Below are positions 1 to 64,000 of a stretch of DNA of 64,000 nucleotides, piece by piece. How positions within the stretch are numbered: position 1 is the stretch's first letter; each line of letters opens with the position of its first letter. Both the position numbers and the translations under genes were made by a program. The notes under the pieces were generated by a model. The model did not search any database. It worked only from the letters and a program-made list of their open reading frames with translations, and had not been told where the DNA came from. This DNA is from Desulfovirgula sp. (GTDB lineage Bacteria > Bacillota > Desulfotomaculia > Desulfotomaculales > Desulfocucumaceae), in contig DYET01000052.1 of assembly GCA_020725625.1 (NCBI GenBank), positions 20,805 through 84,804 on the forward strand, in the 5' to 3' direction.

Positions 1-311
1 CCCCCGGTGGCCCCGACGTCCCACTGGTTGGCCGGCAGGGCTTCAATCTGAGGCATGCCGGAGTCAAAGTAGACCAGTTTCAGCTCCACCCCGGCCTTTT
101 TATCAAGGCCCTCCTGAATGGCCTGGTAGGTGTGGAAGGTTTCGAACTCGGGCTGGTGGCTGACGCGGATGACGGGCAGCTTGCCGGACCCTGAAGTCTT
201 GTCCTTGCCCGAATCGGCTGATTTTCCGCAGCCCACCGTGCCGGCGGCAACCAGGATCAGTGCCAGGAAAAGTCCCATGATCTTGTAAAACCTGCTGGAT
301 TTCGACCTCAC
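1..311 (-). CDS. ABC transporter substrate-binding lipoprotein, NitT/TauT family (N-terminal ~103 codons only; gene continues past the window start); candidate taurine-binding component
   Basis: Absent from the ORF track because there is no stop in the window. The reverse frame is open from 1 to a GTG at 309-311, with AAGGAGG 6 nt upstream. Translation VRSKSSRFYKIMGLFLALILVAAGTVGCGKSADSG...PVIRVSHQPEFETFHTYQAIQEGLDKKAGVELKLVYFDSGMPQIEALPANQWDVGATG shows a signal peptide and lipobox Cys, then an SsuA/TauA-like start. It lies directly downstream of the cognate ATPase gene. Confidence 0.75.
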   Translation of the reverse strand, partial: MRSKSSRFYKIMGLFLALILVAAGTVGCGKSADSGKDKTSGSGKLPVIRVSHQPEFETFHTYQAIQEGLDKKAGVELKLVYFDSGMPQIEALPANQWDVGATG

Positions 312-412
312 GAATGAACCTCCTTTGTAGTGTTAGTCTTCTTTCAACCGGTTGCTGAGCGAATGTTGGCGGTTTCCTTTCAGCATCCCCCCTCCCGGGA
401 CTGTTTTGCGAA

Positions 413-1177
413 TTACCACCACTTTATCAAATCGGTAACCCGCTTTCTGATTTCGACGAATTCGGGGTCCCGGAAGTCCCTCGGCCTAGGCAGGCCGACC
501 GGAACCTCGGCCTTGACGGTTGTCGGCTTGTTGCTCAGGACCAGGATCCGCTCGGCCAGGTACACCGCCTCTTCGATGTTGTGGGTGACGAAAATCACGG
601 TGCTCTTTAACTCGCGCCATATCCTCACCAGCTCGTCCTCAAGGTAGTAGCGCAGCTTTACGTCAAGCTGACCGTATGGCTCGTCCATCAGGAGGAGGTC
701 GGGATTGACCGCAAAAGCCCTGGCGATGGCCACGCGCTGTTCCATGCTGGAGGAAATCTGGTTGGGATAAAGGTCGGCGCTGTCCGACAGCCCCACCAGA
801 TCCATGATCTTTTTTAACCGGCTTTCCAGTTCATCCCTGGGCACCTTCTTGACTTCCATGCCGTAGGCTATATTTTCCTTGACGGTGCGCCAGGGCATGC
901 AGGACGGCTCCTGAAAGACGAAGGATATGTTGTGTTTTTTCGGGTCAGCCTCCTCACCGTCAATCATGATGTTTCCCCTGGTGGGTGGGATCAGTCTGGA
1001 CAAAAGGTTTAAAAAGGTCGTCTTGCCGCAGCCGGTGGGACCCACGATGCAGAGCAACTCTCCTTCGGCCACCGTGAAGGAGATGTCGTCCAGCACCAGC
1101 AGGTCTCCGAACTTCTTGGTCAGGCCGTTGACGGAAACCTTTACCTTCCTTTTCCCGTTCTCGGACAAGGTCTGCAC
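413..1177 (-). CDS. ABC transporter ATP-binding protein, NitT/TauT (TauB/SsuB-like) family
   Basis: 254 aa with Walker A GPTGCGKTT, signature SSSMEQRV and Walker B LLLMDEP. GTG start preceded by GAGGGG. Confidence 0.9.
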   Translation of the reverse strand: MQTLSENGKRKVKVSVNGLTKKFGDLLVLDDISFTVAEGELLCIVGPTGCGKTTFLNLLSRLIPPTRGNIMIDGEEADPKKHNISFVFQEPSCMPWRTVKENIAYGMEVKKVPRDELESRLKKIMDLVGLSDSADLYPNQISSSMEQRVAIARAFAVNPDLLLMDEPYGQLDVKLRYYLEDELVRIWRELKSTVIFVTHNIEEAVYLAERILVLSNKPTTVKAEVPVGLPRPRDFRDPEFVEIRKRVTDLIKWW

Positions 1178-1232
1178 CCCTCAGATTTTATTAGGTGTTG
1201 CAGTATAAAAATTTAGTATCATCGCCATTAAC

Positions 1233-1265
1233 CCAATTGGGTAAGGAAGGACCTTACCCAATTGG
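1233..1265. repeat. Perfect 14-bp inverted repeat CCAATTGGGTAAGG-aagga-CCTTACCCAATTGG between xsc and the ABC ATPase gene
   Basis: Read directly: left arm 1233-1246, right arm 1252-1265, 5-nt loop. It lies 10 nt after the xsc stop codon in the direction of transcription. Confidence 0.9.
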
Positions 1266-1275
1266 AGAAAATGTA

Positions 1276-3012
1276 CTACCAGTTTCTGTGATCCAGGTGG
1301 GCGTACTTGGGCAGGAAGCGGGTGGGCAGGGCCAGGGCGTCCCTCCTGAAGGGAGGGGCCAGCTGGGTACCGTCCACCACGAACTCGAGAACGCAAGGTT
1401 TTCTCCTTTTTATGGCTTCGAGCACGGCCTCGCCGACATCCTCCGCCCGGTCGATCCTCGCCCCCTCGGCGCCCATGGCCCTGGCCACCGGCACAAAGCT
1501 TTCGGGGTTGGGGATGTCGACGCCGATAAACCGGTTGTTGTAAAAATCAACCTGGTTCTTTTTCTCTGCGCACCAGCCCATGTTTCTGAACACGCAGGCG
1601 ATTACCGGCAGGTTGTGCTCCACGGCGGTGCTTACCTCGTGCAGGCTCATACCCCAGGCCCCGTCACCGATAATCGCCAGTACAGGCGCTTCCGGGCAGC
1701 CCATCTGCGCGCCCAGGGCGGCGGGGTAGGCGAAGCCGGTATTGCCGAAGGTAAGGGCTGCGATGTGCTTCCGGCTCTTGGTGAATTTAAGGTAGCTGTT
1801 GGCGGTGGAGGACACGTTACCGATGTCGGTGGCCACTATGGCGTCGGCCGGAAGAACCTTGCACATCTCCAGCAGCGCCCTCCGGGGATTGATGGGATTT
1901 CCGTCCGCCATGGCCAGGGAGACTATTTCTTCTTCCCATTTCTGTTTTTTGGCCGCCACCTCGGCCAGGCGGTTCCCGTCGGGCCTGCGGTCCGGGTCTC
2001 CGGCCTTGAGGCGCTTGAGGATCTCCACGCCGGCCTCCCTGGCGTCGCCGATGATGCCTACCTCGATGGGGTGAGTCCGGGCGATGTGCCTGGGGTTGAT
2101 GTCGATCTGGATTATTTTGGCGTCTTCCGGGAAATAGTTGATATCATACTGCGGCAGGGTGCCGAAAACCGAGAGCCTTGTTCCGACGGCCAGGATTACG
2201 TCGGCCTCCGCCAGTGAATGCATGGCCGCCTTGGATCCCATGTAGCCGATGGGACCCACCCAAAGGGGGTGGTCGGCGTAAAAGGCATCGTTGTGAAGGT
2301 AGGACACCGCTACCGGGGCGGTCAGGTGTTCGGCAATTTCTTTTACCACATCTAGGGCGTCGGCGTCAACAGCACCCCTGCCGGAAATTATTACCGGCCT
2401 TTTGGCCCCTGCCAGGATCCGGGCGGCCCTGTCCAGGTCCTCCGTGCAGCCGCAGCCGCGCCTGTCCACGCGGTACTGGTGAGGCTCAAGAATCCTGTCT
2501 TCCAGTTCGCCGTAAAAGTAGTCCCGGGGAATGTCGTAGAGCACCGGGCCGCGGTCGGCGTAGGCGATCCTGAAGGCCGTCCGCAGGCAGTCGGCGGCCC
2601 TTTTGGGGTGGGGAACCCTGACCGTTGCCTTGGTGATGGCCCTGAATACCGACACCTGGTCGCACTCCTGGAAGCCGTCCCAGCCTATGGTGGGGGTGCC
2701 GGCCGAAGGCGATATGATGACCATGGGGGTGTGGCCCATGTTGGCGGCGGCCACCGAAGTGACCATATTGGTAATCCCGGGGCCGTTTTGGCCGGTCACC
2801 ACCCCGCATTTCCCCGTCACCCGGGCGTAGGCGTCCTCCATGTGGGCCGCGCTCTGCTCGTGCCGGACCGAAATAAATTTGATTCCTGCCGCCGGGAACA
2901 GGTCCAGCATGTCCATGAAGGCGGATCCCACTATCCCCGTGACGTGGTCGACCCCTTCCGCCAGCAGGGTTTCAACGATTGCTTCACTGGGTGTCATCTT
3001 TACCTTTGCCAT
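1276..3012 (-). CDS. xsc: Sulfoacetaldehyde acetyltransferase (thiamine-diphosphate enzyme)
   Basis: 578 aa. The N-terminus [67 protein letters not shown]...[10 protein letters not shown] matches my memory of Xsc sequences and the ThDP-enzyme fold. A GDGAWGM ThDP motif lies near the C-terminus. Flanked by a class-III aminotransferase, Ald and a TauT-type ABC importer. Confidence 0.75.
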
Positions 3013-3045
3013 ATTCCCATCCTCCAGACGTTGTATATATGGTGA

Positions 3046-4422
3046 TTAATTCAGGCTTTCAAGGGCGCAGCGCAAAGCGGAGACGATCCTGTCGATTTGG
3101 TCCTTGGTTACCACGAAGGCGGGGGCCAGGTTGATGATGTTGTTGCCGTTGGGCATGCTCCTGTTGGTCCGGCCCACCAGAACCCCCTGGGCCAGCGCGC
3201 TTGAGACCACCTTTCCGATCACCTGTTCGCTTGCCGGGGCCTTGGTGGCCCTGTCCTCGACCAGCTCTATGCCCGCAAACAGGCCGCGGCCGCGTATGTC
3301 CCCCACCATCGGGTGGGATGAAAGCACTTCTTTCAGGCTTTCCAGAAGGTAGCCGCCCATCTCGGCACTCCTCCGGCACAGGTCCCGTTCTTCCACGATC
3401 CTGATGCTTTCCAGGCCTGCGGCGCATGCCGCGGCGTTGCCCCCGTACGTGCTGATGTGTCGGAAGTACTTCAGCTTGTCGGCCGGGTCGTTGAGGAACC
3501 GGTCGAATATTTCTTTTTTCACCATGGTGGCCGAGAGGGGCATGTAGGAGTTGGCTATGCCCTTGGCCAGCGTCACCATGTCCGGGTCGACGTTCCAGTG
3601 CTGGTGGCCGAACATTTTCCCCGTCCTGCCAAAGCCGTTGACCACCTCGTCCATAATCAGAAGGACCTCGTATTTGCGGCAGGTTTCCTGGATGATGTCG
3701 TAATATCCGTCCGGCGGTATGATGACGCCCCCGCCCGCGGTTATTGGCTCCAGGATGACCGCCCCCACCGTGTCCCCGCCCTCGGCCAAAATCAGCTTTT
3801 CAAGGAACCGGGCGCATTCCAGGTCACAGGAGGGATATGTTTTGCCGAACTTGCAGCGGTAGCAGTACGCCGCCGGGATTCCCAGAAAGCCCGGAACCAT
3901 GGGTTCGTACCCCATCTTTCTCTCCGGCTGGCCGGTGGCGCTCAGGGCGGCCATGGTGGTCCCGTGATAATCGCGCTCCCGGTATATGATCTTGTATTTG
4001 TCCATGCCGGGGTACTTGAGGCGGAAGTACTGCCTGGTCATTTTAAAGGCGGCTTCGTTTGCTTCGGAACCGCTGTTGGAAAAGAACACCTTCTGCAGGT
4101 TCGGGAGCAGGGAGGTGAGTTTTTCCGCCAGTAAAATCGACGGGACATTACCGGCGGTCATCGCGTAGTAGGGCATTTCCCTTAACTGGTCGTAGACGGC
4201 CCTGGCGATGGATTCCTGGCCGTAGCCCAGGCTGACGCACCAGACCCCTCCGGAAACGGCGTCAAGGTATTCCCGGCCGCGAATATCTTTCAGGATACAG
4301 CCCTGCCCCTCCACCATCACCAACGGCTCCTGAATCTCAAAAACCCTGTGCTGTACAATGTGGTGCCAAACATGCTCCCGGTCAAGCCTGACCAGATCTT
4401 CGGCGCTTTCCCTGTTAACCAC
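3046..4422 (-). CDS. tpa: Class-III (omega) aminotransferase, probable taurine:pyruvate aminotransferase
   Basis: 458 aa with the typical class-III pattern (SGSEANE, DEV..GFGRTG, a Lys in the TLAKG region). GTG start with GGGAGG 7 nt upstream. The substrate assignment rests on context (xsc, ald, Tau-type importer). Confidence 0.7.
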   Translation of the reverse strand: MVNRESAEDLVRLDREHVWHHIVQHRVFEIQEPLVMVEGQGCILKDIRGREYLDAVSGGVWCVSLGYGQESIARAVYDQLREMPYYAMTAGNVPSILLAEKLTSLLPNLQKVFFSNSGSEANEAAFKMTRQYFRLKYPGMDKYKIIYRERDYHGTTMAALSATGQPERKMGYEPMVPGFLGIPAAYCYRCKFGKTYPSCDLECARFLEKLILAEGGDTVGAVILEPITAGGGVIIPPDGYYDIIQETCRKYEVLLIMDEVVNGFGRTGKMFGHQHWNVDPDMVTLAKGIANSYMPLSATMVKKEIFDRFLNDPADKLKYFRHISTYGGNAAACAAGLESIRIVEERDLCRRSAEMGGYLLESLKEVLSSHPMVGDIRGRGLFAGIELVEDRATKAPASEQVIGKVVSSALAQGVLVGRTNRSMPNGNNIINLAPAFVVTKDQIDRIVSALRCALESLN

Positions 4423-4470
4423 CGGAACGACCTCCCATTTTACAAACTAAAATTCGCTTTTCGCCGGTGT

Positions 4471-5589
4471 TTAGTTGATCAGCTGGTTGAGCGGGGTATA
4501 TTCAAGGCCGAGGGAGTCGGCCACTCCCTTGAAGGTAACCCTCCCGTCCAGGACGTTCACCCCGAGGGCAAGGGCTCCGTCCTCCAGGATCGCTTTTTTA
4601 TAGCCCTTGCCGGCGATTTTTAAGATGTAAGGCAGGGTGGCGTTGGTCAGGGCGAGGGTCGAAGTCCTGGCCACCGCCCCCGGCATGTTGGCCACACTGT
4701 AATGGACGACGCCGTGCTTGATATAAGTGGGATTTTCGTGGGTGGTTATCCGGTCGACGGTTTCCACACATCCTCCCTGGTCGATGGCCACGTCAACGAT
4801 AACCGAACCCCCGGACATTTGCCGCACCATTTCCTCGGTTACCACCTTAGGGGCCTTGGCTCCCGGCAGCAGCACCGCCCCCACCAGCAGGTCGGCATCC
4901 CTGACGGCGTCGGCCAGGTTGTAGTAGTTGGAAATCAAAGTCTTGACGCGGAAACCGAACATCTCGTCCAGCACCCTGAGCCTTGCCGGATCCTTCTCCA
5001 CGATGACCACCTCGGCTCCCATGCCCAGGGCTATTCTGGCGGCGTTGGTGCCCACGATCCCGCCGCCGACGATGACTACCCTGGCCGGCAGCACCCCCGG
5101 CACCCCGGACAAGATCACGCCCTTGCCGCCGTATTTTTTGGTGAGCAGCTGAGCCCCGACCTGCACGGACATTCTTCCCGCTATCTCGCTCATCGGTGCC
5201 AATAGGGGGAGGGACCTGTCCGGCAACTGGACGGTCTCATAGGCTATGGCTACAACCCTCCTGCTCATCAGGGCCAGGGTGAGGTCGTATTCGGGAGCCA
5301 GGTGCAGGTAGGTGAAGAGAATCTGTTCCTCCCTGAACAGGTCGTACTCGGACGGCTGCGGCTCCTTGACCTTCACGATCAACTCGGCGGCTTCGTATAT
5401 TTCCCTGGCGGTGCCCGCAATGACCGCGCCGGCGGCGGAGTAACTCTCGTCGCTGAAGCCGCTTCCCTCTCCGGCCGAGCTTTCCACCAGGACTTTATGC
5501 CCGTCCCTGACCAGGGCCGTTGCTCCCGCAGGGGTCAATGCAACCCGGTTTTCACTGTTTTTAATCTCCTTGGGTATGCCTACGATCAC
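4471..5589 (-). CDS. ald: Alanine dehydrogenase
   Basis: 372 aa. MIVGIPKEIKNSENRVALTPAG... and the VIVGGGIVGTNAA Rossmann motif are canonical Ald. Confidence 0.92.
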   Translation of the reverse strand: MIVGIPKEIKNSENRVALTPAGATALVRDGHKVLVESSAGEGSGFSDESYSAAGAVIAGTAREIYEAAELIVKVKEPQPSEYDLFREEQILFTYLHLAPEYDLTLALMSRRVVAIAYETVQLPDRSLPLLAPMSEIAGRMSVQVGAQLLTKKYGGKGVILSGVPGVLPARVVIVGGGIVGTNAARIALGMGAEVVIVEKDPARLRVLDEMFGFRVKTLISNYYNLADAVRDADLLVGAVLLPGAKAPKVVTEEMVRQMSGGSVIVDVAIDQGGCVETVDRITTHENPTYIKHGVVHYSVANMPGAVARTSTLALTNATLPYILKIAGKGYKKAILEDGALALGVNVLDGRVTFKGVADSLGLEYTPLNQLIN

Positions 5590-5766
5590 CTGTAAACAAC
5601 CCCTTCAAGCGATATTTTTCACAAGCCTTGACATTTAAGAACATTTTTTTTACAATCTGTCTGTGGAAATATATTATAGCTATTAATTATGCACGCTTCT
5701 TTCTGGAAGCGTATTTTTTTCCTGAAACGCCCCATAGACCACCCCCGACTGGAAGAGGGAAGAATG

Positions 5767-6492
5767 TCAGCCTCTTCTCCTGGCCAGATTAATCCGGAAG
5801 GCATACATGTCGGCCCGGAAAACACCTCTTAAGTATTCAACCGGAGTCCCCTCGGGGTCGTGGATGATGCGCTCCGCCACCATCACACAGGCCGACTCGG
5901 GGATGTCCAGGTGCAAAGCCTCCTCCCTGGTCGGCAGGGCACTGCTGATAATCTGTTCCGCCTCCCACAGCGTGATGCCCAGGCTCAACTCCAGGATGTC
6001 ATATAAAACGGCCGTGTTTAAGTCGAATTCGGCCAGCTTGAGTCCTATTTCCAGGGGGTAGTACTGCCTTTCAATGGCTATGGGAATCTCGTCTGCATAG
6101 CGCAGCCTCTCTATGACGTAAAACTCGTCGACACCGAGGGTGTCCGATATTTCCCGCGGATTTTTTTCCCTCCCCTGGTACAACAGGCGTGTGCTGGGCT
6201 TCATGCCCATTTTTTCGACAATCTCGTTGTAGGTGCTTATATTTCCCAACCATTCCTCCACCGGGCGGTGGGAAATAAAAGTACCCTTCCCGTGAATTTT
6301 TTCCAGGACGCCCTCGCGAACAAGCTCTGAAATAGCCTGCCGGACAGTCGACCTGCTGACTGAAAACCTGTCCATCAGTTCCCTCTCGCTGGGAACTCTC
6401 TGCCTGATATCACCGTTCAAAATCTCCTGTTTAAGCAATTCCTTCAACTGAACGTGGAGCGGTATCGGGCTCTTAAGATCGATTTCCCCCAC
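5767..6492 (-). CDS. GntR-family transcriptional regulator, HutC subfamily (wHTH + UTRA effector domain)
   Basis: 241 aa. N-terminal PLHVQLKELLKQEILNGDIRQRVPSERELMDRFSVSRSTVRQAISELVREGVLEKIHGKGTFI is a GntR wHTH. The C-terminal half is UTRA-like. Confidence 0.88.
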   Translation of the reverse strand: MGEIDLKSPIPLHVQLKELLKQEILNGDIRQRVPSERELMDRFSVSRSTVRQAISELVREGVLEKIHGKGTFISHRPVEEWLGNISTYNEIVEKMGMKPSTRLLYQGREKNPREISDTLGVDEFYVIERLRYADEIPIAIERQYYPLEIGLKLAEFDLNTAVLYDILELSLGITLWEAEQIISSALPTREEALHLDIPESACVMVAERIIHDPEGTPVEYLRGVFRADMYAFRINLARRRG

Positions 6493-6515
6493 AGGTTCAC
6501 ACCTCGCAACGTCAT

Positions 6516-6567
6516 GACGTACGTACCACTTATCAGGATTATACTGTCAGAGAATGTGCCGTGTCAA
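6516..6567 (-). promoter_or_regulatory. Promoter of the GntR gene (TTGACA-18-TATAAT) with operator-like box AGTGGTACGTACGTC 7 nt downstream of the -10
   Basis: Minus-strand reading: TTGACA (plus 6562-6567), TATAAT (6538-6543), box (6516-6530). The same 15-mer recurs at 7835-7849. Confidence 0.6.
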
Positions 6568-7775
6568 TACACACGTGGTACTTTTTCCGCTATGGTCTTA
6601 GTCTCCCGGGCAATCATCTTCTCTTCGTCGGTGGGGATGACCAGTGCCCTCACCGGCGATCCCGGCGCCGAGACATCCGCCTCCACCCCCTTTGCGGCGT
6701 TCTTTTCCCCGTCCAGAAATACGCCCATACAGGCTAGGTAGGAACAGATCCGGGACCTTACGCCGGGAGAGTTTTCGCCGATCCCCGCGGTGAAAACGAT
6801 GGCATCGAGGCCCCCGAGGGCCGGAACCAGGGAGCAGATGCCCATGGCCGCCCTGTAGGAGAACATCTCGATGGCCAGGTTCGCCCGGGCGTGGCCTTTT
6901 AGGGCCGCCTCTTCCAGGTCTCTGAAGTCGCTGGAAATTCCGGAAATCCCCAGTGCGCCGCTCTTTTTGTTCAGCACCTCCAGTACCCTGCCCGGGCCGG
7001 AACCCTCTTTTTCGGCCAGGAAGCCGACAATGGCCGGGTCGATGTCCCCGCAGCGGGTTCCCATCATCAGCCCCGCCAGGGGGGTGAGGCCCATGGTGGT
7101 GTCTTTGGATTTGCCGCCGTCAACCGCGCAGAGGCTGGACCCGTTTCCAAGGTGGCAGGTGATCATCTTTAGGTCCTCGATCCGGCGCCCCAGCAGTTCT
7201 GCGGCCCTCGAAGCCACGTATTTGTGGGAGGTGCCGTGGAAGCCGTATTTCCTTACCCGGTATTTTTCATAGTATTCGTACGGTATGGCGTACATGTAGG
7301 CATGGTCCGGCATCGTCTGGTGAAATGCCGTATCGAAAACGGCCACCTGTAAAGCATGGAAAATAAGCTTTTGACAGACCCGGATGCCCATGATATTGGG
7401 GGGGTTGTGCAGGGGGGCCAGTTTGCCGCATTCCTTCAGGATTTCCAGCACGCCGCCGTCCACCGCCACCGGGCTTTGAAAGTACTCTCCGCCGTGCACC
7501 ACCCGGTGGCCGACGGCCTGGATTTCCCCCGTTCCGGCTATCACCGCTAAATCCCCGCCGGTCAGGGCGCCGATGATCGCCTTCACGGCCTCGTAGTGAT
7601 CCGGCAGCGGGATGTCCAGGCTGAGGTCCCCCCGATCCGGAACGTGGTGAAAGAAGACCGACCCCGGCATGCCTATCCGGTCCGCCATCCCCCGGGCCAG
7701 CACCCGGTCGCGGTCCATGTCAAAGAGTTTGTACTTTACTGATGAACTTCCGCAATTAAGCACCAGGATCTTCAT
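6564..7775 (-). CDS. ackA: Acetate kinase
   Basis: MKILVLNCGSSSVKYKLFDM... is the canonical AckA N-terminus. The track ORF starts 3 codons earlier at a GTG (7784). ATG 7775 has GGGGTG upstream and fits the family start. Confidence 0.93.
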   Translation of the reverse strand: MKILVLNCGSSSVKYKLFDMDRDRVLARGMADRIGMPGSVFFHHVPDRGDLSLDIPLPDHYEAVKAIIGALTGGDLAVIAGTGEIQAVGHRVVHGGEYFQSPVAVDGGVLEILKECGKLAPLHNPPNIMGIRVCQKLIFHALQVAVFDTAFHQTMPDHAYMYAIPYEYYEKYRVRKYGFHGTSHKYVASRAAELLGRRIEDLKMITCHLGNGSSLCAVDGGKSKDTTMGLTPLAGLMMGTRCGDIDPAIVGFLAEKEGSGPGRVLEVLNKKSGALGISGISSDFRDLEEAALKGHARANLAIEMFSYRAAMGICSLVPALGGLDAIVFTAGIGENSPGVRSRICSYLACMGVFLDGEKNAAKGVEADVSAPGSPVRALVIPTDEEKMIARETKTIAEKVPRVY

Positions 7776-7834
7776 CTGCCACACCCCGAATCGTTGATCT
7801 CACTGAAAAAATGCCTGCCAAGGAAAGGCATCCG

Positions 7835-7884
7835 GACGTACGTACCACTGATTAATTATAACTTTTCCCGGCAAAAAAGATCAA
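7835..7884 (-). promoter_or_regulatory. Promoter of ackA (TTGATC-18-TATAAT) with the same AGTGGTACGTACGTC box 5 nt downstream of the -10
   Basis: Minus-strand reading: TTGATC (plus 7879-7884), TATAAT (7855-7860), box (7835-7849). It is followed in the 5' UTR by hairpin AUGCCU-9nt-AGGCAU plus a U6 run (plus 7806-7831). Confidence 0.6.
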
Positions 7885-8045
7885 TAGCCTGCTTTGGGGT
7901 AGGGGAAGGGTGCATGTAGGGAAGACCGTGAAATGACCGGGAGGGGGAAGGCGGCCCCGGACATTTCAATCAGATGGTATACATTGGGTATATATTATGG
8001 ATGGATCTTGATCTTTTTTTTCCCCCTTTACACGTTGTCAGGTGA

Positions 8046-9275
8046 CTAAGGTGCCTTCCCGTAGGATTTTGCCAGGATCTCCGCGGGATGCAGCACTTCC
8101 ATGGAAAGATTGCGCCTTTTGATTCCGTGCATCAGCTGGATGCGGCAGGACGGGCAGGAGGTGGACAGTATCCCGGCGCCTGTGCGCCCGGCGTTGTCCA
8201 ACTTGCGGTTGAGAATTTCCATGGACAGCTGGTAGTGAAATATGTTGAAGGTTCCCCCTCCGCCGCAGCAGCGGTCCGCCTCCGCCATCTCCACGAACCT
8301 TACCCCTGGAACGTTGGTCAGCAGCTTCCGGGGAGCTTCTTTTATCTTCTGGTATCTAGACATATGGCAGGGGTCGTGGTAAGTTACAACGGCGTCCACG
8401 GGATTGTCCCCAGGCGCCAAGACGCCTGCCAGGAACTGGCTGATATCAGTCACCTTCCGGGCGAAGCCCGCGGCGGCCTCTTCCTCCGGCTCCCCGGCCA
8501 ACAATTCCCAGTATTCCTGGAGGGTGGAACCGCAGGAGGCGCAGTCGGTCAATATTACGTCCACCGGCAGGCTGGCAAATGCCCGGATATTCTGTACAGC
8601 CAGCTGCCGGGCGCCTTCCAGGTCTCCGTAGTTCCTGTGGGCCACGCCGCAGCATACCGTGTCTCCGGGAATGGCAACCTCAAATCCGTGCTTTTCCAGG
8701 ACCTTTATTGAAGCCTCAATCACTTGGGGAAATACGTTGTTGTCCATGCAACTCAGAAAGAAACCCACTTTTTTGCCGCCCCGCTTAAAACTGAGGCCGG
8801 CCAGCCGGTCCCTGAACGTCTGCCGGGGCAGCGGCGGCAGCATGTTAACCCTTAAGTTCACCGTCCGGGGCAGAAGCCTTGACAGGCCGGTGTTTCTAAC
8901 CAGCTTTACTTGGTTTAGGACCTTGGAAAAGCGCTCCGGCCTGTTCATCACCCCGCGCAACAAAAGGTGGCGGACCAGGGGTTGTCCCTTGTTCGCGGCG
9001 AATTTGGCCCTGGCGGCCCTGATAATCCTGTCGGTATTCACCCCCGGCGGGCAGTTCTCTGCGCACGCACGGCACCCCAGGCAGAGGTCGAGGTAGTTCC
9101 TCATCTTGGGGGTTAGTTCCTGGCGTCCGTCCAGGTATTCCCTGATCAGTCTAAGCCTGCCCCTGGCCACGGCCGGCTCCCTCTGGATCACGGCGTAAAC
9201 GGGGCAGACGGAGGTGCAGGCCCCGCATCGCATGCATCGGTATATTTCATCTATGAATTCGCTGACGGGCTTCAT
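8046..9275 (-). CDS. (Fe-S)-binding protein with two 4Fe-4S motifs and two CCG domains (GlcF / LutA-like subunit)
   Basis: 409 aa with CMRCGACTSVCP and CLGCRACAENCP ferredoxin motifs, then cysteine-rich CCG repeats (VCCG, CCGGGG). Confidence 0.85.
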   Translation of the reverse strand: MKPVSEFIDEIYRCMRCGACTSVCPVYAVIQREPAVARGRLRLIREYLDGRQELTPKMRNYLDLCLGCRACAENCPPGVNTDRIIRAARAKFAANKGQPLVRHLLLRGVMNRPERFSKVLNQVKLVRNTGLSRLLPRTVNLRVNMLPPLPRQTFRDRLAGLSFKRGGKKVGFFLSCMDNNVFPQVIEASIKVLEKHGFEVAIPGDTVCCGVAHRNYGDLEGARQLAVQNIRAFASLPVDVILTDCASCGSTLQEYWELLAGEPEEEAAAGFARKVTDISQFLAGVLAPGDNPVDAVVTYHDPCHMSRYQKIKEAPRKLLTNVPGVRFVEMAEADRCCGGGGTFNIFHYQLSMEILNRKLDNAGRTGAGILSTSCPSCRIQLMHGIKRRNLSMEVLHPAEILAKSYGKAP

Positions 9276-9276
9276 C

Positions 9277-10665
9277 TCAGTTATCCTCCGGGGGCAGCAC
9301 CTTGCCGGGATTCATGATTCCCCCGGGATCAAGGGCCCGTTTCATCCGGCGCATTATGTCCACCCCGGTTGCCCCCAACTCCCATTCCATGTATTTAACT
9401 TTATCCAGCCCAATCCCGTGCTCGCCGCTCAGCGTTCCGCCCATCTCCAAGGCGGCCCTGAACATTTCGTCTATGGCCTGCTTCACCCGCTGCATTTCAT
9501 TCTTGTCGCGCTCATCGGTAAGTATGATGGGGTGCATGTTGCCGTCCCCCGTGTGGCCCAGGATGGCCACCTTGATCCTGTATTTCCCCGTAATTTCAGC
9601 TATCTTTTTGACCATATCCGGAAGCATGCTTCGCGGTACGGTCACGTCTTCTACAATCAGGGTGGGGGCGCTGCGGGCCATAGAGGAGAACGCGGCCCTC
9701 CGGGCGGTCCAGATCTGGTTTGCCTCTTCCTCGGAGGCGGCCACCCTTATCTCCCGGGCCCCTTCCTTTCTGCAAACCTCTTCCACCTTTTTGATCTGGA
9801 CGGGAACGTCGCTTTCGCTGCCGTCCACCTCCACCAGAATGGCTGCGGCCGAGTTCACGGGAAGCCCGCAGGGCCGGGAGGCCTCGATCAGCCGCATTGC
9901 CTCCCTGTCCATGTATTCCAGGGTGGTGGGAATAATCCGGGCTGCGATTGTGGCGGAGACAGCCCGGGCGGCGTCCAAAATGTCGTCAAATATAGCCATC
10001 AGCGTGCGCTTGGCCTCGGGAAGAGGAATAAGGCGGAAAATTATTTCCGTAAAAATTCCGAGGGTCCCCTCGGATCCTGTTAGCAGCTTGGTTAAATCAT
10101 AGCCGGTGACATTTTTGACGGTTTTGCCGCCTACCTTCAGAACCCGGCCGTCCGGAAGGACCATTTTCAGTCCCAGCACATAGTCACGGGTCACTCCGTA
10201 CTTGAAGCCTCTGGGGCCGCCGGCGTTGGTGGCCACGTTCCCGCCCAGGGTCGACATGTTCAGGGCCTGCGGGTCGGGAGGGAAAAACAGCCCCAGTTCC
10301 TCTACCCGCCGCTGGAATTCCGCTGTAATCACACCCGGCTCCACCACTGCGCACAGGTTTGCGGTGTCAATCTCGATAATCCTGTTGAAGCGGTGCATGG
10401 CCACCACAATGCCCCCCCTGGCAGGGACCGAGGCGCCGCATATATTGGTGCCGCCGCCCCGGGGTATTACCGGGACTGCCGCTTTACTGGCCAGGGACAT
10501 GATCCGGGACACCTCTTCGGTTGTGCCGGGTATCACCACTACCCCGGGGAGGCAGCTGTTGAACGTGGAGTCGTAGGAATAGCATATTAAATCCTCTTTA
10601 TCGGTCAGCACGTGCTCTTTCCCCACAATGTTTTGCAGGGACCTGATCAAATTGCTGTCCGCCAT
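9277..10665 (-). CDS. FAD-linked oxidase (GlcD / D-lactate dehydrogenase family)
   Basis: 462 aa with a FAD_binding_4-type N-terminus (PRGGGTNICG) and the C-terminal GEHGIG motif. Its stop is 1 nt before the Fe-S subunit gene. Confidence 0.88.
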   Translation of the reverse strand: MADSNLIRSLQNIVGKEHVLTDKEDLICYSYDSTFNSCLPGVVVIPGTTEEVSRIMSLASKAAVPVIPRGGGTNICGASVPARGGIVVAMHRFNRIIEIDTANLCAVVEPGVITAEFQRRVEELGLFFPPDPQALNMSTLGGNVATNAGGPRGFKYGVTRDYVLGLKMVLPDGRVLKVGGKTVKNVTGYDLTKLLTGSEGTLGIFTEIIFRLIPLPEAKRTLMAIFDDILDAARAVSATIAARIIPTTLEYMDREAMRLIEASRPCGLPVNSAAAILVEVDGSESDVPVQIKKVEEVCRKEGAREIRVAASEEEANQIWTARRAAFSSMARSAPTLIVEDVTVPRSMLPDMVKKIAEITGKYRIKVAILGHTGDGNMHPIILTDERDKNEMQRVKQAIDEMFRAALEMGGTLSGEHGIGLDKVKYMEWELGATGVDIMRRMKRALDPGGIMNPGKVLPPEDN

Positions 10666-10924
10666 GAACCCCCACCCCAGACAATGCCGATTAACAGGTC
10701 CGGTGTTCCAACCAGTTAAGTAAAATTATACCCTCTGATTAAAAATCTTCAAGGTGAAATCCGCAGGTATTAAACCGGCATGGGAGTCTGGATTTCGGAC
10801 TCTGGATTCTGCCGTCCGGAGGAGGCTTTTTAGATTACAGGCCCGGACTGTTACTGTTTGGCATAATTGGTAACATATACAAATTCGGTGTCATATTATG
10901 GTATCAAAAAGGGAGGGTGTGCAC

Positions 10925-11269
10925 ATGGGTTACGGAACAAGCCCGGGGCCGGGCCCGGTCGGACACGTTCACGATTACCTGGGAGTAACTTCTTTTGATT
11001 TCGGCCATGTTCATTTTTTCCGTGGTGTATCCAGCCGCGCATACGGCGGGGTGGATCCGCACACGCATGTCCTGGCCGGCACCACCACCTTCAACGACGG
11101 TCATACCCACGACTACAGGATTGTCACCGGACCGGGTATCCCCGCCGGTCCGGGGTTCCACGTCCACCGTTACTTCGGGTTGACGGCGGCGGCCGGAGTT
11201 GGTCCGCATGTTCACCGGATGTCCGGTGTAACCGCGCCGGCGCGGAATGATACGGCGATCCGGGCCTGA
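10925..11269 (+). CDS. YmaF-family protein (His-rich, six HxH motifs)
   Basis: Repeated GHVHDY, GHVHFF, PHTHVL, GHTHDY, FHVHRY, PHVHRM. ATG at 10925 follows AAGGGAGGGTG. The track ORF starts 9 codons earlier. Confidence 0.7.
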   Translation: MGYGTSPGPGPVGHVHDYLGVTSFDFGHVHFFRGVSSRAYGGVDPHTHVLAGTTTFNDGHTHDYRIVTGPGIPAGPGFHVHRYFGLTAAAGVGPHVHRMSGVTAPARNDTAIRA

Positions 11270-11298
11270 TAACCCCGGTCAGCGGGCCTACTTTGGAG

Positions 11299-11331
11299 GA
11301 CATCCCCAAGTCCTGCGGGATGTCTTTGTTT
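11299..11331 (+). terminator. Intrinsic terminator after the ymaF-like gene
   Basis: GACATCCC-10nt-GGGATGTC followed by TTTGTTT. Confidence 0.7.
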
Positions 11332-11428
11332 GACCGTGTTTTCCGGATCGCGCCGGTTCGGGTTGCCTGAATCCCGCTGTGGCTGTAAAATTAATTTCTG
11401 AGCAGTGTTGATCAGTGGGGTGGTTTTT

Positions 11429-12466
11429 ATGCCCCCGACCGGTTTGGTATACGACGAGGCGTACCTGGATCACGACACCGGCGGGCACGTGGAAAGGGCG
11501 GACAGGCTAAGGGCGGTCATGGACGGAATAGTGAAGGCGGGTCTGATGGGCGGCATCGAAATGTTCAAGCCGCGGCCGGCCACTACCGGGGAATTGAGGC
11601 TGGTTCACGACAAACATTACATTGAGAAGGTGGAGGCTTTTTCCCGCCGCGGAGGGGGTTCCTTTATGGGAGGGAACAGAGGGTCCTCCCGGACCTGCGA
11701 GGTGGCAGTGCTGGCCGCCGGAGGCGCCATAACGGCAGTGGAAAGGGTCCTGGAAGGCAGGGTTGCGAACTGCTTCGCCCTGGTCAGGCCGCCGGGCCAC
11801 CATGCCAAGCCCTCCCTGGGACTGGGTTTTTGCTTTTTCAACAACCTGGCGGTTGCAGCCCGGTACGCCCTGAGTAAAGGCCTGCAAAGGGTGCTGGTGG
11901 TGGACTGGGACGCCCATCATGGTAACGGCATCGAGCGGATTTTCTACCGGGACCCCTCCGTACTTTACTTTTCGGTGCACAGGGCCCTGGGTTACCCGGG
12001 GACCGGGTGGCCCGAAGACATCGGAGAGGGCCCCGGTGAGGGATACAACATCAACGTGCCCCTGCCCCGGGGGGCCGGGGACGGGGATTACCTTGAAGTT
12101 TTCAGGCGCGTTCTGATTCCGGTGTGCAGCCAGTACCGGCCCGAGATGATCATGGTGGCCGCCGGGCAGGACTCCTACCGGGGGGACCCCATCGGCGGGA
12201 TGGGCTTGAGCGAAGAGGGCTTCGGCCGGCTGGGGGCGGTAGTGGCCGGATTGGCCCGGCAGGTGTGCGGCGGCCGGCTGGTGGCCACCCTCGAGGGAGG
12301 TTATGCCCTGGGTGGGCTGGCCCGGTGCACGGTGGAGATACTGCGGTCCTTCATGGCTCCGGGAGAAATTTTAGGCCGGGCGGAAGACTGCGTGCAAGTC
12401 GGGTCCGGAACTGCGCGGGTCGTTGGCCGGGTGGTTTCCAGGCTGGGAAAATACTGGCGCTTTTAG
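11429..12466 (+). CDS. Histone deacetylase-family protein (AcuC/acetoin-utilisation-like deacetylase)
   Basis: The MPPTGLVYDEAYLDHDTG start, RPPGHHA and DWDAHHGNG motifs are typical of class I/II HDAC-like amidohydrolases. ATG follows GTGGGGTGG. Confidence 0.85.
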   Translation: MPPTGLVYDEAYLDHDTGGHVERADRLRAVMDGIVKAGLMGGIEMFKPRPATTGELRLVHDKHYIEKVEAFSRRGGGSFMGGNRGSSRTCEVAVLAAGGAITAVERVLEGRVANCFALVRPPGHHAKPSLGLGFCFFNNLAVAARYALSKGLQRVLVVDWDAHHGNGIERIFYRDPSVLYFSVHRALGYPGTGWPEDIGEGPGEGYNINVPLPRGAGDGDYLEVFRRVLIPVCSQYRPEMIMVAAGQDSYRGDPIGGMGLSEEGFGRLGAVVAGLARQVCGGRLVATLEGGYALGGLARCTVEILRSFMAPGEILGRAEDCVQVGSGTARVVGRVVSRLGKYWRF

Positions 12467-12582
12467 CGGACAGGAGGTTTCCCCGCCTCTTGGACCCGCC
12501 TGGCAATCACCCGGTACTGGGTGCCGTCATGGGTTCCCCGGGGCTGGTAGTCAAAGCCCTCCCCGGATTAAGGAGTAGACGG

Positions 12583-13407
12583 ATGGGAAAGAAGGATTTC
12601 AGGAAATGGGCCCTGGCCAAGGTAAAGAGGGCGATCGTTGATTACGGGATGATCGCCGGAGGCGACCGGGTGGCGGTGGGGCTGTCCGGGGGCAAGGACA
12701 GCGGCGTACTTCTTTACGCCCTGGATGCGGTGAGGCGGACGGCCCCCATAGAGTTTGAGATATACGGCATTTTCCTGGACCTGGGTTTCGGCATGGACAT
12801 CGCCCCCCTTGCGGAATTCAGCCGCCGGATCGGGGTGCCCTTCAGGTACCAGGCCACCGACATCGGGCAGACGGTATTCGATCTGAGGGATGAAAAAAAT
12901 CCCTGTGCACTTTGCTCGAACCTGAGGCGGGGGGCGCTAAACGACCTGGCCCTGGGCCTGGGGTGCAACAAGGTGGCTCTGGGCCACCACCTGGATGACG
13001 TGGTGGACACGTTTTTCATGAGCCTCTTTTATACCGGCCAGCTCAGGACCTTTTCCCCCAATACCTTCCTGGACAGGACCGGTCTTTACATGATCAGGCC
13101 CCTGGTTTACCTGGGCCAGGAAACCGTAAGGGAACTGGCCGCCCTGGAAAAGGTTCCGGTCATTGAAAACCCCTGCCCGGTCAGCGGCTTCACCAAGCGC
13201 GAGGAGGTAAAACAGCTTGTGGCCGGGCTCAGGTCGAGGTATCCGGACCTGAGGGAGAAGGTGCTTTCAGCCCTGCAGGGAGCCGACTTGAAGAACCTCT
13301 GGCCCAGGGCCCTGCCCCGGACCCGCCGGACCAGGGGGCCGGGGCTGGAGGCAGTCTCAGGAGACCCGGGGATTAAGGAAGGCAGCGGCCGGGAGACCGA
13401 ATGTTAA
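12583..13407 (+). CDS. PP-loop ATPase, tRNA 2-thiocytidine (TtcA)-like
   Basis: SGGKDS PP-loop, CALCSNLRRG and GHHLDD motifs. ATG 12583 is preceded by AAGGAG. The upstream part of track ORF 12124.. overlaps the HDAC gene and is Arg/Gly/Pro-rich (not coding). Confidence 0.75.
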   Translation: MGKKDFRKWALAKVKRAIVDYGMIAGGDRVAVGLSGGKDSGVLLYALDAVRRTAPIEFEIYGIFLDLGFGMDIAPLAEFSRRIGVPFRYQATDIGQTVFDLRDEKNPCALCSNLRRGALNDLALGLGCNKVALGHHLDDVVDTFFMSLFYTGQLRTFSPNTFLDRTGLYMIRPLVYLGQETVRELAALEKVPVIENPCPVSGFTKREEVKQLVAGLRSRYPDLREKVLSALQGADLKNLWPRALPRTRRTRGPGLEAVSGDPGIKEGSGRETEC

Positions 13408-13555
13408 TTTTTCGCGAAGGGGATTCTACGTTGTTCGGACCCCCTTCGGCTGGTTCAACACGCTGGAGATTGACGCCAAGGGACACCCCTATTCCAGAGT
13501 CGCCAGAAAAGTCTAGCATGCCTTCCTCCGGTGAAAACCTTTTTATTTCTACGTA

Positions 13556-13606
13556 TTGACAGCCCGTCCAGATTAATCATATACTTTACTAAGATACTTA
13601 ACTAAG
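13556..13606 (+). promoter_or_regulatory. Promoter of the MFP-RND operon (TTGACA-18-TATACT) overlapping tandem 13-nt repeats ATACTT(T/A)ACTAAG x2; spacer contains the palindrome GATTAATC
   Basis: TTGACA 13556-13561, GATTAATC 13571-13578, TATACT 13580-13585, repeats 13581-13593 and 13594-13606. Confidence 0.5.
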
Positions 13607-13788
13607 CAAACCTTTTATGTGCTTAATTAAGAGGATGGTCCTTTAACAATGCCTTCAGCACGTCAAGAGGAAACAAAAAATTTTGAAAACGGATGCCGGG
13701 GCGCAAGCCCTGGTGTCCTTTTCTGTTTTCCGGGATTCCTGCCCTGCGCAGGAATTTATTTTTGACATGTAACGACGGGGGTCGGGTT

Positions 13789-15048
13789 ATGAGAAAAAAA
13801 AGAGTGTTGCTGACGGCGCTTTTAATCGTCCTGGCGGTTTCCGCGGGCTGCAGCGGCAAGGAGGGCGCCGCCGGCGGGGGAGGCGCCAGGGGTCCCGGCG
13901 CGGTGGCGGTGAAGGTTGCTCCGGTGGAGACCGCCGACATCAGGGAGATTAAATTCTTCAACGGGCAGGTCCAGCCCCTTCAGTCCACAGTAATGGCGCC
14001 GAAAGTGGCCGGGAGGGTGGCCTCGGTGGCCGTCCGCATCGGCGACCCGGTGAGAAGGGGGGACGTCCTCTTCCAGCTGGACACCTCGGAGCTGTCGGCC
14101 CAGGTCAGAACCCAGGAAGCCGACCTGGCCATGGCCAGGGCCAAGCTGGAAATGGCCCAGAAGAACAGGGAATATTTTCAGAAAACCCTGGACAACTATA
14201 AAAAGCTGTACGAGGCCGGGGCCCTTTCCAGGGAAAAGTACGACGAAATGGCCTTGAAATACGAACAGGCCATGTCGGGAGAGTTTGAAGCCTCGGTGGC
14301 CAAGAGCGAGGCCGCTCTCAATTACCAGCGGAGCCTCCTGGAGGGATCGACGGTGCGATCCCCCATCGACGGGGTGGTTTCCTTCGTTAACGTGGAAACC
14401 GGGCAGAACGTTACCACCTCCACCCAGGCCGTGGGCGTAGTCAACATTAGTATTGTGAAAATCAAAATTTTCGTCGGTGACCAGCAAATCAACCGGTTGG
14501 CGAAGGGCCAGCCGGTGGAAATAGAAATCCCGGACGTCAGAAGCACGCCTTTCACCGGGACAGTGGCCGCCCTGAGCCCGGCGGTGGACCCCGCCGTCAA
14601 GGGCTACCCGGTGGAGATTGAGCTGCCCAACCCGGAGGGCCTGATCAAGCAGGGCATGTTCGCCAGGGTCAAGGTGGCTGTGAGGGAAAGCAAAAACGCC
14701 GTCCTGGTGCCGGTGGACGCGGTGATTAACCGGCCCGAGGGCAGGTTCGTGTTTGCCGTGGAGAACGGGAAGGCCAAGGAGTACAAGGTGGAGACGGGGA
14801 TAGCCGAGGGCGGCAAGGTCGAGATCACCACCGGCGGCCTGAAGTCCGGCGACCAGGTGGTCACGGTGGGCCACCAGTCGCTGGTGGACGGCATGGCGGT
14901 TAGGCTGAGCCAGGACAGCAGGCCCGGTTCCCAGGGGGGGAAACCCGAGACTGAAAAGGGACAGGAGGGAGCTTCCGGGAGGCCCGCCGGCGAGAAGGGG
15001 AAAGGTGCCCCGGAAGGAACCGGGACCCGGGGAGGTAGCGGCAGATGA
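13789..15048 (+). CDS. Efflux RND transporter periplasmic adaptor (membrane fusion protein), lipoprotein
   Basis: MRKKRVLLTALLIVLAVSAGCSG signal and lipobox, then HlyD_D23-type barrel-sandwich and coiled-coil regions and a Gly/Glu-rich tail. Overlaps the RND gene by 4 nt. Confidence 0.88.
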   Translation: MRKKRVLLTALLIVLAVSAGCSGKEGAAGGGGARGPGAVAVKVAPVETADIREIKFFNGQVQPLQSTVMAPKVAGRVASVAVRIGDPVRRGDVLFQLDTSELSAQVRTQEADLAMARAKLEMAQKNREYFQKTLDNYKKLYEAGALSREKYDEMALKYEQAMSGEFEASVAKSEAALNYQRSLLEGSTVRSPIDGVVSFVNVETGQNVTTSTQAVGVVNISIVKIKIFVGDQQINRLAKGQPVEIEIPDVRSTPFTGTVAALSPAVDPAVKGYPVEIELPNPEGLIKQGMFARVKVAVRESKNAVLVPVDAVINRPEGRFVFAVENGKAKEYKVETGIAEGGKVEITTGGLKSGDQVVTVGHQSLVDGMAVRLSQDSRPGSQGGKPETEKGQEGASGRPAGEKGKGAPEGTGTRGGSGR

Positions 15049-18000
15049 AAATCACCGACTTCTCGGTGGAACGCCCGGTGGCCATGGTTATGATCATCAT
15101 CGGGATGGTGGTGCTGGGGCTGACTGCCCTCAGGTACCTTTCGGTGGACCTGCTGCCGGAGATTACCAACCCCACTCTGACCGTGTCGGCCTCCTATCCC
15201 GGGGCCGGGCCGGAAGAGGTGGAAAAGGACGTCACCCGGGTCATCGAGGCGGCCGTGGGTACGGTCAGCAACGTGGAAAAGATAACCTCCAACAGCCGGG
15301 TGGGTTCCTCCCAGGTAAGGGTGCAGTTCGCCTGGGGAACCAATATGGATACCGCCCAGGCCGACGTCAGGGCCAGGCTGGAGATGTACAAGCGCCGGCT
15401 TCCCGACTCGGTGGAAAACCTGGCGGTTTACAAGTTCGATACATCGATGTCCCCCATAATGTCCATCGCCGTTTCGGGGCCGCGGGACCTCTACGCTTTA
15501 AGGCAGATGGTGGAAGACAACATCCAGCCCGCCCTGGAGAGGGTCCCGGGAGTGGCCGGGGTGAGCGTTTCCGGAGGGCTGACCCGGGAAATCCAGGTCC
15601 AGGTCGACCCCGGCAGGCTGCAGCAGTATGGGCTGACCGTCAGCCAGGTGTCGCAGACCCTGCAGTCTGAGAACGTTGACGTATCGGGAGGGGTTTTGCC
15701 CCGGGGGCAGAAGGACTACGTGGTCAGGGGCCTGGGCAGGTACAAGACGGTGGAGGACATAAGGGCCCTCCCGGTAATGTTGCCTGGGGGCGGAAGCGTC
15801 CGCCTGGGCGACCTGGCGGAAGTGGAAGACGCCTTTGCCAAGATCAGCAGCTATGCCATGCTCAATGACAGGCCGGCCATCACCCTCTTCGTCAACAAGC
15901 AGAGCGGGTCGAACACCGTGGACGTGGCCGACCGGGTCAAGCGGGAAATGGAGAAACTGAAAAGGGACCTCCCCGGCGACTTGGATTTCGCCCTGGGATT
16001 CGACCAGTCCGAGACGGTCCGCAACTCCATCACCGACATCAACCGCAGCATCATGCTGGGGGGCAGCCTGGCGGTGCTGGTGCTTCTTCTGTTCCTGAGG
16101 AACCTTCGCACCACCGTGGTTATCGCTACCACCATTCCCTTTGCCATTATAACCGCCTTTTCCCTGATGTATTTCAACAACATGACCCTGAACATGATGT
16201 CCATGGCCGGCCTGGCCCTGGGCGTCGGCCACATGGTGGACTACGCCATTGTGGTCCTGGAGAGCATATACCGCCACTGGCACCAGGGCCTGCCGCCGAA
16301 GGAGGCGGCCAAGCAGGGGACCCGGGAGGTGGGGACGGCCGTTACCGCAGCGGCCCTGACGGTGGCGGTGGTCTTCCTGCCCATGGTGTTCATCAAGGGT
16401 CTGGCCGGGCAGCTCTTCAAGCAGTTCGCACTCACCGTGGTTTTTTCCCAGCTGGCCGCCCTTTTCGTGGCCCTCACCCTGGTTCCCCTGATCTGCTCCC
16501 GGATCCTCCGGCGGGCCGAGAGCCTCAGCGACGGGAAGAGCTGGTGGAACAAAATTTTCCGCAAGAGCGAGGACTGGTACAACAGCCTGGACGAGGGTTA
16601 CCGCCGGGTTCTCAAGTGGTCCCTGGGCAGGAGGGCCAGGGTCGTCGTGATCGCGGCCCTGGTTACCCTGGGCAGCCTGGGCCTGACCCGGTTCATCGGC
16701 GCCGAGTTTATGCCGGCCCAGGACTCCGGCCAGATTAATATAAACGTGGATATGCCGGTGGCCACGGCCCTTTCAGAAACGGGCAAGGTGCTGGAGCTAA
16801 TCCGCCGGCAGGTGCAGACCATCCCCGAGGTGGAGTCGGTGCTGACCATCGTGGGAGGAGGGGGCTTTGGATCGACCAGCACCGATCAGGGGCGGATGAA
16901 CATCAGGCTCAAGGATGACCGGAAAAGGACGACGGACCAGGTGATGGCCGAAATGAGGGGCAAGGTCATGGGTATACCCGGGGCCACCGTCAGGATTTCG
17001 GAAAGCTCGAGCATGGGCATGCTGACCAGGGCCTTCACCGGGAGGGCCATAGAAATAACCGTCAAGGGCAACGACCTGAACGTACTGAGGGACCTGGCGG
17101 AAGAAATGAAAGCAGCGGTGGAGGGAGTTCCGGGAACCCACCACGTGGGCCACAGCATGGCCACCGGCAGGCCCGAGCTGCAGATGCACATCAACCGGGA
17201 CAGGCTGGCCCATTACGGGATTTCCTCATCCCAGGTGGCCTCGGTGATCAAGATTGCCGGCGAGGGCCAGGTGGTCTCCACCATGGACCAGGGGGGCAAG
17301 CTCACCGACGTGAGGCTGATCCTGGACCCCATTACCAGAAGGGACGTCAACTCCGTGAAAGGGCTGAATTTTATCGCCCAGAACGGGGCCAGGGTGCCCC
17401 TTTCAGAGGTAGTGGACATGCAGGAGGGAGAGGGCCCGCGCAATGTCGAGAGGGCCGAGCAGTCAAGGGTGGCCTATGTTTACGGTGATTACTCCGGGCG
17501 GGACCTGGCCAGCGTGATCAGCGACATTGAACGGAAGCTGAACGCCATACCCTTGCCGCCGGGCTACAGCTTCTACATCGGCGGCCAGAGCCAGGATATG
17601 GCCCAGTCCTTCGGCGACCTGGGGCCGGCCCTGCTGCTGGCCATTCTGCTGGTGTACATGGTTATGGCCGGGCAGTTTGAGTCGCTTCTCTACCCCTTCG
17701 CGATCATGTTTTCCATTCCGGTGGCGGTCACCGGGGTTGTGCTGAGCCTGCTGTTAACCGGCAGGTCCTTCAGCGTGCCTGCCTTTATCGGTATAATCAT
17801 GATGTGCGGAATAGTGGTGAACAACGCCATCGTTTTGGTGGACTACATCAGGCAGCTTAAAAACCGGGGCCTGGCCAGGGACGAAGCGGTAGTGCGGGCA
17901 GGCCCGGTGAGGCTGAGGCCCATCCTGATGACCACCCTGACCACACTCTTCGCCCTTGTCCCCCTGGCCCTCGGCCTGGGCGAGGGGACCCAACTCCAGG

Positions 18001-18161
18001 CGCCCATGGCCACGGTGGTTATCGGAGGACTGTTTGTTTCCACCGCCCTGACCCTGGTGGTGGTGCCCGTGGTGTACACCCTGTTTGACGACCTGGGGCG
18101 CGGGATTGCGGGCCGGTACCGGTCCTGGAGGGCCGGCCGGGAGTCCGTCGCAGGACCTTAA
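15045..18161 (+). CDS. Efflux RND transporter permease (AcrB/AcrD/AcrF family)
   Basis: 1038 aa. MKITDFSVERPVAMVMIIIGMVVLG start and a 12-TMS pattern with two large extracytoplasmic loops. Confidence 0.93.
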   Translation: MKITDFSVERPVAMVMIIIGMVVLGLTALRYLSVDLLPEITNPTLTVSASYPGAGPEEVEKDVTRVIEAAVGTVSNVEKITSNSRVGSSQVRVQFAWGTNMDTAQADVRARLEMYKRRLPDSVENLAVYKFDTSMSPIMSIAVSGPRDLYALRQMVEDNIQPALERVPGVAGVSVSGGLTREIQVQVDPGRLQQYGLTVSQVSQTLQSENVDVSGGVLPRGQKDYVVRGLGRYKTVEDIRALPVMLPGGGSVRLGDLAEVEDAFAKISSYAMLNDRPAITLFVNKQSGSNTVDVADRVKREMEKLKRDLPGDLDFALGFDQSETVRNSITDINRSIMLGGSLAVLVLLLFLRNLRTTVVIATTIPFAIITAFSLMYFNNMTLNMMSMAGLALGVGHMVDYAIVVLESIYRHWHQGLPPKEAAKQGTREVGTAVTAAALTVAVVFLPMVFIKGLAGQLFKQFALTVVFSQLAALFVALTLVPLICSRILRRAESLSDGKSWWNKIFRKSEDWYNSLDEGYRRVLKWSLGRRARVVVIAALVTLGSLGLTRFIGAEFMPAQDSGQININVDMPVATALSETGKVLELIRRQVQTIPEVESVLTIVGGGGFGSTSTDQGRMNIRLKDDRKRTTDQVMAEMRGKVMGIPGATVRISESSSMGMLTRAFTGRAIEITVKGNDLNVLRDLAEEMKAAVEGVPGTHHVGHSMATGRPELQMHINRDRLAHYGISSSQVASVIKIAGEGQVVSTMDQGGKLTDVRLILDPITRRDVNSVKGLNFIAQNGARVPLSEVVDMQEGEGPRNVERAEQSRVAYVYGDYSGRDLASVISDIERKLNAIPLPPGYSFYIGGQSQDMAQSFGDLGPALLLAILLVYMVMAGQFESLLYPFAIMFSIPVAVTGVVLSLLLTGRSFSVPAFIGIIMMCGIVVNNAIVLVDYIRQLKNRGLARDEAVVRAGPVRLRPILMTTLTTLFALVPLALGLGEGTQLQAPMATVVIGGLFVSTALTLVVVPVVYTLFDDLGRGIAGRYRSWRAGRESVAGP

Positions 18162-18181
18162 CGGGACGGTCTTGCTGCCTT

Positions 18182-18209
18182 GGCGGCGGCCGGAAACAAG
18201 GCCGCCGCC
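18182..18209 (+). terminator. GC-rich hairpin after the RND gene (possible terminator, no clean U-tract)
   Basis: GGCGGCGGCC-8nt-GGCCGCCGCC, a 10-bp perfect stem. The downstream sequence is only moderately T-rich. Confidence 0.4.
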
Positions 18210-18233
18210 TGTGATGATGGCTTTTATTCTGTA

Positions 18234-18262
18234 TTGACAGATTAGTCTGCCGCCCATAGACT
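18234..18262 (+). promoter_or_regulatory. Promoter of the marR-efflux operon (TTGACA-17-TAGACT) with GATTAGTC in the spacer and ACTTAAC at the -10
   Basis: Shares GTATTGACA, GATTA(A/G)TC and ACTTAAC with the promoter at 13556-13606. Confidence 0.5.
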
Positions 18263-18326
18263 TAACGTGGCGAACTGTAAGCACACTGGTAATCCGGTTG
18301 GGAGTGGTTGTTTGAACGCCTCCGGC

Positions 18327-18758
18327 ATGAAGGAAAAAAGGCTTGAGGATCTGGACAGGGTTTTTCAAGAAGTGGCCCGCAGTATTTCGGGGAAGATCTT
18401 TCAAAACGCCGACCAGGTGTTGACCCATCCCCAGTATTTCATGCTCAAAAGGATCGAATCGAATCCCGCCACGGTTTCCGAGGTGGCCGACTACCTCGGG
18501 GTCTCCTTGAGTGCCGTCACTTCAATGGCCGACAGGCTGGTAAAAATGGGGTATGTTTCCAGAAAGAGGTCGGAAGACGACAGGAGGCTGGTCTGGCTGA
18601 AGCTGACCCCCGCCGGCAGGGAAGTGCTGGCGGAATCAACCAGGAAGAGAAGGGAAGTAGTGTACGGGCTCCTGGGCAGGCTTCCCGAGGAAGACCTTAC
18701 TGCCCTTCACGACATTTACACCAGGTTGCTGGGTTTGATTAAAGAGGTTGTGGATTAA
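18327..18758 (+). CDS. MarR-family transcriptional regulator
   Basis: wHTH core FMLKRIESNPATVSEVADYLGVSLSAVTSMADRLVKMGYVSRKRSEDDRRLVWLKLTPAGREV. The start is uncertain: ATG 18327, in-frame TTG 18312 after GGGAGTGG, or the track start 18267. Confidence 0.85.
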   Translation: MKEKRLEDLDRVFQEVARSISGKIFQNADQVLTHPQYFMLKRIESNPATVSEVADYLGVSLSAVTSMADRLVKMGYVSRKRSEDDRRLVWLKLTPAGREVLAESTRKRREVVYGLLGRLPEEDLTALHDIYTRLLGLIKEVVD

Positions 18759-18781
18759 TAGAGACAGTCAGGAGGGGTGTT

Positions 18782-19876
18782 ATGAAGTTGCTGAGGAGAG
18801 TTCCGGCGGTGTTGATGGCGGCTCTTTTTTTTATTCAGGGCTGCGCCGGCAGGGAGGCCGGGGTGGAGGTGGCCATTGAAAAGATCCGGGCCAGCGCCCC
18901 GGTCAGCACGGATTACATAACCGGCAAAATCGAGGCCCTGGATTCGGTGACCATTTATCCGAAAGTGGGGGGCAAGGTCTCCCAGGTTACCGTGGACGTC
19001 GGCAGCCGGGTCAAGGCCGGTCAGGTGCTGATGAAAATTGACATGTCCGAAGTTGAGGCCCTCCGGGACCAGTACAGAGCGGCGGTGGAGGACGCCGAGG
19101 CCGGGGTCAAAAAGGCCCGCATCGATTTAGAAACGGCAGCCGAAAACTACCGGAGGGGGCTTTCCCTATACCAGAGCGGGGCCCTTCCCAAGTCCGACTT
19201 TGAAAACAGGTATGCCGTTCCCTACGAACTTGCCAAGATCCAGGCCGAAGAGACGGCCCCGCATAAACTGGCCCAGGCCAGGGCGGTCCTCCAGTCCGTG
19301 GAGGCCAACCTGGCCAACGGCGTAATCACCTCTCCCATAGACGGAGAGGTCACCGCCAGGTACATCAACCCCGGGGAGGTCTGCTCAACCTCCAGGCCGG
19401 TCCTGCTTGTGGCCAACCCGTCCAGGGTCGTGGTGGTGGCCTATGTTGACGACAAGAAAATAAATTCACTGAAACCGGGGCAAAAGGTTGCGGTGAAGGT
19501 GGACTCGGCCGACAAAATGCTGGAGGCCGAGGTCAGAAACCTATCCTTTACCCTGGACCCGGCGGCCAGGGGATACCAGGTAAAATTCCGGGTGGCCGAG
19601 GCCGGTTTCACGGTGAAGCCCGGGATGTTCGCCCGGGTGTACGCCGGCGGGGAACCGCCGAAAAGATTCGTGATTCCCAAATCGGCGCTGGTCGAGGAGA
19701 AGGGCGGCTACTCGGTGTTCGTATACAGCGGCGGCAAAGTAACCAAGTCGCCCGTTCAGGTGGAAAGGATAAGCGACAGGTTGGCGGTGGTGGTGAGCGG
19801 GGTCAGTGAGGGACAGGAGCTGGTGGTGTACAGCAGCACCGGCCTGGAAGACGGAATGGCAGTAACAGTGAGGTGA
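18782..19876 (+). CDS. Efflux adaptor, HlyD/MFP-family lipoprotein
   Basis: Signal peptide and lipobox (FIQGCAG), with biotinyl-lipoyl-like and beta-barrel MFP segments. AGGAGGGG RBS. Confidence 0.85.
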   Translation: MKLLRRVPAVLMAALFFIQGCAGREAGVEVAIEKIRASAPVSTDYITGKIEALDSVTIYPKVGGKVSQVTVDVGSRVKAGQVLMKIDMSEVEALRDQYRAAVEDAEAGVKKARIDLETAAENYRRGLSLYQSGALPKSDFENRYAVPYELAKIQAEETAPHKLAQARAVLQSVEANLANGVITSPIDGEVTARYINPGEVCSTSRPVLLVANPSRVVVVAYVDDKKINSLKPGQKVAVKVDSADKMLEAEVRNLSFTLDPAARGYQVKFRVAEAGFTVKPGMFARVYAGGEPPKRFVIPKSALVEEKGGYSVFVYSGGKVTKSPVQVERISDRLAVVVSGVSEGQELVVYSSTGLEDGMAVTVR

Positions 19877-19883
19877 TTCGGTC

Positions 19884-20540
19884 GTGAAGCAGAAGAGGAA
19901 CATATACATCGTCGTGGCTCTGATGGCGGCCTCCCTCCTGGGGGTGACACTCTATTACTGGTACAACAACACCTACTATGTCAAAACAGAGGATGCCAGG
20001 GTGGACGGGGCCGTGGTCAGGATAAGCCCCCAGGTTACCGGCAGGATAATCAGTGTGAACGTGGAGGAAGGGGACAGGGTGGTGGCCGGCCAGGCCCTGG
20101 CCAGGCTGGATGATACCCTGCTGGCGCCGGGAACCAATCCCGACCTGACCGTGGTGAGGGCTCCGGCCGACGGGCTGATTATTAAAAAAATCGGAAGCAC
20201 CGGGGAAATGGCGACCCCCGGCCAGCCCCTGCTGATGATGCTGGACCCGTACAGCCTATACATAACCGCGAACGTTGAGGAAACAAAGCTCGGCGCGGTC
20301 AGGCCGGGACAGAAAGTGGACGTTTGGGTGGACGCCATACCGGGGCAGAAGTTTGCCGGCCGGGTGGAGAAAATCGGCGAGGCTTCCCTGTCCACGTTCT
20401 CGCTTTTCCCGGCCGTCAACGCCTCGGCCAATTTCACCAAGGTGGTGCAAAGGGTCCCGGTCAAAGTGGTGGTGGAGGATTTCAGGGGCCACCAAGTCTT
20501 GCACGGCACCAATGCGTATGTCAAGATTCACATCAGGTAG
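19884..20540 (+). CDS. HlyD-family secretion protein (short EmrA-like adaptor, N-terminal membrane anchor)
   Basis: 218 aa. One N-terminal TM helix, then YYVKTEDARVDGAVVRISPQVTGRI...EGDRV..GQ.LA.LD, typical of EmrA. Confidence 0.8.
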   Translation: MKQKRNIYIVVALMAASLLGVTLYYWYNNTYYVKTEDARVDGAVVRISPQVTGRIISVNVEEGDRVVAGQALARLDDTLLAPGTNPDLTVVRAPADGLIIKKIGSTGEMATPGQPLLMMLDPYSLYITANVEETKLGAVRPGQKVDVWVDAIPGQKFAGRVEKIGEASLSTFSLFPAVNASANFTKVVQRVPVKVVVEDFRGHQVLHGTNAYVKIHIR

Positions 20541-20552
20541 GTGGCTGGTTCC

Positions 20553-22157
20553 ATGAGCGACCGTCCCTTTTCCTGGCCGGCGTTGCTGGTGCTGGTGCTG
20601 GGGGCCTTTATGTCCATCCTGGACGGCAGCATAGTGAACGTCGCCCTGCCCAGGCTGATGGCCATATTTGGCGTCAGTCCGGATAAAATCCAGTGGGTGA
20701 TGACCGCCTACCTTTTGACATCCGGGGTTGTGGTGCCGGTAACGGGTTACCTGGGGGACAGGTTCGGCTACAAGAGGGTCTATATATACTCCCTGGCGGC
20801 CTTTACGGTGGGTTCGGCCCTGTGCGGGGCGGCCTGGAGCAACGATTCCCTGATTGCCTTCCGGGTGATTCAGGCCCTGGGCGGGGGTATGATCATACCT
20901 CTAAGCATGTCCATAATATTCAGGATGGTCCCCCGGCAAAAGATGGGCATGGCCATGGGCGTGTGGGGGATTTCCGCCACCATGGCCCCGGCCGTCGGGC
21001 CCACCCTGGGCGGCTACCTGGTGGACTATTACAGCTGGCATCTTATTTTTACCATCAACATACCGATCGGTATTATAGCGGTCATTCTTTCCTACCTCTT
21101 TATTGAAGAGACGCCTCTTGTCGGGAGCCTGAAATTCGACGTTCTGGGCTGCTTTTTGTGCTGCGCGGGGCTATTCTGCCTCCTGCTGGCCCTGAGCCGG
21201 GGGCAGGACGAAGGGTGGACCTCCCAGTACATTGTCACCCTGTTCGTGCTGGCCGGGTTCTGCCTGCTGGTCTTCTGCCTCTGGGAGCTGCATGTCCCGC
21301 ATCCCATGCTGGACATCAGGCTTTTTGCCAACAAGGTCTACACCGCCAGTATCGCCGCCGTCTGCATGACTTCCATCACCATGTTCGCCGCCATTTTTCT
21401 GGTTCCCATATACTGCCAGAGCCTGCAGGGGATGACGCCCATGCAGACCGGGCTTTTGGTCATGCCCATGGCCCTGGCCACGGGCATCATGATGCCCGTG
21501 AGCGGCAGGCTTTTCGACAAGATCGGCGCCCTTCCCCTTGGATTGGTGGGGCTGGTTATAGCCGGGACATTTACCGTTATGTTGGGCTTTATCAACCTGG
21601 ACACCGGCTACCGCGCCCTGCAGGTCCTGCTGGTGCTGAGGGCGGTGGGCCTGGGGCTTTGCATGATGCCCATATCCACCGCCGGCATGAACACCATTCC
21701 GCCGGCACTGGTGGGGCGCGCCTCGGCCATAAACAACCTGATCCGGCAGATTTCGGCCTCCCTGGGCATCGCCTACATGACTTACATCATGCTGGACAGG
21801 CAGGCCCTCCATGCGGCCCGGCTGGCCGACGGCGTGAACTGGACCTCGCCGGCGGCGGTGGAGACATACAAACGCCTGTCTTACCTGGCCAATTTAGGCT
21901 TCGGCCCAGGCGCCGGCGATTCGACGGCCCTGGGATACATCAACATGCTGGTTCAGAAGCAGGCCATGGTCCAGGGCATCGGGGACGCACTGCTGGTAAG
22001 CGCCCTGGCGGCCTTCCTGACCATTCCGCTCCTGTTTCCCCTCAGCAAAAAGAAGGTGGAGGAGGCCAGGAGAAGGGAAATGGTCCGGTATGCCAATCTG
22101 ATGGGGGCCGGTCCAGCCGGAGGAGGCCCCGGGCCGGGGATGTGCAAGACGATTTAA
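20553..22157 (+). CDS. MFS transporter, DHA2 (EmrB/QacA) 14-TMS drug:H+ antiporter family
   Basis: ILDGSIVNVALP, GYLGDRFGYKR and ALGGGMI motifs. The track ORF starts 4 codons earlier (GTG 20541). Confidence 0.9.
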   Translation: MSDRPFSWPALLVLVLGAFMSILDGSIVNVALPRLMAIFGVSPDKIQWVMTAYLLTSGVVVPVTGYLGDRFGYKRVYIYSLAAFTVGSALCGAAWSNDSLIAFRVIQALGGGMIIPLSMSIIFRMVPRQKMGMAMGVWGISATMAPAVGPTLGGYLVDYYSWHLIFTINIPIGIIAVILSYLFIEETPLVGSLKFDVLGCFLCCAGLFCLLLALSRGQDEGWTSQYIVTLFVLAGFCLLVFCLWELHVPHPMLDIRLFANKVYTASIAAVCMTSITMFAAIFLVPIYCQSLQGMTPMQTGLLVMPMALATGIMMPVSGRLFDKIGALPLGLVGLVIAGTFTVMLGFINLDTGYRALQVLLVLRAVGLGLCMMPISTAGMNTIPPALVGRASAINNLIRQISASLGIAYMTYIMLDRQALHAARLADGVNWTSPAAVETYKRLSYLANLGFGPGAGDSTALGYINMLVQKQAMVQGIGDALLVSALAAFLTIPLLFPLSKKKVEEARRREMVRYANLMGAGPAGGGPGPGMCKTI

Positions 22158-22227
22158 GCGGTCCCGCAAAATATGTGTGGTAAACTGATGAAAAATTATT
22201 TATAATTACTTTATCAATAATCAATGC

Positions 22228-22342
22228 GGTCCATGAAGGACGTGTCTTAAAGGCCCCGATTATGAATCGGCTGAAACGAGGCCACGGAGGCTCATTGCTC
22301 GCAGTGAATTGTGGGGGAATGGCCGTCGTGGTTTTGTTTTTT
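22228..22342 (+). promoter_or_regulatory. Structured 5' leader, copy 1 of the twin-hairpin motif (CC-AUGAA-GG, CC-ACGGA-GG), with terminator
   Basis: Hairpin GUCC-AUGAA-GGAC at 22229-22241. CCGAUU-aug-AAUCGG follows. GGCC-ACGGA-GGCU lies around 22282-22290. 22282-22292 pairs with 22321-22331, followed by UUUUGUUUUUU. TATAAT at 22201-22206. Confidence 0.55.
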
Positions 22343-22382
22343 GGTGCTGTTTTAATATTGAGAAGAAAGGGTGGTATTTTAC

Positions 22383-23999
22383 GTGTTTTCAAAGTGGAGC
22401 TTAAAAAAGACGCTGGCCGTGACAATGCTGCTGTTATTACCGGCCCTCGCCGCGTCCGGCTGCGGCGGGAAGCAGAAGGGTGGGGACAAGCCGGCGGAGA
22501 CAAAAGAAATTGTTTATACCGTCGCCGATCCCACGGGAGACTGGGGCTTCCCTTCCCCGTTCGCTCATTATACAAGGGGGCCGGGTTATATAAGAATGAG
22601 CTTTCTATTCGACACGCTGGTATGGAAGGACGACAAAGGGTATGTTCCGGCACTGGCCAAAAGCTGGGAGTATAACAGGGAAGAAAACGCCTACACGTTC
22701 AAGCTTCAGGAAAACGCCACCTGGCATGACGGCAAGAAGTTTACGGCGCGGGACGTCGCCTTTACCATAGAATACACCAAGGAAAACCCGTATCAGGGGG
22801 TGGACTCCGGTGTGGTCAAAAAGGCCGAGGTGTTAAGTGATCACGAGATAAAGATATCCCTTAGCAAGCCTTACGCGCCTTTTCTGGACTATATCGGCTG
22901 CACTTTGCCCATCCTGCCGGAGCACATATGGAGAGACGTGAAGTCCCCCCAGCAATACCAGCAGAAGGAGGCATTGATTGGGACGGGGCCCTTTACCCTG
23001 GCCGATTACAACAAGGAGCAGGGTACTTACCTGTACAGGGCTAACGACCGGTACTACCAGGGCAGGCCGAAAGTGGCGGAGATAAGATTTATTAAAGTGG
23101 GTGCCGAGGTGGTTGCCGCAGCATTGAGGCAAAAACAGGCCAGCGCAGCCCAGGTGCCTCCCGAGCTGAGCAGGGAACTGGAAAAGGAAGGGTTTAAAAT
23201 ACTGGTGGGCAAACACGACTGGGTGGCCAAACTGATGATCAACCACCAGAAGGAACCCTTTAATAAAAAGGAATTCCGGCAGGCTCTGGCCTATGCCGTG
23301 GACCGGAAGGCGCTTGTGGACACCTGCCTGAGAGGGCATGGGATTCCAGGCAGCCCGGGTTTTGTGCCGGCAGACAGCAAGTGGTACAACCCGGTGCTGG
23401 ACGGTAAGTATCCGCACAGTCCGGAAAAGGCCGCCGATCTAATCAAGGGGTTGGGGTACGAGAAAAAGGGCAATTATTTTGAGAAAAACGGCCAAGCGCT
23501 GGAAGTGGAGCTTCTAATCAGCGGCAAAGGGACCGGGGTGCCCGGTTCCCCGGGAGAGCGCGAGGGAGAAATGATTAAAAATCATCTGGAAAAACTGGGC
23601 ATAAAGGTCAACATGCGCGGGCTCGAGTCAAAGACTCTGGACAACAGGGTGGCTGAGTGGAAATTTGACATCGCGCTGACCGGTCACGGCGGTATGGGAG
23701 GTGATCCAGAGACACTTAACAGGATGATCCTGGGCAAAAGTTTCAACAGCGCCAGATATCAGAACAACAAAGATCTAAACGCGTTGCTGAATCAGCAGAT
23801 GGCTGCCATGGACGGCGAAAAGAGGGCCGAACTGGTGAAAAAAATACAGGAGCTTTATGCCGAAGAAATGCCCGCTCTGCCCCTGTACTCCCCCACCTGG
23901 TACTGGGCCCATGACGGCAGGGTAGACCTCTTTTACACTTTCCAGGGCGTGGCCAACGGCGTGCCCATACCGCTTAACAAAATGGCTTTCGTTAAATAG
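22383..23999 (+). CDS. ABC transporter substrate-binding lipoprotein, family 5 (peptide/nickel, OppA/DppA/NikA-like)
   Basis: Lipobox LAASGCGG, then the family-5 pattern (FKLQENATWHDGKKFTARDVAFT...). GTG 22383 follows AAAGGGTGG. The track starts 4 codons earlier. Confidence 0.88.
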   Translation: MFSKWSLKKTLAVTMLLLLPALAASGCGGKQKGGDKPAETKEIVYTVADPTGDWGFPSPFAHYTRGPGYIRMSFLFDTLVWKDDKGYVPALAKSWEYNREENAYTFKLQENATWHDGKKFTARDVAFTIEYTKENPYQGVDSGVVKKAEVLSDHEIKISLSKPYAPFLDYIGCTLPILPEHIWRDVKSPQQYQQKEALIGTGPFTLADYNKEQGTYLYRANDRYYQGRPKVAEIRFIKVGAEVVAAALRQKQASAAQVPPELSRELEKEGFKILVGKHDWVAKLMINHQKEPFNKKEFRQALAYAVDRKALVDTCLRGHGIPGSPGFVPADSKWYNPVLDGKYPHSPEKAADLIKGLGYEKKGNYFEKNGQALEVELLISGKGTGVPGSPGEREGEMIKNHLEKLGIKVNMRGLESKTLDNRVAEWKFDIALTGHGGMGGDPETLNRMILGKSFNSARYQNNKDLNALLNQQMAAMDGEKRAELVKKIQELYAEEMPALPLYSPTWYWAHDGRVDLFYTFQGVANGVPIPLNKMAFVK

Positions 24000-24036
24000 C
24001 GGGGCGGGTTCAGCGGGACCGAAGCGGAGCAGTTAA

Positions 24037-24207
24037 TTGACTTTTCTCCATATGTAAAATATAATTTAATTTAAAAGCTTGCCATGAAGGCATTCGGTCT
24101 TTGGCGTATTCGTTTGACAAACAATTATTAAAAAACCAAAGAAATGTAAAACGGCCACGGAGGTCCTCGTTTTGCCGGGAAAGGCAAAGGGAAACAGTGG
24201 CTTTTTT
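24037..24207 (+). promoter_or_regulatory. Internal promoter (TTGACT-17-TATAAT) plus structured leader, copy 2 of the twin-hairpin motif, ending in a GCCAC...GUGGC-U6 terminator-like stem
   Basis: TTGACT 24037-24042; TATAAT 24060-24065; UGCC-AUGAA-GGCA 24081-24091; UCUUUGG...CCAAAGA stem; GGCC-ACGGA-GGUC around 24155-24163; GUGGC 24197-24201 followed by TTTTTT. Confidence 0.55.
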
Positions 24208-24226
24208 ATTGGGGAGAAGTCCCGCA

Positions 24227-25198
24227 GTGGATAAAAAAAACACGGCGATTAGCTATGGTATTGCTCTGCTGGTTATACTGACCCTTAACTTCGTACTGCC
24301 CAGGCTTATGCCGGGCGACCCGCTGCAGGCCATCTACGGGGATGAGGCATTGATTGCCATGACCCCTGAACTTAAGGCGGATATTGTCAGGAGATTTTCG
24401 CTGGACAAGCCGCTGGGGGATCAGTTTGCGGCATATGCGGCGGCATTGGCCAGGGGTGACCTGGGACACTCTTATTATTTCAACGCACCGGTTATAAATA
24501 TAATCCTCGGCCGGCTTCCATGGACACTGCTTTTAGTCGGCCTGGCGGTGGTCATATCTACTGCTGCCGGGCTGATCATGGGGATAGAGGCGGGATACAG
24601 ACGCGGCAGGGTTCCGGATCACCTAGTAATCGCGGGGATGATGCTGGTCAGCGGGTTTCCGGACTTTTTCGTGGGTATGCTTTTGTTGCTGCTGTTTGGT
24701 GTCACGCTGGGGCTGGTGCCAATAGCGGGGGGCATGACCCCGTACGCATCCCACAGCGGGTTGGCGGTCCTGCTGGACGTTATGCACCACCTGGCGCTGC
24801 CCCTGGCCTCGCTGGCGCTGGTCAGGCTGGGCGGGACCTGCCTGCTGGCCCGTAACACCATGGTGATTACGCTGGGGGAGCCGTTCATAACTACGGCTAG
24901 GGCCAAGGGCTGTCCCGATTACGCTGTCAGGTACAGACATGCAGGGAGAAGCACCCTGCTGCCAGTGGTTACGGCGGCAGGGCTGCAGCTGCCGCACATG
25001 ATATCCGGAGCATTGTTTGTGGAGATGGTTTTTTCCTATCCGGGCATGGGCACGATTCTCTACAACTCCCTGTTAACCAGGGACTACCCGCTTTTACAGG
25101 GCATTTTGCTTTTCATAACCTTAACGGTGCTGGCGGTCAACCTGTTGGCCGATCTGCTTTATATGAGAATTGACCCGAGGGTGACATATGCACGTTAA
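24227..25198 (+). CDS. ABC transporter permease (DppB/NikB-like)
   Basis: LPRLMPGDPLQ N-terminal motif and a BPD_transp_1 core. GTG 24227 follows GGGGAGAAG. The upstream part of track ORF 24101.. covers the leader and is not coding. Confidence 0.85.
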   Translation: MDKKNTAISYGIALLVILTLNFVLPRLMPGDPLQAIYGDEALIAMTPELKADIVRRFSLDKPLGDQFAAYAAALARGDLGHSYYFNAPVINIILGRLPWTLLLVGLAVVISTAAGLIMGIEAGYRRGRVPDHLVIAGMMLVSGFPDFFVGMLLLLLFGVTLGLVPIAGGMTPYASHSGLAVLLDVMHHLALPLASLALVRLGGTCLLARNTMVITLGEPFITTARAKGCPDYAVRYRHAGRSTLLPVVTAAGLQLPHMISGALFVEMVFSYPGMGTILYNSLLTRDYPLLQGILLFITLTVLAVNLLADLLYMRIDPRVTYAR

Positions 25199-26051
25199 TT
25201 ACTGGAGAGAGGTCAAAAGAAATGGTTTCGGAAAGGCGGGGCTGGCGATTATTCTGCTGATGGCCGCAACCGCCGCCGCCGCTCCCCTCATGGCCAAGTT
25301 CAGCCCAGGCGAGTACACGGGTCATATATTCCACCCGCCTTCGGCCAGGTTCTGGCTGGGTACCAACGACGTGGGGCAGGATATCTGGTCGCACCTGGTG
25401 TACGGGGCCCGCACGTCTTTGGCAGTGGCTTTCGGCGTTTCTTTTTTGTCGGTTGCCTTCAGCGTGCTGGCGGGTGGGCTGGCGGCCATAACTGGAGGGA
25501 CTTTGGACCGGCTGGTGATGAGGCTGGTAGACTCCCTGATCATAATCCCCCCTCTGGTGGTGGTCATACTGGTGGCTGCCTACGTCCGTCCAAGCCTGGT
25601 GCTGATGATCGTCATGTTGGCGGCCATAATGTGGCCGGGGGGGGCGCGGGTGGTCAGGTCCCAGGTGTTGTCCCTCAGGGAAAGAATGCACGTGGATGCG
25701 GCCAGGACTTTCGGTGCCGGCCGGGCATATTTGCTGCGAAGGCACATAATCCCAGAGATGGGGCCGATACTGACGGCGGTGCTGATACAAAACGCCCGCA
25801 GGGCGGTGTTCATGGAAGCGGGACTCTCGTTTCTCGGCGTTTCCGATCCCTCGGTGTGCAGCTGGGGTAAGATGATGCAGCACGCCCTCAGGTTTTCATA
25901 CCTGGAGGTGTGGAAATGGTGGCTATTACCTGCCGGATCAGCTCTTTCACTGACTATGGCGGGACTTATATACACGGGGTTTGCCTTGGAAACGGTTTTG
26001 AACCCGAGAATGAGGAAAGAGGCGGCACATGCTGACAATCAGGGGGCTTAA
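25188..26051 (+). CDS. ABC transporter permease (DppC/NikC-like)
   Basis: 287 aa with LGTNDVGQDIWS, typical of DppC/OppC N-termini, and 6 predicted TMS. Overlaps the neighbouring genes. Confidence 0.88.
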   Translation: MHVNYWREVKRNGFGKAGLAIILLMAATAAAAPLMAKFSPGEYTGHIFHPPSARFWLGTNDVGQDIWSHLVYGARTSLAVAFGVSFLSVAFSVLAGGLAAITGGTLDRLVMRLVDSLIIIPPLVVVILVAAYVRPSLVLMIVMLAAIMWPGGARVVRSQVLSLRERMHVDAARTFGAGRAYLLRRHIIPEMGPILTAVLIQNARRAVFMEAGLSFLGVSDPSVCSWGKMMQHALRFSYLEVWKWWLLPAGSALSLTMAGLIYTGFALETVLNPRMRKEAAHADNQGA

Positions 26052-27693
26052 GGTTTCATACAACGGGGTGCCGGTTATCAACGGGCTGGACATTTCTGTG
26101 ACCAAGGGAGAGGCGGTCTCGGTCATCGGCGAGTCGGGGGCCGGAAAAACCACCCTGGGCCTCTGCGTCATGGGGCTGGTGGAAGGGCAATGCTCGGGGG
26201 AAATCATAATTAACAACAGGAATATTTTTAAAATGTCCGGGGAGGACCTGAGAAAATCCCGCGGCAAGTTGATGTCCATGGTGTTTCAGAATACAGAAAA
26301 TGCCCTGCACCCGCTGTATACTGTGAAGGACCAGGTTGCGGAGGCGATTTTGTTGCACGAGAACGTGAGGAGATCCGAAGCGGTGGCACGGGCCGGCGAA
26401 ATATTGCATGCCGTGGGAATAGAGGGCGTCTGGTCGGAAGCCCACCCCCACCGGCTCAGCGGCGGGCAAAAACAAAGGGTTCTGATTGCTCTGGCCCTGG
26501 TCAACGGCCCGGAGGTGGTCATTCTGGACGAGCCTACGGCCTCCCTGGACGTGCTGACCAAAGAAGAGATCATCCTGTTGATAAAAAGGTTGACCAGGGA
26601 CAAAGCGACCCTGGTGATCACCCACGACATCTCCACGGCGGCCAGGGTCGGCGGTCGGCTGGCCGTAATGTACGCGGGCAAAATCCTGGAGGCCGGCCCC
26701 ACGGAAGAGGTGCTGTCAAATCCACGCCACCCGTATACCAGGGGCCTGATTAGGTCATATCCGGACATGTCGGCAACCAAGGACTTGCAGGGGATACCAG
26801 GCAGGATGACGCGCGGGGTTCCGGGCTGCCCTTTTCATCCCAGGTGCACCCAAAAGATATCCGTCTGTTACACTGAACCGCCGGCGCCGTTGGAAAGCGG
26901 CGACCGCCAGGTGGCGTGTCACCGCGGGGGTATTGTGCCGCTTTTGGAAGTGGAAGGGCTGGTCAAGACTTTTGGATCAATAGAAGCGGTGCGGGGTGTA
27001 AACCTCACCCTTTACGAGGGTGAGACTCTGGCCCTGGTGGGCGAGAGCGGATCGGGGAAGTCTACGCTGGCCAAGATGATTATCGGAATACACAGCCCCG
27101 ACAGCGGCGTTATCAGGCTGGAGGGGGAAATTCTCGCGGCCAGGCGCCCCGCTGAATTTTACCGCAAGGTGCAGATGGTGTTCCAGAACCCCGGTGAGTC
27201 CGTAAGCCACCGGATGAACGTGCTGGAAGTGGTAAGGGAGCCTCTGGACGTCAGGGGGAATGAATGCGAGGACAAAAAACTGGATACAGTCAGGCGTGTG
27301 CTTGACGAAGTTGAATTACCGGGGGACGATGAGTTTTTAAGTAAATACCCCCACCACCTGAGCGGGGGGGAGGTGCAAAGGCTGGCCATAGCCAGGGCGC
27401 TGGTGCTGAATCCAAAAATATTGATAGCCGATGAGCCGACGTCCGCCTTGGACGCCAGCGTGCAGGCCAAAATACTAAAGCTGCTGCTAAACCTGCAGGA
27501 AAAAAGGGGCCTGGCCATATTGATGATAACCCACGACATCGCCCTGGCCCGGAAGGTCAGCGACAGGATGGCGGTGATGCTGAAGGGGGAAATAGTGGAG
27601 GAGGGGCGCACGGCGGTTCTGTCTTCCGCGCCTGCGCACAGCTACACCAAAAGCCTGATTGGCTGTATGAACAAGAATAATGTTATCAAATGA
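26029..27693 (+). CDS. ABC transporter ATP-binding protein with two fused ATPase domains (DppD-DppF / NikD-NikE fusion)
   Basis: 554 aa with two Walker A sites (GESGAGKTT, GESGSGKST), two signatures (LSGGQKQR, LSGGEVQR) and an oligopeptide-type C-terminal extension (HPYTRGL...CPFHPRC) after domain 1. Confidence 0.9.
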   Translation: MLTIRGLKVSYNGVPVINGLDISVTKGEAVSVIGESGAGKTTLGLCVMGLVEGQCSGEIIINNRNIFKMSGEDLRKSRGKLMSMVFQNTENALHPLYTVKDQVAEAILLHENVRRSEAVARAGEILHAVGIEGVWSEAHPHRLSGGQKQRVLIALALVNGPEVVILDEPTASLDVLTKEEIILLIKRLTRDKATLVITHDISTAARVGGRLAVMYAGKILEAGPTEEVLSNPRHPYTRGLIRSYPDMSATKDLQGIPGRMTRGVPGCPFHPRCTQKISVCYTEPPAPLESGDRQVACHRGGIVPLLEVEGLVKTFGSIEAVRGVNLTLYEGETLALVGESGSGKSTLAKMIIGIHSPDSGVIRLEGEILAARRPAEFYRKVQMVFQNPGESVSHRMNVLEVVREPLDVRGNECEDKKLDTVRRVLDEVELPGDDEFLSKYPHHLSGGEVQRLAIARALVLNPKILIADEPTSALDASVQAKILKLLLNLQEKRGLAILMITHDIALARKVSDRMAVMLKGEIVEEGRTAVLSSAPAHSYTKSLIGCMNKNNVIK

Positions 27694-27702
27694 ATATTTT
27701 TG

Positions 27703-27858
27703 TTGACATGTTGCACCCCCGGCATTATATTTAAACTTGGCAGGCAGATGCGGCGGCACGGCAATATGGGTCTACCTTTTGCGGGTAGGGCGATGGAGTT
27801 CGCCTAACGCTTAAGAGAGCTGATAACTCCTACCTTTTATGGTGGGAGTTTTGTTTTT
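27703..27858 (+). promoter_or_regulatory. Promoter (TTGACA-17-TATATT) and attenuator/riboswitch-like leader with an intrinsic terminator, upstream of the cation:proton antiporter
   Basis: TTGACA 27703-27708; TATATT 27726-27731. Terminator AACUCCUACC-uuuuau-GGUGGGAGUU + UUGUUUUU at 27825-27858. The alternative pairing of 27784-27800 (GGUAGG..GGAGUU) with 27825-27834 is antiterminator-like. CUACC 27772-27776 can sequester GGUAG 27784-27788. Confidence 0.6.
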
Positions 27859-27882
27859 CACAGTGGAGGTGGGTTAGATTAT

Positions 27883-29007
27883 ATGAGCATTTGGCTTGAC
27901 GCGGCCTTCTGGGTCGGGTTGGCCCTGGCGGCGTCTGTAATTTCGGTGCGCCTTGGAATCTCGGTGGCCATGGTGGAAATCATGGTGGGGGTTGTAGGCG
28001 GAAATTTTCTGGGCCTGCACACCACGCCCTGGGTCGATTTTCTGGCCGGCTTCGGCAGCATACTGCTGACCTTCCTGGCTGGCGCAGAGGTGGACCCGAA
28101 GGTGCTCAGGTCCAAATTCAAGGAAAGCGTCTCCATAGGCGCCATGTCGTTCCTCTTTCCCTACCTGGCCTGTTTTGCCTACGCTTATTACGTGGCCGGC
28201 TGGGATTTGCAGGCTTCCCAAATAGCCGGGATTGCTATGTCGACCACCTCGGTGGCCATCGTGTACGCCGTAATGGTGGAAACAGGTCTTAACTCCACAG
28301 AGCTGGGGAAGATCATCCTGGCCGCCTGTTTTATCACCGACCTGGGGACAGTTCTGGCCCTTGGCATCCTATTCGCCCACTTTAATTACTGGCTCTACAT
28401 ATTCATGGCGGTCACGGCGGCAGCCTTCTTCCTGGTACCCAGGGCGGCCGGGTCGCTGGTAAAATCCCTTGGCGGCCGGGTGAGCCAGGTTGAAGTCAAG
28501 TTTGTTTATTTTATCCTCTTCCTGCTTGGGGGACTGGCGATAAAAGCCAACAGCGAAGCCGTGCTTCCCGCCTACCTGCTGGGCCTGTCCCTGGCCACTC
28601 TGCTGGCCGGGGAAAAGGATGTGCTGTACCGGATGAGGACCACCGCCTTTGCCGTGCTGACGCCGTTTTTCTTCCTGAAGGCCGGCCTGCTCATATCCCT
28701 GAAGGCGCTTTGGATGGGTCTTTTGATCATCCTTGTCTTCCTCCTGGTCAAGGTGGCGGCCAAATTCACCGGGGTCCTGCCCCTTACAGTGTTTTTCAGG
28801 TTCGGCAGGAGGAATTCCATGTACACCACCCTGCTGATGTCCACCGGCCTTACCTTCGGCAGCATTTCTGCCATGTTCGGCCTGACCCACAACATCATCA
28901 ACCAGGCCCAGTACTCGGTCCTGGTCACGGCAGTTGTTCTCAGCGGCGTTATCCCGACTCTATTCGCCCAGGCCTTTTTCAGACCGGACGGGGGATCTCA
29001 AAATTGA
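27883..29007 (+). CDS. Cation:proton antiporter (Na+/H+ exchanger family, CPA1/CPA2-type, no RCK domain)
   Basis: 374 aa and highly hydrophobic, with about 11 TMS. GGAGGTGGG RBS. Confidence 0.8.
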   Translation: MSIWLDAAFWVGLALAASVISVRLGISVAMVEIMVGVVGGNFLGLHTTPWVDFLAGFGSILLTFLAGAEVDPKVLRSKFKESVSIGAMSFLFPYLACFAYAYYVAGWDLQASQIAGIAMSTTSVAIVYAVMVETGLNSTELGKIILAACFITDLGTVLALGILFAHFNYWLYIFMAVTAAAFFLVPRAAGSLVKSLGGRVSQVEVKFVYFILFLLGGLAIKANSEAVLPAYLLGLSLATLLAGEKDVLYRMRTTAFAVLTPFFFLKAGLLISLKALWMGLLIILVFLLVKVAAKFTGVLPLTVFFRFGRRNSMYTTLLMSTGLTFGSISAMFGLTHNIINQAQYSVLVTAVVLSGVIPTLFAQAFFRPDGGSQN

Positions 29008-29151
29008 ACGGTTTCTTGGGGATCAGGTCAACTGGAGCCTGCAAATCTGCAATGTGGTCAAAATCACGCATCTTTTTCATTACCGGTCACAGATATTATT
29101 TCAGTTCCGGGCCATAATTAGATTGAGAACAATACAACGGAGGGCTGTTCA

Positions 29152-29535
29152 ATGAAGAGAAAGCGCAAAATCGTGCGCATAGACGAAGACAGATGCACCG
29201 GCTGCGGCCTGTGCGTTTCCCCCTGCGCCGAGGGAGCCATAGAAATAAGGGATGGAAAGGCAAGAGTAATCAGGGACGAGCTCTGTGACGGCGCCGGGTT
29301 CTGCCTTGGTGTCTGCCCCGAGGGAGCCCTGTCCATTGAGGAAAGGGAGGCCGATGAATTTTCCGAAGAGGCGGTGCACAGGCACCTCGGGGCCGGACCA
29401 AGGACCTACATTGCCCAGCAGTGCTTCCGCTGCGGCCGGGACGAGGATGAAATCCCGGTCATCCCCTGCCGGAAGGAAGGGGAGAGCGTGTGGGTGTGCA
29501 CCCGCTGCCTGCCGGCCCTGATTCACGGGGTTTAG
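29152..29535 (+). CDS. 4Fe-4S dicluster ferredoxin-domain protein with a C-terminal CxxC..CxxC tail
   Basis: CTGCGLCVSPC and CDGAGFCLGVCP cluster motifs. The C-terminus has CFRCG ... CTRC. Confidence 0.8.
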   Translation: MKRKRKIVRIDEDRCTGCGLCVSPCAEGAIEIRDGKARVIRDELCDGAGFCLGVCPEGALSIEEREADEFSEEAVHRHLGAGPRTYIAQQCFRCGRDEDEIPVIPCRKEGESVWVCTRCLPALIHGV

Positions 29536-29584
29536 GCCGGGGGAATTGAAAAAAATAGTGGGGGCCCGAAAACTCCCGGACCCG

Positions 29585-29613
29585 AAAAAACTCCCGCTTT
29601 TCCGGGAGTTTTT
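29585..29613. terminator. Bidirectional intrinsic terminator
   Basis: AAAAAACTCCCG-cttttc-CGGGAGTTTTT, with an A-run upstream and a T-run downstream. It lies between convergent genes. Confidence 0.8.
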
Positions 29614-29665
29614 AATTCAGAAGGAAGGTATAAAAGCCTTAATAAAGAAATCCTAAATTAAATCC

Positions 29666-29857
29666 TCAGGGGTTGACGCAGCGGCATCTGATGCAGTTGC
29701 CCTTTGAAGCCTTGAACAGATCCCTGAAAAGCTGGTCAAGTTCGGCATGCTTCAAGCGAATGAGGCCTTCCGGGTTGACCAGGGAGTTGTTCACGAACAT
29801 CCGGATATATACGTGTTCCTTGGTTTCAACCACAATCACCAGCTTGTATTCATTCAA
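29666..29857 (-). CDS. Hypothetical small protein (63 aa, C-terminal CIRCRC)
   Basis: Strong RBS AGGGGGTGAGG 6 nt upstream of the ATG. I recognise no family. Confidence 0.55.
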   Translation of the reverse strand: MNEYKLVIVVETKEHVYIRMFVNNSLVNPEGLIRLKHAELDQLFRDLFKASKGNCIRCRCVNP

Positions 29858-29994
29858 AACCTCACCCCCTTTAATTATACTTCTTAATCTATGATCATAA
29901 TTCCTTTCGGAGGGTGTTAAAAATTTACCGGGTTCGCATTTGAAGCGTTAAAAGGTCCGCCGGAGGGTGATAATACCTTGAAGGGATTCTTTCC

Positions 29995-30720
29995 ATGAAT
30001 ATATACGCCATAAGCGACCTGCACCTTTCTTTCCGGTCGAACCCCGACCCCCCTTTCTGGACTGCCGGGGAATACAAGCCGATGTCCGAGATTGACCCGT
30101 CCTGGTCCGGCCATGCCCGCCGGATATATGAAAACTGGCTTGCCACCGTCCGCCCGGGCGACCTGGTGCTACTGCCCGGTGACATCTCCTGGGCCATGAA
30201 GCTTGATGAGGCCCTGCCGGACATTTGTTACCTCAGCCTGCTTCCCGGGAACATCGTGGCGGTTCAGGGCAATCACGACTATTGGTGGCAGGCCATTTCA
30301 AGGGTAAGGGGAAAAATGCCCCCCAACGTGAGGCTTATTCAGAATGACTGTGTTTTCTTCGGACGGCTGGCAATCTGCGGGTCAAGGGGCTGGCTTTGCC
30401 CCGGCGGGACGTTTTTTGAAGAAAAGGACATGAAAATTTACCAGCGGGAGTTGATCAGGCTGGAGAACTCGCTCAAATCGGCGGCCGGCCGGGCGGACAG
30501 GATAATTGCAATCATGCATTTTATGCCCACCAATGAAAAAAACGAGTACAGCGGGTTTATCGACCTGTTCAAGAAGTACGGGGTCGACACCGTGGTTTAC
30601 GGACACCTCCACGCCCGGGCCTGCCGCTACCGCCTGCCGGACTGCTGCTGGGGCATCAGGTTTCAGCTGGCCAGCGCGGACTACCTGGATTTCACTCCCG
30701 TCCTGGTTGGTTCGGAATGA
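29995..30720 (+). CDS. Metallophosphoesterase (calcineurin-like phosphoesterase)
   Basis: MNIYAISDLHLSF, GDISWA, GNHDYWW and VYGHLH motifs. Confidence 0.85.
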   Translation: MNIYAISDLHLSFRSNPDPPFWTAGEYKPMSEIDPSWSGHARRIYENWLATVRPGDLVLLPGDISWAMKLDEALPDICYLSLLPGNIVAVQGNHDYWWQAISRVRGKMPPNVRLIQNDCVFFGRLAICGSRGWLCPGGTFFEEKDMKIYQRELIRLENSLKSAAGRADRIIAIMHFMPTNEKNEYSGFIDLFKKYGVDTVVYGHLHARACRYRLPDCCWGIRFQLASADYLDFTPVLVGSE

Positions 30721-30850
30721 TAAATTAGGCAAGAAATTTTGTCGCGGCCTGAAGGAGATCGTGCCCGGGCGTCGTAATATTATTAACAATAAAATATTTA
30801 CCACCTAAAATACATCCGCAAAAAGCGGAAATCAAAAAGGAGGTAATTTT

Positions 30851-31174
30851 ATGCCCACCATGAAGGAAGTCGTAGCGGGAATCACTACTACCCTGCAGAA
30901 CAATGCGGCCAAAAACAAGGGAGTAAACGGAGTGTTCCAGTTTGATATCAGCGGAGACGACCCCATGACCTTTTACTTCAAGCTTGACGACGGGGCCCCC
31001 AGTGTGGCAGAGGGCACGGCCGACAACCCCAGCATTACGATTTCCATGGCCGCACCTGATTTCAAGGACATGATCGAGGGCAAGCTGAACGGCACCATGG
31101 CCTTTATGAGCGGGAAACTGAAGCTCAAGGGAGACATGGGCCTGGCCATGAAGCTGGAGAGCCTGCTCAAGTAG
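30851..31174 (+). CDS. SCP-2 sterol-transfer-domain protein
   Basis: 107 aa. The C-terminal GKLNGTMAFMSGKLKLKGDMGLAMKL is the SCP2 signature. AAGGAGG RBS. Confidence 0.85.
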   Translation: MPTMKEVVAGITTTLQNNAAKNKGVNGVFQFDISGDDPMTFYFKLDDGAPSVAEGTADNPSITISMAAPDFKDMIEGKLNGTMAFMSGKLKLKGDMGLAMKLESLLK

Positions 31175-31192
31175 TCGGGACTGCAAAAAGAA

Positions 31193-31231
31193 GAGATGCG
31201 CCCGGAAGGAGACTCCGGGTGCATCTTTTTT
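31193..31231 (+). terminator. Intrinsic terminator after the SCP2 gene
   Basis: AGATGCGCCCGG-9nt-CCGGGTGCATCT (12 bp, one G.U) followed by TTTTTTT. Confidence 0.85.
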
Positions 31232-31395
31232 TCGGGGGTCCCGGCCTGCATGCGCGGCCCGGGCCGGAACCCGGGCACCGGTTGACGTATAACATAAAAT
31301 TTATGCAATGAAGGAATTTTAATTGTAATGGCAAAGTTATTAAAAAAATATATAATTGGAGATATACGGCCAGATTCAAAAGGGAGGGATTTTTG

Positions 31396-31716
31396 GTGGG
31401 TTTCACTTGTGACACTTGTGGAAAAGAGATCCAGACAATTGACGGGATCCTTTCCTGGACCAGGGAAGATCACCGGCTGGGAAATTTCAAGCTTACTCAC
31501 AAGGAATCTCTGGGAACGGGTTGCCAGCCTGCGAACAACAGGTACAGGGAACTTTACACTCTGACCCTGCCCACTGGCTTCATGGAGTTTATTCTATATC
31601 TGCTGGAGCGCTGGGAGGACGGGTTCACACTGACCGACCCCAAATCGCTGAGAAACGTGATGCGCCAGCTGAACCTGCACATCCACGAAAAGCTTCTGCT
31701 TATGGTTGAGGAATGA
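31396..31716 (+). CDS. Hypothetical protein (about 106 aa, N-terminal CxxC), orphan
   Basis: AGGGAGGG RBS 7 nt upstream of GTG 31396 (TTG 31393 is also in frame). Visibly lower GC than the flanking genes. I recognise no family. Confidence 0.55.
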   Translation: MGFTCDTCGKEIQTIDGILSWTREDHRLGNFKLTHKESLGTGCQPANNRYRELYTLTLPTGFMEFILYLLERWEDGFTLTDPKSLRNVMRQLNLHIHEKLLLMVEE

Positions 31717-31777
31717 ATTTATTTCCTGCCAAAAGAATAAATATTTGTACCTTGTTCGGTCAATAATAAACTTCGAA

Positions 31778-32163
31778 GGGTTCGTAATGGCCGAGCCCAG
31801 ACCGTTACAGGGTCAAAAGGGCTCTGTAACGGTCGGCCAAAGGTCAATACCGGGTCAGAAAGGCTCGGTATTGGCCGGCGGGAAGATCGGTGGATGTTCC
31901 AGCAGGCTCTGCAATAGTCTGAAAGATTATTGCAGGGTCACAAGGGATATTCACCGGTCGAGCTAAGACTGTTATGGTTGCCGGAAAAATTCAATTTCTT
32001 TTGAAAATGAGGTCTGCAGCAGTCGGGAGATTGCTGCAGGCTTCCTAGGTAGCCGTAACAGTCGAACAAAGGTCATTATGGGTGTCGTAACGGTCTATAA
32101 CGGCCGAAAGGTCGTTGTGGGCTGTGCAGATATCCGCAGTGGCCGTAGTGCAGGTCATTACGG
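31778..32163 (+). repeat. Array of related stem-loops: five uniform 15-bp hairpins plus 3-4 shorter or degenerate ones; candidate structured ncRNA or 3' UTR
   Basis: 15-bp hairpins at 31800-31834, 31842-31876, 31905-31939, 32010-32043 and 32091-32124. Shorter ones at 31778-31798, 31881-31900, 32053-32081 and 32143-32163. Details are in the findings. Confidence 0.7.
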
Positions 32164-32175
32164 GCTCACATAAAA

Positions 32176-32210
32176 AGAAATCCTCCCTTTGACGGGGAGG
32201 ATTTCTTTTG
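32176..32210. terminator. Strong intrinsic terminator (A-run upstream, so potentially bidirectional) closing the hairpin array
   Basis: AGAAATCCTCCC-tttgacg-GGGAGGATTTCT (12-bp perfect stem) followed by TTTG. Preceded by AAAAA. Confidence 0.85.
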
Positions 32211-32300
32211 TGAAGGCCAAAAAACACTTGATAGATTCCCGCCGATGTTGTAATTTTACTAGAGAAGCAATATCCGCTTCGGCCTGGAGTGTTAAACAAC

Positions 32301-33650
32301 ATGAAAATAACCATTATCGGGGCCGGCAAGGTGGGCATTGAAATTGCCCACAGGCTTTCCGAGGAAGGACACGACGTCATTGTCATCGACCGCGACGATT
32401 CCCAGTTGGCCAAAATCAGCGAGACCCTGGACGTGCTTACCGTCAAGGGGAACGGATCCAGTTCCCAGCTGCTGAAAGACATAGGCGTCAGCGACAGCGA
32501 CCTGCTGGTGGCGGTGACCGACAGTGACGAAATCAACATGATCGCCTGCATGACGGCCAAGAGGGTGGGCGTGGCCAAGACCATAGCCAGAATCAGGGAC
32601 CCGGATTATGTCCGGGATTTAATTATATCCAAGGAAGATCTGGGCATCGACCTGGTGATTAACCCCGATTACGCCGCCTCCCAGGAAATTGCCAGGCTTT
32701 TGACGCTGCGGCTGGCGGTGCACACCGAGCACTTTGCCAACGGCAGGGTGCAGATGGCCGAGTTGGCGGTGGAAGATACCAATACCCAGTTTGCCAACAG
32801 GAAAATCCAGGATATAGAGATACCCAGGTCCTGCCTGATCGTAGGCATATCCCGCAAGGGAGAGATGATCATCCCCGGCGGCAAGGACTGCATCAAGCCG
32901 AACGACACCCTTTACGTGCTGGGCAACGCCGAGTCGATAAACAAGGTCTGCACGAAGTTCAAGAGAAGGCGCCAGCGGGTGCAGAACGTCATGATCATGG
33001 GCGGGGGAAGGGCGGGCTTTTACCTGGCGGAAAAGCTCAGCAGTTCGGGGATCAAGGTCAAGGTAATCGAACAAAACCTGGCCAGGTGCCATGAACTGGC
33101 CAACCGTCTGACTGACGTACTGATTATCAAGGGCGACGGCACCGACGTGGACCTGCTGAAGAGGGAGGGCATCCACGAGACCGACAGCTTTGTAGCGGTT
33201 ACCGGATTTGACGAGGAAAACCTCCTGATGGCGCTCCTGGCCAAGCAACTGGGGGCCAAAAGGGTCATCGCCAAGGTCAGCCGCCCCAGCTACGCCCCCC
33301 TGGTGGAGCGGCTGGGCGTGGACGCCGCGATCAGCCCGCGCCTGATTACGATCAGCGAAATACTGAGGTTCATCAGGGGTGGCAGGCTTCTTTCCCTGGT
33401 ATTGTTACTTAACGAGCAGGCCGAGGTCATAGAGGTGATTGTTCAGCCGGGCAGCCGCATAGTGGGCCGGCCGCTGCGGGCTTCGGGCCTGCCCAAGGGC
33501 GTGATCATCGGCGCCATCAGCAGGGGGGACCAGGTAATTATACCCAAGGGCGACGAGGTCATCCGGGCTTTAGACCGCCTGGTGGTGTTCGCCCTGGGAC
33601 ACGTGGTCCATACTGTGGAGGCGCTTTGCAGCCGGGAGGAAGGCAGTTGA
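32301..33650 (+). CDS. trkA: Trk/Ktr potassium uptake system NAD-binding subunit TrkA (tandem RCK domains)
   Basis: MKITIIGAGKVG and a second IMGGGRAGFYLA Rossmann motif. The track ORF begins 4 codons earlier (GTG 32289). Confidence 0.9.
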   Translation: MKITIIGAGKVGIEIAHRLSEEGHDVIVIDRDDSQLAKISETLDVLTVKGNGSSSQLLKDIGVSDSDLLVAVTDSDEINMIACMTAKRVGVAKTIARIRDPDYVRDLIISKEDLGIDLVINPDYAASQEIARLLTLRLAVHTEHFANGRVQMAELAVEDTNTQFANRKIQDIEIPRSCLIVGISRKGEMIIPGGKDCIKPNDTLYVLGNAESINKVCTKFKRRRQRVQNVMIMGGGRAGFYLAEKLSSSGIKVKVIEQNLARCHELANRLTDVLIIKGDGTDVDLLKREGIHETDSFVAVTGFDEENLLMALLAKQLGAKRVIAKVSRPSYAPLVERLGVDAAISPRLITISEILRFIRGGRLLSLVLLLNEQAEVIEVIVQPGSRIVGRPLRASGLPKGVIIGAISRGDQVIIPKGDEVIRALDRLVVFALGHVVHTVEALCSREEGS

Positions 33651-35089
33651 ACAAAAAACTTATTTTAAAAGCACTGGGACTGGTTCTGCTCTGTGAGGCG
33701 GCGGCCATGGTCCCTTCTCTTTTCCTGGCTCTTTTATACGGGGAAAGTGAGTGGCAGGCCTTTCTTGCCAGCATAATCATAACTGCGCTGGCCGGTGGCC
33801 TGATGGCCCTCAGGGGGAGTGGAGGAGGGAATGTCGGCTACAGGGAGGGCTTTGCCGTCGCTACCTTCGGGTGGATGCTGCTGGCCGCCTTCGGTTCCCT
33901 GCCCTACATCCTGTCAGGCGTCCTGCCCAACCCGGTGGACGCCTACTTTGAAACCATGTCGGGATTCACCACCACCGGGGCCTCGGTCATTACCGACCTG
34001 GAGGTGCTGTCCAGGGGGATTTTATTCTGGCGGAGCCTTACCCACTGGCTGGGAGGAATGGGAATTATCGTACTCACCGTGGCCCTGATCCCCTCCCTCA
34101 AGATTGCCGGCCTCCAGATGTTCAAGGCCGAAGTGCCGGGTCCGACAAAAAGCAAGGTTTTGCCCAGGATAGCCCAGACTTCCCGGGAGCTTTACAAAAT
34201 CTACCTGGTCATCACGGCAGCCGAAATATTGCTGCTCAAGCTGGCCGGGATGAACTGGTTTGACTCTTTCATTCACACCTTCGGGACCGTGGCCACCGGG
34301 GGTTTTTCCAGCAAGAACGCCAGTATTGCGGCCTATAACAGCTTTTTGATCGAACTTATTATCGTCGTTTTCATGATCATCTCGGGAATCAACTTTGCCC
34401 TGCACTATTACAGCCTCCGGGGGAACTTCCGCCCGGCCCTGAAGGACCCCGAGGTGAGGCTCTATGTTGCCATACTGTCTGTTTCCTTTTGCCTGGTTGC
34501 CCTGGACCTGGTAAACAGCGCCGGCTTCAGCGGCGAAAAGGCTGCCAGGGAGGCCCTTTTCCAGGTTACCTCGATAATGACCACCACCGGCTATGCCACC
34601 GCCGATTTCGACCAGTGGCCGTCGATGAGCAGGGCACTGCTTCTGCTTCTGATGTTCGTGGGTGGGTGCGCCGGGTCCACCGGGGGTTCGATTAAGGTGT
34701 CCAGGATTCTGATCATGTTCAAGGGAATATCACGCCAGTTTGTCAAGCTTCTTCATCCCCAGGCAGTTATCCCCGTCCGCATCGGAAGGGAGATTGTGCA
34801 CCAGGAGGTGCTGGACAACGTTCAGACGTTCTTCTTTATGTATATGCTTATCATGGGAGGTGCTGTTCTGTTTGTAACCTCCCTGGGGGTTGACCTGATC
34901 AGCGCCGTGTCGGCGGTGGCGGCCACTCTGGGCAACGTGGGGCCCGGCCTGGGCGCCGTCGGGCCGGCCGCCAACTACGCTTCCCTGCCGCTGGCTGTCA
35001 AGGCACTGCTTTCCCTGTGCATGGTGGTGGGCAGGCTGGAAATCTATACCGTTGTAATTATATTCACCTCCGGGTTCTGGAGAAACTAA
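33647..35089 (+). CDS. trkH: TrkH-family potassium transporter membrane subunit
   Basis: Multiple M1-P-M2 repeats with TTTG, TGGF and TTTGY selectivity-filter-like motifs. TTG 33647 follows GGAGGAAGG and overlaps the trkA stop (TTGA). Confidence 0.88.
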   Translation: MNKKLILKALGLVLLCEAAAMVPSLFLALLYGESEWQAFLASIIITALAGGLMALRGSGGGNVGYREGFAVATFGWMLLAAFGSLPYILSGVLPNPVDAYFETMSGFTTTGASVITDLEVLSRGILFWRSLTHWLGGMGIIVLTVALIPSLKIAGLQMFKAEVPGPTKSKVLPRIAQTSRELYKIYLVITAAEILLLKLAGMNWFDSFIHTFGTVATGGFSSKNASIAAYNSFLIELIIVVFMIISGINFALHYYSLRGNFRPALKDPEVRLYVAILSVSFCLVALDLVNSAGFSGEKAAREALFQVTSIMTTTGYATADFDQWPSMSRALLLLLMFVGGCAGSTGGSIKVSRILIMFKGISRQFVKLLHPQAVIPVRIGREIVHQEVLDNVQTFFFMYMLIMGGAVLFVTSLGVDLISAVSAVAATLGNVGPGLGAVGPAANYASLPLAVKALLSLCMVVGRLEIYTVVIIFTSGFWRN

Positions 35090-35167
35090 CCTATCGCCCG
35101 GCGGTTTGGCACTTTTTTTGTTGTGTTAAAATAATGACGGTAAAGGTTTAAAGGAGATGAAAGGACG

Positions 35168-35893
35168 ATGTCGGGGCACTCCAAGTGGTCAACTATAAAA
35201 AGGAAAAAGGCCAAGGTGGACGCCGCCCGGGGTAGAATATTCACCCAGATAAGCAAGGAAATCATACTGGCGGCCAAGCAGGGGGGCGGCGATCCGGAGA
35301 AGAACCTCAGGCTAAAAAACGCCGTAGCCAAGGCCAAGGAGGCCAACATGCCCAACGACAGCATCCAGAGGTGCATTATGAAGGGAACCGGGGAAATCGG
35401 GGGCGGCAGCTACGAGGAGATTGTCTACGAGGGGTACGGCCCCGGCGGCGTGGCCGTGATGATCGAACTCATGACCGACAACCGCAACCGTACAGCCGGA
35501 GAGATCAGGCACCTGTTTTCTAAAAACGGGGGTAATCTCGGGGAAAGCGGCTGTGTTTCCTGGATGTTTGAGAAAAAGGGACTGATTGTGGTGGACAGGG
35601 AATCCGGGATCGATGAGGACGAAATTTTAATCGCCGCCCTTGATGCCGGGGCCGAGGACGTCAAGGCCGAGGAGGACGCCTTTGAGATCCTGACCGACCC
35701 GGAGAGCTTTGAGGCGGTGAGGGAAGATCTGGTGAAAAAGGGGATTGCCCCGGCCGAGGCCAGGATTTCAATGGTTCCCAAAACCACCGTAAAAATCTCG
35801 GGGACCCAGGCGGAACAGATGACCAGACTTCTGGAGGGCCTTGAGGACCTCGACGAGGTGGAGGAAGTATACACTAATTTCGAATTGGATTAG
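35168..35893 (+). CDS. yebC: YebC/PmpR-family DNA-binding transcriptional regulator
   Basis: [26 protein letters not shown]... is the canonical family start. Confidence 0.93.
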
Positions 35894-35940
35894 GAGGGAG
35901 GGGTTCAAAATCCGGCCGGAAGGAATTCATATTGGGATCC

Positions 35941-35965
35941 AAGGGGATTAGTCAATCCCCTTTTT
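35941..35965 (+). terminator. Intrinsic terminator after yebC
   Basis: AAGGGGATT-agtc-AATCCCCTT followed by TTTG. Confidence 0.8.
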
Positions 35966-36053
35966 GATTATTCGCGGAAATGCCGGCGGTCCGTTTAAGG
36001 CGTGCCGGGACTGGAAAAAATATAAAAAAAACAAAAAAGTCGGGGTTGATCCG

Positions 36054-36686
36054 ATGTTCCGGAGAATCCGCTGGTTTATCACCGCCGCCGCGATTACGCT
36101 GACCGTAGCCCTGGCGGTTTTCCTAATCACTGGTTTAATGGCCGGGCCCCTCGCCGGCCCCTTGTTTTCCGTTTTCGGCCAGGGCAAGGCCGGGGTGGTT
36201 GCCCCGGGGGCCACACTGAAGGAAGAGAACTGCTACCTTTGCGGGGACGTTGAGCTTGTATACCAGGCCCCGGCTCCGGCAGAGATGCTGGGCAAGGGCC
36301 TGGAAGACCTGCGCCGCAAGTATCCCGAAAAAGACGGCTGGTCGGTGGAAATAAAAAATGAAAGGCTCGTGGTGCTGAGGAAAAATGTTGACGGCTTTTG
36401 CGGACAGCACAGCCTGTACCGGCACCTGGGCATTTACAGGGACAGGCTGGCGGTGTACCAAGGCCCGCTGGGCTTCGATCAGAGGCTCCTGAGGGTGGAG
36501 GAAAAGAAAAAGGTGGAAAACCTTCCCCGGACCCTGCGGGAGAAACTGCAAAAGTCCCGGGAATTCAACCGGCTGCCGGCCGAAGAGAAGTCCAGCCTGA
36601 GGTCCGACCTGGAGTTCATTGACGAGACCGCCCTCAACAGCGTTCTGGAAAACCTGGACGAGGTAACGGACGGGGGACGGGAATGA
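36054..36686 (+). CDS. Membrane-anchored protein, possibly BofC-like (C-terminal domain)
   Basis: N-terminal TM helix. The LGIYRDRLAVYQGP segment resembles the BofC-type domain. Its position upstream of the ruv genes matches the B. subtilis bofC-ruvA synteny. The family call is tentative. Confidence 0.45.
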   Translation: MFRRIRWFITAAAITLTVALAVFLITGLMAGPLAGPLFSVFGQGKAGVVAPGATLKEENCYLCGDVELVYQAPAPAEMLGKGLEDLRRKYPEKDGWSVEIKNERLVVLRKNVDGFCGQHSLYRHLGIYRDRLAVYQGPLGFDQRLLRVEEKKKVENLPRTLREKLQKSREFNRLPAEEKSSLRSDLEFIDETALNSVLENLDEVTDGGRE

Positions 36687-36808
36687 TTTAATCCCGGTGG
36701 GCAAAGATTTTCGAAGGCCGGGGCTGATTTTTTCGCCCCGGAAGGAAATTGGCAGCAGGTCCAAGAATTAACTTGTATCTTTAAATCAGTTGGTTGGAGT
36801 GAAATATT

Positions 36809-37300
36809 TTGATTATCCTGGGGATTGATCCAGGCACCGCGCTCACCGGCTACGGTGTCATCGGTTACTCGGGGGGGAACTTCCGGGTTTATGGTTATGG
36901 GGCTATCAGGACCCATTCCGGGATGGGCCTGCCGGGGCGGCTTGCTTTGATCTACCGGGATTTGACCGGAATTATAAATAAATACCGGCCGGACCACCTG
37001 GCTGTTGAAGAGCTGTTTTTCAACAAAAACGCCAAGACTGCCCTGGCGGTGGGACACGCCAGGGGAGTGGCCATCCTTGCGGCGGTGCGGTCGGACATTC
37101 CGGTTTTCGAATACACGCCCCTGCAGGTAAAGCAGGCCGTGGTGGGCCAGGGGAGGGCGGCCAAGGAGCAGGTGCAGTTCATGGTCAGAACCCTTCTCTG
37201 CCTGAGTGAAAATCCCAGTCCTGACGACGTGGCCGATGCCCTGGCGGTGGGCATATGCCACGCCTTCAGATGGTCGGGCACGGAGGCGCTGCGGAGATGA
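36809..37300 (+). CDS. ruvC: Crossover junction endodeoxyribonuclease RuvC
   Basis: (M)[17 protein letters not shown] with a TTG start. RNase-H-fold catalytic acidic residues. Confidence 0.92.
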
Positions 37301-37899
37301 TCGCGTTTCTAAGGGGCAACCTGCATGCCGTCAACGGGGACAACGTCATAGTGGATGTCAACGGAGTGGGCTACCTGGTTCAGGTGCCCTTGTCGATGCT
37401 GGCCGGGCTGCCCTCCCCCGGGGGCGAGGTGGTTCTGCACACCTTTATGGCGGTCCGGGAGGACGGAGTCAGCCTGTACGGTTTTGATACCGTGGAGGCC
37501 CTTGAGGTTTTCCGCCTGCTGCTGAATGTGAACGGGGTGGGTCCGAGGGGAGCCTTAAGCCTTCTGTCGGTGATGACTCCCGGGGGACTGGCCGCGGCCG
37601 TGAGGGAAGAAAACGCTGCCCTTTTGTCCAGGGCGCCGGGTATAGGCAAAAAAATCGCCCAGAGGGTAATCCTTGAACTGAAGGACAAGCTGAGGGCAGT
37701 CATTCACCCGGCCGTTGCGGCGGTGTCCGGCGGGCAGGAGGGGAAAAGCCGGGATGCGGTGGAGGCCCTGGTCTCCCTGGGCTTTGGGCCTTCCCAGGCC
37801 GCCCTGGCAGTGGGCAGAGCTGTCCGGGAACTGGGGCCAGGGGCTCCCCCGGCCGAAATGGTGCGTTATGCCCTCAGGCAGCTGGCTGAGAGGAAGTGA
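37297..37899 (+). CDS. ruvA: Holliday junction DNA helicase subunit RuvA
   Basis: MIAFLRGNL...VNGVGY, with HhH motifs ([22 protein letters not shown]). The ATG overlaps the ruvC stop (ATGA). Confidence 0.92.
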
Positions 37900-38019
37900 G
37901 AGGTGGGAAGCGGGAACGGGGTCGGGACACGGGATCCCAGCCCGCGCCGGCCGGTCCGGGGTCCGCGACTGTGCCCCTCCGGCCCCGGCTTTCCCACAAC
38001 GCGGTAAGGGGATGGTTTA

Positions 38020-39072
38020 ATGATTGACCGGAACCCCGGGGAAAGAATAATTTCGGCCGCAGCCCGGCGGGAGGATCTTGAGGCCGATTTAACCTTAAGG
38101 CCCCGCAGGCTGTCGGAATACATCGGGCAGCAAAAGGTGAAGGAAACCATTGGGGTATTCATCCGCGCGGCCAGGGAAAGGGGGGAGTGCCTGGACCACG
38201 TCCTCCTTTACGGACCCCCCGGGCTTGGAAAAACCACCCTGGCCAACATCATTGCCAACGAGATGCAGGTAAGCATAAGGGTGACTTCGGGGCCTGCCAT
38301 TGAAAGGCCCGGCGACCTGGCTGCCATTCTGACCAACCTGTCCCCGGGAGACGTGCTTTTCATCGACGAGGTTCACCGGCTCAGCAGGCCGGTGGAGGAA
38401 ATACTTTACCCGGCCATGGAGGACCACGCCATCGACATCGTCATCGGGAAAGGGCCGGGAGCCCGGTCCATAAGGCTGGATTTGCCCCCTTTCACGATGA
38501 TTGGGGCGACTACCAGGGCCGGGCTGGTTACTTCCCCCCTGCGGGACCGCTTCGGGGTCATCAGCAGGCTTGATTATTACAGCGAAACCGACCTGACGGC
38601 CATCATAACCAGGACGGCCTCCATCCTCAAGGTGGAAATAGATCCGGAGGGGGCGGGCGAAATAAGCAGGAGGTCCAGGGGCACCCCCCGGGTGGCCAAC
38701 AGGCTCCTGAAAAGGGTGCGGGATTACTCCCAGGTCAGGCGCGGCGGGGCGATCAGCCGGGAGGTGGCCGTCGAGGCCCTGGAGTTTATGGAAGTTGACC
38801 CCCTGGGACTGGATGAAATCGACCGGCGGCTGCTGCGTATAATAATAGAGAAATTCAACGGCGGCCCGGTGGGCCTGGATACCGTTGCGGCGGCGGTGGG
38901 CGAGGAAGCGGACACGGTTGAAGACGTTTACGAGCCGTATCTGATGCAGAAGGGCCTGCTGGCCCGGACTCCCCGCGGCCGGGTGGCTACCGCCGCGGCG
39001 TACCGTCACCTGGGGATAAATTATGAGGAAAAGGCCGGGGGGGCGGATCAGGGAACCCTGCCGCTGCGGTAA
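38020..39072 (+). CDS. ruvB: Holliday junction branch-migration DNA helicase RuvB
   Basis: [23 protein letters not shown] and DEVHRL motifs. Confidence 0.95.
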
Positions 39073-39127
39073 GGAAATTCGAAAGTCAACAGTTAAAAAG
39101 TGCAAGGAGGTACTTCCGGCCCGGAAA

Positions 39128-39676
39128 ATGAAGGTTTTAATTCATACGTGCTGCGGCCCCTGCTCCATTTACCCGGTGGAGGTGCTGCAAAAAGAGGTGG
39201 AGGTGGCCGGCTTTTTTTTCAACCCGAATATCCACCCTTTCACCGAATGGAGGGCCAGAAGGGAGACAATGGCCCGGTATGCGGCGGATATAGGGCTGGA
39301 AATGATATTTGACGACGGCTACCTGCTTGAGGAATTTATCCGGGGCGCGATCAGCCAAGAGGGTGACAGGTGCGCCTTTTGCTACCGGATGAGGCTGCAC
39401 CGTGCCGCCGCCGCCGCCCGGGAGAACAATTTCGATGCTTTTTCAACCACCCTGCTGGTAAGTCCCCACCAGAAGCACGGGCTGGTCAGGGAGGCAGGCG
39501 AGGCTGCGGCCCGGGAAACAGGCATAGAGTTTCTTTACCGGGATTTCCGTCCCGGGTACCGGGAGGCGGTGGCCCGGTCCAGGGAACTAGGCATGTACAG
39601 GCAGAAGTACTGCGGCTGCATCTTCAGTGAAAAGGAAAGGTACTACCGGCCCAGGGACGGGAGGGTTGGGTCTTGA
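39128..39676 (+). CDS. queH: Epoxyqueuosine reductase QueH (DUF208)
   Basis: MKVLIHTCCGPCS ... CAFCY ... CGCIFS cysteine pattern of QueH. The upstream part of track ORF 39023.. overlaps ruvB. Confidence 0.85.
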   Translation: MKVLIHTCCGPCSIYPVEVLQKEVEVAGFFFNPNIHPFTEWRARRETMARYAADIGLEMIFDDGYLLEEFIRGAISQEGDRCAFCYRMRLHRAAAAARENNFDAFSTTLLVSPHQKHGLVREAGEAAARETGIEFLYRDFRPGYREAVARSRELGMYRQKYCGCIFSEKERYYRPRDGRVGS

Positions 39677-39900
39677 ACGGATCGTTTTTTTCAGCGGGCA
39701 AATTGATTCTCCTGTTGGGGATTTTTCTGGTCGTTTTCGGCATATTGATGATAGCCGCCGGCAAGCTGTTCAACCTGGGCCGCCTGCCCGGCGACATATT
39801 CATCCAGAGGGGTAATTTCACCTTTTATTTCCCCCTTGTATCCTCGATAATCCTGAGCATTATCCTGACCCTGATCCTGAATGTGATTTTCCGGAGGTGA
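39673..39900 (+). CDS. DUF2905-family small membrane protein
   Basis: LGRLPGDI...FYFPLVSSIILSIILTLILN pattern. TTG start overlapping the queH stop. Confidence 0.75.
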   Translation: MNGSFFSAGKLILLLGIFLVVFGILMIAAGKLFNLGRLPGDIFIQRGNFTFYFPLVSSIILSIILTLILNVIFRR

Positions 39901-40006
39901 TTTCGCCGGCTCACGGGTAACGGCTCCTCCGGCGTTTTTGATTTCCGGCAGGAAAATCCTTGCATTCTGTCGAAGATATGCGAAAAAATTGCTGCCGGAG
40001 GTCATC

Positions 40007-41428
40007 ATGGGTACAGACTGCAGATCCAGATTATGGCAGACAATCCTTTTGTTTTTACCTGTCTTTTTGTTTGCGGCGCATTTCCCGGGGGCCGAAAGCC
40101 GGGCCAGTGCGGCCCCGAAAACGGTCCGGGTGGGACTGGTTCAGGATGTGCAGGCGCAGGATTTCAACGTCCGGGGCAAGTACCGGCTGCTGGGTCCGGG
40201 CGGGGAGTTTTACGGCCACGTGCTGCCCGGCGAGCGCTGGCAGGCCGCCCTGGCCGGAGGCAGGATCCAGCTCTATAAGAACGGGCAGCCGGCCGGATTT
40301 TACGGAAATTCCGTTATCTTGCGGCAGGCCAGGCCGACGGTGTCGGTCCTGGGAGGAAGCGGCGCCCAAAAAAGTTTGGCGGCTGATGAACGCCTCCCGG
40401 TGGTGACCGACGGGGGCCGGGTTTCGTTCCTGGCAGAGGGGGCAGACAGGATAAACGTAATCAGTGATTCGGGTACGGCGGCGATCCAGTGGGGCGGGGA
40501 ACTGAATCTGGTCACCTTGATGATCAGCAGTCGCCTTCAGAATTACCGCGGGGACGTGGAGTTCAGGGTCCAGGGAAAGGGGATCACGGTGATCAATGAA
40601 CTCCCCCTGGAGGAGTACCTGTACGGAGTAGTTCCCAGGGAGATGCCGGCCGACTGGCCCGCGGAGGCCCAGAAGGCCCAGGCGGTGGCCGCCCGGAGCT
40701 ATGCCCTGGCCATGCTGGGGACTTATAAGGAATACGGTTTCGACCTCCTGTCTACGCAGCTGAACCAGGTGTACGGAGGCTTCAATGCCGAGCATCCAAA
40801 CTCCAGCAGGGCCGTCGATGAAACCAGGGGCCAGGTTCTGTACTGCCGGGACAAGCCCGTGAGCGCTTACTTTCACAGCAGCAGCGGCGGCTTTATTGAA
40901 TATTCCCAGGATGTGTGGCGGGAGGCCGTGGACTTCCTCAAGGCCAAGCCGGACCCGTACGACAACAATGACAAGCACTATAACTGGCTGGTGGTTTACA
41001 GCCAGGAACAACTGGTCAACCAGTTGAAGGATAGACGGGACCTCTACAACAGGGAAGGTGATCCCGAAAGGGTTTTCGCCAGGGTGGACGATATCGAGGT
41101 CCTGGAAAAGACCTCTTCCGGGGCGAGGGTCAAAAAAATCAGGATTACCGGTCAGGACGCCGCGGGAAAACCCCTTTCGGTGGAGCTCTCCAACGCCGAC
41201 AGGGTTCGCGCGGCCTTGGGCCTAAAGAGCGCCTTTTTTGAACTGACCAAAACCAAGGGGCCCGACGGCAGGTTGAAAGAGGTCAGGATAAAGGGATCGG
41301 GCTTCGGCCACGGGCTTGGCATGTCCCAGTACGGGTCCCTCGGCATGGCCAACAAAGGTTATAATTACCAGGATATTTTGAAATACTATTATAGTAATAT
41401 CGAAATCAGGCAGTTAAGCGAAAAATGA
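40007..41428 (+). CDS. SpoIID/LytB-domain protein (sporulation-type lytic transglycosylase/amidase enhancer)
   Basis: EEYLYGVVPREMPADWPAEAQKAQAVAARSYAL, a SGHGLGMSQYG-like motif (FGHGLGMSQYGS) and a signal peptide. ATG follows GGAGG. Confidence 0.85.
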   Translation: MGTDCRSRLWQTILLFLPVFLFAAHFPGAESRASAAPKTVRVGLVQDVQAQDFNVRGKYRLLGPGGEFYGHVLPGERWQAALAGGRIQLYKNGQPAGFYGNSVILRQARPTVSVLGGSGAQKSLAADERLPVVTDGGRVSFLAEGADRINVISDSGTAAIQWGGELNLVTLMISSRLQNYRGDVEFRVQGKGITVINELPLEEYLYGVVPREMPADWPAEAQKAQAVAARSYALAMLGTYKEYGFDLLSTQLNQVYGGFNAEHPNSSRAVDETRGQVLYCRDKPVSAYFHSSSGGFIEYSQDVWREAVDFLKAKPDPYDNNDKHYNWLVVYSQEQLVNQLKDRRDLYNREGDPERVFARVDDIEVLEKTSSGARVKKIRITGQDAAGKPLSVELSNADRVRAALGLKSAFFELTKTKGPDGRLKEVRIKGSGFGHGLGMSQYGSLGMANKGYNYQDILKYYYSNIEIRQLSEK

Positions 41429-41473
41429 CTGCCGCCGGTTTCCCGGGCCCCTTTTTCCATCTTTAGATTTCGG

Positions 41474-42511
41474 GTGATCTGTTTGAAGGTAAGCGAATTC
41501 GATTACGACCTCCCCGATCACCTGATCGCCCAGGATCCTCTTGCGTGCAGGGATGAGTCGAGGCTGATGGTGGTCCGCAGGGAGAACGAATCCTTTGAAC
41601 ACAGAAAGTTCAGGGATATTGTGGAATACCTCAGTCCGGGGGACGTTCTGGTCGTCAACAACACCAGGGTGATACCGGCGAGGCTGATGGGCGTCAAGGA
41701 GGGCACCGGGGGAGAGGTAGAGGTCCTCCTGCTGAAAAAAAAAGAGGACCTTCTCTGGGAAGCCCTGGTCAGACCCGGGCGCCGGGCGAGGCCCGGAACC
41801 AGCCTGGATTTTGGAAAGGGCACCCTGAAAGGTACGATTCTTGACAGCACCGAGGTGGGAGGCCGCCTGATCCGGTTTGAATGCCCCGGGTCCTTTGAGG
41901 AGGCGCTGTACAGGGTGGGCATGATGCCCCTGCCGCCCTACATCAAGAAATACCCGGCCGACCCGCGGCGGTACCAGACTGTGTACGCCGACCGGGAGGG
42001 ATCGGTGGCAGCGCCGACCGCAGGGCTTCACTTTACCGGCGAACTGCTGGATAGAATAAGGGGTGCTGGTGTCAGGGTGGTGGCGGTGCTGCTCCACGTG
42101 GGCCTGGGTACCTTCAGGCCGGTGACGGTCCCGGAAGTGGAAAGCCACCACATGCACGAGGAGTACTATGAAATCTCTCCGGAGACCGCCGGGGTCATTA
42201 ACGAGGCGGCCCGGAGCCCGGACAGAAGGGTCATTGCGGTGGGAACAACCACCGTGCGCTGCCTGGAAACCGTTGCTGACGAGCAGGGCCAGGTTGGCGC
42301 CGGCGCGGGGTACACCGGCATTTTTATCTACCCCGGATATAAATTCAAGGTTGTGGAGGGCCTGGTAACCAATTTTCACCTGCCCAGATCGACCCTGATC
42401 ATGATGGTCAGCGCCTTCGCCGGCCGGGAAAAGATTTTAAGGGCGTACCGCGAGGCGGTGGAAAGAAGGTACCGGTTCTTTAGCTTTGGAGACGCGATGC
42501 TGATACTCTGA
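41474..42511 (+). CDS. queA: S-adenosylmethionine:tRNA ribosyltransferase-isomerase QueA
   Basis: KVSEFDYDLPDHLIAQDPL and TNFHLPRSTL motifs. The start is GTG 41474 or in-frame TTG 41483. Confidence 0.93.
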   Translation: MICLKVSEFDYDLPDHLIAQDPLACRDESRLMVVRRENESFEHRKFRDIVEYLSPGDVLVVNNTRVIPARLMGVKEGTGGEVEVLLLKKKEDLLWEALVRPGRRARPGTSLDFGKGTLKGTILDSTEVGGRLIRFECPGSFEEALYRVGMMPLPPYIKKYPADPRRYQTVYADREGSVAAPTAGLHFTGELLDRIRGAGVRVVAVLLHVGLGTFRPVTVPEVESHHMHEEYYEISPETAGVINEAARSPDRRVIAVGTTTVRCLETVADEQGQVGAGAGYTGIFIYPGYKFKVVEGLVTNFHLPRSTLIMMVSAFAGREKILRAYREAVERRYRFFSFGDAMLIL

Positions 42512-42709
42512 GGCGTTGCTATAGGGTCAGGAGACAGGAGACTACAGGAGACAGGAGAAAAATTAGATAGTGAAACAGAGTACGGAAGAATTGCAAAATA
42601 TATTCTGGATACTGTTTCCTGTCTACTGCATAACATTATGTATGGTATTACTTTGGGTCAGAATTCATTTTAGATGAGAGTATGATTTTGCTCTTAATTA
42701 ATGTTTTGA

Positions 42710-43831
<1,122 letters not shown>

Positions 43832-43911
43832 TATTTTACAAAAAAAATAGAGGGAATTGACCAAACTCCGAAGAATAAAAGACTTTGTGGAAAGGAGGTT
43901 GGGTAAGAGTA

Positions 43912-44196
43912 ATGGAGCAGTACGGAACCATAATTTACATTGTATTGCTTTTCGGCCTTCTATATTTCCTGATGATCAGGCCTCAGCAGCAGCGACAGAA
44001 AAAACACCAGGAAATGATCAGGAACATCAAGGTAAACGACAAAGTGGTCACTGCCGGCGGTTTATACGGAACCGTTGTGAAGGTAAAGGAAGACACCTTC
44101 ATAGTGCGGGTGGCTGACAACGTGCGTGTCGAGGTCCTTAAGACAGCTATCGGCCAAGTGCGGGAATCCGCACCCGATGAAGAAGAAAAGGATTAA
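43912..44196 (+). CDS. yajC: Preprotein translocase subunit YajC
   Basis: LLYFLMIRPQQQRQKKHQEM...GGLYGTVV is canonical YajC. The track ORF begins 9 codons earlier. Confidence 0.9.
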   Translation: MEQYGTIIYIVLLFGLLYFLMIRPQQQRQKKHQEMIRNIKVNDKVVTAGGLYGTVVKVKEDTFIVRVADNVRVEVLKTAIGQVRESAPDEEEKD

Positions 44197-44255
44197 CCGG
44201 GCCGGGCGCCGATAAGGCCGTCGGCCTTGAATGCTGAATAGACCGGTCTCCGCTA

Positions 44256-44285
44256 AGCACCATGGAGAGTAGGCAGGAAGTCTAC
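44256..44285 (+). terminator. Intrinsic terminator after yajC
   Basis: GAGAGTAG-9nt-CTACTCTC followed by TTTCT. Confidence 0.65.
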
Positions 44286-44353
44286 TCTCTTTCTCCGCAA
44301 GGGATAATTTTCCATTTTAACCGCGGTGAGGTTAAATATACCAGGGAGATAAC

Positions 44354-45013
44354 ATGATAACCTTAGAAGACATCAAGAACAACCCGGTGGTGGACAGCTT
44401 TATCAGGAAGGGAAACCAGTACCTGGGAACCATGGGCTTTACCGATCACAGCTACCGCCACGTCAACCTGGTCAGCAATATCGCCCGAAAAATCCTGGAA
44501 AGACTGGGGTATTCCCGCAGGGAGGCCGAGCTTGCCGCCATCGCCGGCTATCTGCACGACATCGGCAACGTGGTGAGCAGGAACGACCACGGGATTACAG
44601 GGGCTGTAATCGTCTACCCCATTTTCATGGGTTTGGGGATGGATCCTGACGAGGTGGCGGTTTTGCTGTCGGCCATCGCCAATCACGAGGAGCAGTACGG
44701 CCAGCCGGTCAACCCCGTGGCCGCCGCCCTGATTTTGGCCGACAAGTCCGACGTGCACCGTTCGAGGGTGCGCAATCCAGATTTCGCCACCTTTGACATC
44801 CACGACCGGGTCAACTACGCCGCCGAGAATTCGTCAGTCCTGGTGGACCCGGAGAACAGAACAATCACCATGGACCTGACCATAGACATCGAGATTTGCC
44901 CGGTCATGGAATACTTTGAAATCTTTCTGACCAGGATGATGCTGTGCCGCCGCGCCGCGGGCTTTTTAAACTGCAATTTCGAATTGATTATAAACGGATC
45001 CAAGCTGTTGTAA
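44354..45013 (+). CDS. HD-domain phosphohydrolase
   Basis: H...HD motif (YRHVNLV ... GYLHDIGN). Confidence 0.8.
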   Translation: MITLEDIKNNPVVDSFIRKGNQYLGTMGFTDHSYRHVNLVSNIARKILERLGYSRREAELAAIAGYLHDIGNVVSRNDHGITGAVIVYPIFMGLGMDPDEVAVLLSAIANHEEQYGQPVNPVAAALILADKSDVHRSRVRNPDFATFDIHDRVNYAAENSSVLVDPENRTITMDLTIDIEICPVMEYFEIFLTRMMLCRRAAGFLNCNFELIINGSKLL

Positions 45014-45045
45014 CAAACCTGTATGGTAGGGGGGAGAGAGCTAAT

Positions 45046-46293
45046 ATGAGGTGGAGTAAGGTTGTCACCCTGGTGCTGATCGTGGCCGCGGTGGCCCTGG
45101 CGGCGGTAATAACCGTCTCACCGGTGTTTGAAAACAACCAGTACACCAAGAAATACCTGCCTTTGATGAAGGGCATCAACCTGGGGCTCGACCTCCAGGG
45201 AGGCGTACACGTGGTGGTGGAGGCCAAGGATACCCCCGAGGTGAAGGTAACCAAAGAGGCCATGAGGCAGTTGAGGGCTGTCATTCAGAACAGGGTCGAC
45301 CAGTTCCACGTGGCCGAGCCGGTCATCCAGCAGCAGGGCGACCGCAGGCTGATCATCGAGCTGGCCGGCATTAAAGATCCCGAAAACGCGGTTAACACGA
45401 TGGTAAAGACGGCCTTCCTGGAATTCAAGGACCCCTCCGGCCAGACCGTGGTTACCGGGAAGGACCTTAAAGATGCCCTGGAGTCCAAGGACCCCACATC
45501 AGGGGCGGTGGAAGTAAACCTCACATTTAATGAAGAAGGGGCAAGGAAGTTTGCCCAGGCGACCACGGCCAACGTGGGAAGACAAATCGAAATTGTGCTG
45601 GACGGAATCACATTGCAATCCCCCACGGTGCAGGAGCCGATAACCAACGGCAAGGCCCGCATCACGGGCTACCAGTCCCTTGAGGAGGCCCACCGCATCG
45701 CCGTCCTCCTCCGGTCGGGCGCCCTGCCGGTGAAGGTGGAAGTGGTGGAGAAAAGAACTATCGGTCCCGCCCTTGGAGCCGACTCCCTGGCCAAGTCCCA
45801 GCACGCCGGCGTGGTTGGAATCACGGCCATACTGGTGTTCATGCTGATGTACTACCGGCTGCCCGGCCTGCTGGCCAATTTTGCCCTGGTTATATATACG
45901 ATTATTGTACTTTGGGTATTTTCGGGATTTCATGTGACCATGACCTTGCCGGGTATCGCCGGCTTTCTGCTGTCGCTGGGGATCGCAGTGGACGCCAACG
46001 TGATCATATTCGAGCGCATCAAGGAGGAACTGCGCGGGGGCAGAAGCCTCCGGGCGGCCATAGACGCGGGTTTCAAGCGGGGCTTTGTGGCCGTGTTTGA
46101 CGCCAACACGACCACCGTCCTGGCGGCACTGGTGTTGTTATTCCTGGCTCCCAGCAATGTCAAGGGTTTTGCCGTCACCCTGATTATCGGTATCGGGGCC
46201 AGCATGTTCACCGCCATAACCATGACCCGCTGGCTGCTGCACCTGGTGGCGGCCACCAACTTGGTCAAAAATCCAAGGTATTTCGGGGCGTAG
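45046..46293 (+). CDS. secD: Protein translocase subunit SecD
   Basis: LGLDLQGGVHVV and GPALGADSL motifs. ATG 45046; the upstream part of track ORF 44944.. overlaps the HD gene. Confidence 0.93.
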   Translation: MRWSKVVTLVLIVAAVALAAVITVSPVFENNQYTKKYLPLMKGINLGLDLQGGVHVVVEAKDTPEVKVTKEAMRQLRAVIQNRVDQFHVAEPVIQQQGDRRLIIELAGIKDPENAVNTMVKTAFLEFKDPSGQTVVTGKDLKDALESKDPTSGAVEVNLTFNEEGARKFAQATTANVGRQIEIVLDGITLQSPTVQEPITNGKARITGYQSLEEAHRIAVLLRSGALPVKVEVVEKRTIGPALGADSLAKSQHAGVVGITAILVFMLMYYRLPGLLANFALVIYTIIVLWVFSGFHVTMTLPGIAGFLLSLGIAVDANVIIFERIKEELRGGRSLRAAIDAGFKRGFVAVFDANTTTVLAALVLLFLAPSNVKGFAVTLIIGIGASMFTAITMTRWLLHLVAATNLVKNPRYFGA

Positions 46294-46304
46294 GGGGGAT
46301 AAGG

Positions 46305-47183
46305 ATGTTTCACTTTATCAGACACAGAAGAATATTTTACCTGCTGTCCATGCTGATTGTTTTGCCGGGCCTTATTTCCCTTGCCTTCCGGGGGCTAAAT
46401 CTGGGCATCGACTTCACCAGCGGCAGTATCATGGAGGTGCGGTTCGACAAGACTGTCCAGGTTGAACAGGTAAGGGCGGTGGTCAGGGACCAGGGCCTTG
46501 AGGCCGGCCGGATCCAGCAGAGCGGCGACCGGGACTTTTTGATCCGGACCACCAAGCTGACCCAGGAGGACAGCAGGAAGCTGATGGATTCCTTTGCCGG
46601 CAGGATCGGCAAGGCGGAGTTGTTGAGAAACGAGTACGTGGACCCCATCATCAGCACCGAACTGTTCTGGAAAGCCCTGGGGGCGCTGTCCATCGCCTCG
46701 GTGCTGATGGTCATCTACATTACCATCAGGTTTGAGTTCAAGCAGGGCATCGCCGCCATTATCGCCCTGCTGCACGACAGCCTGGTGGTGATCGGGTTTT
46801 TCTCCCTGTTCCGCATCGAGGTGGACAGCGCTTTTATAGCCGCCATCCTGACCATAATCGGTTATTCCATCAACGATACCATTGTCATCTTCGACCGGAT
46901 CAGGGAAAACCTGCGCGCCCAGAAGAAGGGGCAGTCCCTGGAGGACCTGGTCAACCTGAGTATCTGGCAAACCCTGGCCCGGTCGATAAACACGGTGCTG
47001 ACGGTCATGTTCGTGCTGCTGGCCCTCTATGTCTTGGGGGGTTCCACCATCAAGAACTTTGTCCTGGCCATGCTCATCGGGGTGGCCAGCGGAGCATACT
47101 CCTCGATATTCAACGCCAGCCCCGTCTGGGTGGACCTGAGGCTGATGGAGAAAAGAAACAGAAGGCAGCCCGCCAGGGCATGA
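46305..47183 (+). CDS. secF: Protein translocase subunit SecF
   Basis: GIDFTSGS and the SINDTIVIFDRIRE motif. Confidence 0.93.
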   Translation: MFHFIRHRRIFYLLSMLIVLPGLISLAFRGLNLGIDFTSGSIMEVRFDKTVQVEQVRAVVRDQGLEAGRIQQSGDRDFLIRTTKLTQEDSRKLMDSFAGRIGKAELLRNEYVDPIISTELFWKALGALSIASVLMVIYITIRFEFKQGIAAIIALLHDSLVVIGFFSLFRIEVDSAFIAAILTIIGYSINDTIVIFDRIRENLRAQKKGQSLEDLVNLSIWQTLARSINTVLTVMFVLLALYVLGGSTIKNFVLAMLIGVASGAYSSIFNASPVWVDLRLMEKRNRRQPARA

Positions 47184-47232
47184 ATTGCCCAAAAGTACAA
47201 ACATCCACCGGAATAGAATCCGGAATGCCAGG

Positions 47233-47261
47233 CCGCCGGGAGAACCCGGCGGTTTGTTTTT
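47233..47261 (+). terminator. Intrinsic terminator after secF
   Basis: CCGCCGGG-agaa-CCCGGCGG followed by TTTGTTTTT. Confidence 0.85.
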
Positions 47262-47342
47262 AACAGCAAGGGGTACGGGAATCACTGTTTTTATGGCTAA
47301 TATTATATTAGAGGTGAAAAACTAACCGGAGGAGGTAGTCCG

Positions 47343-47654
47343 GTGCGGGGGAACAGCCTTGAAGACGCGGTGGAGAAGCTGCAGCGGAAGGTTGCGGAGT
47401 TGTCCCTCAACATCGAAAAGATGAAGCTGGCCGAGTACGTGGACCTGCTGCACAGTCCCTGGCGGCTCCTGTGGATTAATTTCGTGTCCGGTATCGCCAG
47501 GGGTCTGGGAATAGCAGTGGGGTTCGCCGTTCTGGGAGCGGTTATCGTAATCTTCCTGCAAAGGCTGGTTGACCTGAACCTGCCGGTAATCGGGGGCTTT
47601 ATCGCCGACATTGTTGAAATAGTCCAGCAACAGCTTAAAATCAGGGGTTATTAG
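47343..47654 (+). CDS. Small membrane protein, DUF5665-like
   Basis: 103 aa with an N-terminal coiled segment then NFVSGIARGLGIAVGFAVLGA. GGAGGAGG RBS before the GTG. The family name is from memory and tentative. Confidence 0.6.
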   Translation: MRGNSLEDAVEKLQRKVAELSLNIEKMKLAEYVDLLHSPWRLLWINFVSGIARGLGIAVGFAVLGAVIVIFLQRLVDLNLPVIGGFIADIVEIVQQQLKIRGY

Positions 47655-47679
47655 AACAAATTAAACCGGAGGTCATAGG

Positions 47680-48396
47680 ATGATTACGCCGGAAATGAGG
47701 CGTTCGCTGAAGCAGATGCTGCTGAATGAAAAAAAGCGGCTGCTGGAAAGGATTGAGGGAATAGACCAGGGAGGACTTCACGAGTCCCTGGGATCGTCCA
47801 TAAGTGAGCTCTCCCTTTACGACAATCACCCGGGGGATGTGGGCAGCGAGGTATTTGAACGGAGCAAGGACTTTGCCCTGCGGGAAAACGCCATGATGAT
47901 GATCGGCGCCGTTGAAGACGCCTTGCGGAAGCTGGAAAACGGAACGTACGGCCAATGCGACCTGTGTGGCCGGGAAATACCGCCCCAAAGGCTTCAGGCC
48001 GTTCCCTACGCAACGCTCTGCATCCGCTGCAAGAGGGCAGACGAACAAATCCCCAGGGCCGGTAAGCGGCCGGTGGAGGAGGAGGTGCTGGAGGATGTCT
48101 ATGCACGGCCCTTTGACGACGAAATAGATAACGTGGAATTCGACTGGGAGGACTCCTTTCAGCAGGTGGCCCGCTGGAATGAAAATGCCGTCTGGTCCGA
48201 AGCCGGGTCTTATTACGGGTCCGGGGAACCGGTGGAGGAAGACCGCAGGGGTGTGCTGGAAGACGTGGACGGCATCCCCTACGAAGTCGGCGACGACGGC
48301 GTTATTTACCAAAGCTTTAAAAGCATTAACGACGAGGACGCCCCGGGGGAGATCATCGACATCGGCATCCAGCACACCGGGGGGGACAACGGCTGA
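47680..48396 (+). CDS. YteA-family (DksA/TraR C4 zinc-finger) sporulation-associated regulator
   Basis: YDNHPGD and CDLCGREIPPQRLQAVPYATLCIRC. Confidence 0.85.
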   Translation: MITPEMRRSLKQMLLNEKKRLLERIEGIDQGGLHESLGSSISELSLYDNHPGDVGSEVFERSKDFALRENAMMMIGAVEDALRKLENGTYGQCDLCGREIPPQRLQAVPYATLCIRCKRADEQIPRAGKRPVEEEVLEDVYARPFDDEIDNVEFDWEDSFQQVARWNENAVWSEAGSYYGSGEPVEEDRRGVLEDVDGIPYEVGDDGVIYQSFKSINDEDAPGEIIDIGIQHTGGDNG

Positions 48397-48546
48397 TTGC
48401 CGGCTGCGGGCAGTATCTTTTTCACTGTTGATCTGGATGAAACCACGTGTTATACTCAGCGCAAAACAGATCCTTCACCGTTTCCGGAAGGACTTGACGG
48501 CAGCAACCCGGCCCAGGAGGAATTGGCGGAAAAGGGATGAATTGTT

Positions 48547-49500
48547 GTGAGGCAAAGGGTAAATACCGCCGGAGTATCGATTATAGCGAGCCTCGCCCTG
48601 ACAGCGGGCAAACTGGTGGCCGGCGCCGCCACGGGATCGGCCAGCGTTTTTGCCAGCGGGATTCATTCCGGCCTGGACGCGATGGCCGGCGGGCTTTCCT
48701 ATTTTTCAGTCAACCAGGCAGCAAAGCCGGCTGACGAGGACCACCGGTACGGCCACGGTAAATATGAAAATGTCGCCGCCGTGGCCGAGGCCCTGTTTAT
48801 GCTCCTGGCCGCTGCGCTTATCCTGTTCAAGGCCCTGCCGGGGATTTTCCGGGGCGGCACTGAGGTTCGCCTAATCGACCTGGGGATGGCCGCCGCCGGC
48901 GTATCGGCCCTGATCAGTTTTTTGGTTTCGGCCATGCTGGCCGGTGCTTACCGGAGGACCGCCTCCGAAGCGTTTCTGGCCGACTTGAAGCACGCCAGGA
49001 TCAACGGCGGAGCCTCTGCGGCCGTCTGTTTGGGAATGGCCGCCGTTAAATACACCGGGTGGACGGTCATCGATCCTCTCATGGCCGTGGCGGTTACCCT
49101 GATCCTGTTCAGGGAGGGATACGGCCACCTGAAAAAGTCGGCCGGCGGGATAGTGGATGTCAGACTTTCCCGGGAAGAGGAGGAAGCGATCAGGGAAGTC
49201 CTTGCCAGCCACGGGGGAAGGTACGTGCAGTACCACGCCCTGCGCACCCGGCGGTCGGGGCCGGACCGCTACGTCGACCTGCACCTGGTGGTCCCCAGGG
49301 ACCAGGTAATTTCGTTGACTCACGAAATCTGCGACAGTATTGAAAGAGACGTCCGGGAGAGACTGCCGGGCATCAATGTACTGATCCACGCCGAACCCTG
49401 CCGTCCGGTCAGCGGAGAGTGCAGTAGTTGCGGCATAGGTAGAACCGTGCGGGGTGCCGAAGAGGAGTCTGCCGACTGCACCGCCAAACCTGGTTCTTAA
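48547..49500 (+). CDS. Cation diffusion facilitator (CDF) family metal exporter
   Basis: TM helices with the HSGLDA motif and HRYGHGKYE, plus a C-terminal cytoplasmic domain. GTG start. Confidence 0.85.
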   Translation: MRQRVNTAGVSIIASLALTAGKLVAGAATGSASVFASGIHSGLDAMAGGLSYFSVNQAAKPADEDHRYGHGKYENVAAVAEALFMLLAAALILFKALPGIFRGGTEVRLIDLGMAAAGVSALISFLVSAMLAGAYRRTASEAFLADLKHARINGGASAAVCLGMAAVKYTGWTVIDPLMAVAVTLILFREGYGHLKKSAGGIVDVRLSREEEEAIREVLASHGGRYVQYHALRTRRSGPDRYVDLHLVVPRDQVISLTHEICDSIERDVRERLPGINVLIHAEPCRPVSGECSSCGIGRTVRGAEEESADCTAKPGS

Positions 49501-49596
49501 ATGGCCGGGCGGGAGGGAAACTGCGGCCGGTTTAGCCTGCTGTAATATGTGGTAAAAAGCAGAAAAAGGAAGGATAAATGGTAATCATGTAGAATT

Positions 49597-49622
49597 CAGG
49601 GAGGAAAGCCCTGGTTTTTTTT
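49597..49622 (+). terminator. Weak-stem terminator with a long T-run
   Basis: CAGGG-7nt-CCCTG followed by G and T8. Confidence 0.5.
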
Positions 49623-49710
49623 AATAGCCCCCAAAGAATCTTCGGCCGCCGTATTTAATATTAGAACCGGGGCATCGGGTAGCCGTATTAGGCCGGGAGG
49701 TAGTTGAAGG

Positions 49711-50466
49711 GTGCTTCCGGTAATCGACGTGCAGGAAAAACTGGATTTGATCCGGAGCGGGGACGGCCGGACAAGGGAGGAATTGATCGAGGCACACCTT
49801 CATTTTATTGCCCGGGTGGCTGCCAGGGTGTGCGGCAGAACCCTGGAATGGGGCAGGGACGATGAGCTGAGCATTAGCCTGGAAGCATTCAACGAGGCCA
49901 TCGACCGTTACGACGAGAAACGCGGGGTTCCTTTTCCGGCCTTCGCAAGGCTGACTATAAAAAGCAGGATTACTGACTTCCTCCGGAGGCAGCGCCGCCA
50001 TATCGATCACGGCGGGGGGTCGCTGGATGACGGCAGCCGCGAATCGTCGGCTGTTGAGATTTCCCGGGCCTGGGACCGGTATCTGGATCAGGAAGCGGCC
50101 AGGGAAAGGGAGGAGGAAATGGCGGAATTCCGGAAGATTATCGCTCAATTCGGGATATCCTTCGACGATCTGGTAAGGGCCTCCCCAAAGCACAGGGACA
50201 CCAGGTCCAATCTGCTGAGTATCGCCAGGCACCTGGCCGGGAACCGGGAGCTGTTCGACCAGTTGATGACCACCGGGAAGCTGCCGGTGGCGGCCCTGTC
50301 GAAGCGGTGCGGGGTCCATGTCAAGACCATCGAGCGGGGGCGCAAGTACATCATAGCCACCTCGCTGATCTGGCATTTCTGTGAGGATTTCCTTTACCTT
50401 TGCTCTTTCATTAAACCGCCGGAGAAGGAGAATGGACCAGATGGCAGGGCGGGCCATTATTCTTGA
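49711..50466 (+). CDS. sigI: RNA polymerase sigma factor SigI
   Basis: DDELSISLEAFNEAIDRYDEKRGVPFPAFARLTIKSRITDFLRRQ matches the SigI-family region 2. Followed by an RsgI_N-type anti-sigma gene. Confidence 0.8.
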   Translation: MLPVIDVQEKLDLIRSGDGRTREELIEAHLHFIARVAARVCGRTLEWGRDDELSISLEAFNEAIDRYDEKRGVPFPAFARLTIKSRITDFLRRQRRHIDHGGGSLDDGSRESSAVEISRAWDRYLDQEAAREREEEMAEFRKIIAQFGISFDDLVRASPKHRDTRSNLLSIARHLAGNRELFDQLMTTGKLPVAALSKRCGVHVKTIERGRKYIIATSLIWHFCEDFLYLCSFIKPPEKENGPDGRAGHYS

Positions 50467-51601
50467 GGTAAAAAAAGGTGTCTGCACGGTGATGACCCCC
50501 GAGGGCCAGTTCCTCAGGGTTAAGATGAGGGGGGACTTCAGGCCGGGGCAGGAAATCACGCTGCCGGAGGGCCGCCGCGGGTATAGCAGGCTGGCCCTGC
50601 TGGCCGCCAGCCTGATCCTTTTGCTGGCTGCCACCGCCCTTTGGAAGGTACTGTTGCCGCCGGCGGTGGCGGCCTACGTCAGCCTTGAAATCAATCCTGC
50701 AATTGAGCTGGCGCTGGACGGGAAAAACGTGGTTCGCGGGGTCAGGCCGCTGGACAGCGGCGGGGAAGAACTGGCGGCCGGGCTCAAACTGGTCGGGTTG
50801 CCCCTGGAAGGCGCCGTAGACCGGGTAATCACAGCCGCCGTGAACAAAAACATGATCGTATTTGAGGACGGCGTTGTGGTATCCACCGTAACCCCGGCAG
50901 ATAATCTGGCCGACCCCTCCGGGCTTGACCTGCTGATCAGGAACACGGTTGAGGGTTCCTTGAAGTCCCGGGGGATCGGAGCCAGGGTGCTGGTGGGTCA
51001 CGCCTCGGCGGAAATTCGGGAAAAGGCCGTCAGAGCCGGGATTCCGACCGGCCGGTACATGCTATACCTGGATGCTGCCAGGAAGGGGGTTTCCGTGGAA
51101 CCCGAGGCATTAAAGAAAAAGAACCTGGTTTCGATAGAAAGAGAGATTAAAATCAAGTTGGGGGACGTTCTGGAAGTGAATGCCGGCGGCCGTGGGACCG
51201 ATTCCGGGCCGCGCCGGGACGGGACCCGCGCCGGGGACGGCCGGGAACATGACCGGGTTGTGGTGGAAACCGGCCGGGACCAGGGCCGGGACAGCAACCC
51301 GGCAGGATCGGCCCCGGGGCCGGCCGGGCAGCCCGGGGAAGGTCAGGAGGGAGTAGGGAAGGCGGTAGAGGAAAAAAAAGATGAAAAAGATATAAAAGAC
51401 ATAAGGGAAGACAAAAAAAACACTGAAGACAAAAAAGACACTAAAGAAAGCGAGGCTCGGGGCAGGGGCCTGGAAAAAAGCGGACTGCAGCAGACGGGGA
51501 TGCCCCGGGATCCGGGCGGCAAGGAACACGGCCAACGGCCCCCAGCCGCGAGGGGGACCGATCAGGGAAGAGAGGGGGGTGGCGGCTTAAGCCGGCCGTA
51601 A
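50441..51601 (+). CDS. rsgI: Anti-sigma-I factor RsgI-like (RsgI_N domain, one TM helix, extracytoplasmic region with a low-complexity tail)
   Basis: MAGRAIILEVKKGVCTVMTPEGQFLRVK is the RsgI N-terminal domain pattern. TM helix LALLAASLILLLAATALW. The start could also be ATG 50432. Confidence 0.75.
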   Translation: MAGRAIILEVKKGVCTVMTPEGQFLRVKMRGDFRPGQEITLPEGRRGYSRLALLAASLILLLAATALWKVLLPPAVAAYVSLEINPAIELALDGKNVVRGVRPLDSGGEELAAGLKLVGLPLEGAVDRVITAAVNKNMIVFEDGVVVSTVTPADNLADPSGLDLLIRNTVEGSLKSRGIGARVLVGHASAEIREKAVRAGIPTGRYMLYLDAARKGVSVEPEALKKKNLVSIEREIKIKLGDVLEVNAGGRGTDSGPRRDGTRAGDGREHDRVVVETGRDQGRDSNPAGSAPGPAGQPGEGQEGVGKAVEEKKDEKDIKDIREDKKNTEDKKDTKESEARGRGLEKSGLQQTGMPRDPGGKEHGQRPPAARGTDQGREGGGGLSRP

Positions 51602-51800
51602 ACGGGGGCGGATAACCGTGAAGGAAGTGAGCCGCCGTTATGCTCCTGTAATGCCTCTGGTGGACCGGCAATAAGGCGGATTTCAACATGGAAAACAAGA
51701 GTTCCTTCGGTGAAGGTTTTATCATTGTTCCGGGAGAATATAAATAAGACATTTCCCCGGTGCGAACCCCGGGACGCAGTCTCAGGCGGGAGATGGTGCG

Positions 51801-53150
51801 TTGTCCCCGAACGGTTCCCAGGCAAGGATTGTTTACGATCTTGAAGACAGGCCCCCATTCAGAAGGACGCTGGCGTACAGCGCCCAGTGGCTTATTTTTA
51901 CCCTGACCAACTTGGCTGCGCTGCCCCTGGTGCTGGGCACGGCCCTGGGCCTGGATCAGGCCGGGATAGCCGACCTGGCCCAGCGGCTGTTGTTTTTTTC
52001 GGCCTTGGCGTCACTGCTCCAGGTGCTGTTCGGGCACCGGCTGCCCATCATGGAGGGTCCGGCCGGGATGTGGTGGGGCGTCTTCATGACCCTTGCCGTA
52101 CTGGCTCCGGGGATGGGAAAGCCGCTGGCGCAACTGCGGACCGACCTGGAGGCCGGCCTTATCGCGGCTGGACTGGTCCTGGTTTTGGTGGGGGCCAGCG
52201 GGTTGATCGGCATAGCCTTAAAGTTGTTTACCCCCGCCGTAACCGGTTCAGTGCTAATTTTACTGGGCCTGCAGCTGTCCGGGACCTTCGTCGGGGGAAT
52301 GCTGGGCGCCGGTTCGGGTGCCCCGGTAAATTTCAAGTCGATGGCGGTTTCAGCCCTGGTGGTGCTGGTGGTCTTCTGGGTAAGCCTAAAAGGCAGAGGT
52401 TTTCTGCGCAGCGTGGCCATCCTGGCGGGCATCCTGGCGGGCTGGCTGGCTTCGATTCCCTTGGGCCTTTCCGGCCCCGGCGGCTGGACGGGGGTGGAGA
52501 TTATCAGGCTGCCCGGGATTTTTGCCTGGGGGATGCCGACACTTGATTCCGGGATTATCTTTACCTCGGTAATGACCGGCCTGTTGGTCCTGAGCAACCT
52601 GGTGGCCAGCATACTGGCCATGGAAAAGACCATCGGCAGGGAGCTGCCGGGGCGCACCTATAACCGCGGCGTGATTTTTACCGGGCTGGCCGATATTATG
52701 GCCGGGGCCGGCGCCACGGTCGGATTTGTTCCCTATTCGGCAGGGGCGGGGATGGTCGGCCTGACCGGGGTGGCTTCCAGGCTGCCCTTCATAATTTTTA
52801 CCCTGGCCATGATGCTGTTGGGACTGGCGCCTCCGGTGGGAGTATTCCTCTCATCAATCCCGGCCCCTGTGGGTTACTCGGTGCTGCTGGCCTCCTTCGC
52901 CCAGATGTTCGGCTTCGGGATCAGGGACTACCTCCGGTTGAAACTTGACAGCAGGGACTTTTTCGTGGTGGGGGTGTCTGTACTGTTCGGCGCCGGGCTG
53001 ATGTTCCTGCCCCCGGATGCCTTCCGTGAATTGCCGGTGGCGGTCAGGTACATTTTGGGGAACGGTTTTATAGCCGGGATGATTCTGGTCGTCCTCCTGG
53101 AGCATGTTGTCCTTCCTGCTTCCCGCTTCGCCGAAAAAGGCAGCGAATAA
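51801..53150 (+). CDS. Nucleobase:cation symporter-2 (NCS2; xanthine/uracil permease) family transporter
   Basis: 449 aa polytopic protein with a PAPVGYSVLLASFAQMFGFG region resembling the NCS2 signature. TTG start after GGGAGATGG. Confidence 0.75.
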   Translation: MSPNGSQARIVYDLEDRPPFRRTLAYSAQWLIFTLTNLAALPLVLGTALGLDQAGIADLAQRLLFFSALASLLQVLFGHRLPIMEGPAGMWWGVFMTLAVLAPGMGKPLAQLRTDLEAGLIAAGLVLVLVGASGLIGIALKLFTPAVTGSVLILLGLQLSGTFVGGMLGAGSGAPVNFKSMAVSALVVLVVFWVSLKGRGFLRSVAILAGILAGWLASIPLGLSGPGGWTGVEIIRLPGIFAWGMPTLDSGIIFTSVMTGLLVLSNLVASILAMEKTIGRELPGRTYNRGVIFTGLADIMAGAGATVGFVPYSAGAGMVGLTGVASRLPFIIFTLAMMLLGLAPPVGVFLSSIPAPVGYSVLLASFAQMFGFGIRDYLRLKLDSRDFFVVGVSVLFGAGLMFLPPDAFRELPVAVRYILGNGFIAGMILVVLLEHVVLPASRFAEKGSE

Positions 53151-53158
53151 ATTTTATG

Positions 53159-53335
53159 TTGATCGGGCGCTTGGAAAAAGATATAATCAAATAAGCAGCG
53201 GGACCACGGAGGTCCTGTTACCGGTAGCAGCCAAAAATGTAAGTGGAAGGAATGGCCATGAAGGTCTGGATCCGCCGTAGGCGGTTATGTCGTCTGGACT
53301 TTTGTGGCTTACTTTTTTCCGGAATTGTGAGGCTG
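53159..53335 (+). promoter_or_regulatory. Promoter (TTGATC-17-TATAAT) plus structured leader, copy 3 of the twin-hairpin motif (order inverted)
   Basis: TTGATC 53159-53164; TATAAT 53182-53187; GGGACC-ACGGA-GGUCCU 53199-53215; GGCC-AUGAA-GGUC 53254-53266; CCGCC-gua-GGCGG follows; long-range GUAAGU...GGCUUAC stem, then U6 (53303-53308). Confidence 0.5.
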
Positions 53336-54124
53336 ATGAAAATGTTCGGGCCTGCCTGCGCAAGAACCGGCATCTTCCTTTACAGGATTGACCCCAGGAT
53401 CAAGGTGGTGTCCTTGTTCGGCTTCGTGGCGGTGGTTTCTTCCCTGACCTCGGTGCCCTTTCTGCTGGTTGCGGCCCTGATTATAACCGTCCTGTCCCTT
53501 TTTTCCGGCCTGGGCCCGGGCTGCCTGCTGCGCAGGGTGGCCCTGGTGCTGCCCTTTGCAGGGGTCATGCTGGCCGTTATTCCCTTCGCGGTTCCGGGCC
53601 AGGCGCTTTTTGGCATCAAGCTGGGGCCTCTCGCCCTGGCTGCCACGGAACAAGGGTTGGACCGGGCCGCGGTTCTTTCCCTGAGGATACTGACAGCCGT
53701 TCTGGCGGTAAACGCCCTTACCGCCACCACGCCTTTTTCGGAATTGATGAGGGCGTTCAGGGAGCTGAAAATCCCGGGGGTTTTCGTGCAGGTGCTGGAA
53801 TTTACGGTCAGGTACTTGTTTGTCCTGGCCGGGGAAGTTGACCGGATGAGGCTGGCCCGCAGGTCGAGGTGTTTTGAGTCCGGCGGCACCCTCCTGAACA
53901 GGGCCGTTTTCAGGACGCTGGGGCAGATGGTGGGAGTGCTGTTTATCAGGTCATGGGACAGGGGAGAAAGGATATACTGTGCCATGCTGTCCAGGGGTTA
54001 TTCAGCGGAGGCTGGCGCAGGGGGCCGGGCGCGCGGAATCAGGTGGGGGGACCTTTGCTGGGGGGTAGCCATCCTGGCTGCAGCGGTCGGCTTGAGGATT
54101 TTTGAAAGCGGGGCCGCCCGGTAA
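53336..54124 (+). CDS. cbiQ: Energy-coupling-factor / cobalt-type transporter transmembrane component (CbiQ/EcfT family)
   Basis: LYRIDPRIKVV start region and ARRSR coupling motif (LARRSRCF). The start is uncertain: ATG 53336/53342, or the longer in-frame form from ATG 53258. Confidence 0.8.
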   Translation: MKMFGPACARTGIFLYRIDPRIKVVSLFGFVAVVSSLTSVPFLLVAALIITVLSLFSGLGPGCLLRRVALVLPFAGVMLAVIPFAVPGQALFGIKLGPLALAATEQGLDRAAVLSLRILTAVLAVNALTATTPFSELMRAFRELKIPGVFVQVLEFTVRYLFVLAGEVDRMRLARRSRCFESGGTLLNRAVFRTLGQMVGVLFIRSWDRGERIYCAMLSRGYSAEAGAGGRARGIRWGDLCWGVAILAAAVGLRIFESGAAR

Positions 54125-54225
54125 CCCTGCAGATGTTAGCAATTGGGGCGCTCCGTGGACTGTGTGATCAAAATTGGAGGCCGCAGGCTTCTTCAGCCTG
54201 GGCCGAACAGGTCGGGGGAATAATA

Positions 54226-55056
54226 GTGGCCATTATTGAAGTCGATAACGTTTATTATACATATAAAGACGGCACCGAGGCCCTGAGGGGCCTCTCACTT
54301 TGCATCGAGGCGGGGGAGAAGGTGGCCCTCCTGGGACCGAACGGGGCCGGAAAATCCACCCTTCTCCTGCATTTCAACGGCATCAACCTGCCCCGCAGGG
54401 GAAGGGTGACCGTATTGGGACGGGAAGTCAACAGCAAATCAGAAAAGTGGGTGCGGTCGAGGGTGGGCCTCGTCTTCCAGGACCCCGACGACCAGGTTTT
54501 TTCGTCCACGGTCTGGGAGGATGTGGCCTTCGGTCCCCAGAACATGGGCCTGGACCGCCGGGAAATCGAGAGGAGGGTGGGGGACGCCCTTGAGGCGGTG
54601 GGGATGCAGGATTACCGCCAGAGGCCGCCCTACCACCTTAGCTACGGCCAGAAAAAAAGGGTGGCCATCGCCGGCATCCTGGCCATGCTTCCAGAGATTA
54701 TCGTGCTGGACGAGCCCATGGCCTTTCTCGATCCCAGGGGCAAGGACACTCTGGCGGAGATACTCAACCGGTTACACACCGGGGGTCGGACCATTGTCAT
54801 CGCCACCCACGACGTGGACTTCGCTGCAGAATGGGCCGACCGGGTGATTATCGTCAAGGATGGGAAAACCCTGGCCCAGGGCGGACGGGAGCTGCTGCAG
54901 GACCCCGGGCTGATGGAGGAGGCCCAACTGAGGTTTCCGGTGGTCAGCAAGGTATTTTCCTGTGTGCCCGAACTTAATGTTAAGCCTCTGCCCTTGACCG
55001 TCGACCAGGCGGTGGATATAATTAGAAAACTGATAAACAACGGAAAGCCGGAATAA
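54226..55056 (+). CDS. cbiO: Cobalt/nickel-type ECF transporter ATP-binding protein (CbiO family)
   Basis: GPNGAGKST, LSYGQKKRVAIAG and VLDEP motifs. GTG 54226 follows GGGGGAA. The upstream part of the track ORF is not coding. Confidence 0.88.
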   Translation: MAIIEVDNVYYTYKDGTEALRGLSLCIEAGEKVALLGPNGAGKSTLLLHFNGINLPRRGRVTVLGREVNSKSEKWVRSRVGLVFQDPDDQVFSSTVWEDVAFGPQNMGLDRREIERRVGDALEAVGMQDYRQRPPYHLSYGQKKRVAIAGILAMLPEIIVLDEPMAFLDPRGKDTLAEILNRLHTGGRTIVIATHDVDFAAEWADRVIIVKDGKTLAQGGRELLQDPGLMEEAQLRFPVVSKVFSCVPELNVKPLPLTVDQAVDIIRKLINNGKPE

Positions 55057-55062
55057 GAAGGG

Positions 55063-55815
55063 ATGTTTGAGATTATGGACAATGTCTCTCCCGAAGTGGT
55101 AAGAGGTTACTCGGTCTGGATTGAACCCGAAAGCCTGCACTACCACGCGGGAAGTGTGGTGCGGGCCAGGGCCCTTTGGGGGTGCATGATGAGGCGGGAT
55201 GGCGAGGCTGACACCGGGGGTTGGAACGCCTATGCCCTGGATCCCGGGGGGGCCGTGCTGGAGGCGGACATAGCCCGGGGTGAGGGAAACCTTTACAAAG
55301 TGGCCTTTTTTTCCGGCGGGGAGGGATTGTACAACCTCGTACTGGAGAACAAGGCCGGGATATACTGCAGGCTTCCCGGCGGAGAGTGGACCCGGGGACC
55401 CCGGGACAGCTGTCCCGGTGCGGTTGAATCGGCCAGGTTTTTCCAGAGGGCCAGGATCCCGGTTCCGGTGGGGCACCACATCCGGGGCAGGCTTGAGAGC
55501 GTAAGCGCGTTCGGCCTGGATGTATTCAGCCGGGAGTTCGGGGAGTACCGCCGGGGGGACAGCATAGTGATAAAGGTTTTTTACAATGGCCGGCCCCTTC
55601 CCGGCGCGGATCTGAAGGCTGCCTGCCATCTTTTTTCCGGTACGGAATACCCCTGGCGGGGTAGAACTAGCAAAGACGGGGAGGTTTCCTTCACCTTCCC
55701 TGAGAGGGGGCACTGGATGTTCACCTGTACCTTGGACGACGGGCAGGACGGCGGGGGGGCGGGATACGGCAGAACCGTGTATACCTCCAACTTTGTGGTG
55801 GCCGGGGTCAGGTAG
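55063..55815 (+). CDS. DUF4198-domain protein (nickel/cobalt-uptake-associated, CbiK/NikK-like) lacking a signal peptide
   Basis: GDSIVIKVFYNGRPLPGADL ... SKDGEVSFTFPERGHWMF matches the DUF4198 pattern as I remember it. The ORF starts 7 nt after the cbiO stop, so there is no room for a leader peptide. Confidence 0.65.
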   Translation: MFEIMDNVSPEVVRGYSVWIEPESLHYHAGSVVRARALWGCMMRRDGEADTGGWNAYALDPGGAVLEADIARGEGNLYKVAFFSGGEGLYNLVLENKAGIYCRLPGGEWTRGPRDSCPGAVESARFFQRARIPVPVGHHIRGRLESVSAFGLDVFSREFGEYRRGDSIVIKVFYNGRPLPGADLKAACHLFSGTEYPWRGRTSKDGEVSFTFPERGHWMFTCTLDDGQDGGGAGYGRTVYTSNFVVAGVR

Positions 55816-55976
55816 CGTCACAGTTGCCGCTGGGACAAAATGGATATAATATTTAAGAATACAGGAGTCGGAACACAGAATTCAGAATAAAAACAGCCCA
55901 TTCTTTTCTTGCGTTTAAATTCTGACTTCTGACTTTTGGGTTCTGAATTCTGGCTTCTGTCTTCGGAGGAGTTCTG

Positions 55977-57389
55977 TTGAGTAAATTAAGGATGTTTCTT
56001 GCCCTTGTCGTAACGCGGGTACTGACTTTTTTAATCAGGCTGCTGGGCAAGGGCAAGGGGTCGTCGTTGCCGGGCAGGATCGCCCTTAAAATTTACCCTG
56101 ATTTAATCAGGGAGGGGGCTTCTCGGGTGAAGCAGGGGATTATCCTGGTCACCGGGACAAACGGCAAGACCACCACCAACAACATGGTTGCCGGGATTTT
56201 GGAAGGTAGCGGGTATAAAGTGCTGATTAACCGGGAAGGGGCCAACCTCCTCTCCGGTCTGGCCTCGGTCTTCGGCAGGGAGATGGATGTGCTGGGCAGG
56301 CGGCACTTCGATTTTGCCTGCCTGGAGGTTGACGAGGCTGCTTTTCCCCTGGTCGCGGCCCAGCTAAGACCCCGGTTCGTGATCGTGACCAACTTTTTCC
56401 GCGACCAATTGGACAGGTACGGGGAGTTGGACAGAACCGTTTCCCTGGTCCGGGACGCCCTTAAAGGAATGGAAAGGACCAGGCTGATTCTGAACGCCGA
56501 TGACCCGCTGGTGGCCCAGCTGGGCAGAAGCACCGGCCTGCAGTCGTTATTTTACGGCGTGGCCGAACATGACGGCATCCGGACCCGGGGTTCCGCCGTC
56601 CGGGAGGCCAAATTCTGCCCGTACTGCGGCCGGGAGCTGGCCTACCGGTACTACCAGTACAGCCAACTTGGCGATTACCGGTGTGGGAACTGCGGTTTTT
56701 CCCGCCCGGACCCGGATGTGGAGGGAGTGTCACCGAGGTTTGAAGGGACCTCCACCTCCTGCCGGGTCAGGTTCCGGCAGGGATCGGCCGTTACGCTCAA
56801 CATCCCCGTGTTCGGGCTGTACAACCTGTACAATGCCCTGGCGGCATACTCCACTGCCCTTCTTCTGGGGGCCGACCCCCGGCGGACGGCCGATCTCCTG
56901 CTGGAGTACACGCCGGCCACGGGCAGGATGGAGAGGTTCCTCTACGGGGAAAAACCGGTTTTTCTCCAACTGGTGAAGAACCCCACCGGTTTCAACGAGG
57001 GGATCGGCGCCCTGGTGGGGGTAGCGGACACCCAGATGGACGTGATGATCGCCATCAACGACAACGACGCCGACGGCAGGGACATTTCCTGGCTGTGGGA
57101 TGTCGACTTCGAGTTGCTGGAGGATTTCCAGGAAAAGTTCAGGGTTTTTGTCTGCTCGGGGCAAAGGGCCGAGGAAATGGCTCTGAGGCTCAAGTACGCC
57201 GGACTTCCTCAGGCGAAGCTGGCGGTAGTCAACAACTATAAAGAGGCGGTTAAAAAGGTTCTGGACGGCGAGGCGTCCAAATCGTACATTCTGGCCACAT
57301 ACACCGCCCTGTGGCCGGTGGAAAGGATTTTGAGCGGGTATGCCCAGAGAGATCGAGGCCGGGCTGAACGTCTGCCACATGTATCCTGA
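55977..57389 (+). CDS. murT: Lipid II isoglutaminyl synthase subunit MurT (Mur-ligase domain + DUF1727)
   Basis: VTGTNGKTTT P-loop, Cys4 ribbon CPYCG...CGNCGF. Followed by gatD. TTG start after GGAGGAG. Confidence 0.88.
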   Translation: MSKLRMFLALVVTRVLTFLIRLLGKGKGSSLPGRIALKIYPDLIREGASRVKQGIILVTGTNGKTTTNNMVAGILEGSGYKVLINREGANLLSGLASVFGREMDVLGRRHFDFACLEVDEAAFPLVAAQLRPRFVIVTNFFRDQLDRYGELDRTVSLVRDALKGMERTRLILNADDPLVAQLGRSTGLQSLFYGVAEHDGIRTRGSAVREAKFCPYCGRELAYRYYQYSQLGDYRCGNCGFSRPDPDVEGVSPRFEGTSTSCRVRFRQGSAVTLNIPVFGLYNLYNALAAYSTALLLGADPRRTADLLLEYTPATGRMERFLYGEKPVFLQLVKNPTGFNEGIGALVGVADTQMDVMIAINDNDADGRDISWLWDVDFELLEDFQEKFRVFVCSGQRAEEMALRLKYAGLPQAKLAVVNNYKEAVKKVLDGEASKSYILATYTALWPVERILSGYAQRDRGRAERLPHVS

Positions 57390-58083
57390 CCTGTTGAACC
57401 TTTACGGAGACAGGGGCAACATTATGGCCTTCAGAAGGCGCTGCCAGTGGAGGGGTATCCGGGTAGAGGTCCACCCTGTAAGTATCGGCGAGAAGGTTGA
57501 CTTCTCGCAGATGGATTTTGTTTTCCTGGGCGGCGGATCCGACCGGGAGCAGAACCTGATGGCCGCCGACCTTATGGAAAGGACCGGGGACTTGAGGGAG
57601 GCCATAGAGGACGGCCTGGTGGTGCTGGCCATCTGCGGGGGCTACCAGCTGCTGGGGAAATACTACCGTACCCTTACCGGCGAGGTCATACCCGGACTCG
57701 GCATACTGGATCTCTACACGGAAGGCGGGCGGAACAGGCTCATCGGGAACGTGGCGGTGGAGGTTGAACTGGGAGGTGCGAGGCGGAGAATAACCGGTTT
57801 TGAAAACCATTCCGGCCGCACCTACCTGGGGAATCTTGAACCTCTGGGGAATGTCCTGGCGGGGCACGGCAACAACGGGGAGGACGGCAGGGAAGGGGCG
57901 CGCTATAAAAACGTTCTTTGTTCTTACCTCCACGGGCCCCTTTTGCCCAAGAACCCGTTTATCACTGACTACCTTATCTTAAGGGCGCTGCAGAGAAAAC
58001 ACCGGGACGCTTTCCTAAAACCACTGGACGACTGCCTGGAAAATGCGGCCAACGAGGTGATGTTAAAGCGCCTTCTCGGCTAG
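57340..58083 (+). CDS. gatD: Lipid II isoglutaminyl synthase glutaminase subunit GatD (CobQ-type GATase)
   Basis: YPDLLNLYGDRGN, catalytic AICGGYQLLG and a C-terminal HGP.. motif. Confidence 0.88.
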   Translation: MPREIEAGLNVCHMYPDLLNLYGDRGNIMAFRRRCQWRGIRVEVHPVSIGEKVDFSQMDFVFLGGGSDREQNLMAADLMERTGDLREAIEDGLVVLAICGGYQLLGKYYRTLTGEVIPGLGILDLYTEGGRNRLIGNVAVEVELGGARRRITGFENHSGRTYLGNLEPLGNVLAGHGNNGEDGREGARYKNVLCSYLHGPLLPKNPFITDYLILRALQRKHRDAFLKPLDDCLENAANEVMLKRLLG

Positions 58084-58121
58084 TGCCGGGTTTACGGCTC
58101 CGGGCAGGCGGCCGGCGGCAG

Positions 58122-58162
58122 TCAATCAAGCCTCCGCGAATCCGGTGCGAAGGCATGATTGA
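58122..58162. terminator. Long imperfect hairpin between convergent gatD and nagA
   Basis: TCAATCAAGCCT (58122-58133) pairs with AGGCATGATTGA (58151-58162), 11 of 12 positions. No clear U-tract. Confidence 0.4.
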
Positions 58163-59464
58163 TTAACAATTCCTGTTCCTGGCTCCCGGTTCCAGGTTAC
58201 TGTACACGATTTCGCCGCCAACCATGGTCAGCTTGACGTTAAGGTCCCCGTCCAGCAGAACGAGGTCGGCGTCCATTCCCGGGGCCAGGGCCCCCTTGGT
58301 ATTTTCGATTCCCAGAACCCGGGCGGGGTTCAGGCTGGCCATCCGGATGGCCTCGTGAAGGGGTATGCCCGCCAGTTTGATCATGTTTCTGACCGCTTCG
58401 ATCATGGTCAGGGCGCTGCCTGCCATTGAGTTGTCGGGTAGGGTAATTTTCCTGTTGACCATCGAAATATTTCGATCGTTGAAAACGTACTCTCCGTCCG
58501 GCATGCCGGCGGCAGAAATGGCGTCCGTGGCCAGGGTCAGCCCCCTTCTCCCCTTGACCGAATGCAGCAGCTTCAACATTGAAGGGTGGAGGTGGTGCCC
58601 GTCGGCAATGATCTCGGCGCTGATTTCCCTGCATGCCAGGACCGCTCCCACCAGTCCGGGCTCCCGGTGGTGGAGGGGGGCGGAGGCGTTAAAAAGGTGG
58701 ACTGCGTGCCGTATTCCCGCCCTAAAGGCCGAGATCGCGATTTCATAAGGGGCCTCGGAGTGCCCGGCGGCAACCACAATGCCCTCCTGGACCAGCATTT
58801 TTATGAGATCGATGCAGCCGGGGAGCTCCGGGGCCACGGTAACCATTTTTAAAGTTCCCTCGCAGAGGGACACCAGGTAAAACATCTCTTCCAGGTTGAC
58901 ATCCTTAAGGTAGGCCGGGTTGATGGCGCCCGACCGCCGTGGGTTGAGGTACGGGCCTTCCAGGTGCGCTCCCAGGAGTTGAGATCCTTCGGTGTTTCTA
59001 AGGGTAAGGGCGTTTATCGTAGACAGGGTTTTTTCAAACAGGTTTCTGGGGGCGGGGACCACGGTGGCCAGGAAGGACGTCGTCCCGCCCCTGGCGTGGA
59101 AAGCAGCCATCTCCCTGATGGCCCTGGCCGAACCTTCCAGTATGTCATACCCGTTTCCCCCGTGAACATGCATGTCGATAAAGCCCGGGGCGATGTACAG
59201 GCCTTCGGCGTCAATCTTGACGCATTCCTGATCGCACGGGCCGCTGCAGCAGCAATCCTTCTGGTCGCTCGGGGGCTTGGTCAAAACAGGGGGCGGGCTC
59301 CCCGGTTTTGGCCGCCCAATGGAGCAGGAAAGCCCGGTGTAGAGGTTCTCGGGCCTTAGGGCACCCGGTATGGCGAGTTTCCCCCGGGTTACCAGAAGCC
59401 CTGAATTGGGCACAGTTCCGCTGGAGGTAACCAGTTGTCCCCCGCAGATTAAATAATCTATCAT
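58163..59464 (-). CDS. nagA: N-acetylglucosamine-6-phosphate deacetylase with a Pro/Cys-rich N-terminal insertion
   Basis: PGFIDMHVHGGNGYD, HLEGPYLNP, AAGHSEA and HLFNA..PLHHREPGLVGA motifs. Confidence 0.88.
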   Translation of the reverse strand: MIDYLICGGQLVTSSGTVPNSGLLVTRGKLAIPGALRPENLYTGLSCSIGRPKPGSPPPVLTKPPSDQKDCCCSGPCDQECVKIDAEGLYIAPGFIDMHVHGGNGYDILEGSARAIREMAAFHARGGTTSFLATVVPAPRNLFEKTLSTINALTLRNTEGSQLLGAHLEGPYLNPRRSGAINPAYLKDVNLEEMFYLVSLCEGTLKMVTVAPELPGCIDLIKMLVQEGIVVAAGHSEAPYEIAISAFRAGIRHAVHLFNASAPLHHREPGLVGAVLACREISAEIIADGHHLHPSMLKLLHSVKGRRGLTLATDAISAAGMPDGEYVFNDRNISMVNRKITLPDNSMAGSALTMIEAVRNMIKLAGIPLHEAIRMASLNPARVLGIENTKGALAPGMDADLVLLDGDLNVKLTMVGGEIVYSNLEPGARNRNC

Positions 59465-59687
59465 TTTTCTGCCACCCGCGAAAGGTATTGGACTGATTAG
59501 TAATTTGCCACCCTGATCATAAAATCCTCCTTTCCGGGTTTCCTTAATATGCCGTATTTAGTTTTGTAAGGGTGGGGTTTTTCTAGCCGAATTACCCGGC
59601 CCGCCGGAGGGATAAAAAAATTCGCCGCGGTTATAATATTAATGCTGCATACAGGCAGTAAACCAGCCTCCTAAATCTCTCTCAGCA

Positions 59688-59713
59688 CCCCGCCGGCCGG
59701 CGGGGCTTTTTTT
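59688..59713 (+). terminator. Intrinsic terminator (plus strand only) in the nagA / acyl-CoA synthetase intergenic region
   Basis: CCCCGCC-ggcc-GGCGGGG, then C and TTTTTTT. Confidence 0.8.
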
Positions 59714-59855
59714 ATCGTATAGTAATTTATGCCTTCCAGTCGCCCGAAGCGAGCAGCAAGGCTTTAATCCACCCCCGGCCCGAGTTTTGATAATTTGCTG
59801 GTGCCGCTTGCGTAAGTTTGGTGCCGGGTACCTAGGGGGGGTAAATAGTGTCAGC

Positions 59856-59933
59856 CGGAAACGTTTTCACAAGGGCTGGATGTACACCGGCGGCCTGGCC
59901 GCCTGGGACGAAGAGGAGTATATTACAAGACTA
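59856..59933 (+). pseudogene. Short decayed remnant of an AMP-dependent synthetase gene
   Basis: Frame of track ORF 59787..59975 reads RKRFHKGWMYTGGLAAWDEEEYITRL. Compare the family motif F..GW..TGD......dGY..i.GR. The key residues are degraded (TGD to TGG, DGY to EEY). Confidence 0.4.
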
Positions 59934-59971
59934 TCTGTGCCGGAGAGCAATAGAAGAAGGGAGGGTTCTCG

Positions 59972-61606
59972 GTGATACCCTACAGCAGGGAAATAATTGA
60001 ACAATACGAACAGAGGGGCTGGTGGGGGAAGAAAACGCTGGTCGATTATATAGATGACAATGCGGCTAAATTCCCCGACAAAGTGGCCTATGTGGACGCT
60101 CAGAAAAGCATAACCTGGGCCGAGGTCTGGAGGATGGTCCGTCGCCTGACTATAGCCCTGTCTGAACTGGGCATAAAAAAAGATCAGTTTGTGATCACCC
60201 AGATTCCCAACTCCATAGAGTTTGTTCTGGTCCACTATGCCCTTGCCAGGCTGGGGGCGGTTACCGTGCCCGTGGTAATGCCCTTCCGCAGGCACGAACT
60301 GGACTATATCCTCGGCCTTTCCGACGCCGTAGCAGCGGTAATTCCTTGGGAGTATAATAAACACAACTATCTGGTGATGTTTCAAAATTTACAGAATAAA
60401 CACCCCCAATTGAGGCATCTCATTGTTTACGGCAAGGAGGAGGTGCCGGAGGGCACGGTTTCCCTGGCGAGAATGATGGAAGTGCCCGTCGAGGAAAAAT
60501 ACCCGCCCGAATATGCGGAAAAGTTCAGGCCGGACGCCAACGACGTGGTTACCATGTGTTTGACCTCAGGCACCGAGGCCCAGATAAAGGGGGTGCCCCG
60601 TACGCACAACAACTGGATCGCCTTTGCCAGGGTGGTTCCCCACGACGCCTGGGGCAGAAACAGCAGCGACGACGTCCTGGTCACCCCGCTTCCCCTGCCC
60701 AATCTCTTCGGCCTGGGCTGTGGGCTCTACGGTGCGCTGTTGCTGGGACAGAAGATGGTAATGCTGGAGAGTTTCAACCCCGAGGAGTGCGTAAGGACCA
60801 TCGAGGCCCACCGGGCCACTCACTTCATGGGGGTGCCGGCCATGCACATATCGATGCTCAACTCCCCGGCCATGGCCGTGACCGATTTGAGTTCGCTGGT
60901 GCGGGTGGTTGCCGGCGGCGCCCCGGCTCCCAGCATAATGATTGAACATTACATGAAGATAGGCGTAGGGGTAGTGAACGGGTGGGGTGCCAACGAGGGT
61001 ACTTTCTGCGGCACCAGGTGGGACCAAAAGGAGCACCTGGCCGACTCCATCGGGCCTCATCCGCCCAGTTACGACATGAAAATTGTGGACGAAGAGGGCA
61101 ATCCCCTGCCGCCGGGCCGGGTGGGAGAAATTGCCATGCGCGGGCCGTGCATCTTTCCCGGGTACCATAAGCGCCCGGACTTAAACGAGAAGGCCTTTGA
61201 CCGGGAAGGGTATTTTTACTCCGGCGACCTGGGGATGCTGGGGTTTGACGGGTTCTACCGCTTCTGCGGGCGGAAGAAAGACCTGATTATCCGGGGAGGG
61301 CAAAATATAAGCGCCGAGGAAGTTGAATTCTTACTCCAGGAGCATCCCAGGGTACTCTTTGTAGCTGCTGTGGGCATGCCGGACGACCGGCTGGGGGAGA
61401 GGACCTGCGTTTACATCCAGCCGAAGGTTGCCGGAGACAGGTTAACCCTGGAAGAAGTGGTGGCCTTCCTGAAGGAAAAGGACATTGCCGCCTACAAGCT
61501 GCCGGAGAGGGTGGAAATTATCGAAGAACTGCCCCGCACGCCAACGGGCAAGGTTCAGAAGTTCAAGCTGAGGGAAGACATAGCCCAAAAGCTGGCCAAA
61601 CAATAA
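59972..61606 (+). CDS. AMP-binding acyl-CoA synthetase / adenylate-forming ligase (substrate unknown)
   Basis: 544 aa with TSGTEAQIKGV (A3-like), YFYSGDLG, GRKKDLIIRGGQNI and PRTPTGKVQKF motifs. GTG after GAAGGGAGGG. Confidence 0.88.
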   Translation: MIPYSREIIEQYEQRGWWGKKTLVDYIDDNAAKFPDKVAYVDAQKSITWAEVWRMVRRLTIALSELGIKKDQFVITQIPNSIEFVLVHYALARLGAVTVPVVMPFRRHELDYILGLSDAVAAVIPWEYNKHNYLVMFQNLQNKHPQLRHLIVYGKEEVPEGTVSLARMMEVPVEEKYPPEYAEKFRPDANDVVTMCLTSGTEAQIKGVPRTHNNWIAFARVVPHDAWGRNSSDDVLVTPLPLPNLFGLGCGLYGALLLGQKMVMLESFNPEECVRTIEAHRATHFMGVPAMHISMLNSPAMAVTDLSSLVRVVAGGAPAPSIMIEHYMKIGVGVVNGWGANEGTFCGTRWDQKEHLADSIGPHPPSYDMKIVDEEGNPLPPGRVGEIAMRGPCIFPGYHKRPDLNEKAFDREGYFYSGDLGMLGFDGFYRFCGRKKDLIIRGGQNISAEEVEFLLQEHPRVLFVAAVGMPDDRLGERTCVYIQPKVAGDRLTLEEVVAFLKEKDIAAYKLPERVEIIEELPRTPTGKVQKFKLREDIAQKLAKQ

Positions 61607-61701
61607 GGCACGGTTTATCATGTCCCGCCAAGGCTGTCCTTAAAATATAATACAGGCAACCTGCAATCGCCGCGGGAAGTGGAGATTGCGGGCGGCTAAA
61701 G

Positions 61702-62757
61702 TCAGCCGGTTCCGTATACCCGGTACCGCCTGGTCAGCGGGCACCCCGCCACCTCGGAGACAATCCTGATCATCACCTTGTTTTCTTCATGGATCATGGA
61801 TATGTCGGCCTGGCCGTAACCTTTCCGGAACATGGTTTGCAGGGACCGTTCGATCAAATATGAATCCAGTCCCCTGTGCCGGTACTCGGGGACCACCCCG
61901 AGGACGGCTGCCCTCACGGTCCTGGAAGGTCCGGGCCCGGAAAGGGCGGTGGGCAAAAAAAGAAGTATTCCCGCAGGCCGCCCTTCAACCCAGACGGACA
62001 GCAGCAGATCCCGGTCGGCGTGCTGCCGGCAGAAACTAATCATCGACAACGACTCTTCGATGGTGAGGGGGATGTAGCCCCAGTTGGCGGACATTGAGCG
62101 GTTGAACATGTCCCTGACCAGGCGGGCGTCCTGCACTATATCGGCAAGGTTCAGCGTCCTTAAAACGGAGTTTCCCCTGCTGCGCACCCTTTCTGCCAGC
62201 CGGGCTATTTTTTCCGGTATGCCCATGGCCGGGTACCAGCTGAAGGTGACCAGGTCGGCGTGCTTGACCAGGCCGGATTTTTCCATCAGGCCGCCGTAAT
62301 ATGGGGGGTTGAATGGGAGCATGATTTGAGGCCCGGCATCATATCCCTCGATGAGGATGCCGACCTGCTGGTTCGTGTTGAATGTGGCGGGGCCGATCAT
62401 TTTTAGGCAGCCGTTGCCGGCCAGCCAGCGGCGGGCCGTGTCGACCAGGGCCGACGCGGCCTCCGCATCGTCTTCGGATTCAAAGCAGCCAAAAAAGCCG
62501 GTCCCGGCGTCCGGGTTGAGAAAATCCTTGACGGCCGCAATCCGTCCGACCGGGACCTTACCTCTCAGGGCTAAAAAATAAGCTGTTTCAAGGTGCCTGT
62601 GGACCGGGTTGACCTGCGGGTCGTAGTTGGCCAGGCTGTCCGGCTGCGGGCCTGACCGCGGCCGGGCGTAGGCGGAAATGGACAGGGGAAGATCTACAAA
62701 GGCCGCCATGTCGTGGATATGTCTGACTGTCTTGATTTCAAGGGACAAGGGGATCAT
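61702..62757 (-). CDS. GNAT-like acyl-CoA N-acyltransferase superfamily protein (two-lobed, about 350 aa)
   Basis: The C-terminal VLGVVPEYRHRGLDSYLIERSL resembles the GNAT motif A region. The overall family call is tentative. Confidence 0.5.
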   Translation of the reverse strand: MIPLSLEIKTVRHIHDMAAFVDLPLSISAYARPRSGPQPDSLANYDPQVNPVHRHLETAYFLALRGKVPVGRIAAVKDFLNPDAGTGFFGCFESEDDAEAASALVDTARRWLAGNGCLKMIGPATFNTNQQVGILIEGYDAGPQIMLPFNPPYYGGLMEKSGLVKHADLVTFSWYPAMGIPEKIARLAERVRSRGNSVLRTLNLADIVQDARLVRDMFNRSMSANWGYIPLTIEESLSMISFCRQHADRDLLLSVWVEGRPAGILLFLPTALSGPGPSRTVRAAVLGVVPEYRHRGLDSYLIERSLQTMFRKGYGQADISMIHEENKVMIRIVSEVAGCPLTRRYRVYGTG

Positions 62758-62805
62758 TCCCTTTTTTTAATCTTAAAGTATGCATCCGTGAGCCCCATTG
62801 TGCGG

Positions 62806-62832
62806 AACAAAAAGCCCCCTTGCCGGGGGGGC
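62806..62832 (-). terminator. Intrinsic terminator (minus strand)
   Basis: Minus-strand reading: GCCCCC-loop-GGGGGC followed by TTTTTGTT. Confidence 0.7.
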
Positions 62833-62863
62833 CTGCTTTTCGTTTGGAAAAGCATATGACACC

Positions 62864-62894
62864 TAAAAAAAAGCTGCCCGGAGGGCGGCTTTTT
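62864..62894. terminator. Bidirectional intrinsic terminator
   Basis: AAAAAAAAGCTGCCC-gga-GGGCGGCTTTTTT. Confidence 0.8.
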
Positions 62895-62909
62895 TAACGT
62901 TTTCAGGTT

Positions 62910-63065
62910 TAGAACTCGAAGAAGCTGCCTATTACCAGCCCGGACACCACGGCCACGATGACGCTTACGGCAACCCAGACAAGATCTTTCTTGGCCCTTT
63001 CCACGGTTACCTCCAGGGTATTCGTCTGAGGGGCTGCCTGCACAACCTGTTTCGGCCTGACCAAA
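62910..63065 (-). CDS. Small hypothetical membrane protein (51 aa, C-terminal TM helix)
   Basis: Not in the track (under 60 aa, and a different frame from track ORF 62754..63071). TTG 63065 lies 8 nt after GGAGG. Translation (M)VRPKQVVQAAPQTNTLEVTVERAKKDLVWVAVSVIVAVVSGLVIGSFFEF. Followed at once by a terminator. Confidence 0.55.
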
Positions 63066-63102
63066 TCCCATACCTCCTATCCTGATACAAGTATATTACG
63101 GG

Positions 63103-63960
63103 CTAAGGCCACTGAATCGGTATTTTCACCGTGTCGGCCGGCGTGTCGCTGCCGGAACCGACCCGGTATACCTCTAGGGTGCCGCTTCCCTTCCCCGGAG
63201 GCGTGAAGGTCAGTTTCATTTCAAAATCCACCCTGCCGCCGACCTCCCGGGAAAACTGGATGCGATCCTCGGCTATCTGTTTTCCTGCCGGGTCCAGCAG
63301 GCGGGCATTCACCGTGCCCTCGAAGGCCCTGGCGCTTCCCTTGACCAGCAGTGGAACCCCGGCTGCCTGCCCGACTGCCGGGTGGGTGACCCAGACGGCA
63401 GGTTCCATGACCTTGTCCAGGTTGCGCTTGAACGGCTGCTCATACAGCCCCACGTGCCCCCACCACTCACGGGTCCGGCCGTCAACCTTGCCTTCCACCT
63501 GAAAGGAAACTTCCCGGATCTGGGGAAACTCGGTGAGAGTGTTGACTATGCTTTGGATTCCCAGGGCCTCCCCGGCAGACCCCACGTTGGCCGACAATAC
63601 TTCTTTGGAGAAATTTACTGTGGCCAGGCCGTCTTTGACACTAATGCCCAGCAGGCGGGTGTCCGGCGGCAGGGTTCTGGCCGCACCCTCGGTTTTGGGA
63701 TCGGACTTGATCAGTTCGTTTATCGCCGCCCGGGGCCCGTCCTCAGTATAGGGAACCCGGTGGATTTCCCTGACCAGGTAGGTGTCGTTATCCTTTGTTT
63801 TAACGTAATAGAGGGCCACATCGAAGGTCTCCTTTTGGATCCCGGCCTTGGCGGCGGGGGCGGGGCTCGGCGGGGCGGCGGCCTTTGGCGAGTAACAGCC
63901 GTAGGTTACCGTAGCGGCCATCAGGACCGCCAGCAGGAATAGCTTTCTGATACTGTCCAC
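63103..63960 (-). CDS. GerMN-domain lipoprotein with a C-terminal Ig-like (Gmad2-type) domain (sporulation/germination-associated)
   Basis: Signal peptide and lipobox (TVTYGC). FDVALYYV...LVREIHRVP...PRAAINELI...GISVKDGLATVNFS is a GerM repeat pattern. Confidence 0.75.
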   Translation of the reverse strand: MDSIRKLFLLAVLMAATVTYGCYSPKAAAPPSPAPAAKAGIQKETFDVALYYVKTKDNDTYLVREIHRVPYTEDGPRAAINELIKSDPKTEGAARTLPPDTRLLGISVKDGLATVNFSKEVLSANVGSAGEALGIQSIVNTLTEFPQIREVSFQVEGKVDGRTREWWGHVGLYEQPFKRNLDKVMEPAVWVTHPAVGQAAGVPLLVKGSARAFEGTVNARLLDPAGKQIAEDRIQFSREVGGRVDFEMKLTFTPPGKGSGTLEVYRVGSGSDTPADTVKIPIQWP

Positions 63961-64000
63961 CCCCTTGGCTTTGAAAGAGTCGTGGCGGGCTTAAACCTTT

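Follow-up and report, generated by a model that had tools for sequence, protein, structure and literature searches.

Two nine-nucleotide sequences, CCATGAAGG and CCACGGAGG, occur together in three separate 5′ leaders within a 64-kb stretch of Desulfovirgula sp. DNA (64,000 nt; hereafter the window), each leader standing in front of transport genes of the nickel/cobalt type, and the locus raises the question of whether this pair constitutes a regulatory RNA and, if so, how it acts on the genes behind it. An initial annotation of the window had reported both 9-mers in all three leaders, and an exact search of the window agrees, placing CCATGAAGG at 22231, 24082, and 53256, and CCACGGAGG at 22282, 24155, and 53204. 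The same search bears out that CCACGGAGG has no other copy in the window on either strand. The single additional copy of CCATGAAGG that had been reported, at 30858 (+), is present, but it is not the only one, as 2913 (+) and 12348 (−) also carry the sequence. These three non-leader copies, each single and within coding sequence, speak for a reading in which the leaders exert no regulation and the 9-mers are chance or repeat-derived sequences beside ordinary terminators, or a DNA operator. The total of six copies of CCATGAAGG in the window compares with 1.07 expected, and none of 100 shuffles reaches six.

Twin hairpins and terminators in three leaders

The first copy precedes an SBP_bac_5 gene (22383..23999, + strand; Pfam E = 4e-77) for a family-5 (peptide/nickel type) substrate-binding lipoprotein, whose sequence shows weak NCBIfam similarity to nikA, CntA, and Opp4A, all under the cut-off, and whose homology places the organism among the relatives of Peptococcaceae and Pelotomaculum. 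The second copy lies in front of two Opp/Dpp-type permease genes (24230-25198 and 25188-26051, + strand; Pfam BPD_transp_1) and a fused double ATPase gene (26029-27693, + strand; Pfam ABC_tran and oligo_HPY). Behind the third copy, the + strand encodes CbiQ (within 53342..55815, up to 54124; Pfam CbiQ), an ABC ATPase (54133-55056; Pfam ABC_tran), and a DUF4198 protein (55063-55815; Pfam DUF4198) that is homologous to the C-terminal part of CooT–DUF4198 fusion proteins. The three leaders belong to three transcription units, with copy 2 serving as an internal checkpoint after the binding-protein gene and ahead of the permease genes, and the Pfam gene content contained no regulator gene near any of the three copies.

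Each of the three leaders contains the core CC-AYGRA-GG in two hairpins and lies behind its own promoter, with sigma-70-like promoter-like sites 10–25 nt 5′ of hairpin 1. The promoters of copy 2 (TTGACT-17-TATAAT, 24037..24065, + strand) and copy 3 (TTGATC-17-TATAAT, 53159..53187, + strand) agree with the consensus at 11 of 12 and 10 of 12 positions, respectively. For copy 1, a consensus promoter scan of the + strand gave no full −35/−10 match, and a likely −10 box, TATAAT (22201..22206, + strand), was read from the sequence 22 nt 5′ of hairpin 1.

Hairpin 1 is present in the minimum-free-energy fold of all three window leaders. In copy 1 it reads GUCC-AUGAA-GGAC (22229..22241, + strand), and in copies 2 and 3, where it was placed by 9-mer position and fold, it reads UGCC-AUGAA-GGCA (24080..24092, + strand) and AGCGGGACC-ACGGA-GGUCCUGUU, a stem of 9 bp (53197..53219, + strand). 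Hairpin 2, the proposed antiterminator, is GGCC-ACGGA-GGCU in copy 1 (22280..22292, + strand; −4.8 kcal/mol alone), GGCC-ACGGA-GGUC in copy 2 (24153..24165, + strand; −4.2 kcal/mol alone), and GGCC-AUGAA-GGUC in copy 3 (53254..53266, + strand; −4.3 kcal/mol alone), so that the loop order of copy 3 is swapped, with ACGGA in hairpin 1 and AUGAA in hairpin 2. The stem-to-stem linkers of copies 1, 2, and 3 measure 38, 60, and 34 nt.

Upon folding, every window leader forms a long stem that includes the second 9-mer in its 5′ arm and has a U-run behind it. In copy 1, the terminator spans 22280..22342 (+ strand; −29.8 kcal/mol), its 5′ arm includes all of hairpin 2, and its 3′ arm, GGCCGUCGUGG (22321-22331), is followed by the tail UUUUGUUUUUU. 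In copy 2 (24153..24207, + strand; −22.8 kcal/mol), GGCCAC (24153-24158) pairs with GUGGCU (24197-24202) before a U6 run, and in copy 3 (53254..53318, + strand), the 5′ arm GGCCAUGAAGGUCUGGA and the 3′ arm UCUGGACUUUUGUGGCU enclose an inner CCGCC/GGCGG hairpin and lead into U6 at 53313-53318. All three window leaders thus have the G+C-rich stem and U-run of an intrinsic (Rho-independent) terminator; a simple terminator scanner missed them because their loops exceed 8 nt. Over the whole fold, copy 1 reaches −49.1 kcal/mol (z-score −3.8), copy 2 −36.8 kcal/mol (z-score −1.5), and copy 3 −55.1 kcal/mol (z-score −4.4). Hairpin 2 alone reaches −4.2 to −4.8 kcal/mol across the window, compared with −19 to −30 kcal/mol for the competing terminators. 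The mutual exclusion of hairpin 2 and terminator had been described for copy 1; it holds there, and copies 2 and 3 are built in the same way.

Covariation and distribution of the element

The element is also found in front of orthologous operons in relatives, namely in Peptococcaceae, Desulfofarcimen, and Pelotomaculum. In Peptococcaceae BICA1-7, the orthologous operon is preceded by UUCC-AUGAA-GGAU, a 40-nt gap between the 9-mers, GGCC-ACGGA-GGCU, and a terminator. Desulfofarcimen acetoxidans has two divergent copies, one 5′ of a binding-protein transporter operon and the other 5′ of an operon for a CooC-like ATPase, a TrmO-like protein, and FmdE, and Pelotomaculum thermopropionicum carries a version with AAGAA and AUGGGA loops 5′ of a methyltransferase gene and a transporter. 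Among 80 metagenomic loci that were picked solely by binding-protein homology, about 20 have the second hairpin and the terminator 5′ of the operon. These operons often begin with FmdE-zinc-finger or TrmO-like genes, and hairpin 1 in these loci is often a GC-UGAA-GC tetraloop hairpin or has a UAGAA, UCGGA, or AAGGA loop. Stem-to-stem linkers in the metagenomic and relative sets range from 17 to 95 nt. Some leaders contain tandem hairpin-plus-terminator units, an arrangement that was also counted towards recognition by a protein.

A wider scan, with one genome per species, searched for two CC-AYGRA-GG 9-mers 40–70 nt apart followed by a T-run, and returned at least 120 stretches. If a leader counts as genuine only when its two covarying stems differ from each other and a terminator overlaps, about 35 of the matches listed are genuine, and about 70% of the matches listed are chance occurrences or CRISPR-like repeat arrays with identical hairpins, a proportion that favors the reading without regulation. 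Among the matches listed, the genuine leaders belong to Bacillota, Desulfobacterota, Nitrospirota, and Spirochaetota, and the carriers include Syntrophomonas, Desulfotomaculum, Clostridium subterminale, Anaerosolibacter, Oscillospiraceae, Lachnospiraceae, and Thermoanaerobacterales, together with several Desulfobacterota, Nitrospirota, Sphaerochaeta, other Spirochaetales, and Brevinema. In the genome-scan leaders, hairpin 1 most often has an AUGAA loop and hairpin 2 an ACGAA loop.

Covariation was assessed in 33 leaders, in which the 9-mers are spaced 40–69 nt apart. For hairpin 1, 84.8% of the cells are paired compared with 63.1% after shuffling, and 65 double changes are present where 25.2 are expected; for hairpin 2, the corresponding values are 68.4% compared with 59.2%, and 36 double changes compared with 25.2. 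The pairing percentages are inflated, as the 33 leaders were picked partly by eye for their stems. The observed covariation score was reached by none of 500 shuffles for either hairpin, and covariation extends beyond the three window copies. The third pair of hairpin 1, which adjoins CC/GG, is formed in all 33 leaders and uses GC, AU, GU, UA, and CG. Hairpin 1 is a solid stem, and hairpin 2, in which the support covers only about 4 bp, is a marginal one, as would be expected if it needed help to beat the terminator.

The size of the loop follows from the same alignment. When the 3′ partner is slid by +1, which corresponds to a hexaloop register, pairing falls to 50% in hairpin 1 and 44% in hairpin 2; this is the background level, and the loop is therefore a pentaloop. 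The CC/GG-closed AYGRA pentaloop over a covarying stem, twice per leader, which had been proposed from the three window copies, accordingly holds across the 33 leaders, although the scan pattern itself prescribed the loop and the two innermost pairs, so that loop conservation in this set is partly by construction. Position 4 of the loop is A in most loops. The loops of the two hairpins display no complementary covariation, all combinations of them occur, and the combination ACGAA/ACGAA permits no loop–loop pair; a kissing interaction between the loops was dropped, as the two loops do not covary. With an overlap of five bases or more as the threshold, the minimum-free-energy terminator reaches into the second 9-mer in 26 of the 33 leaders, and on inspection most of the remaining seven overlap too once the correct U-run is used.

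Covariance models built from these leaders single out the same elements. When all 33 leaders are used (model R1), the three known copies are the only window sites recovered, at 31–40 bits, the next match scoring 10 bits, and the model detects 14 leaders at E < 0.1 in the protein-selected loci. The model from the 30 leaders of other organisms (R2), which was built without the window copies, gives the three window leaders as its top three window matches (34.7 bits, E = 2e-7; 27.1 bits, E = 2e-5; 17.9 bits, E = 5e-3), followed by the second half of copy 2 at 12 bits, the best unrelated window site scoring 9.4 bits.

The retrieval of the window copies by R2 argues against the 9-mers being chance or repeat-derived, as does the constancy of the twin hairpins in strand and in placement between promoter and start codon. 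A DNA operator is disfavored by stems that covary around a fixed loop, the reverse of the pattern expected of a palindromic operator, and the recurrence of the same downstream families over phyla speaks against the whole reading. An absence of regulation is accordingly very improbable, and this alternative is effectively refuted by the comparative sequence data.

Downstream genes and the probable link to nickel

The transport genes found downstream of the element encode family-5 binding-protein ABC transporters, CbiM (some of them fused to PDGLE), CbiQ, CbiO, FeoAB, TonB-dependent receptors, ExbB, and ECF S-components paired with a UbiE-type methyltransferase. Other downstream products are DUF4198; CooT, either by itself or as a fusion with DUF4198; FmdE, which has a zinc finger in some cases; DUF3842; a CooC-like ATPase; and a TrmO-like protein. 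In a comparison of 30 genuine leaders with 90 other loci, both drawn from the matches listed in the same scan, CbiM is encoded at nine of the 30 and none of the 90, DUF3842 at nine and one, this one locus also being motif-bearing, ECF S-components at six and none, and FmdE and CooT each at four and none. This gene-context enrichment, like the protein-selected metagenomic set, is free of the bias that arises from picking leaders by their stems, and the association with nickel/cobalt genes noted in the window recurs across phyla.

In a Nitrospirota locus, the twin hairpin lies 5′ of one CbiM gene, and a cobalamin riboswitch lies 5′ of a paralogous CbiM gene 1.5 kb further on; this division of labor suggests that the twin hairpin is concerned with nickel and not with cobalt or B12. 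A DUF3842–FmdE–CooT cluster also adjoins HypA/HypB and hydrogenase genes. Of the proteins named above, CooT and CooC serve nickel insertion into CO dehydrogenase. The three window leaders would belong to one regulon, most probably for nickel acquisition.

Probable antitermination and its candidate factors

The element corresponds to no class represented in Rfam 15, in which no family matches at the motif in the window, the three leaders, or 34 related loci, either at the gathering score or at E ≤ 10, in agreement with the initial annotation, which could assign it to no riboswitch class. Specifically, the leaders gave no match to the models of the NiCo (czcD) riboswitch, with its four-way junction aptamer, or of PyrR, and the window leaders gave none to the cobalamin riboswitch with its B12 box. 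As a positive control, the same search recovered a cobalamin riboswitch at 115.9 bits next to the twin-hairpin leader of one related locus (L157). The NiCo (czcD) and cobalamin riboswitches also serve nickel/cobalt homeostasis, but they are large, unrelated structures, and NikR, which does so as well, acts on DNA.

A 2017 survey of 224 candidate RNAs (Weinberg et al.) is said to include an orphan NiCo-AnGGAG motif from Clostridia, with two AnGGAG hairpins 5′ of nickel/cobalt transport genes, which is probably the same element, as ACGGAG forms the core of CCACGGAGG (CC-ACGGAG-G); the name does not appear in the main text of the survey. Both elements stand upstream of nickel/cobalt transport genes in Clostridia. 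Of the two hairpins of each window copy, one has ACGGAG and the other AUGAAG; in other phyla, the hairpins mostly read AUGAAG or ACGAAG instead, and the spread covers four phyla. The window copies are therefore probably dual-hairpin antiterminators and probably also instances of this catalogued orphan, to which the present analysis adds the AYGRA pentaloop consensus, the general overlap with a terminator, the spread over four phyla, and the link to DUF3842, FmdE, and CooT. The literature searched on NiCo-AnGGAG, nickel attenuation, nickel riboswitches, CooT, and DUF3842 yielded no description of the twin-hairpin element.

The mechanism is most likely factor-dependent antitermination with a logic resembling that of ANTAR systems. 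The specific proposal, held with moderate confidence, is a transcription-attenuation switch in which termination is the default and a trans-acting factor antiterminates the nickel-uptake operons. The RNA would start 10–25 nt 5′ of hairpin 1, which is predicted to be stable (4–9 bp) and always folded, and would continue through a non-conserved linker of 34–64 nt into the weak hairpin 2 (about 4 bp), whose 5′ stem and loop would also be part of the 5′ arm of a far stabler intrinsic terminator. When the factor is missing, the terminator would outcompete hairpin 2 and the operon would be off. The factor may bind the closing C–G pairs and the A-Y-G-R-A loops of both hairpins; hairpin 2, once bound, would stay closed, and the terminator would be blocked, allowing RNA polymerase to read through. 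Only one of hairpin 2 and the terminator can form at a time, and the terminator is much stabler; termination is therefore expected to be the default, and hairpin 2 would have to be held closed. Since the controlled genes are uptake systems, the factor would be active under nickel scarcity, with nickel as the presumed signal and read-through as the presumed response to its shortage. A ligand- or protein-controlled antitermination switch had been suggested for copy 1, and the overlap of the terminator with the second 9-mer in 26 of the 33 leaders supports it.

The factor would more plausibly be a protein than a small molecule, because the hairpins are very small and joined by a linker that varies in sequence as well as in length, because the two loops lack pairing covariation, because hairpin 1 tolerates loops of 4 to 6 bases, and because a metal that induced its own importer would set up a runaway loop. 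Small size alone is compatible with ligand binding, since two-hairpin riboswitches such as guanidine-II exist.

A true riboswitch would consist of the two pentaloop hairpins jointly binding a small ligand, which might be a metal ion, a nickel–chelator complex, or a metabolite that signals demand, and thereby stabilizing hairpin 2 against the terminator. In favor of such an RNA, the loop and closing pairs are strictly conserved over four phyla, no regulator gene lies consistently nearby, and the NiCo riboswitch shows that RNA can sense nickel and cobalt. The layout of two hairpins with a variable linker is also that of guanidine-II (mini-ykkC), an ON switch that acts on translation of efflux genes through two hairpins whose ACGR tetraloops pair with each other. 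Guanidine-II resembles the twin hairpins in its two small conserved-loop hairpins, its variable linker, and its ON response, but differs in its mutually pairing tetraloops, its translational action, and its efflux genes; its Rfam model finds no match, and ACGR tetraloops with inter-hairpin C–G pairing are not present. Against a riboswitch, stabilization of hairpin 2 turns the genes ON, so that a nickel-activated nickel importer would amount to positive feedback; the loops do not covary in a manner that favors loop–loop contact; hairpin 1 accepts a tetraloop, a pentaloop, or a hexaloop; and no Rfam riboswitch model matches. Ligand binding by the RNA itself is thus considered unlikely.

A protein-bound hairpin with a similar loop is known from pyrimidine attenuation: the PyrR binding loop is a purine-rich pentaloop closed by CC...GG, and its sequence CC-AGAGA-GG fits A-N-G-N-A. 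PyrR shares this loop with the twin hairpins but differs in stabilizing an anti-antiterminator, so that binding turns the genes OFF, in having one site per attenuator, and in controlling pyrimidine synthesis genes. CsrA was rejected as a candidate, since its GGA loop motif fits ACGGA only, and not the dominant AUGAA and ACGAA.

A close parallel in logic is provided by the RNA targets of ANTAR proteins (EutV, NasR, and AmiR), which likewise have two small hairpins in the 5′ leader, the first always folded and the second mutually exclusive with an intrinsic terminator, likewise keep the loop bases and closing pairs constant above covarying lower stems, and likewise occur in several copies per genome, forming a regulon. 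An ANTAR-domain response regulator encoded elsewhere in the genome might therefore bind both hairpins. The folding of the first hairpin, the placement of the second within the terminator, and the conservation of A and G in the loop all agree with this possibility (PMC3369931, PMC8934654), and ANTAR systems are known from the genomes of relatives such as D. acetoxidans and P. thermopropionicum (PMC3369931). In contrast, ANTAR targets have hexanucleotide loops with A1 and G4 (PMC3369931), in which the flipped G4 is the sole base-specific contact of ANTAR–RNA recognition, and Met172 of EutV has been proposed to exclude smaller loops (PMC8934654), whereas the twin hairpins have A-Y-G-R-A pentaloops, with A1, G3, and A5 in a register supported by covariation, or UGAA tetraloops. 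ANTAR linkers are short, about 5–12 nt, this being the range in the eut operon, where the addition of 20 nt abolishes antitermination (PMC3369931, PMC8934654); the linkers here measure 34–69 nt, and 17–95 nt over the metagenomic and relative sets. The ANTAR targets published for D. acetoxidans and P. thermopropionicum are loci of nitrogen metabolism and do not include the present ones (PMC3369931), and the twin-hairpin genes serve nickel acquisition instead. No ANTAR domain was found in the 64-kb window or in 208 loci by motif search and a weak probe. A canonical ANTAR target was rejected on the loop register, the identity of loop position 4, and the linker length, and an ANTAR-domain regulator acting from elsewhere in the genome is regarded as decidedly improbable. 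A broader search of the window and all loci for ANTAR, CAT/LicT, TRAP, CsrA, and Hfq, by motif and by tblastn with weak probes, likewise gave no hit.

For the proposed trans-acting factor, the recurrent neighbors of the element supply candidates, namely DUF3842, FmdE with a zinc finger, and a CooT-like protein. DUF3842 (12 of 38 loci) and FmdE (11 of 38 loci) are the commonest non-transporter families near the motif. DUF3842 is sometimes the first regulated gene and elsewhere has its own promoter directly 5′ of the regulated operon, the latter being a pattern typical of regulators. Its predicted structure is a generic Rossmann-like domain (pLDDT 83.6; best TM-score 0.5), no RNA-binding or informative solved relative was found by sequence or fold, and in two of the three loci picked by the DUF3842 protein the motif is absent within 5 kb. 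FmdE zinc-finger proteins form intertwined dimers whose metal site held zinc and nickel in one crystal, and both RNA binding and metal sensing were raised as possible roles by the authors of that structure (PMC2954224). It is tentatively suggested, with less confidence than the attenuation switch as such, that the leaders are targets of an unrecognised class of metal-responsive antiterminators, in which a small nickel-binding protein (DUF3842, a dimeric FmdE-zinc-finger protein, or a CooT-like protein) would bind RNA only when nickel-free and would exert RNA-level control of nickel uptake in at least four phyla, in parallel to NikR.

To our knowledge, the known control of nickel uptake is that exerted by NikR on DNA, and the only known nickel/cobalt-sensing RNA controls efflux. 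A conserved attenuator preceding the genes for nickel importers, chaperones (CooT and the CooC-like ATPase), and TonB-dependent receptors suggests a second circuit that works at the RNA level. Its carriers include syntrophs, acetogens, sulfate reducers, Nitrospirota, and spirochaetes. The sensor is directly approachable, since the element is small, modular, and present several times per genome, and finding it would assign a function to a widespread family of unknown role (DUF3842 or the non-methanogen FmdE). The motif is also a marker for annotating nickel-acquisition genes, and it can separate nickel from cobalt CbiM paralogues.

Additional hairpins, a rearranged switch and repeat arrays

The linker between the two pentaloop hairpins of copy 1, in the leader of the SBP_bac_5 gene, contains a third small hairpin, CCGAUU-AUG-AAUCGG (22256-22270, + strand), which includes the sequence AUGAA. 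A similar additional hairpin, CCGUA-UGAAG-UACGG, lies between the two hairpins of the comparison locus L019, and because of these extra linker hairpins, some twin-hairpin leaders may have three binding sites. A rearranged form of the twin-hairpin switch is found in a Nitrospira MAG (L135, about 5440-5500, + strand), in which GGCC-AUGAA-GGCU is followed, almost directly, by CACC-ACGAA-GGUG; here the first hairpin, not the second, pairs with the 3' arm of the terminator, and another CC-ACGAA-GG is located 3' of the two hairpins.

Hairpins of the CC-ACGGA-GG, CC-ACGAA-GG or CC-AUGAA-GG type also occur within the units of repeat arrays (L146, L141, L101/L138/L181, L185, L186, L143, and L178), which are CRISPR-like or of another kind and come from Oscillospiraceae, Ruminococcus, Clostridiales, Bacteroidota, and Caldilineaceae. 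Such arrays are the chief false positives for any search based on a twin-hairpin pattern.

Other RNA elements near twin-hairpin loci

Directly 3' of the transporter operon in the window lies a fluoride riboswitch (RF01734, 27780-27839, + strand; 44.3 bits, E = 5e-9), which is followed by a gene of the Na+/H+ exchanger family (27883-29007). The position after the ATPase gene, held in the window by this riboswitch, is taken in relatives by an FmdE-zinc-finger gene. In two metagenomic relatives, a TPP riboswitch is located a few kb 3' of the twin-hairpin-controlled transporter operon (L009, 13239-13342; L011, 12542-12610).

The Nitrospirota locus L157 contains two CbiM paralogues, each under a different RNA control: the CbiM gene with the twin-hairpin leader is followed, 1.5 kb downstream, by a second CbiM gene preceded by a cobalamin riboswitch (5238-5427, + strand; 115.9 bits). 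A further leader, GGGUAUA..GGAAACGG.UAUGCCUCCC...GGAAAGGAG, is common to L205 (about 7130-7230) and L208 (about 7150-7250), and in L205 it is placed 5' of a gene for a molybdopterin oxidoreductase. This shared leader resembles a molybdenum-cofactor RNA motif.

Gene neighborhoods and possible alternative control

A few kb 5' of copy 3, the leader of the CbiQ/ABC ATPase/DUF4198 genes, the + strand of the window carries a cation-diffusion-facilitator efflux gene (48547-49500) and genes for a sigma-70-family factor and an RsgI-like anti-sigma protein (49711-51601); no connection between these genes and the twin-hairpin motif was seen in the window.

A conserved cluster, DUF3842-(FmdE)-CooT or DUF3842-(FmdE)-CooT-DUF4198, recurs in L085, L019, L109, L144, L169, L205, L207, and L208, and its control varies, with the twin hairpin in some loci and its own promoter in others. 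The cluster in L208 adjoins genes for HypA, a CobW/HypB-like protein, and a hydrogenase subunit. To our knowledge, no role beyond CO dehydrogenase maturation has been assigned to the DUF3842, FmdE, CooT, and DUF4198 proteins of this cluster.

The twin hairpin is absent from L036 and L065, both of which possess an FmdE-zinc-finger/binding-protein operon. Each of these operons is preceded by a perfect DNA palindrome, GTTGCAATTAATTGCAAC in L036 (about 5660-5680) and CTGCAACTAGTTGCAG in L065 (about 5690-5710). These palindromes may be operators for a DNA-binding regulator that acts in place of the RNA switch in those lineages.

Follow-up and report, generated by a model that had tools for sequence, protein, structure and literature searches.

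The window, that is, the whole stretch of 64,000 nucleotides that was analysed, contains an ABC importer cluster that opens with a solute-binding protein (SBP) gene at 22383-23999 on the + strand, assigned to the SBP_bac_5 (peptide/nickel/opine) family (Pfam PF00496, E 4e-77). The open reading frame list places the start of this gene at 22371, and the 538-amino-acid database gene call (P0001) implies 22383. Further downstream, also on the + strand, are genes encoding two permeases (24227-25198 and 25188-26051) and a fused double ATPase (26029-27693), in which the Pfam domains BPD_transp_1 (twice), ABC_tran (twice) and oligo_HPY were detected. The fused ATPase clears the NCBIfam cut-offs of both NikD (355 against 318.7) and NikE (350 against 332.6). 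The SBP scored under every NCBIfam equivalog cut-off (for NikA, 132 bits against 393), and therefore no substrate was assigned to it. The end of the SBP gene at 23999 and the GTG start of the first permease gene at 24227 are separated by a gap of 227 nt.

Sequence and folding analyses revealed that this gap holds a leader (24037-24208, + strand; here called copy 2). It begins with a predicted internal sigma-70-type promoter, TTGACT-17-TATAAT (24037-24065), which scored 11/12 in the promoter scan, ties for the top site between 21.8 and 28.2 kb, and has a predicted start near 24072. About 8 nt 3' of this start lies a short hairpin, H1 (UGCC-AUGAA-GGCA, 24080-24092), followed by a middle hairpin of variable sequence (24098-24142), whose 7-bp stem UCUUUGG/CCAAAGA (24098-24104 with 24136-24142) appears in the RNAfold minimum-energy fold. 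A second short hairpin, H2 (GGCC-ACGGA-GGUC, 24153-24165), is the predicted antiterminator and sensor hairpin, and its core CCACGGAGG fits the family core CCAYGRAGG described below. H2 overlaps a predicted intrinsic terminator (24146-24208) folded from UAAAAC.GGCCAC with GUGGCU.UUUUUA, in which GGCCAC (24153-24158) pairs with GUGGCU (24197-24202), the U6 run occupies 24202-24207, and the inner hairpin UUUGCC-GGGAAA-GGCAAA (24171-24188) constitutes the upper part. The run of A residues before H2 is the pairing partner of the terminator U-tract (alignment columns 5-7 with 66-68). The minimum-energy fold (-23.9 kcal/mol) contains the terminator, and forcing H2 to form costs 7.3 kcal/mol relative to the terminator fold. 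As modelled, the element has the make-up of an intrinsic-terminator attenuator: a G+C-containing stem, a U-tract, and an upstream alternative hairpin that would exclude the terminator. All the parts, from the promoter through H1, the middle hairpin, H2 and the inner hairpin to the terminator, were found where the first-pass annotation had placed them.

Two further leaders of this type are present on the + strand of the window. Copy 1 (22201-22345; fold z-score -2.9) lies 5' of the SBP gene and comprises the -10 box TATAAT (22201-22206), H1 (GUCC-AUGAA-GGAC, 22229-22241), H2 (GGCC-ACGGA-GGCU, 22280-22292) and a predicted terminator that ends at about 22339. In sequence and fold its parts follow the same order as those of copy 2, as had been proposed, and exact copies of GGCCACGGAGG are found only twice in the 64 kb, both of them within these leaders. 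Copy 3 (53159-53319; fold z-score -3.9), which had been overlooked in the earlier annotation, carries TTGATC-17-TATAAT (53159-53187), H1 (AGCGGGACC-ACGGA-GGUCCUGUU, 53197-53219), H2 (GGCC-AUGAA-GGUC, 53254-53266), and a GUGGCU terminator arm with a U-run; its loop order is thus the reverse of that in copies 1 and 2. According to Pfam, copy 3 is followed on the same strand by genes for CbiQ (53327-54124), an ECF/CbiO ATPase (54133-55056) and a DUF4198 protein (55063-55815), and these genes clear the NCBIfam cut-offs of both the CbiQ equivalog and the cbiO subfamily. All three leaders therefore precede nickel/cobalt-type importers, namely the SBP_bac_5 gene, the permeases with the NikD/E-type ATPase, and the CbiQ-CbiO-DUF4198 set. 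Copy 2 is a genuine second leader of the same type as copy 1, with a near-consensus promoter of its own, and it separates the permease/ATPase genes from that of the SBP. The proposal that the two units are separately promoted stands, but their full independence does not, because no terminator was seen in the sequence between the SBP stop codon and the internal promoter; read-through from upstream should consequently also reach this leader, which would make it an intra-operon attenuator as well. The suggestion that the copies are gated by the same signal is a reasonable one, as CC-AYGRA-GG hairpins are common to all of them; that the binding protein and the membrane/ATPase module would be dosed separately, as was also suggested, is an inference.

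A covariance model (R1) was built from 20 units of other organisms, with the window left out; the units were aligned by anchoring on the core because MAFFT, given entire leaders, placed H1 of copy 2 wrongly. The top three R1 matches in the window were copy 1 (22274-22339, 35.7 bits, E 1e-6), copy 2 (24147-24208, 25.1 bits, E 4.9e-4 for the window) and copy 3 (53248-53315, 22.8 bits), the next match scoring 14.9 bits, and R1 also found new units in four further relatives outside its training set. Copy 2 has the core hairpin, inner hairpin, 3' arm and U-tract of the model, and it is in sense and 5' of nickel/cobalt-type uptake genes. Its membership of a conserved, uncharacterised family ahead of nickel/cobalt uptake genes is confirmed at the level of sequence. 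A strict DNA pattern scan of 185,579 species genomes, a collection outside which the window's own genome lies, returned 14 matches, which is about the chance expectation, and this pattern was too narrow for a census of the family; among these matches, L003 and L007 are full twin-hairpin leaders, while L002 and L006 contain units although the match itself bridges two adjacent ones.

Comparison of the units revealed that the basic element is smaller than the twin-hairpin leader recognised in the first-pass annotation. Its three parts are a single short hairpin (NNCC-AYGRA-GGNN), an inner hairpin that varies, and a 3' arm (CCUUCGUGG-like) with a U-run; pairing of this last part with the 5' arm and loop of the short hairpin creates the terminator. 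Such one-hairpin units are found singly, as in L018, L019, L021, L022, L027 and L069, or as complete units in tandem, each with its own terminator, as in L002, L006, L029 and L098; paired units usually combine one AUGAA and one ACGRA loop. In the 10 twin-hairpin leaders, the H1 stem varies in sequence and still pairs, with the first flanking pair formed in 10/10 as UA, GC or AU. The spacing between H1 and H2 is 38-46 nt in 9/10 of them, copy 2 having 64 nt. Bacillota, deltaproteobacterial and Nitrospirae assemblies contain related units, and the genes behind these include Nik-type ABC transporters, CbiM/CbiQ, FmdE-zinc-finger and TrmO-like proteins, a TonB receptor and a porin. The L003 unit precedes CbiM-PDGLE-CbiQ-CbiO and that of L007 precedes CbiQ-CbiO, the L002 unit lies before a TonB-receptor plug and the L006 unit before an OprB porin, and at many loci the unit stands before a Nik-like SBP or permease, an FmdE-zinc-finger gene or TrmO_N. 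For a few units the downstream gene (Ldh, DUF3842 or an ABC-2 transporter) has no evident connection with metals. Across these phyla no conserved regulator gene neighbours the units, a pattern that is more typical of direct ligand sensing.

Three copies in 64 kb, each with promoter-like and terminator-like parts, might suggest a short intergenic repeat or mobile element of the REP/MITE kind, devoid of a regulatory role. This explanation is very improbable, since the window copies resemble each other only in the 9-11 nt cores and in architecture, with no extended sequence in common, lie always in sense and 5' of metal-uptake genes, and belong to an element conserved across phyla with compensatory changes. 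An equally slight chance is given to the view that the apparent hairpins act as DNA, serving as inverted-repeat operators for NikR or another metal-dependent repressor, and not as RNA structures. In all twin leaders H1 does lie 10-23 bp 3' of the -10 box, the classic position for a repressor, and NikR is the usual regulator of nickel uptake (PMC11672702). However, it is the asymmetric centre that is conserved and the arms that vary, the opposite of what operators show; G-U pairs are frequent in the stems (at the third pair in 8/20 units); H2, located 80-130 nt from the start of the transcript, covaries with the 3' arm of the terminator; and in 28/29 units checked the downstream ORF is on the same strand, the 29th unit running off its contig.

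The pairing data argue for an RNA element with two states. Among hairpins closed as C-(A...A)-G, the commonest loops were AUGAA and ACGGA, and the joint presence of stem and terminator was 10-fold enriched at cores with these loops (Fisher p 5e-9). Cores selected solely by their terminator had a flanking stem in 23/28 cases, against about 15% in the background. In the 20 units, 7 of the 9 positions of the core CCAYGRAGG are invariant, and the two pairs adjoining CC/GG in the sensor hairpin are formed in 20/20 units through AU, GC, CG, GU and UA combinations, although most of these units had been selected for a stem, so that pairing at the first two stem positions is inflated. In the terminator, 87.7% of cells are paired, compared with 36-56% when the partners are slid, and the second position of the loop covaries with the terminator base opposite it (CG 12, UA 3, UG 3). 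The residues G16 and G17 are invariant and always paired with C10 and C9 in the hairpin, whereas their terminator partners are mismatched in 4-6 of the 20 units; the core is thus conserved beyond its terminator partner, which points to selection on the hairpin state. These analyses showed that the two predicted folds, hairpin and terminator, are mutually exclusive and covarying. Among the 23 units folded, all of which have an inner hairpin of variable sequence, the terminator was the minimum-energy fold in 23/23 and the hairpin-forced state was 4-19 kcal/mol less stable, implying that the hairpin would require outside help.

The first-pass annotation had proposed that the same gap be compared in orthologous clusters, and the outcome was divided: the leader is present in the closest relative found and missing from all the others. 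In that relative, L098 (SBP 76% identical), the internal promoter and leader are kept in the same gap, with both promoter hexamers and the H1 block TTGCCATGAAGGCAT (15/15 nt) identical to those of copy 2. The conserved blocks are the promoter boxes, H1, the H2 core and the terminator, and the sequence between them has diverged, including a 22-nt deletion in the middle hairpin, the sequence of which is not conserved. The flanking strings described earlier as shared between copies 1 and 2 are likewise not kept in relatives, GUCUU after H1 being missing in L098 and L096. Relatives with SBPs of 67-72% identity have no internal leader, and their SBP-permease gap ranges from overlapping to 60 nt. 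In 80 metagenome loci with SBPs of 49-65% identity, the motif was found in no SBP-permease gap (gaps mostly <=80 nt), and it was carried by only 9/80 of these loci, showing that transporters of this family need not be accompanied by it. As judged from these comparisons, the internal-leader arrangement is lineage-specific. The conservation in L098 also bears on whether copy 2 might simply be a constitutive intercistronic terminator with an internal promoter, fixing the ratio of SBP to membrane components with no sensing. High SBP-to-permease ratios are common in ABC importers and the terminator is the stable fold, but a plain terminator would need neither a 9-nt core identical to that of other nickel/cobalt uptake 5'-leaders nor a covarying alternative hairpin, and H1 lies outside the terminator and is nevertheless identical in L098. 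We regard this explanation as improbable.

Copy 2 probably works in cis as a transcription attenuator that lies within a Nik-type ABC importer operon behind a promoter of its own, subject to effector-dependent antitermination; this reading is favoured with modest confidence from the sequence and predicted folds. RNA initiated at the internal promoter (near 24072), and probably also RNA reading through from the SBP gene, would enter the leader. In the default state, GGCCAC... from the H2 5' arm and loop would pair with GUGGCU before the U-tract, and transcription would stop near 24207, ahead of the permease/ATPase genes. An effector acting on the CC-AYGRA-GG hairpins (H2, aided by H1 about 40-60 nt upstream) would keep H2 closed, the terminator would not form, and the permease/ATPase genes would be transcribed. 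Where the transcript begins and ends, in which direction it is regulated and that an effector is involved are points that we infer from these features; a search for sequencing runs covering 22-28 kb found none indexed. Since it is importers that are controlled, the effector would most likely signal that nickel or cobalt is scarce. It can be put forward only tentatively that the CC-AYGRA-GG hairpins serve as the sensor in a new class of RNA that responds to nickel/cobalt status and regulates uptake genes, either directly, as a minimal riboswitch with about 13 nt per hairpin and an economy like that of guanidine-II, or via a metal-dependent RNA-binding protein.

For the effector, an RNA-binding protein active in its metal-free form, by analogy with IRP/aconitase on the iron-responsive element (IRE) or with ANTAR proteins on dual hairpins, is a proposal that we consider evenly balanced. 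IRE hairpins, bound by IRP/apo-aconitase, are short, have a conserved loop, occur in one or several copies, and raise the expression of uptake functions when metal is scarce. The hairpins described here may be compared with them as short conserved-loop structures, single or multiple; the organisms and loop sequences differ, and the IRE acts on mRNA stability or translation and not on termination. The dual-hairpin antiterminator targets of the ANTAR proteins EutV, NasR and AmiR (Ramesh et al., 2012; PMC3369931) also consist of two small hairpins with conserved terminal-loop residues and closing pairs, the downstream one excluding an intrinsic terminator, as H2 (24153-24165) would by overlapping the terminator 5' arm, and binding of the effector leads there to read-through, as is proposed for copy 2. 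In contrast, the ANTAR loops are hexanucleotides with A at position 1 and G at position 4, and the eut leaders have a linker of 5-12 nt, a linker of 3 or 14 nt having abolished induction by EutV (PMC3369931). The loops described here have 5 nt on a C-G closing pair that is invariant in 20/20 units and follow the pattern A1, G3, A5 (position 4 being G in ACGGA and A in AUGAA and ACGAA), with a hairpin spacing of 38-64 nt. Further differences from the ANTAR targets are the existence of single-hairpin units and the association with metal uptake genes, as opposed to genes for ethanolamine, nitrate or amide use. A Pfam scan of 36 window proteins detected no ANTAR or other RNA-binding regulator.

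The alternative of a true riboswitch, in which a small ligand or ion is bound directly by the tiny hairpins, appears rather unlikely. In an ON variant the two loops would dock as in guanidine-II and hold H2 closed; in an OFF variant Ni2+ or Co2+ bound to the purine run ACGGAGG in the terminator helix would favour termination. [quoted passage not shown] In both cases the hairpins are very short, with two G/C pairs, an ACGR-like loop and a variable linker, and only 8-9 nucleotides per hairpin are conserved. The spread of the units over Bacillota, a deltaproteobacterium and a Nitrospirae metagenome-assembled genome with no common neighbouring regulator gene, the usual pairing of one AUGAA with one ACGRA loop, and the complete units in tandem, which resemble tandem riboswitches, also speak for this alternative. 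On the other hand, the present pentaloop AYGRA stands on C-G pairs where guanidine-II has a tetraloop on G-C pairs, the expression platform is a transcription terminator where guanidine-II exerts translational control, and the genes are those of nickel/cobalt uptake where guanidine-II precedes guanidine carboxylase or SugE genes. The loops offer each other at most two base pairs, and with so many single-hairpin units loop-loop docking cannot be general. A hairpin stabilised by metal would switch the importer on by its own substrate, which is the wrong logic for a trace metal, and the invariant nucleotides belong to the hairpin state and not to the terminator helix, which argues against a metal site in the terminator.

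Matches to Rfam riboswitch models were likewise lacking. At gathering level, the only Rfam 15 hit in the whole window was a fluoride riboswitch at 27780-27839. At E<=10, a search of seven regions covering the leaders and related units gave nothing relevant, including to NiCo (czcD) and cobalamin models; the best chance-level match was to the 'trpB motif' (24.5 bits against a cut-off of 59), a terminator-like similarity. The guanidine-II model had no match at E<=10 on 24060-24225 or 53150-53340. The NiCo (czcD) riboswitch (Furukawa et al., 2015; reviewed in PMC11672702) is similarly a terminator-based RNA element of nickel/cobalt homeostasis in anaerobes, but it folds into a four-way junction and turns exporters on with metal, whereas here tiny hairpins precede importers.

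Three other candidates were tried and rejected. A leader peptide, with the AUG of the AUGAA loop as start codon and GGAGG as Shine-Dalgarno sequence, is not followed by a conserved ORF or start codon in other units. CsrA-type GGA sites are missing from the AUGAA and ACGAA loops. An in-cis regulator of the FmdE-zinc-finger or TrmO-like type, common in related operons and absent from the window, is a weak lead.

The established control of nickel/cobalt uptake is exerted by proteins on DNA (NikR and others) or by the B12 riboswitch. No RNA sensor for nickel/cobalt import is listed in a 2024 review on how bacteria sense metals (PMC11672702), and the literature search found no paper on an RNA leader for nickel/cobalt uptake. 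If the sensor reading proposed above were true, the family would represent the first RNA-level sensor for nickel/cobalt import, present in two copies within a single operon in this lineage and setting the SBP and the membrane/ATPase modules separately. A tiny portable switch spread over several phyla of anaerobes would suggest that a regulator or ligand is still missing from the picture of the trace-metal economy that is relevant to hydrogenases, CO dehydrogenase/acetyl-CoA synthase and corrinoid enzymes, and the internal copy provides a clean natural case for how the ratio of binding protein to membrane components is set.

An orphan motif named NiCo-AnGGAG, with a conserved AnGGAG, has reportedly been described by Weinberg and colleagues (in 2017) in Clostridia, 5' of predicted nickel/cobalt transporter genes. 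The present family presumably resembles it, as the ACGGA loop together with the G that closes it gives ACGGAG and the two share their gene association. The loops AUGAAG (including H1 of copy 2), ACGAAG and AGGAAG deviate from AnGGAG. The literature search, which took in the main text of Weinberg 2017, found no mention of 'AnGGAG' in that text or in any other relevant one. The identity of the two families is a lead that could go either way. If they were one and the same, the gain would be smaller but real: the consensus would be widened from AnGGA to AYGRA, the motif would acquire an explicit terminator/antiterminator model backed by covariation, and its known settings would be extended by the FmdE-zinc-finger, TrmO-like, TonB receptor and porin genes and by the intra-operon placement seen in copy 2.

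Inspection of the sequence between 23900 and 24320, together with RNAfold, revealed that the 227-nt gap between the stop of the solute-binding protein gene (SBP, SBP_bac_5 family, 22383-23999) and the GTG of the first permease gene (24227), which is preceded by GGGGAG, contains every part of the internal twin-hairpin leader (copy 2) described in the first-pass annotation. The promoter-like site TTGACT-17-TATAAT (24037-24065), taken there as near-consensus, scored 11/12 and was the joint best between 21.8 and 28.2 kb in a promoter scan. It is followed, also on the plus strand, by the first short hairpin (H1, UGCC-AUGAA-GGCA, 24080-24092), a middle hairpin with a 7-bp stem (24098-24104 with 24136-24142), the second short hairpin (H2, GGCC-ACGGA-GGUC, 24153-24165), an inner hairpin (UUUGCC-GGGAAA-GGCAAA, 24171-24188) and the terminator 3' arm GUGGCU (24197-24202), which pairs with GGCCAC of H2 and is followed by U6. 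The minimum-energy fold included the long terminator together with H1 and the middle hairpin. The leader upstream of the SBP gene (copy 1, 22201-22345; fold z-score -2.9) has its parts in the identical order, as the annotation had also claimed.

The SBP gene forms a Nik/Opp-type ABC importer cluster with the genes of permease 1 (24227-25198), permease 2 (25188-26051) and a fused double ATPase (26029-27693), all on the plus strand. The best protein relatives come from Peptococcaceae, Pelotomaculum and other Bacillota MAGs. The ATPase exceeded the NCBIfam cut-offs for both NikD and NikE; neither the SBP nor either permease reached any NCBIfam equivalog cut-off, and hence homology assigns them no substrate. 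HlyD-HlyD-MFS efflux genes sit upstream of the cluster. Searching the window for both hairpin cores revealed a third leader (copy 3, 53159-53319), absent from the first-pass annotation, with its own promoter TTGATC-17-TATAAT followed by AGCGGGACC-ACGGA-GGUCCUGUU and GGCC-AUGAA-GGUC; the second hairpin contributes its 5' arm to a pairing with GUGGCU, which stands ahead of a U-run (fold z-score -3.9). Its loop order is reversed compared to copies 1 and 2, with ACGGA first and AUGAA second, which makes both hairpins versions of a single element, CC-AYGRA-GG. Copy 3 is followed by genes for CbiQ, a CbiO-type ATPase and a DUF4198 protein, and the gene contents behind the three leaders thus show that all of them precede Ni/Co-type uptake genes.

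A strict pattern scan over 185,579 species genomes returned 14 matches, roughly the chance number. These included full twin-hairpin leaders in a Clostridia MAG (L003) and a Bacillota MAG (L007), located ahead of CbiM-PDGLE-CbiQ-CbiO and CbiQ-CbiO, respectively, and units in a deltaproteobacterial MAG (L002) and a Nitrospirae MAG (L006). A match on a Verrucomicrobiales contig (L001, 5300-5700) proved to be a dense array of short repeats with CCACGGAGG, CCATGAAG and CCACTGAGTTTTTT, and was rejected as a unit because the complementary 3' arm is absent. Further units were drawn from 80 metagenome loci, whose SBPs are 49-65% identical to that of the window, and from 8 loci of closer relatives. In all collected DNA, hairpins with 4 bp or more and a C-(A...A)-G closure most often had AUGAA (30) or ACGGA (20) as their loop, and cores with these loops were 10-fold enriched for a flanking stem and matching terminator together (Fisher p 4.6e-9). 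When cores were selected by the terminator alone, 23 of 28 had the flanking stem, against a background of about 16%.

The basic unit is built from a single NNCC-AYGRA-GGNN hairpin, an inner hairpin of variable sequence and a 3' arm (consensus CCUUCGUGG) complementary to the entire 9-nt core, followed by a U-run. Among the loci from other genomes and metagenomes, units occur singly (L018, L019, L021, L022, L027, L069) or in tandem with separate terminators (L002, L006, L029 and, ahead of the SBP gene, L098, the closest relative found). Two hairpins with one terminator were found in copies 1-3, L003, L007, L095, L096, the L098 gap and L099-L101, usually with one AUGAA and one ACGRA loop. The loop variants are ACGGA, ACGAA, AUGAA, AUGGA and AGGAA. 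Extra AUGAAG strings, which could be additional weak binding sites, lie within inner or middle hairpins of L007 (2640-2656, minus strand; CUCUC-AUGAA-GAGAG), L027 (2150-2160 and 3415-3425) and the window (22262-22276). The unit at 1244-1301 of L006 is a near-perfect palindrome, AAGGCC-AUGUA-GGCC...CCUACAUGGCCUU, with 49.6 and 34.2 bits on the two strands, and may be a bidirectional terminator made from the same module.

Covariation was analyzed in an alignment of 20 units, all from other organisms. The CC/GG pairs of the hairpin were invariant and the next two pairs were formed in 20/20 units (GU 8, AU 7, GC 5; and AU 8, GC 6, CG 2, GU 2, UA 2); the hairpin covariation score was 0.40, compared to 0.21 for shuffles and at most 0.22 for slid partners, in a set where most units had been preselected for at least two flanking pairs. 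In the terminator, 87.7% of cells were paired, against 36-56% with slid partners; loop position 2 covaried with its terminator partner (CG 12, UA 3, UG 3, GC 1); for the pair outside the core the counts were GC 10, AU 7 and GU 3. The core was more conserved than its terminator partner, and G16 and G17 were invariant. Within the hairpin these two always paired with C10 and C9, and in the terminator the partners of G16 and G17 were unpaired in 4 and 6 of the 20 units. Selection thus acts on the hairpin state. Judged from these conservation patterns, this is what would be expected of a recognised, sensor state. The terminator was the minimum-energy structure in 23/23 folded units; forcing the hairpin cost 4-19 kcal/mol (7.3 for copy 2), and the hairpin by itself was worth just -2 to -8 kcal/mol. 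These analyses show that the 5' half of the copy 2 hairpin is shared with an intrinsic terminator, in which it forms the 5' arm, that both folds covary and that the terminator is the stable default. Such terminator/antiterminator attenuation is an already known kind of control.

A covariance model of the same alignment with the terminator structure (R1), run on the window with filters off, put the three leaders at the top, with 35.7 bits for copy 1 (E 1e-6), 25.1 bits for copy 2 (E 4.9e-4) and 22.8 bits for copy 3 (E 1.9e-3), followed by a match of 14.9 bits; the E-values are rough owing to quick calibration, and the drop in score is the more reliable evidence. R1 also recovered units in four relatives outside the training set (L099-L102, 21-41 bits), and did not recover units with ACAUA, a possible loop variant in the loci L032 and L036.

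The leaders matched nothing in Rfam 15, including the guanidine-II model and the NiCo riboswitch, which, unlike the leaders, is a four-way junction on exporters. An orphan 'NiCo-AnGGAG' motif upstream of Ni/Co transporter genes in Clostridia was reportedly described by Weinberg et al. in 2017. The leaders may correspond to this motif, since ACGGAG suits the name, and we take this as a lead and not as an assignment. ANTAR targets work like the proposed leader mechanism but by definition have hexaloops carrying A1 and G4 as well as a linker of 5-12 nt (PMC3369931), features that the leaders lack. Guanidine-II (PMC5558903) has a comparable economy of design, but differs in loop, closing pairs, expression platform and genes. 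No RNA sensor of Ni/Co import is listed in a 2024 review of metal sensing (PMC11672702). Copy 2 belongs to a genuine and conserved family of Ni/Co-uptake leaders that is functionally an orphan, and here the leader is duplicated within the operon.

According to the proposed mechanism, RNA from the internal promoter and SBP read-through would stop near 24207 unless H2 stays closed; read-through is included because no terminator was seen in a scan of the region between the SBP stop and the internal promoter. In H2 as in H1, the binding surface would be formed by the conserved loop and its closing pairs. H1 lies at a constrained distance of 38-46 nt upstream of H2 in 9/10 twin leaders; in copy 2 the middle hairpin is longer and would draw H1 and H2 together. 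Since hairpin stabilisation would turn the importers on, the effector should signal metal need, and we favour, at about even odds, a protein that binds RNA when metal-free. Direct ligand sensing by the leader RNA, which has a precedent in guanidine-II and fits the spread across phyla without a conserved regulator gene, would have the wrong sign if the ligand were the metal itself, and we rank it second, as a rather unlikely reading. In this operon, the SBP message would pass one gate and the permease/ATPase message a second one, or both when read through from upstream. Two gates would allow SBP excess and a sharper response of the membrane complex, which makes the separate dosing proposed in the first-pass annotation plausible.

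Taken as a whole, the interpretation in the first-pass annotation is supported in part. In L098, whose SBP is 76% identical, the gap of 176 nt has the layout of copy 2, with TTGACT-17-TATAAT, UGCC-AUGAA-GGCA, GGCC-AGGAA-GGCC and a terminator (GGCCCG...CGGGCC with a U-rich run) that likewise competes with H2. In the pairwise alignment, conservation covered both promoter hexamers, H1 (15/15 nt), the core of H2 and the tail of the terminator, and the middle hairpin had a 22-nt deletion; this block pattern is a footprint of function. The internal leader was absent in the relatives at 67-72% identity (L095, L096, L099-L102), all of which carry a unit upstream of the cluster: the SBP and permease genes overlap in L096, are 26, 23 and 60 nt apart in L099, L100 and L101, and in L095 and L102 the SBP gene is followed by other genes. 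In the 80 metagenome loci the gap was mostly 80 nt or less, the larger gaps contained no motif, and the motif occurred anywhere in just 9 loci. The internal leader, conserved in L098 only, is thus a standard module that was inserted recently and in a lineage-specific manner.

Some units precede genes of other kinds. A twin-hairpin leader in L099 (2580-2644, minus strand; CCUGC-AAUGAAG-GCAGG, AAGGCC-ACGAA-GGCC, terminator) faces an ABC_tran and two ABC2_membrane genes of an exporter-type transporter, so the targets are not importers in every case. Units also lie ahead of a lactate/malate dehydrogenase gene (L027, 2121-2181) and a DUF3842 gene (L025, 2513-2563, minus strand), which have no obvious metal-transport role. 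Proteins with an FmdE domain, most of them also carrying a DksA/TraR-type zinc finger (L095 3100-3711, L069 2785-3327, L029 2827-3435, L098 521-1660, L096 9104-9608), and TrmO_N-domain proteins (L019 3005-3496, L095 5658-6134, L102 268-873) recur in motif-controlled Nik-like clusters, some of their genes being preceded by a unit of their own. These proteins could be a metal chaperone or even an RNA-binding effector; none is encoded in the window.

Directly after the ABC cluster, a fluoride riboswitch (Rfam RF01734, 44.3 bits, 27780-27839), with the promoter TTGACA-17-TATATT (27703-27731) and a terminator-like hairpin (27825-27850), sits ahead of a Na_H_Exchanger-family gene (27883-29007) and not of crcB. 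A protein of 238 aa (47680-48396), carrying a DksA/TraR C4 zinc finger of the type found in the FmdE proteins of related loci, is encoded next to a cation-diffusion-facilitator gene (Cation_efflux and ZT_dimer, 48547-49500).

What the first reader, a model, noticed from the sequence alone, without database searches (positions are those of the whole stretch)
31778..32210. Array of five uniform 15-bp hairpins (plus degenerate copies) with compensatory stem changes and conserved A-rich/GNRA-like loops, ending at a strong terminator: candidate novel structured RNA
Between an orphan gene (ends 31716) and a 12-bp perfect terminator (32176-32210), the plus strand folds into a series of look-alike stem-loops.

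Five hairpins are each exactly 15 bp with a 4-5 nt loop:
- H1 31800-31834: GACCGUUACAGGGUC-aaaag-GGCUCUGUAACGGUC.
- H2 31842-31876: GGUCAAUACCGGGUC-agaaa-GGCUCGGUAUUGGCC.
- H3 31905-31939: GGCUCUGCAAUAGUC-ugaaa-GAUUAUUGCAGGGUC.
- H4 32010-32043: AGGUCUGCAGCAGUC-ggga-GAUUGCUGCAGGCUU.
- H6 32091-32124: CGGUCUAUAACGGCC-gaaa-GGUCGUUGUGGGCUG.

Evidence that the structure is selected:
- H1 and H2 have almost identical apical parts (GGUCARAAGGCU) but completely different, still perfectly paired, lower stems.
- H3 and H4 are identical except for AU to GC in one arm, matched by AU to GC in the other (two compensatory pairs).
- Shorter or decayed relatives lie at 31778-31798, 31881-31900, 32053-32081 and 32143-32163.
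- Many pairs are G.U on the plus strand (four in H6, two or more in each of the others). These would be A.C mismatches on the minus strand, so the structure is RNA-level and plus-strand specific.
- A side effect is a GGYC tetramer recurring about every 10-11 nt across the array.

What it could be:
- Conserved loops with variable stems are the opposite of REP- or MITE-type repeats. They are what one expects of reiterated protein-binding hairpins, as in sponge-type sRNAs, RNase III or dsRBD substrates, or the repeat RNA of type III TA systems.
- Nothing I know from Rfam matches. There is no constant direct repeat (so not CRISPR), and no RT, TnpB or toxin-like gene lies beside it.
Basis: seen in the sequence. 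Interest (0 to 1): 0.8.

Follow-up and report, generated by a model that had tools for sequence, protein, structure and literature searches.

The report
New five-armed spore-linked RNA gene
The hairpin array is one previously undescribed ~435-nt non-coding RNA gene that folds into a closed five-armed structure, is conserved with abundant compensatory mutations in dozens of spore-forming anaerobes, and has the promoter type used inside developing spores.

Summary
The five hairpins are real, but they are not an array of independent units. Window 31777-32168 (+) folds into one closed five-way junction.

- **Fold:** MFE is -262 kcal/mol (z = -19.9). It is the only outlier in the 64-kb window, and 22% of its pairs are G.U, so it is specific to the plus strand.
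- **Conservation:** I found about 35 homologues in at least 12 unrelated gene contexts. On 30 sequences, 97% of pair cells are paired and 99 of 151 pairs show double compensatory changes (0 of 500 shuffles reach this).
- **Conserved features:** The junction strands are invariant. So is a 4-bp wobble motif, GGUC/GGCU, that caps six helices. The loops of H1-H3 are not conserved.
- **Transcription unit:** Every copy has its own intrinsic terminator. At a fixed distance upstream lies G[T/A/C]ATA-N17-19-(G..)CATAnTA, the forespore sigmaF/sigmaG promoter type. Neighbouring genes are often sporulation genes.
- **Not a known family:** There is no Rfam, phage, plasmid or literature match. It is not linked to the upstream gene or to trkA.

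Best reading: a new, independently transcribed, sporulation-specific large structured RNA, probably a very stable scaffold stored in spores. Its molecular function is unknown.

The parts
31739..31743 (+). Predicted -35 element of the RNA's own promoter. It reads AAATA here and aligns with GTATA/GAATA/GCATA in homologues. A GAATA also lies at 31735-31739, but its spacing to the -10 would be too long.
   Evidence: The upstream regions of 35 unique homologues were aligned on the -10 element. The window's -35 is one of the weaker ones (first base A instead of G).
31758..31768 (+). Predicted -10 element of forespore (sigmaF/sigmaG) type: GGTC-AATAATA. The 7-mer is 31762-31768, with GG at 31758-31759.
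   Evidence: The 7-mer profile is [C/A]-A-[T]-A-[A/C]-T-A. A(+1), T(+5) and A(+6) are present in 35 of 35 sequences. G at -3 is present in 32 of 35. The element always ends 8-9 nt before P1. It has the same shape as mapped C. difficile forespore promoters (PMC3789822 Table S6; text).
31777..32168 (+). Core of the structured RNA: a five-way junction closed by P1, with about 151 base pairs. The predicted 5' end is around 31775-31778.
   Evidence: RNAfold, RNAalifold on 6 sequences, and pair counts on 6 and 30 sequences. nhmmer finds full-length homologues.
31778..31792 (+). P1 5' strand. It pairs with 32153-32167 (15 bp). The wobble motif G.U/G-C/U.G lies at 31779-31781 x 32164-32166.
   Evidence: helix 1: 99.1% of cells paired, and 8 of 15 pairs have double changes. 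G.U 3:469 is present in 29 of 29 sequences and U.G 5:467 in 30 of 30.
31795..31837 (+). Arm A. A 3-bp base (31795-31797 x 31835-31837) carries H1 (31800-31814 x 31820-31834). The loop is 31815-31819. GGUC/GGCU sits at the apex (31811-31814 x 31820-23).
   Evidence: helix 2: 99.4% paired, with 10 pairs showing double changes. The loop varies among homologues.
31842..31876 (+). Arm B, which is H2 (15 bp). The loop is 31857-31861. GGUC/GGCU sits at the apex (31853-31856 x 31862-31865).
   Evidence: helix 3: 99.1% paired. G.U 82:108 and U.G 84:106 are each present in 30 of 30 sequences.
31877..31964 (+). Arm C. It has a 3-bp base (31877-79 x 31962-64), an outer helix (31885-31900 x 31944-31959) and H3 (31902-31919 x 31925-31941). 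GGCU/GGUC lies at the base of H3 (31905-08 x 31936-39).
   Evidence: helices 4-5: 33 pairs, 25 of them with double changes. The inner hairpin is absent in the short variants L122 and L102.
31967..32063 (+). Arm D. It has an outer helix (31967-31984 x 32045-32063), a hypervariable AU-rich internal loop (31985-32008) and H4 (32009-32024 x 32029-32044). The H4 loop is GGGA (GNRA). GGUC/GGCU lies at the base of H4 (32011-14 x 32039-42).
   Evidence: helices 6-7: 14 and 11 pairs with double changes. The internal loop ranges from about 24 to more than 80 nt among homologues.
32066..32149 (+). Arm E. It has a 2-bp base (32066-32067 x 32148-32149), an outer helix (32071-32086 x 32129-32144) and H6 (32090-32105 x 32110-32125). 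The H6 loop is GAAA. GGUC/GGCU lies at the base of H6 (32092-95 x 32120-23).
   Evidence: helices 8-10: 13 and 13 pairs with double changes. The GAAA loop is kept in most homologues.
32153..32167 (+). P1 3' strand.
32173..32213 (+). Intrinsic terminator and 3' hairpin of the RNA. The stem is a perfect 15 bp (32173-32187 x 32195-32209) followed by a U tract.
   Evidence: An equivalent hairpin plus U tract follows the core in nearly all full-length homologues. The linker and stem sequence (ACAUAGAAACC...) is partly conserved.

Best explanation
Window 31777 to about 32212 (+) is a free-standing gene for a large (about 435 nt), very heavily base-paired non-coding RNA of a family not described before.

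**Shown**
- The RNA forms a five-way junction closed by a 15-bp terminal helix. Its arms are built from 15-16-bp helical modules.
- Across about 30 divergent homologues the pairing is maintained by compensatory changes.
- The junction strands stay invariant. So do six copies of a 4-bp wobble duplex (5'-GGUC/5'-GGCU: G.U, G-C, U.G, C-G).
- The gene is single-copy per locus and moves between unrelated gene neighbourhoods with its own upstream promoter motif and its own terminator.

**Inferred from sequence**
- The promoter is of the forespore sigmaF/sigmaG type. The RNA would then be made in the developing endospore of these Desulfotomaculales-like and related Bacillota.
- The transcript starts at the first base of P1 and ends in a terminator hairpin. 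Both ends are therefore buried in helices.

**Inferred, weakest step**
- About 77% of nucleotides are paired and both termini are protected. This should make the RNA unusually resistant to exonucleases and to spontaneous cleavage.
- I propose it is a long-lived RNA deposited in the spore that acts as a scaffold. The invariant junction core and the six wobble motifs would serve as docking sites for a spore protein, for divalent metal ions, or for another copy of the RNA. I do not think it acts as a base-pairing regulator or as a cis-element of the flanking genes.

**How the confidence breaks down**
- About 0.97 that it is a real, new structured ncRNA gene.
- About 0.7 that it has a sporulation or forespore promoter.
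- About 0.3 for the scaffold function.
For: **Structure**
- Plus strand z = -19.9 and MFE -262 kcal/mol. Minus strand -161 kcal/mol.
- It is the only outlier in the window.
- On 6 syntenic homologues, 99.0% of pair cells are paired and 17 pairs show double changes (0 of 500 shuffles).
- On 30 homologues, 97.1% are paired, 99 of 151 pairs show double changes in 516 cells, and the covariation score is 0.439 against 0.218 for shuffles (0 of 500). Slid controls give 30-42% paired.
- The G.U pairs of the wobble motifs are kept in 26-30 of 30 sequences, while neighbouring pairs covary freely.

**Non-coding**
- No reading frame stays open across the family.

**Independent gene**
- The metagenome scan found 33 loci, most with a full-length RNA.
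- The flanking genes differ between loci and are often on the opposite strand.
- L115 carries two tandem copies, each with its own promoter and terminator.
- More distant members of the upstream protein family lack the RNA.

**Promoter**
- The motif lies at a fixed distance in 35 of 35 unique upstream regions.
- The strict pattern GHATR-N17-19-nAnAnTA is in the right place in 14 of 35, against 0.07 expected from shuffles. It occurs only once by chance in the whole window on both strands.
- It resembles experimentally mapped forespore promoters of C. difficile. It carries both discriminators described in PMC3789822: a G upstream of the -10 (sigmaF) and an A at its downstream end (sigmaG).

**Context**
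- Neighbours in other loci include SpoVT, SpoIVA (3 loci), Spo0A, CotE, DUF1657 and a YpeB-like protein.
- Carriers are spore-former lineages. SpoIVA of L097 is 95% identical to that of a Desulfotomaculales MAG, and the organism of L006 (BICA1-7) encodes SpoIVA.
Against: - There are no expression data. The promoter assignment rests on sequence only.
- The window's own -35 (AAATA) and that of L002 (TAATA) are weak. Only 14 of 35 copies match a strict -35.
- The spacer between the -35 pentamer and the -10 7-mer is mostly 18 nt here. It is 16-18 nt in the C. difficile promoters I could read. The B. subtilis consensus is quoted from memory.
- Mother-cell sigmaE promoters share CATA in the -10, so a mother-cell reading is not fully excluded.
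- The attempted internal control was inconclusive: the spoVT promoter in L092 gave no clean match, and no SASP gene lies in any held sequence.
- The enrichment of sporulation genes among neighbours was not tested statistically.
- No partner protein is indicated by gene neighbourhood.
- The scaffold and longevity function is inference from architecture only.
- All metagenome homologues were selected to contain one 21-base junction pattern. That junction's invariance is therefore circular, and the family's true breadth is unknown.
Confidence: 0.6

Rival explanations
1. Loop-presenting sponge or decoy. The RNA would be a string of equivalent hairpins whose loops titrate an RNA-binding protein, as CsrB/RsmZ do, or whose units resemble type III antitoxin repeats.
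For: The arms are paralogous 15-bp modules. The loops are A-rich or GNRA in the window. Multivalency is evident from the six repeated motifs.
Against: The loops of H1-H3 are not conserved in sequence or length. The hairpins are locked into one junction whose single-stranded linkers are invariant. There are no direct repeats and no toxin gene. No GGA-type loop motif is present.
Confidence: 0.08
2. RNA-only machine or assembly. The conserved junction core would be a catalytic or ligand-binding centre, or the RNA would self-assemble into homo-oligomers through its GNRA loops and wobble-motif helices, as recently shown for ROOL, GOLLD and OLE.
For: The junction strands are invariant and the GAAA/GNRA loops on arms E and D are conserved. 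Six conserved helical motifs could serve as tetraloop or helix-packing receptors. The size and degree of order are comparable with 'ornate' RNAs (literature: PMC12286853, listed).
Against: There is no similarity to any of those families in Rfam. No pseudoknot or long-range tertiary covariation was identified. Near-perfect long helices are unusual for ribozymes.
Confidence: 0.15
3. Precursor of small RNAs, or an RNase III substrate. The long perfect duplexes (up to about 35 bp per arm) would be cut by a double-strand-specific nuclease to release short RNAs, or would titrate that nuclease.
For: The arms combine two stacked 15-18-bp helices, long enough for RNase III. The helix lengths are uniform.
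Against: Selection acts on pairing and on helix-end motifs, not on the sequence of any stretch that could act as a guide. The only long unpaired stretch is hypervariable. No nuclease gene is associated.
Confidence: 0.07
4. Sporulation-independent or mother-cell RNA. The upstream motif would be read by sigmaE/sigmaK or by a lineage-specific sigma factor, and the link to the forespore would be wrong.
For: The -10 begins with CATA, as mother-cell promoters do. The -35 is degenerate in many copies. The internal control was inconclusive.
Against: T(+5) and A(+6) are invariant and position +7 is variable. This fits cAtnnTA and not the mother-cell CATAnnnT boxes quoted. G at -3 is present in 32 of 35. 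The -35 is G[TAC]ATA rather than the bare ATA or AC of mother-cell promoters.
Confidence: 0.12
5. A cis-acting element of a flanking gene: a long 3'UTR of the 107-aa gene, or a leader or riboswitch of trkA-trkH.
For: It lies between these genes in the window and in ten close relatives. No sigmaA-type promoter was found between the upstream gene and P1.
Against: A strong terminator and a separate conserved promoter-like block precede trkA. Most homologues have neither gene nearby. Relatives of the 107-aa gene lack the RNA. There is no riboswitch hit.
Confidence: 0.02
6. A selfish repeat: a REP/MITE-like hairpin cluster or the remnant of a mobile element.
For: It consists of look-alike hairpins and has a patchy genomic position.
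Against: There is a single copy in 64 kb. No other copies lie in about 1 Mb of related loci. It is syntenic across relatives at 82-86% identity with compensatory evolution. No terminal repeats, transposase, phage or plasmid matches were found.
Confidence: 0.01

Closest known systems
CsfG (sigmaF/sigmaG-dependent forespore sRNA conserved in endospore formers; Marchais et al. 2011, cited in PMC9147052)
   Same: It is an independent non-coding gene in endospore-forming Bacillota, with a forespore-type promoter, an unknown target, and structure-level conservation.
   Different: From memory, CsfG is a small RNA (well under 200 nt) with pyrimidine-rich loop motifs, and it is widespread in Bacilli and Clostridia. 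The RNA here has a core of about 390 nt with a five-way junction, variable loops and wobble-capped helices, and is so far seen in Desulfotomaculales-like and Dethiobacter-related lineages. No model of CsfG was available, so homology could not be tested.
S547 / Bvs196 of Bacillus (294-nt sporulation sRNA under sigmaF/sigmaG; PMC9147052)
   Same: It is a mid-sized, self-terminated RNA expressed in the forespore. Its stems are reported as conserved and its loops as variable.
   Different: It is restricted to Bacillus and is much less structured (reported MFE -82 kcal/mol for 294 nt, against -262 for 476 nt here). No sequence relation is evident, and its architecture is different.
raiA motif RNA (large structured ncRNA of Bacillota and Actinomycetota; disruption affects sporulation; PMC10861870 and PMC11706538, listed)
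   Same: It is a large, conserved, structured RNA of unknown biochemical function in Bacillota, with a link to sporulation.
   Different: The Rfam model gives no hit here. raiA has pseudoknotted multi-stem architecture rather than long perfect helices, and it is far more widespread.
Ornate large RNAs OLE, ROOL and GOLLD (PMC12286853)
   Same: They are comparable in size class, degree of order and invariant core nucleotides. Higher-order assembly is a possibility for all of them.
   Different: There is no Rfam hit. Those RNAs are richer in irregular motifs and tertiary contacts. This one is dominated by regular A-form helices of uniform length, with a repeated 4-bp wobble motif and a sporulation-type promoter.
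6S RNA
   Same: It is a highly paired, stable, abundant-type regulatory RNA with both ends in a closing helix.
   Different: 6S is a single rod with a central bubble that mimics an open promoter. This RNA has five arms and no such bubble, and it gives no Rfam 6S hit.

Membership tests
Any Rfam 15 family (4227 models, including 6S, OLE, raiA, ROOL, GOLLD, HEARO and riboswitches) | A covariance-model score at or above the family's gathering threshold | tested here: not met
   The only gathering-level hit in the window is the fluoride riboswitch at 27780-27839. With E up to 10 on 31400-32500, only weak terminator-driven hits appear, all far below threshold.
REP / MITE-type repeats | Many dispersed near-identical copies in the same genome | tested here: not met
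   There is one copy in the 64-kb window. No extra copies lie in the related loci. Whole genomes could not be scanned.
REP / MITE-type repeats | No selection for a specific higher-order RNA structure across species | tested here: not met
   99 of 151 pairs show compensatory changes and the junctions are invariant.
CRISPR array | A constant direct repeat alternating with unique spacers | tested here: not met
   The direct-repeat families are only 60-87% alike and are irregularly spaced.
Type III toxin-antitoxin (ToxI-like) repeat RNA | Tandem direct repeats of about 36 nt next to an endoribonuclease toxin gene | tested here: not met
   There are no tandem direct repeats. The neighbours are a 107-aa protein with no Pfam match and trkA/trkH. 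The contexts of homologues vary.
Riboswitch or leader of the downstream gene | A conserved position in the 5' leader of one class of genes, with an expression platform coupled to that gene | tested here: not met
   A terminator and then a separate promoter-like block precede trkA. Homologues sit in at least 12 different contexts, often on the strand opposite to their neighbours.
Forespore (sigmaF/sigmaG) regulon | A promoter with -35 G[T/A/C]ATA and -10 (G..)cAtnnTA at the proper spacing upstream of the transcript start | tested here: met
   The -10 profile is conserved in 35 of 35 copies at a fixed distance from P1, with G at -3 in 32 of 35. The strict two-box pattern occurs in 14 of 35, against 0.07 expected. 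It has the same form as mapped C. difficile promoters. This is a sequence-level test only.
Forespore (sigmaF/sigmaG) regulon | Transcription dependent on sigF/sigG and confined to the forespore | not testable with these tools
   This needs RNA-seq, reporters or mutants.
CsfG family | Sequence and structure homology to CsfG | not testable with these tools
   No CsfG model or sequence was available. The primary paper is not held. The size and architecture recalled from memory differ.
Independent Rho-independent-terminated sRNA gene | Its own promoter and its own intrinsic terminator, moving together with the RNA between loci | tested here: met
   The promoter motif and the terminator hairpin plus U tract flank the core in nearly all full-length homologues, whatever the neighbours.

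The most novel reading that the evidence does not exclude
This is a new class of large 'ornate' RNA dedicated to the endospore. It would be made in the forespore and built to survive dormancy, with ends sealed in helices and about 77% of nucleotides paired. Its six invariant GGUC/GGCU wobble motifs and its invariant five-way junction would dock a spore-specific partner: a protein, Ca2+/Mn2+-type ions, or further copies of the RNA. That would make it a spore-stored ribonucleoprotein or RNA assembly with a role in dormancy, resistance or germination that no known RNA fills.
Probability: 0.3. Interest if true: 0.85.

Novelty: new variant of a known kind. Interest (0 to 1): 0.75.

Why it matters
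- **Rarity.** Large, highly ordered bacterial RNAs with strong covariation support are rare, and several of them (OLE, raiA, ROOL, GOLLD) have opened new biology.
- **Testable prediction.** This one comes with an unusually specific prediction about when and where it is made, because the sporulation-type promoter travels with it. Very few non-coding RNAs are tied to endospore development, and none of this size or regularity.
- **Structural interest.** The modular design is 15-16-bp helices, each capped by the same G.U/G-C/U.G motif about one helical turn from a second semi-conserved G.U-containing 4-bp motif. This offers a clean system for studying recognition of wobble motifs in A-form RNA, and perhaps RNA survival over long dormancy.
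- **Annotation.** A CM built from these sequences would let the family be annotated in Desulfotomaculales and related subsurface spore-formers.

Tried and rejected
**Known families and mobile elements**
- Rfam at gathering threshold and at E up to 10 gave nothing relevant.
- No match in viral contigs with two patterns, in the GenBank phage collection, or in PLSDB plasmids.
- REP/MITE reading rejected: the window-wide fold scan and nhmmer over all held loci found no extra copies.

**Coding potential**
- No frame is open across the family.

**Link to the flanking genes**
- The 107-aa gene has 31 protein clusters.
- Its more distant members (Desulfocucumis palustris, Desulfotomaculum copahuensis and others) are followed by a convergent gene (an aminotransferase in most loci) with no RNA.
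- trkA loci of Desulfoscipio geothermicus and Pelotomaculum terephthalicicum have no RNA.

**Search for a cultured carrier**
- I tried via spoIVA synteny. Desulforamulus aquiferis and Desulfurispora thermophila have no RNA next to spoIVA.

**Internal promoter controls**
- No SASP gene lies in any held sequence.
- The spoVT upstream region in L092 gave no clean match.

**Other checks**
- GGYC periodicity as a density signal is not exceptional.
- The exact-protein look-ups for the window's TrkA and the 107-aa protein were not on record, so the source genome was not identified beyond 'Peptococcaceae/Desulfotomaculales-like'.
- The literature searches found no description of this RNA. One search for consensus strings was useless.
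- I looked by eye for an 11-nt GAAA receptor in arm D. The UAUGG there is in a regular helix, so it was rejected.
Full report
**1. Observation**

RNAfold of 31740-32215 recovers each as a 15-16-bp stem.

- The plus strand folds at -262.4 kcal/mol. Dinucleotide shuffles average -143 +/- 6, so z = -19.9. The minus strand reaches only -161.2 kcal/mol.
- In the window's own fold, 34 of 151 pairs are G.U. This explains the strand asymmetry.
- I ran a 300-nt sliding fold over all 64 kb. This is the only outlier, at -7.2 SD after regression on G+C, and nothing similar occurs elsewhere in the window.
- The terminator is a perfect 15-bp stem.

**2. The object is one closed structure, not an array**

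  - 31778-31792 pairs with 32153-32167. This is the closing helix P1.
  - 31885-31900 pairs with 31944-31959, below H3.
  - 31967-31984 pairs with 32045-32063, below H4.
  - 32071-32086 pairs with 32129-32144, below H6.
- The result is a five-way junction with arms A (H1), B (H2), C (outer helix + H3), D (outer helix + large internal loop + H4) and E (outer helix + H6).
- GGYC density as such is ordinary for this 58% G+C window.

**3. Close relatives**

- A scan of one genome per species with the downstream TrkA returned Peptococcaceae/Bacillota MAGs with 82-88% identical TrkA.
- Five of them (L001, L002, L004, L005, L006) have the region conserved at 82-86% nucleotide identity in the same place.
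- On that six-sequence alignment, RNAalifold gives the same five-way junction. The pair count gives 99.0% of cells paired and 17 pairs with changes on both sides. No shuffle out of 500 reaches either value, and slid controls give 29-42% paired.
- The loops of H1, H2 and H3 already differ among these close relatives. The H4 loop stays GNRA and the H6 loop stays GAAA.

**4. The flanking genes are not partners**

- The upstream 107-aa ORF is a real gene. It is 83-92% identical in the five relatives, belongs to a small family of 31 clusters and has no Pfam match.
- In more distant members of that family the gene is followed within about 50-270 nt by a convergent gene, an aminotransferase in most loci. 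This holds for Desulfocucumis palustris, Desulfotomaculum copahuensis and several MAGs.
- Neither nhmmer nor a fold scan finds the RNA in those loci.
- The trkA loci of Desulfoscipio geothermicus and Pelotomaculum terephthalicicum also lack it.
- Downstream of the terminator, a conserved promoter-like block precedes trkA.

**5. A wider family**

- A metagenome scan with one invariant junction string (GTCGGCCAAAGGTNNNTANCGGGTC) returned 33 loci.
- A profile of the core finds full-length matches in most of them, with scores from 457 down to about 75 bits. L115 carries two tandem copies.
- Only about ten of these loci share the window's neighbourhood. The rest lie in at least a dozen different contexts, often with the RNA on the strand opposite to both neighbours.
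- Pfam scans of the neighbours found the following:
  - SpoVT with a ThiS-like gene
  - SpoIVA (three loci)
  - Spo0A
  - CotE
  - DUF1657
  - a YpeB/SLH protein
  - signal peptidase II with NAGPA
  - an Mrr-like nuclease
  - a NiFeSe hydrogenase
  - MatE
  - a flavoprotein
- SpoIVA next to L097 is 95% identical to that of a 'Desulfotomaculales bacterium' MAG.
- MurJ next to the shortest variant (L122) is closest, among named organisms, to Dethiobacter alkaliphilus at 56%. The family therefore reaches beyond one order.
- There are no matches in viral contigs, phage genomes or plasmids.

**6. Covariation on 30 sequences** (alignment A3; counts)

| Measure | Observed | Control |
|---|---|---|
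| Pair cells paired (151 pairs) | 97.1% | 30-42% when partners are slid |
| Pairs with changes on both sides | 99 (516 cells) | 54 +/- 4 in shuffles, 0 of 500 reach it |
| Covariation score | 0.439 | 0.218 in shuffles |

- Every helix of five or more pairs has 4 to 25 compensating pairs.
- No reading frame is open across the family.
- This is as strong as comparative support for an RNA structure gets at this depth.

**7. What is conserved**

- *Junction strands.* GCCGAGCC[A/C]AGA, TCGAGCNAAGA and GTCGAGCAAAGGT are invariant or nearly so. GGCCAAAGGT is also invariant, but it was part of the search pattern, so its invariance is circular.
- *A 4-bp wobble duplex.* 5'-GGUC-3'/5'-GGCU-3' (G.U, G-C, U.G, C-G) occurs six times.
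  - It lies at the outer end of P1, at the apex of H1 and H2, and at the base of H3, H4 and H6.
  - Its G.U pairs are present in 26-30 of 30 sequences, while adjacent pairs covary freely.
  - A second semi-conserved G.U-containing 4-bp motif closes the other end of each 15-16-bp module, about one A-form turn away. It reads GGCC/GGUC in P1 and H6 and AGUC/GAUU in H3 and H4.
- *Variable parts.* These are the loops of H1-H3, the distal parts of arms C and D (absent in L122 and L102), and the AU-rich internal loop of arm D. That loop is 31985-32008 in the window and ranges from about 24 to more than 80 nt.

**8. Transcription unit**

- Nearly all full-length homologues end in a hairpin plus U tract. 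The linker and stem sequence (ACAUAGAAACC...) is partly conserved.
- Upstream, all 35 unique copies carry a two-box motif at a fixed distance from P1.
  - The 7-mer [C/A]A[T]A[A/C]TA has A(+1), T(+5) and A(+6) in 35 of 35. It ends 8-9 nt before the first base of P1.
  - G at -3 is present in 32 of 35.
  - About 18 nt further upstream lies G[T/A/C]ATA (GTATA, GAATA, GCATA) or a one-mismatch version.
  - The strict pattern sits in the right place in 14 of 35 copies, against 0.07 expected from shuffles. It occurs once in the whole window on both strands.
- This is the forespore promoter type.
  - Saujet et al. [quoted passage not shown] A G upstream of the -10 marks sigmaF promoters, and an A at its downstream end marks sigmaG promoters.
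  - Their Table S6 lists mapped promoters such as TGTATAAAATTTAGAT-AACTTCAATAATA and TGTATATTTTCTTAAC-AATGGTAAAAATAA for spoVT.
  - The RNA promoters carry both marks, as spoVT does.
  - From memory, the motif also fits the B. subtilis consensus GHATR-N18-CATXHTA (sigmaG) and GywTA-N15-GgnrAnAnTw (sigmaF).
  - Mother-cell -10 boxes quoted in the same paper (CATATTAT, CATATAAT) need a T at position +7. That position is variable here.
- In the window the elements are AAATA (31739-31743; weak) and GGTC-AATAATA (31758-31768). This predicts a start at about 31775-31778, the first base of P1.
- The scan for sigmaA-type promoters finds none between the upstream gene and P1.

**9. Interpretation**

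- *Shown.* This is a new, free-standing, structured non-coding RNA gene family.
- *Inferred with fair confidence (about 0.7).* It is transcribed by a forespore sigma factor. The frequent sporulation-gene neighbours agree with this, but I did not test them statistically.
- *Inferred weakly (about 0.3).* The function.
  - The transcript would begin and end inside helices, and about 77% of its nucleotides are paired. Such an RNA should resist 5' and 3' exonucleases. It should also resist spontaneous in-line cleavage, which mainly hits flexible single strands. These properties suit a molecule that must persist in a dormant spore.
  - Invariant junction strands argue for a defined three-dimensional core.
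  - Six invariant wobble motifs on regularly sized helices argue for multivalent recognition by a protein, by metal ions, or by other RNA helices or GNRA loops.
  - I therefore favour a stable spore-stored scaffold or RNP over a base-pairing regulator, because the only long unpaired segment is hypervariable.
  - I also favour it over a loop-presenting sponge (the loops are not conserved) and over a cis-element of the neighbours (refuted by the distribution).

**10. Caveats**

- There are no expression data, and no cultured carrier was identified.
- Two attempts via spoIVA synteny failed.
- The metagenome set is biased by the search string.
- The window's own -35 is weak.
- The internal promoter controls were inconclusive.
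- The primary CsfG paper was not available, so non-identity with CsfG rests on the remembered size and architecture and on the absence of any Rfam hit.

**11. Novelty**

- There is no Rfam family and no paper in the searchable library.
- The kind of thing is known: a sporulation-controlled ncRNA, and a large ornate bacterial RNA.
- The family and its architecture are not known: a five-way junction of uniform wobble-capped helices.

Noticed in passing
window 27780-27839 (+), with ORF 27883-29007 (+): A fluoride riboswitch (Rfam RF01734, 44.3 bits, above gathering) lies directly upstream of a Na+/H+-exchanger-family gene rather than a CrcB gene.
   Followed up: partly
window 31393-31716 (+): The 107-aa 'orphan' is a real conserved protein with an N-terminal CxxC (FTCDTCGKE) and no Pfam match. 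It belongs to a small family of 31 clusters in Desulfotomaculales-like Bacillota. It is usually found downstream of a metallophosphoesterase and, in most relatives, a 284-296-aa minus-strand gene with no Pfam match. Its function is unknown.
   Followed up: partly
window 32225-32256 (+): A promoter-like block downstream of the RNA terminator and upstream of trkA (CTTGAT...TGTTGTAATTTTAC) is conserved in most of the close relatives. It is probably the trkA-trkH promoter. No c-di-AMP riboswitch is present there.
   Followed up: no
L115 395-786 and 964-1354: Two tandem copies of the RNA gene lie on one metagenome contig. Each has its own promoter motif and terminator, and the copies have diverged from each other (351 and 310 bits).
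   Followed up: partly
window 31750-31761 and the same position in L001, L002, L004-L006, L095, L123: In close relatives the promoter spacer is a GC-rich near-palindrome (CCGGGCYCGG, for example CCCGGGCCCGG in L001). In the window it has decayed to CCTTGTTCGG. It could be an operator for a regulator or simply lineage-specific sequence. It is also complementary to GGCCGAGCCC at the start of the RNA.
   Followed up: no
window 31985-32008 (internal loop of arm D) and the equivalent columns 231-300 of alignment A3: This AU-rich segment is hypervariable in sequence and in length (about 24 to more than 80 nt). In some homologues (L118, L107, L092) it appears to hold extra hairpins. It behaves like an insertion-tolerant site.
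   Followed up: no
L122 2934-3404 (-), L102 7149-7619 (-): These are shorter variants of the RNA. They lack H3 and H4 but keep P1, H1, H2, the junction strands and arm E. They lie next to murJ in a Dethiobacter-related lineage.
   Followed up: partly
L008 (Desulfoscipio geothermicus) about 10200-10600 and 11800-12300: Two regions fold unusually well on both strands (about -4 SD each) a few kb downstream of trkA. I did not examine them. The symmetric signal suggests inverted repeats or RNA genes.
   Followed up: no
window 30725-31186 (-) and 30973-31500 (-): These long minus-strand ORFs overlap the SCP2 gene and the 107-aa gene and have no Pfam match. They are probably spurious, although in relatives a 284-296-aa minus-strand gene with no Pfam match occupies the corresponding position.
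   Followed up: no
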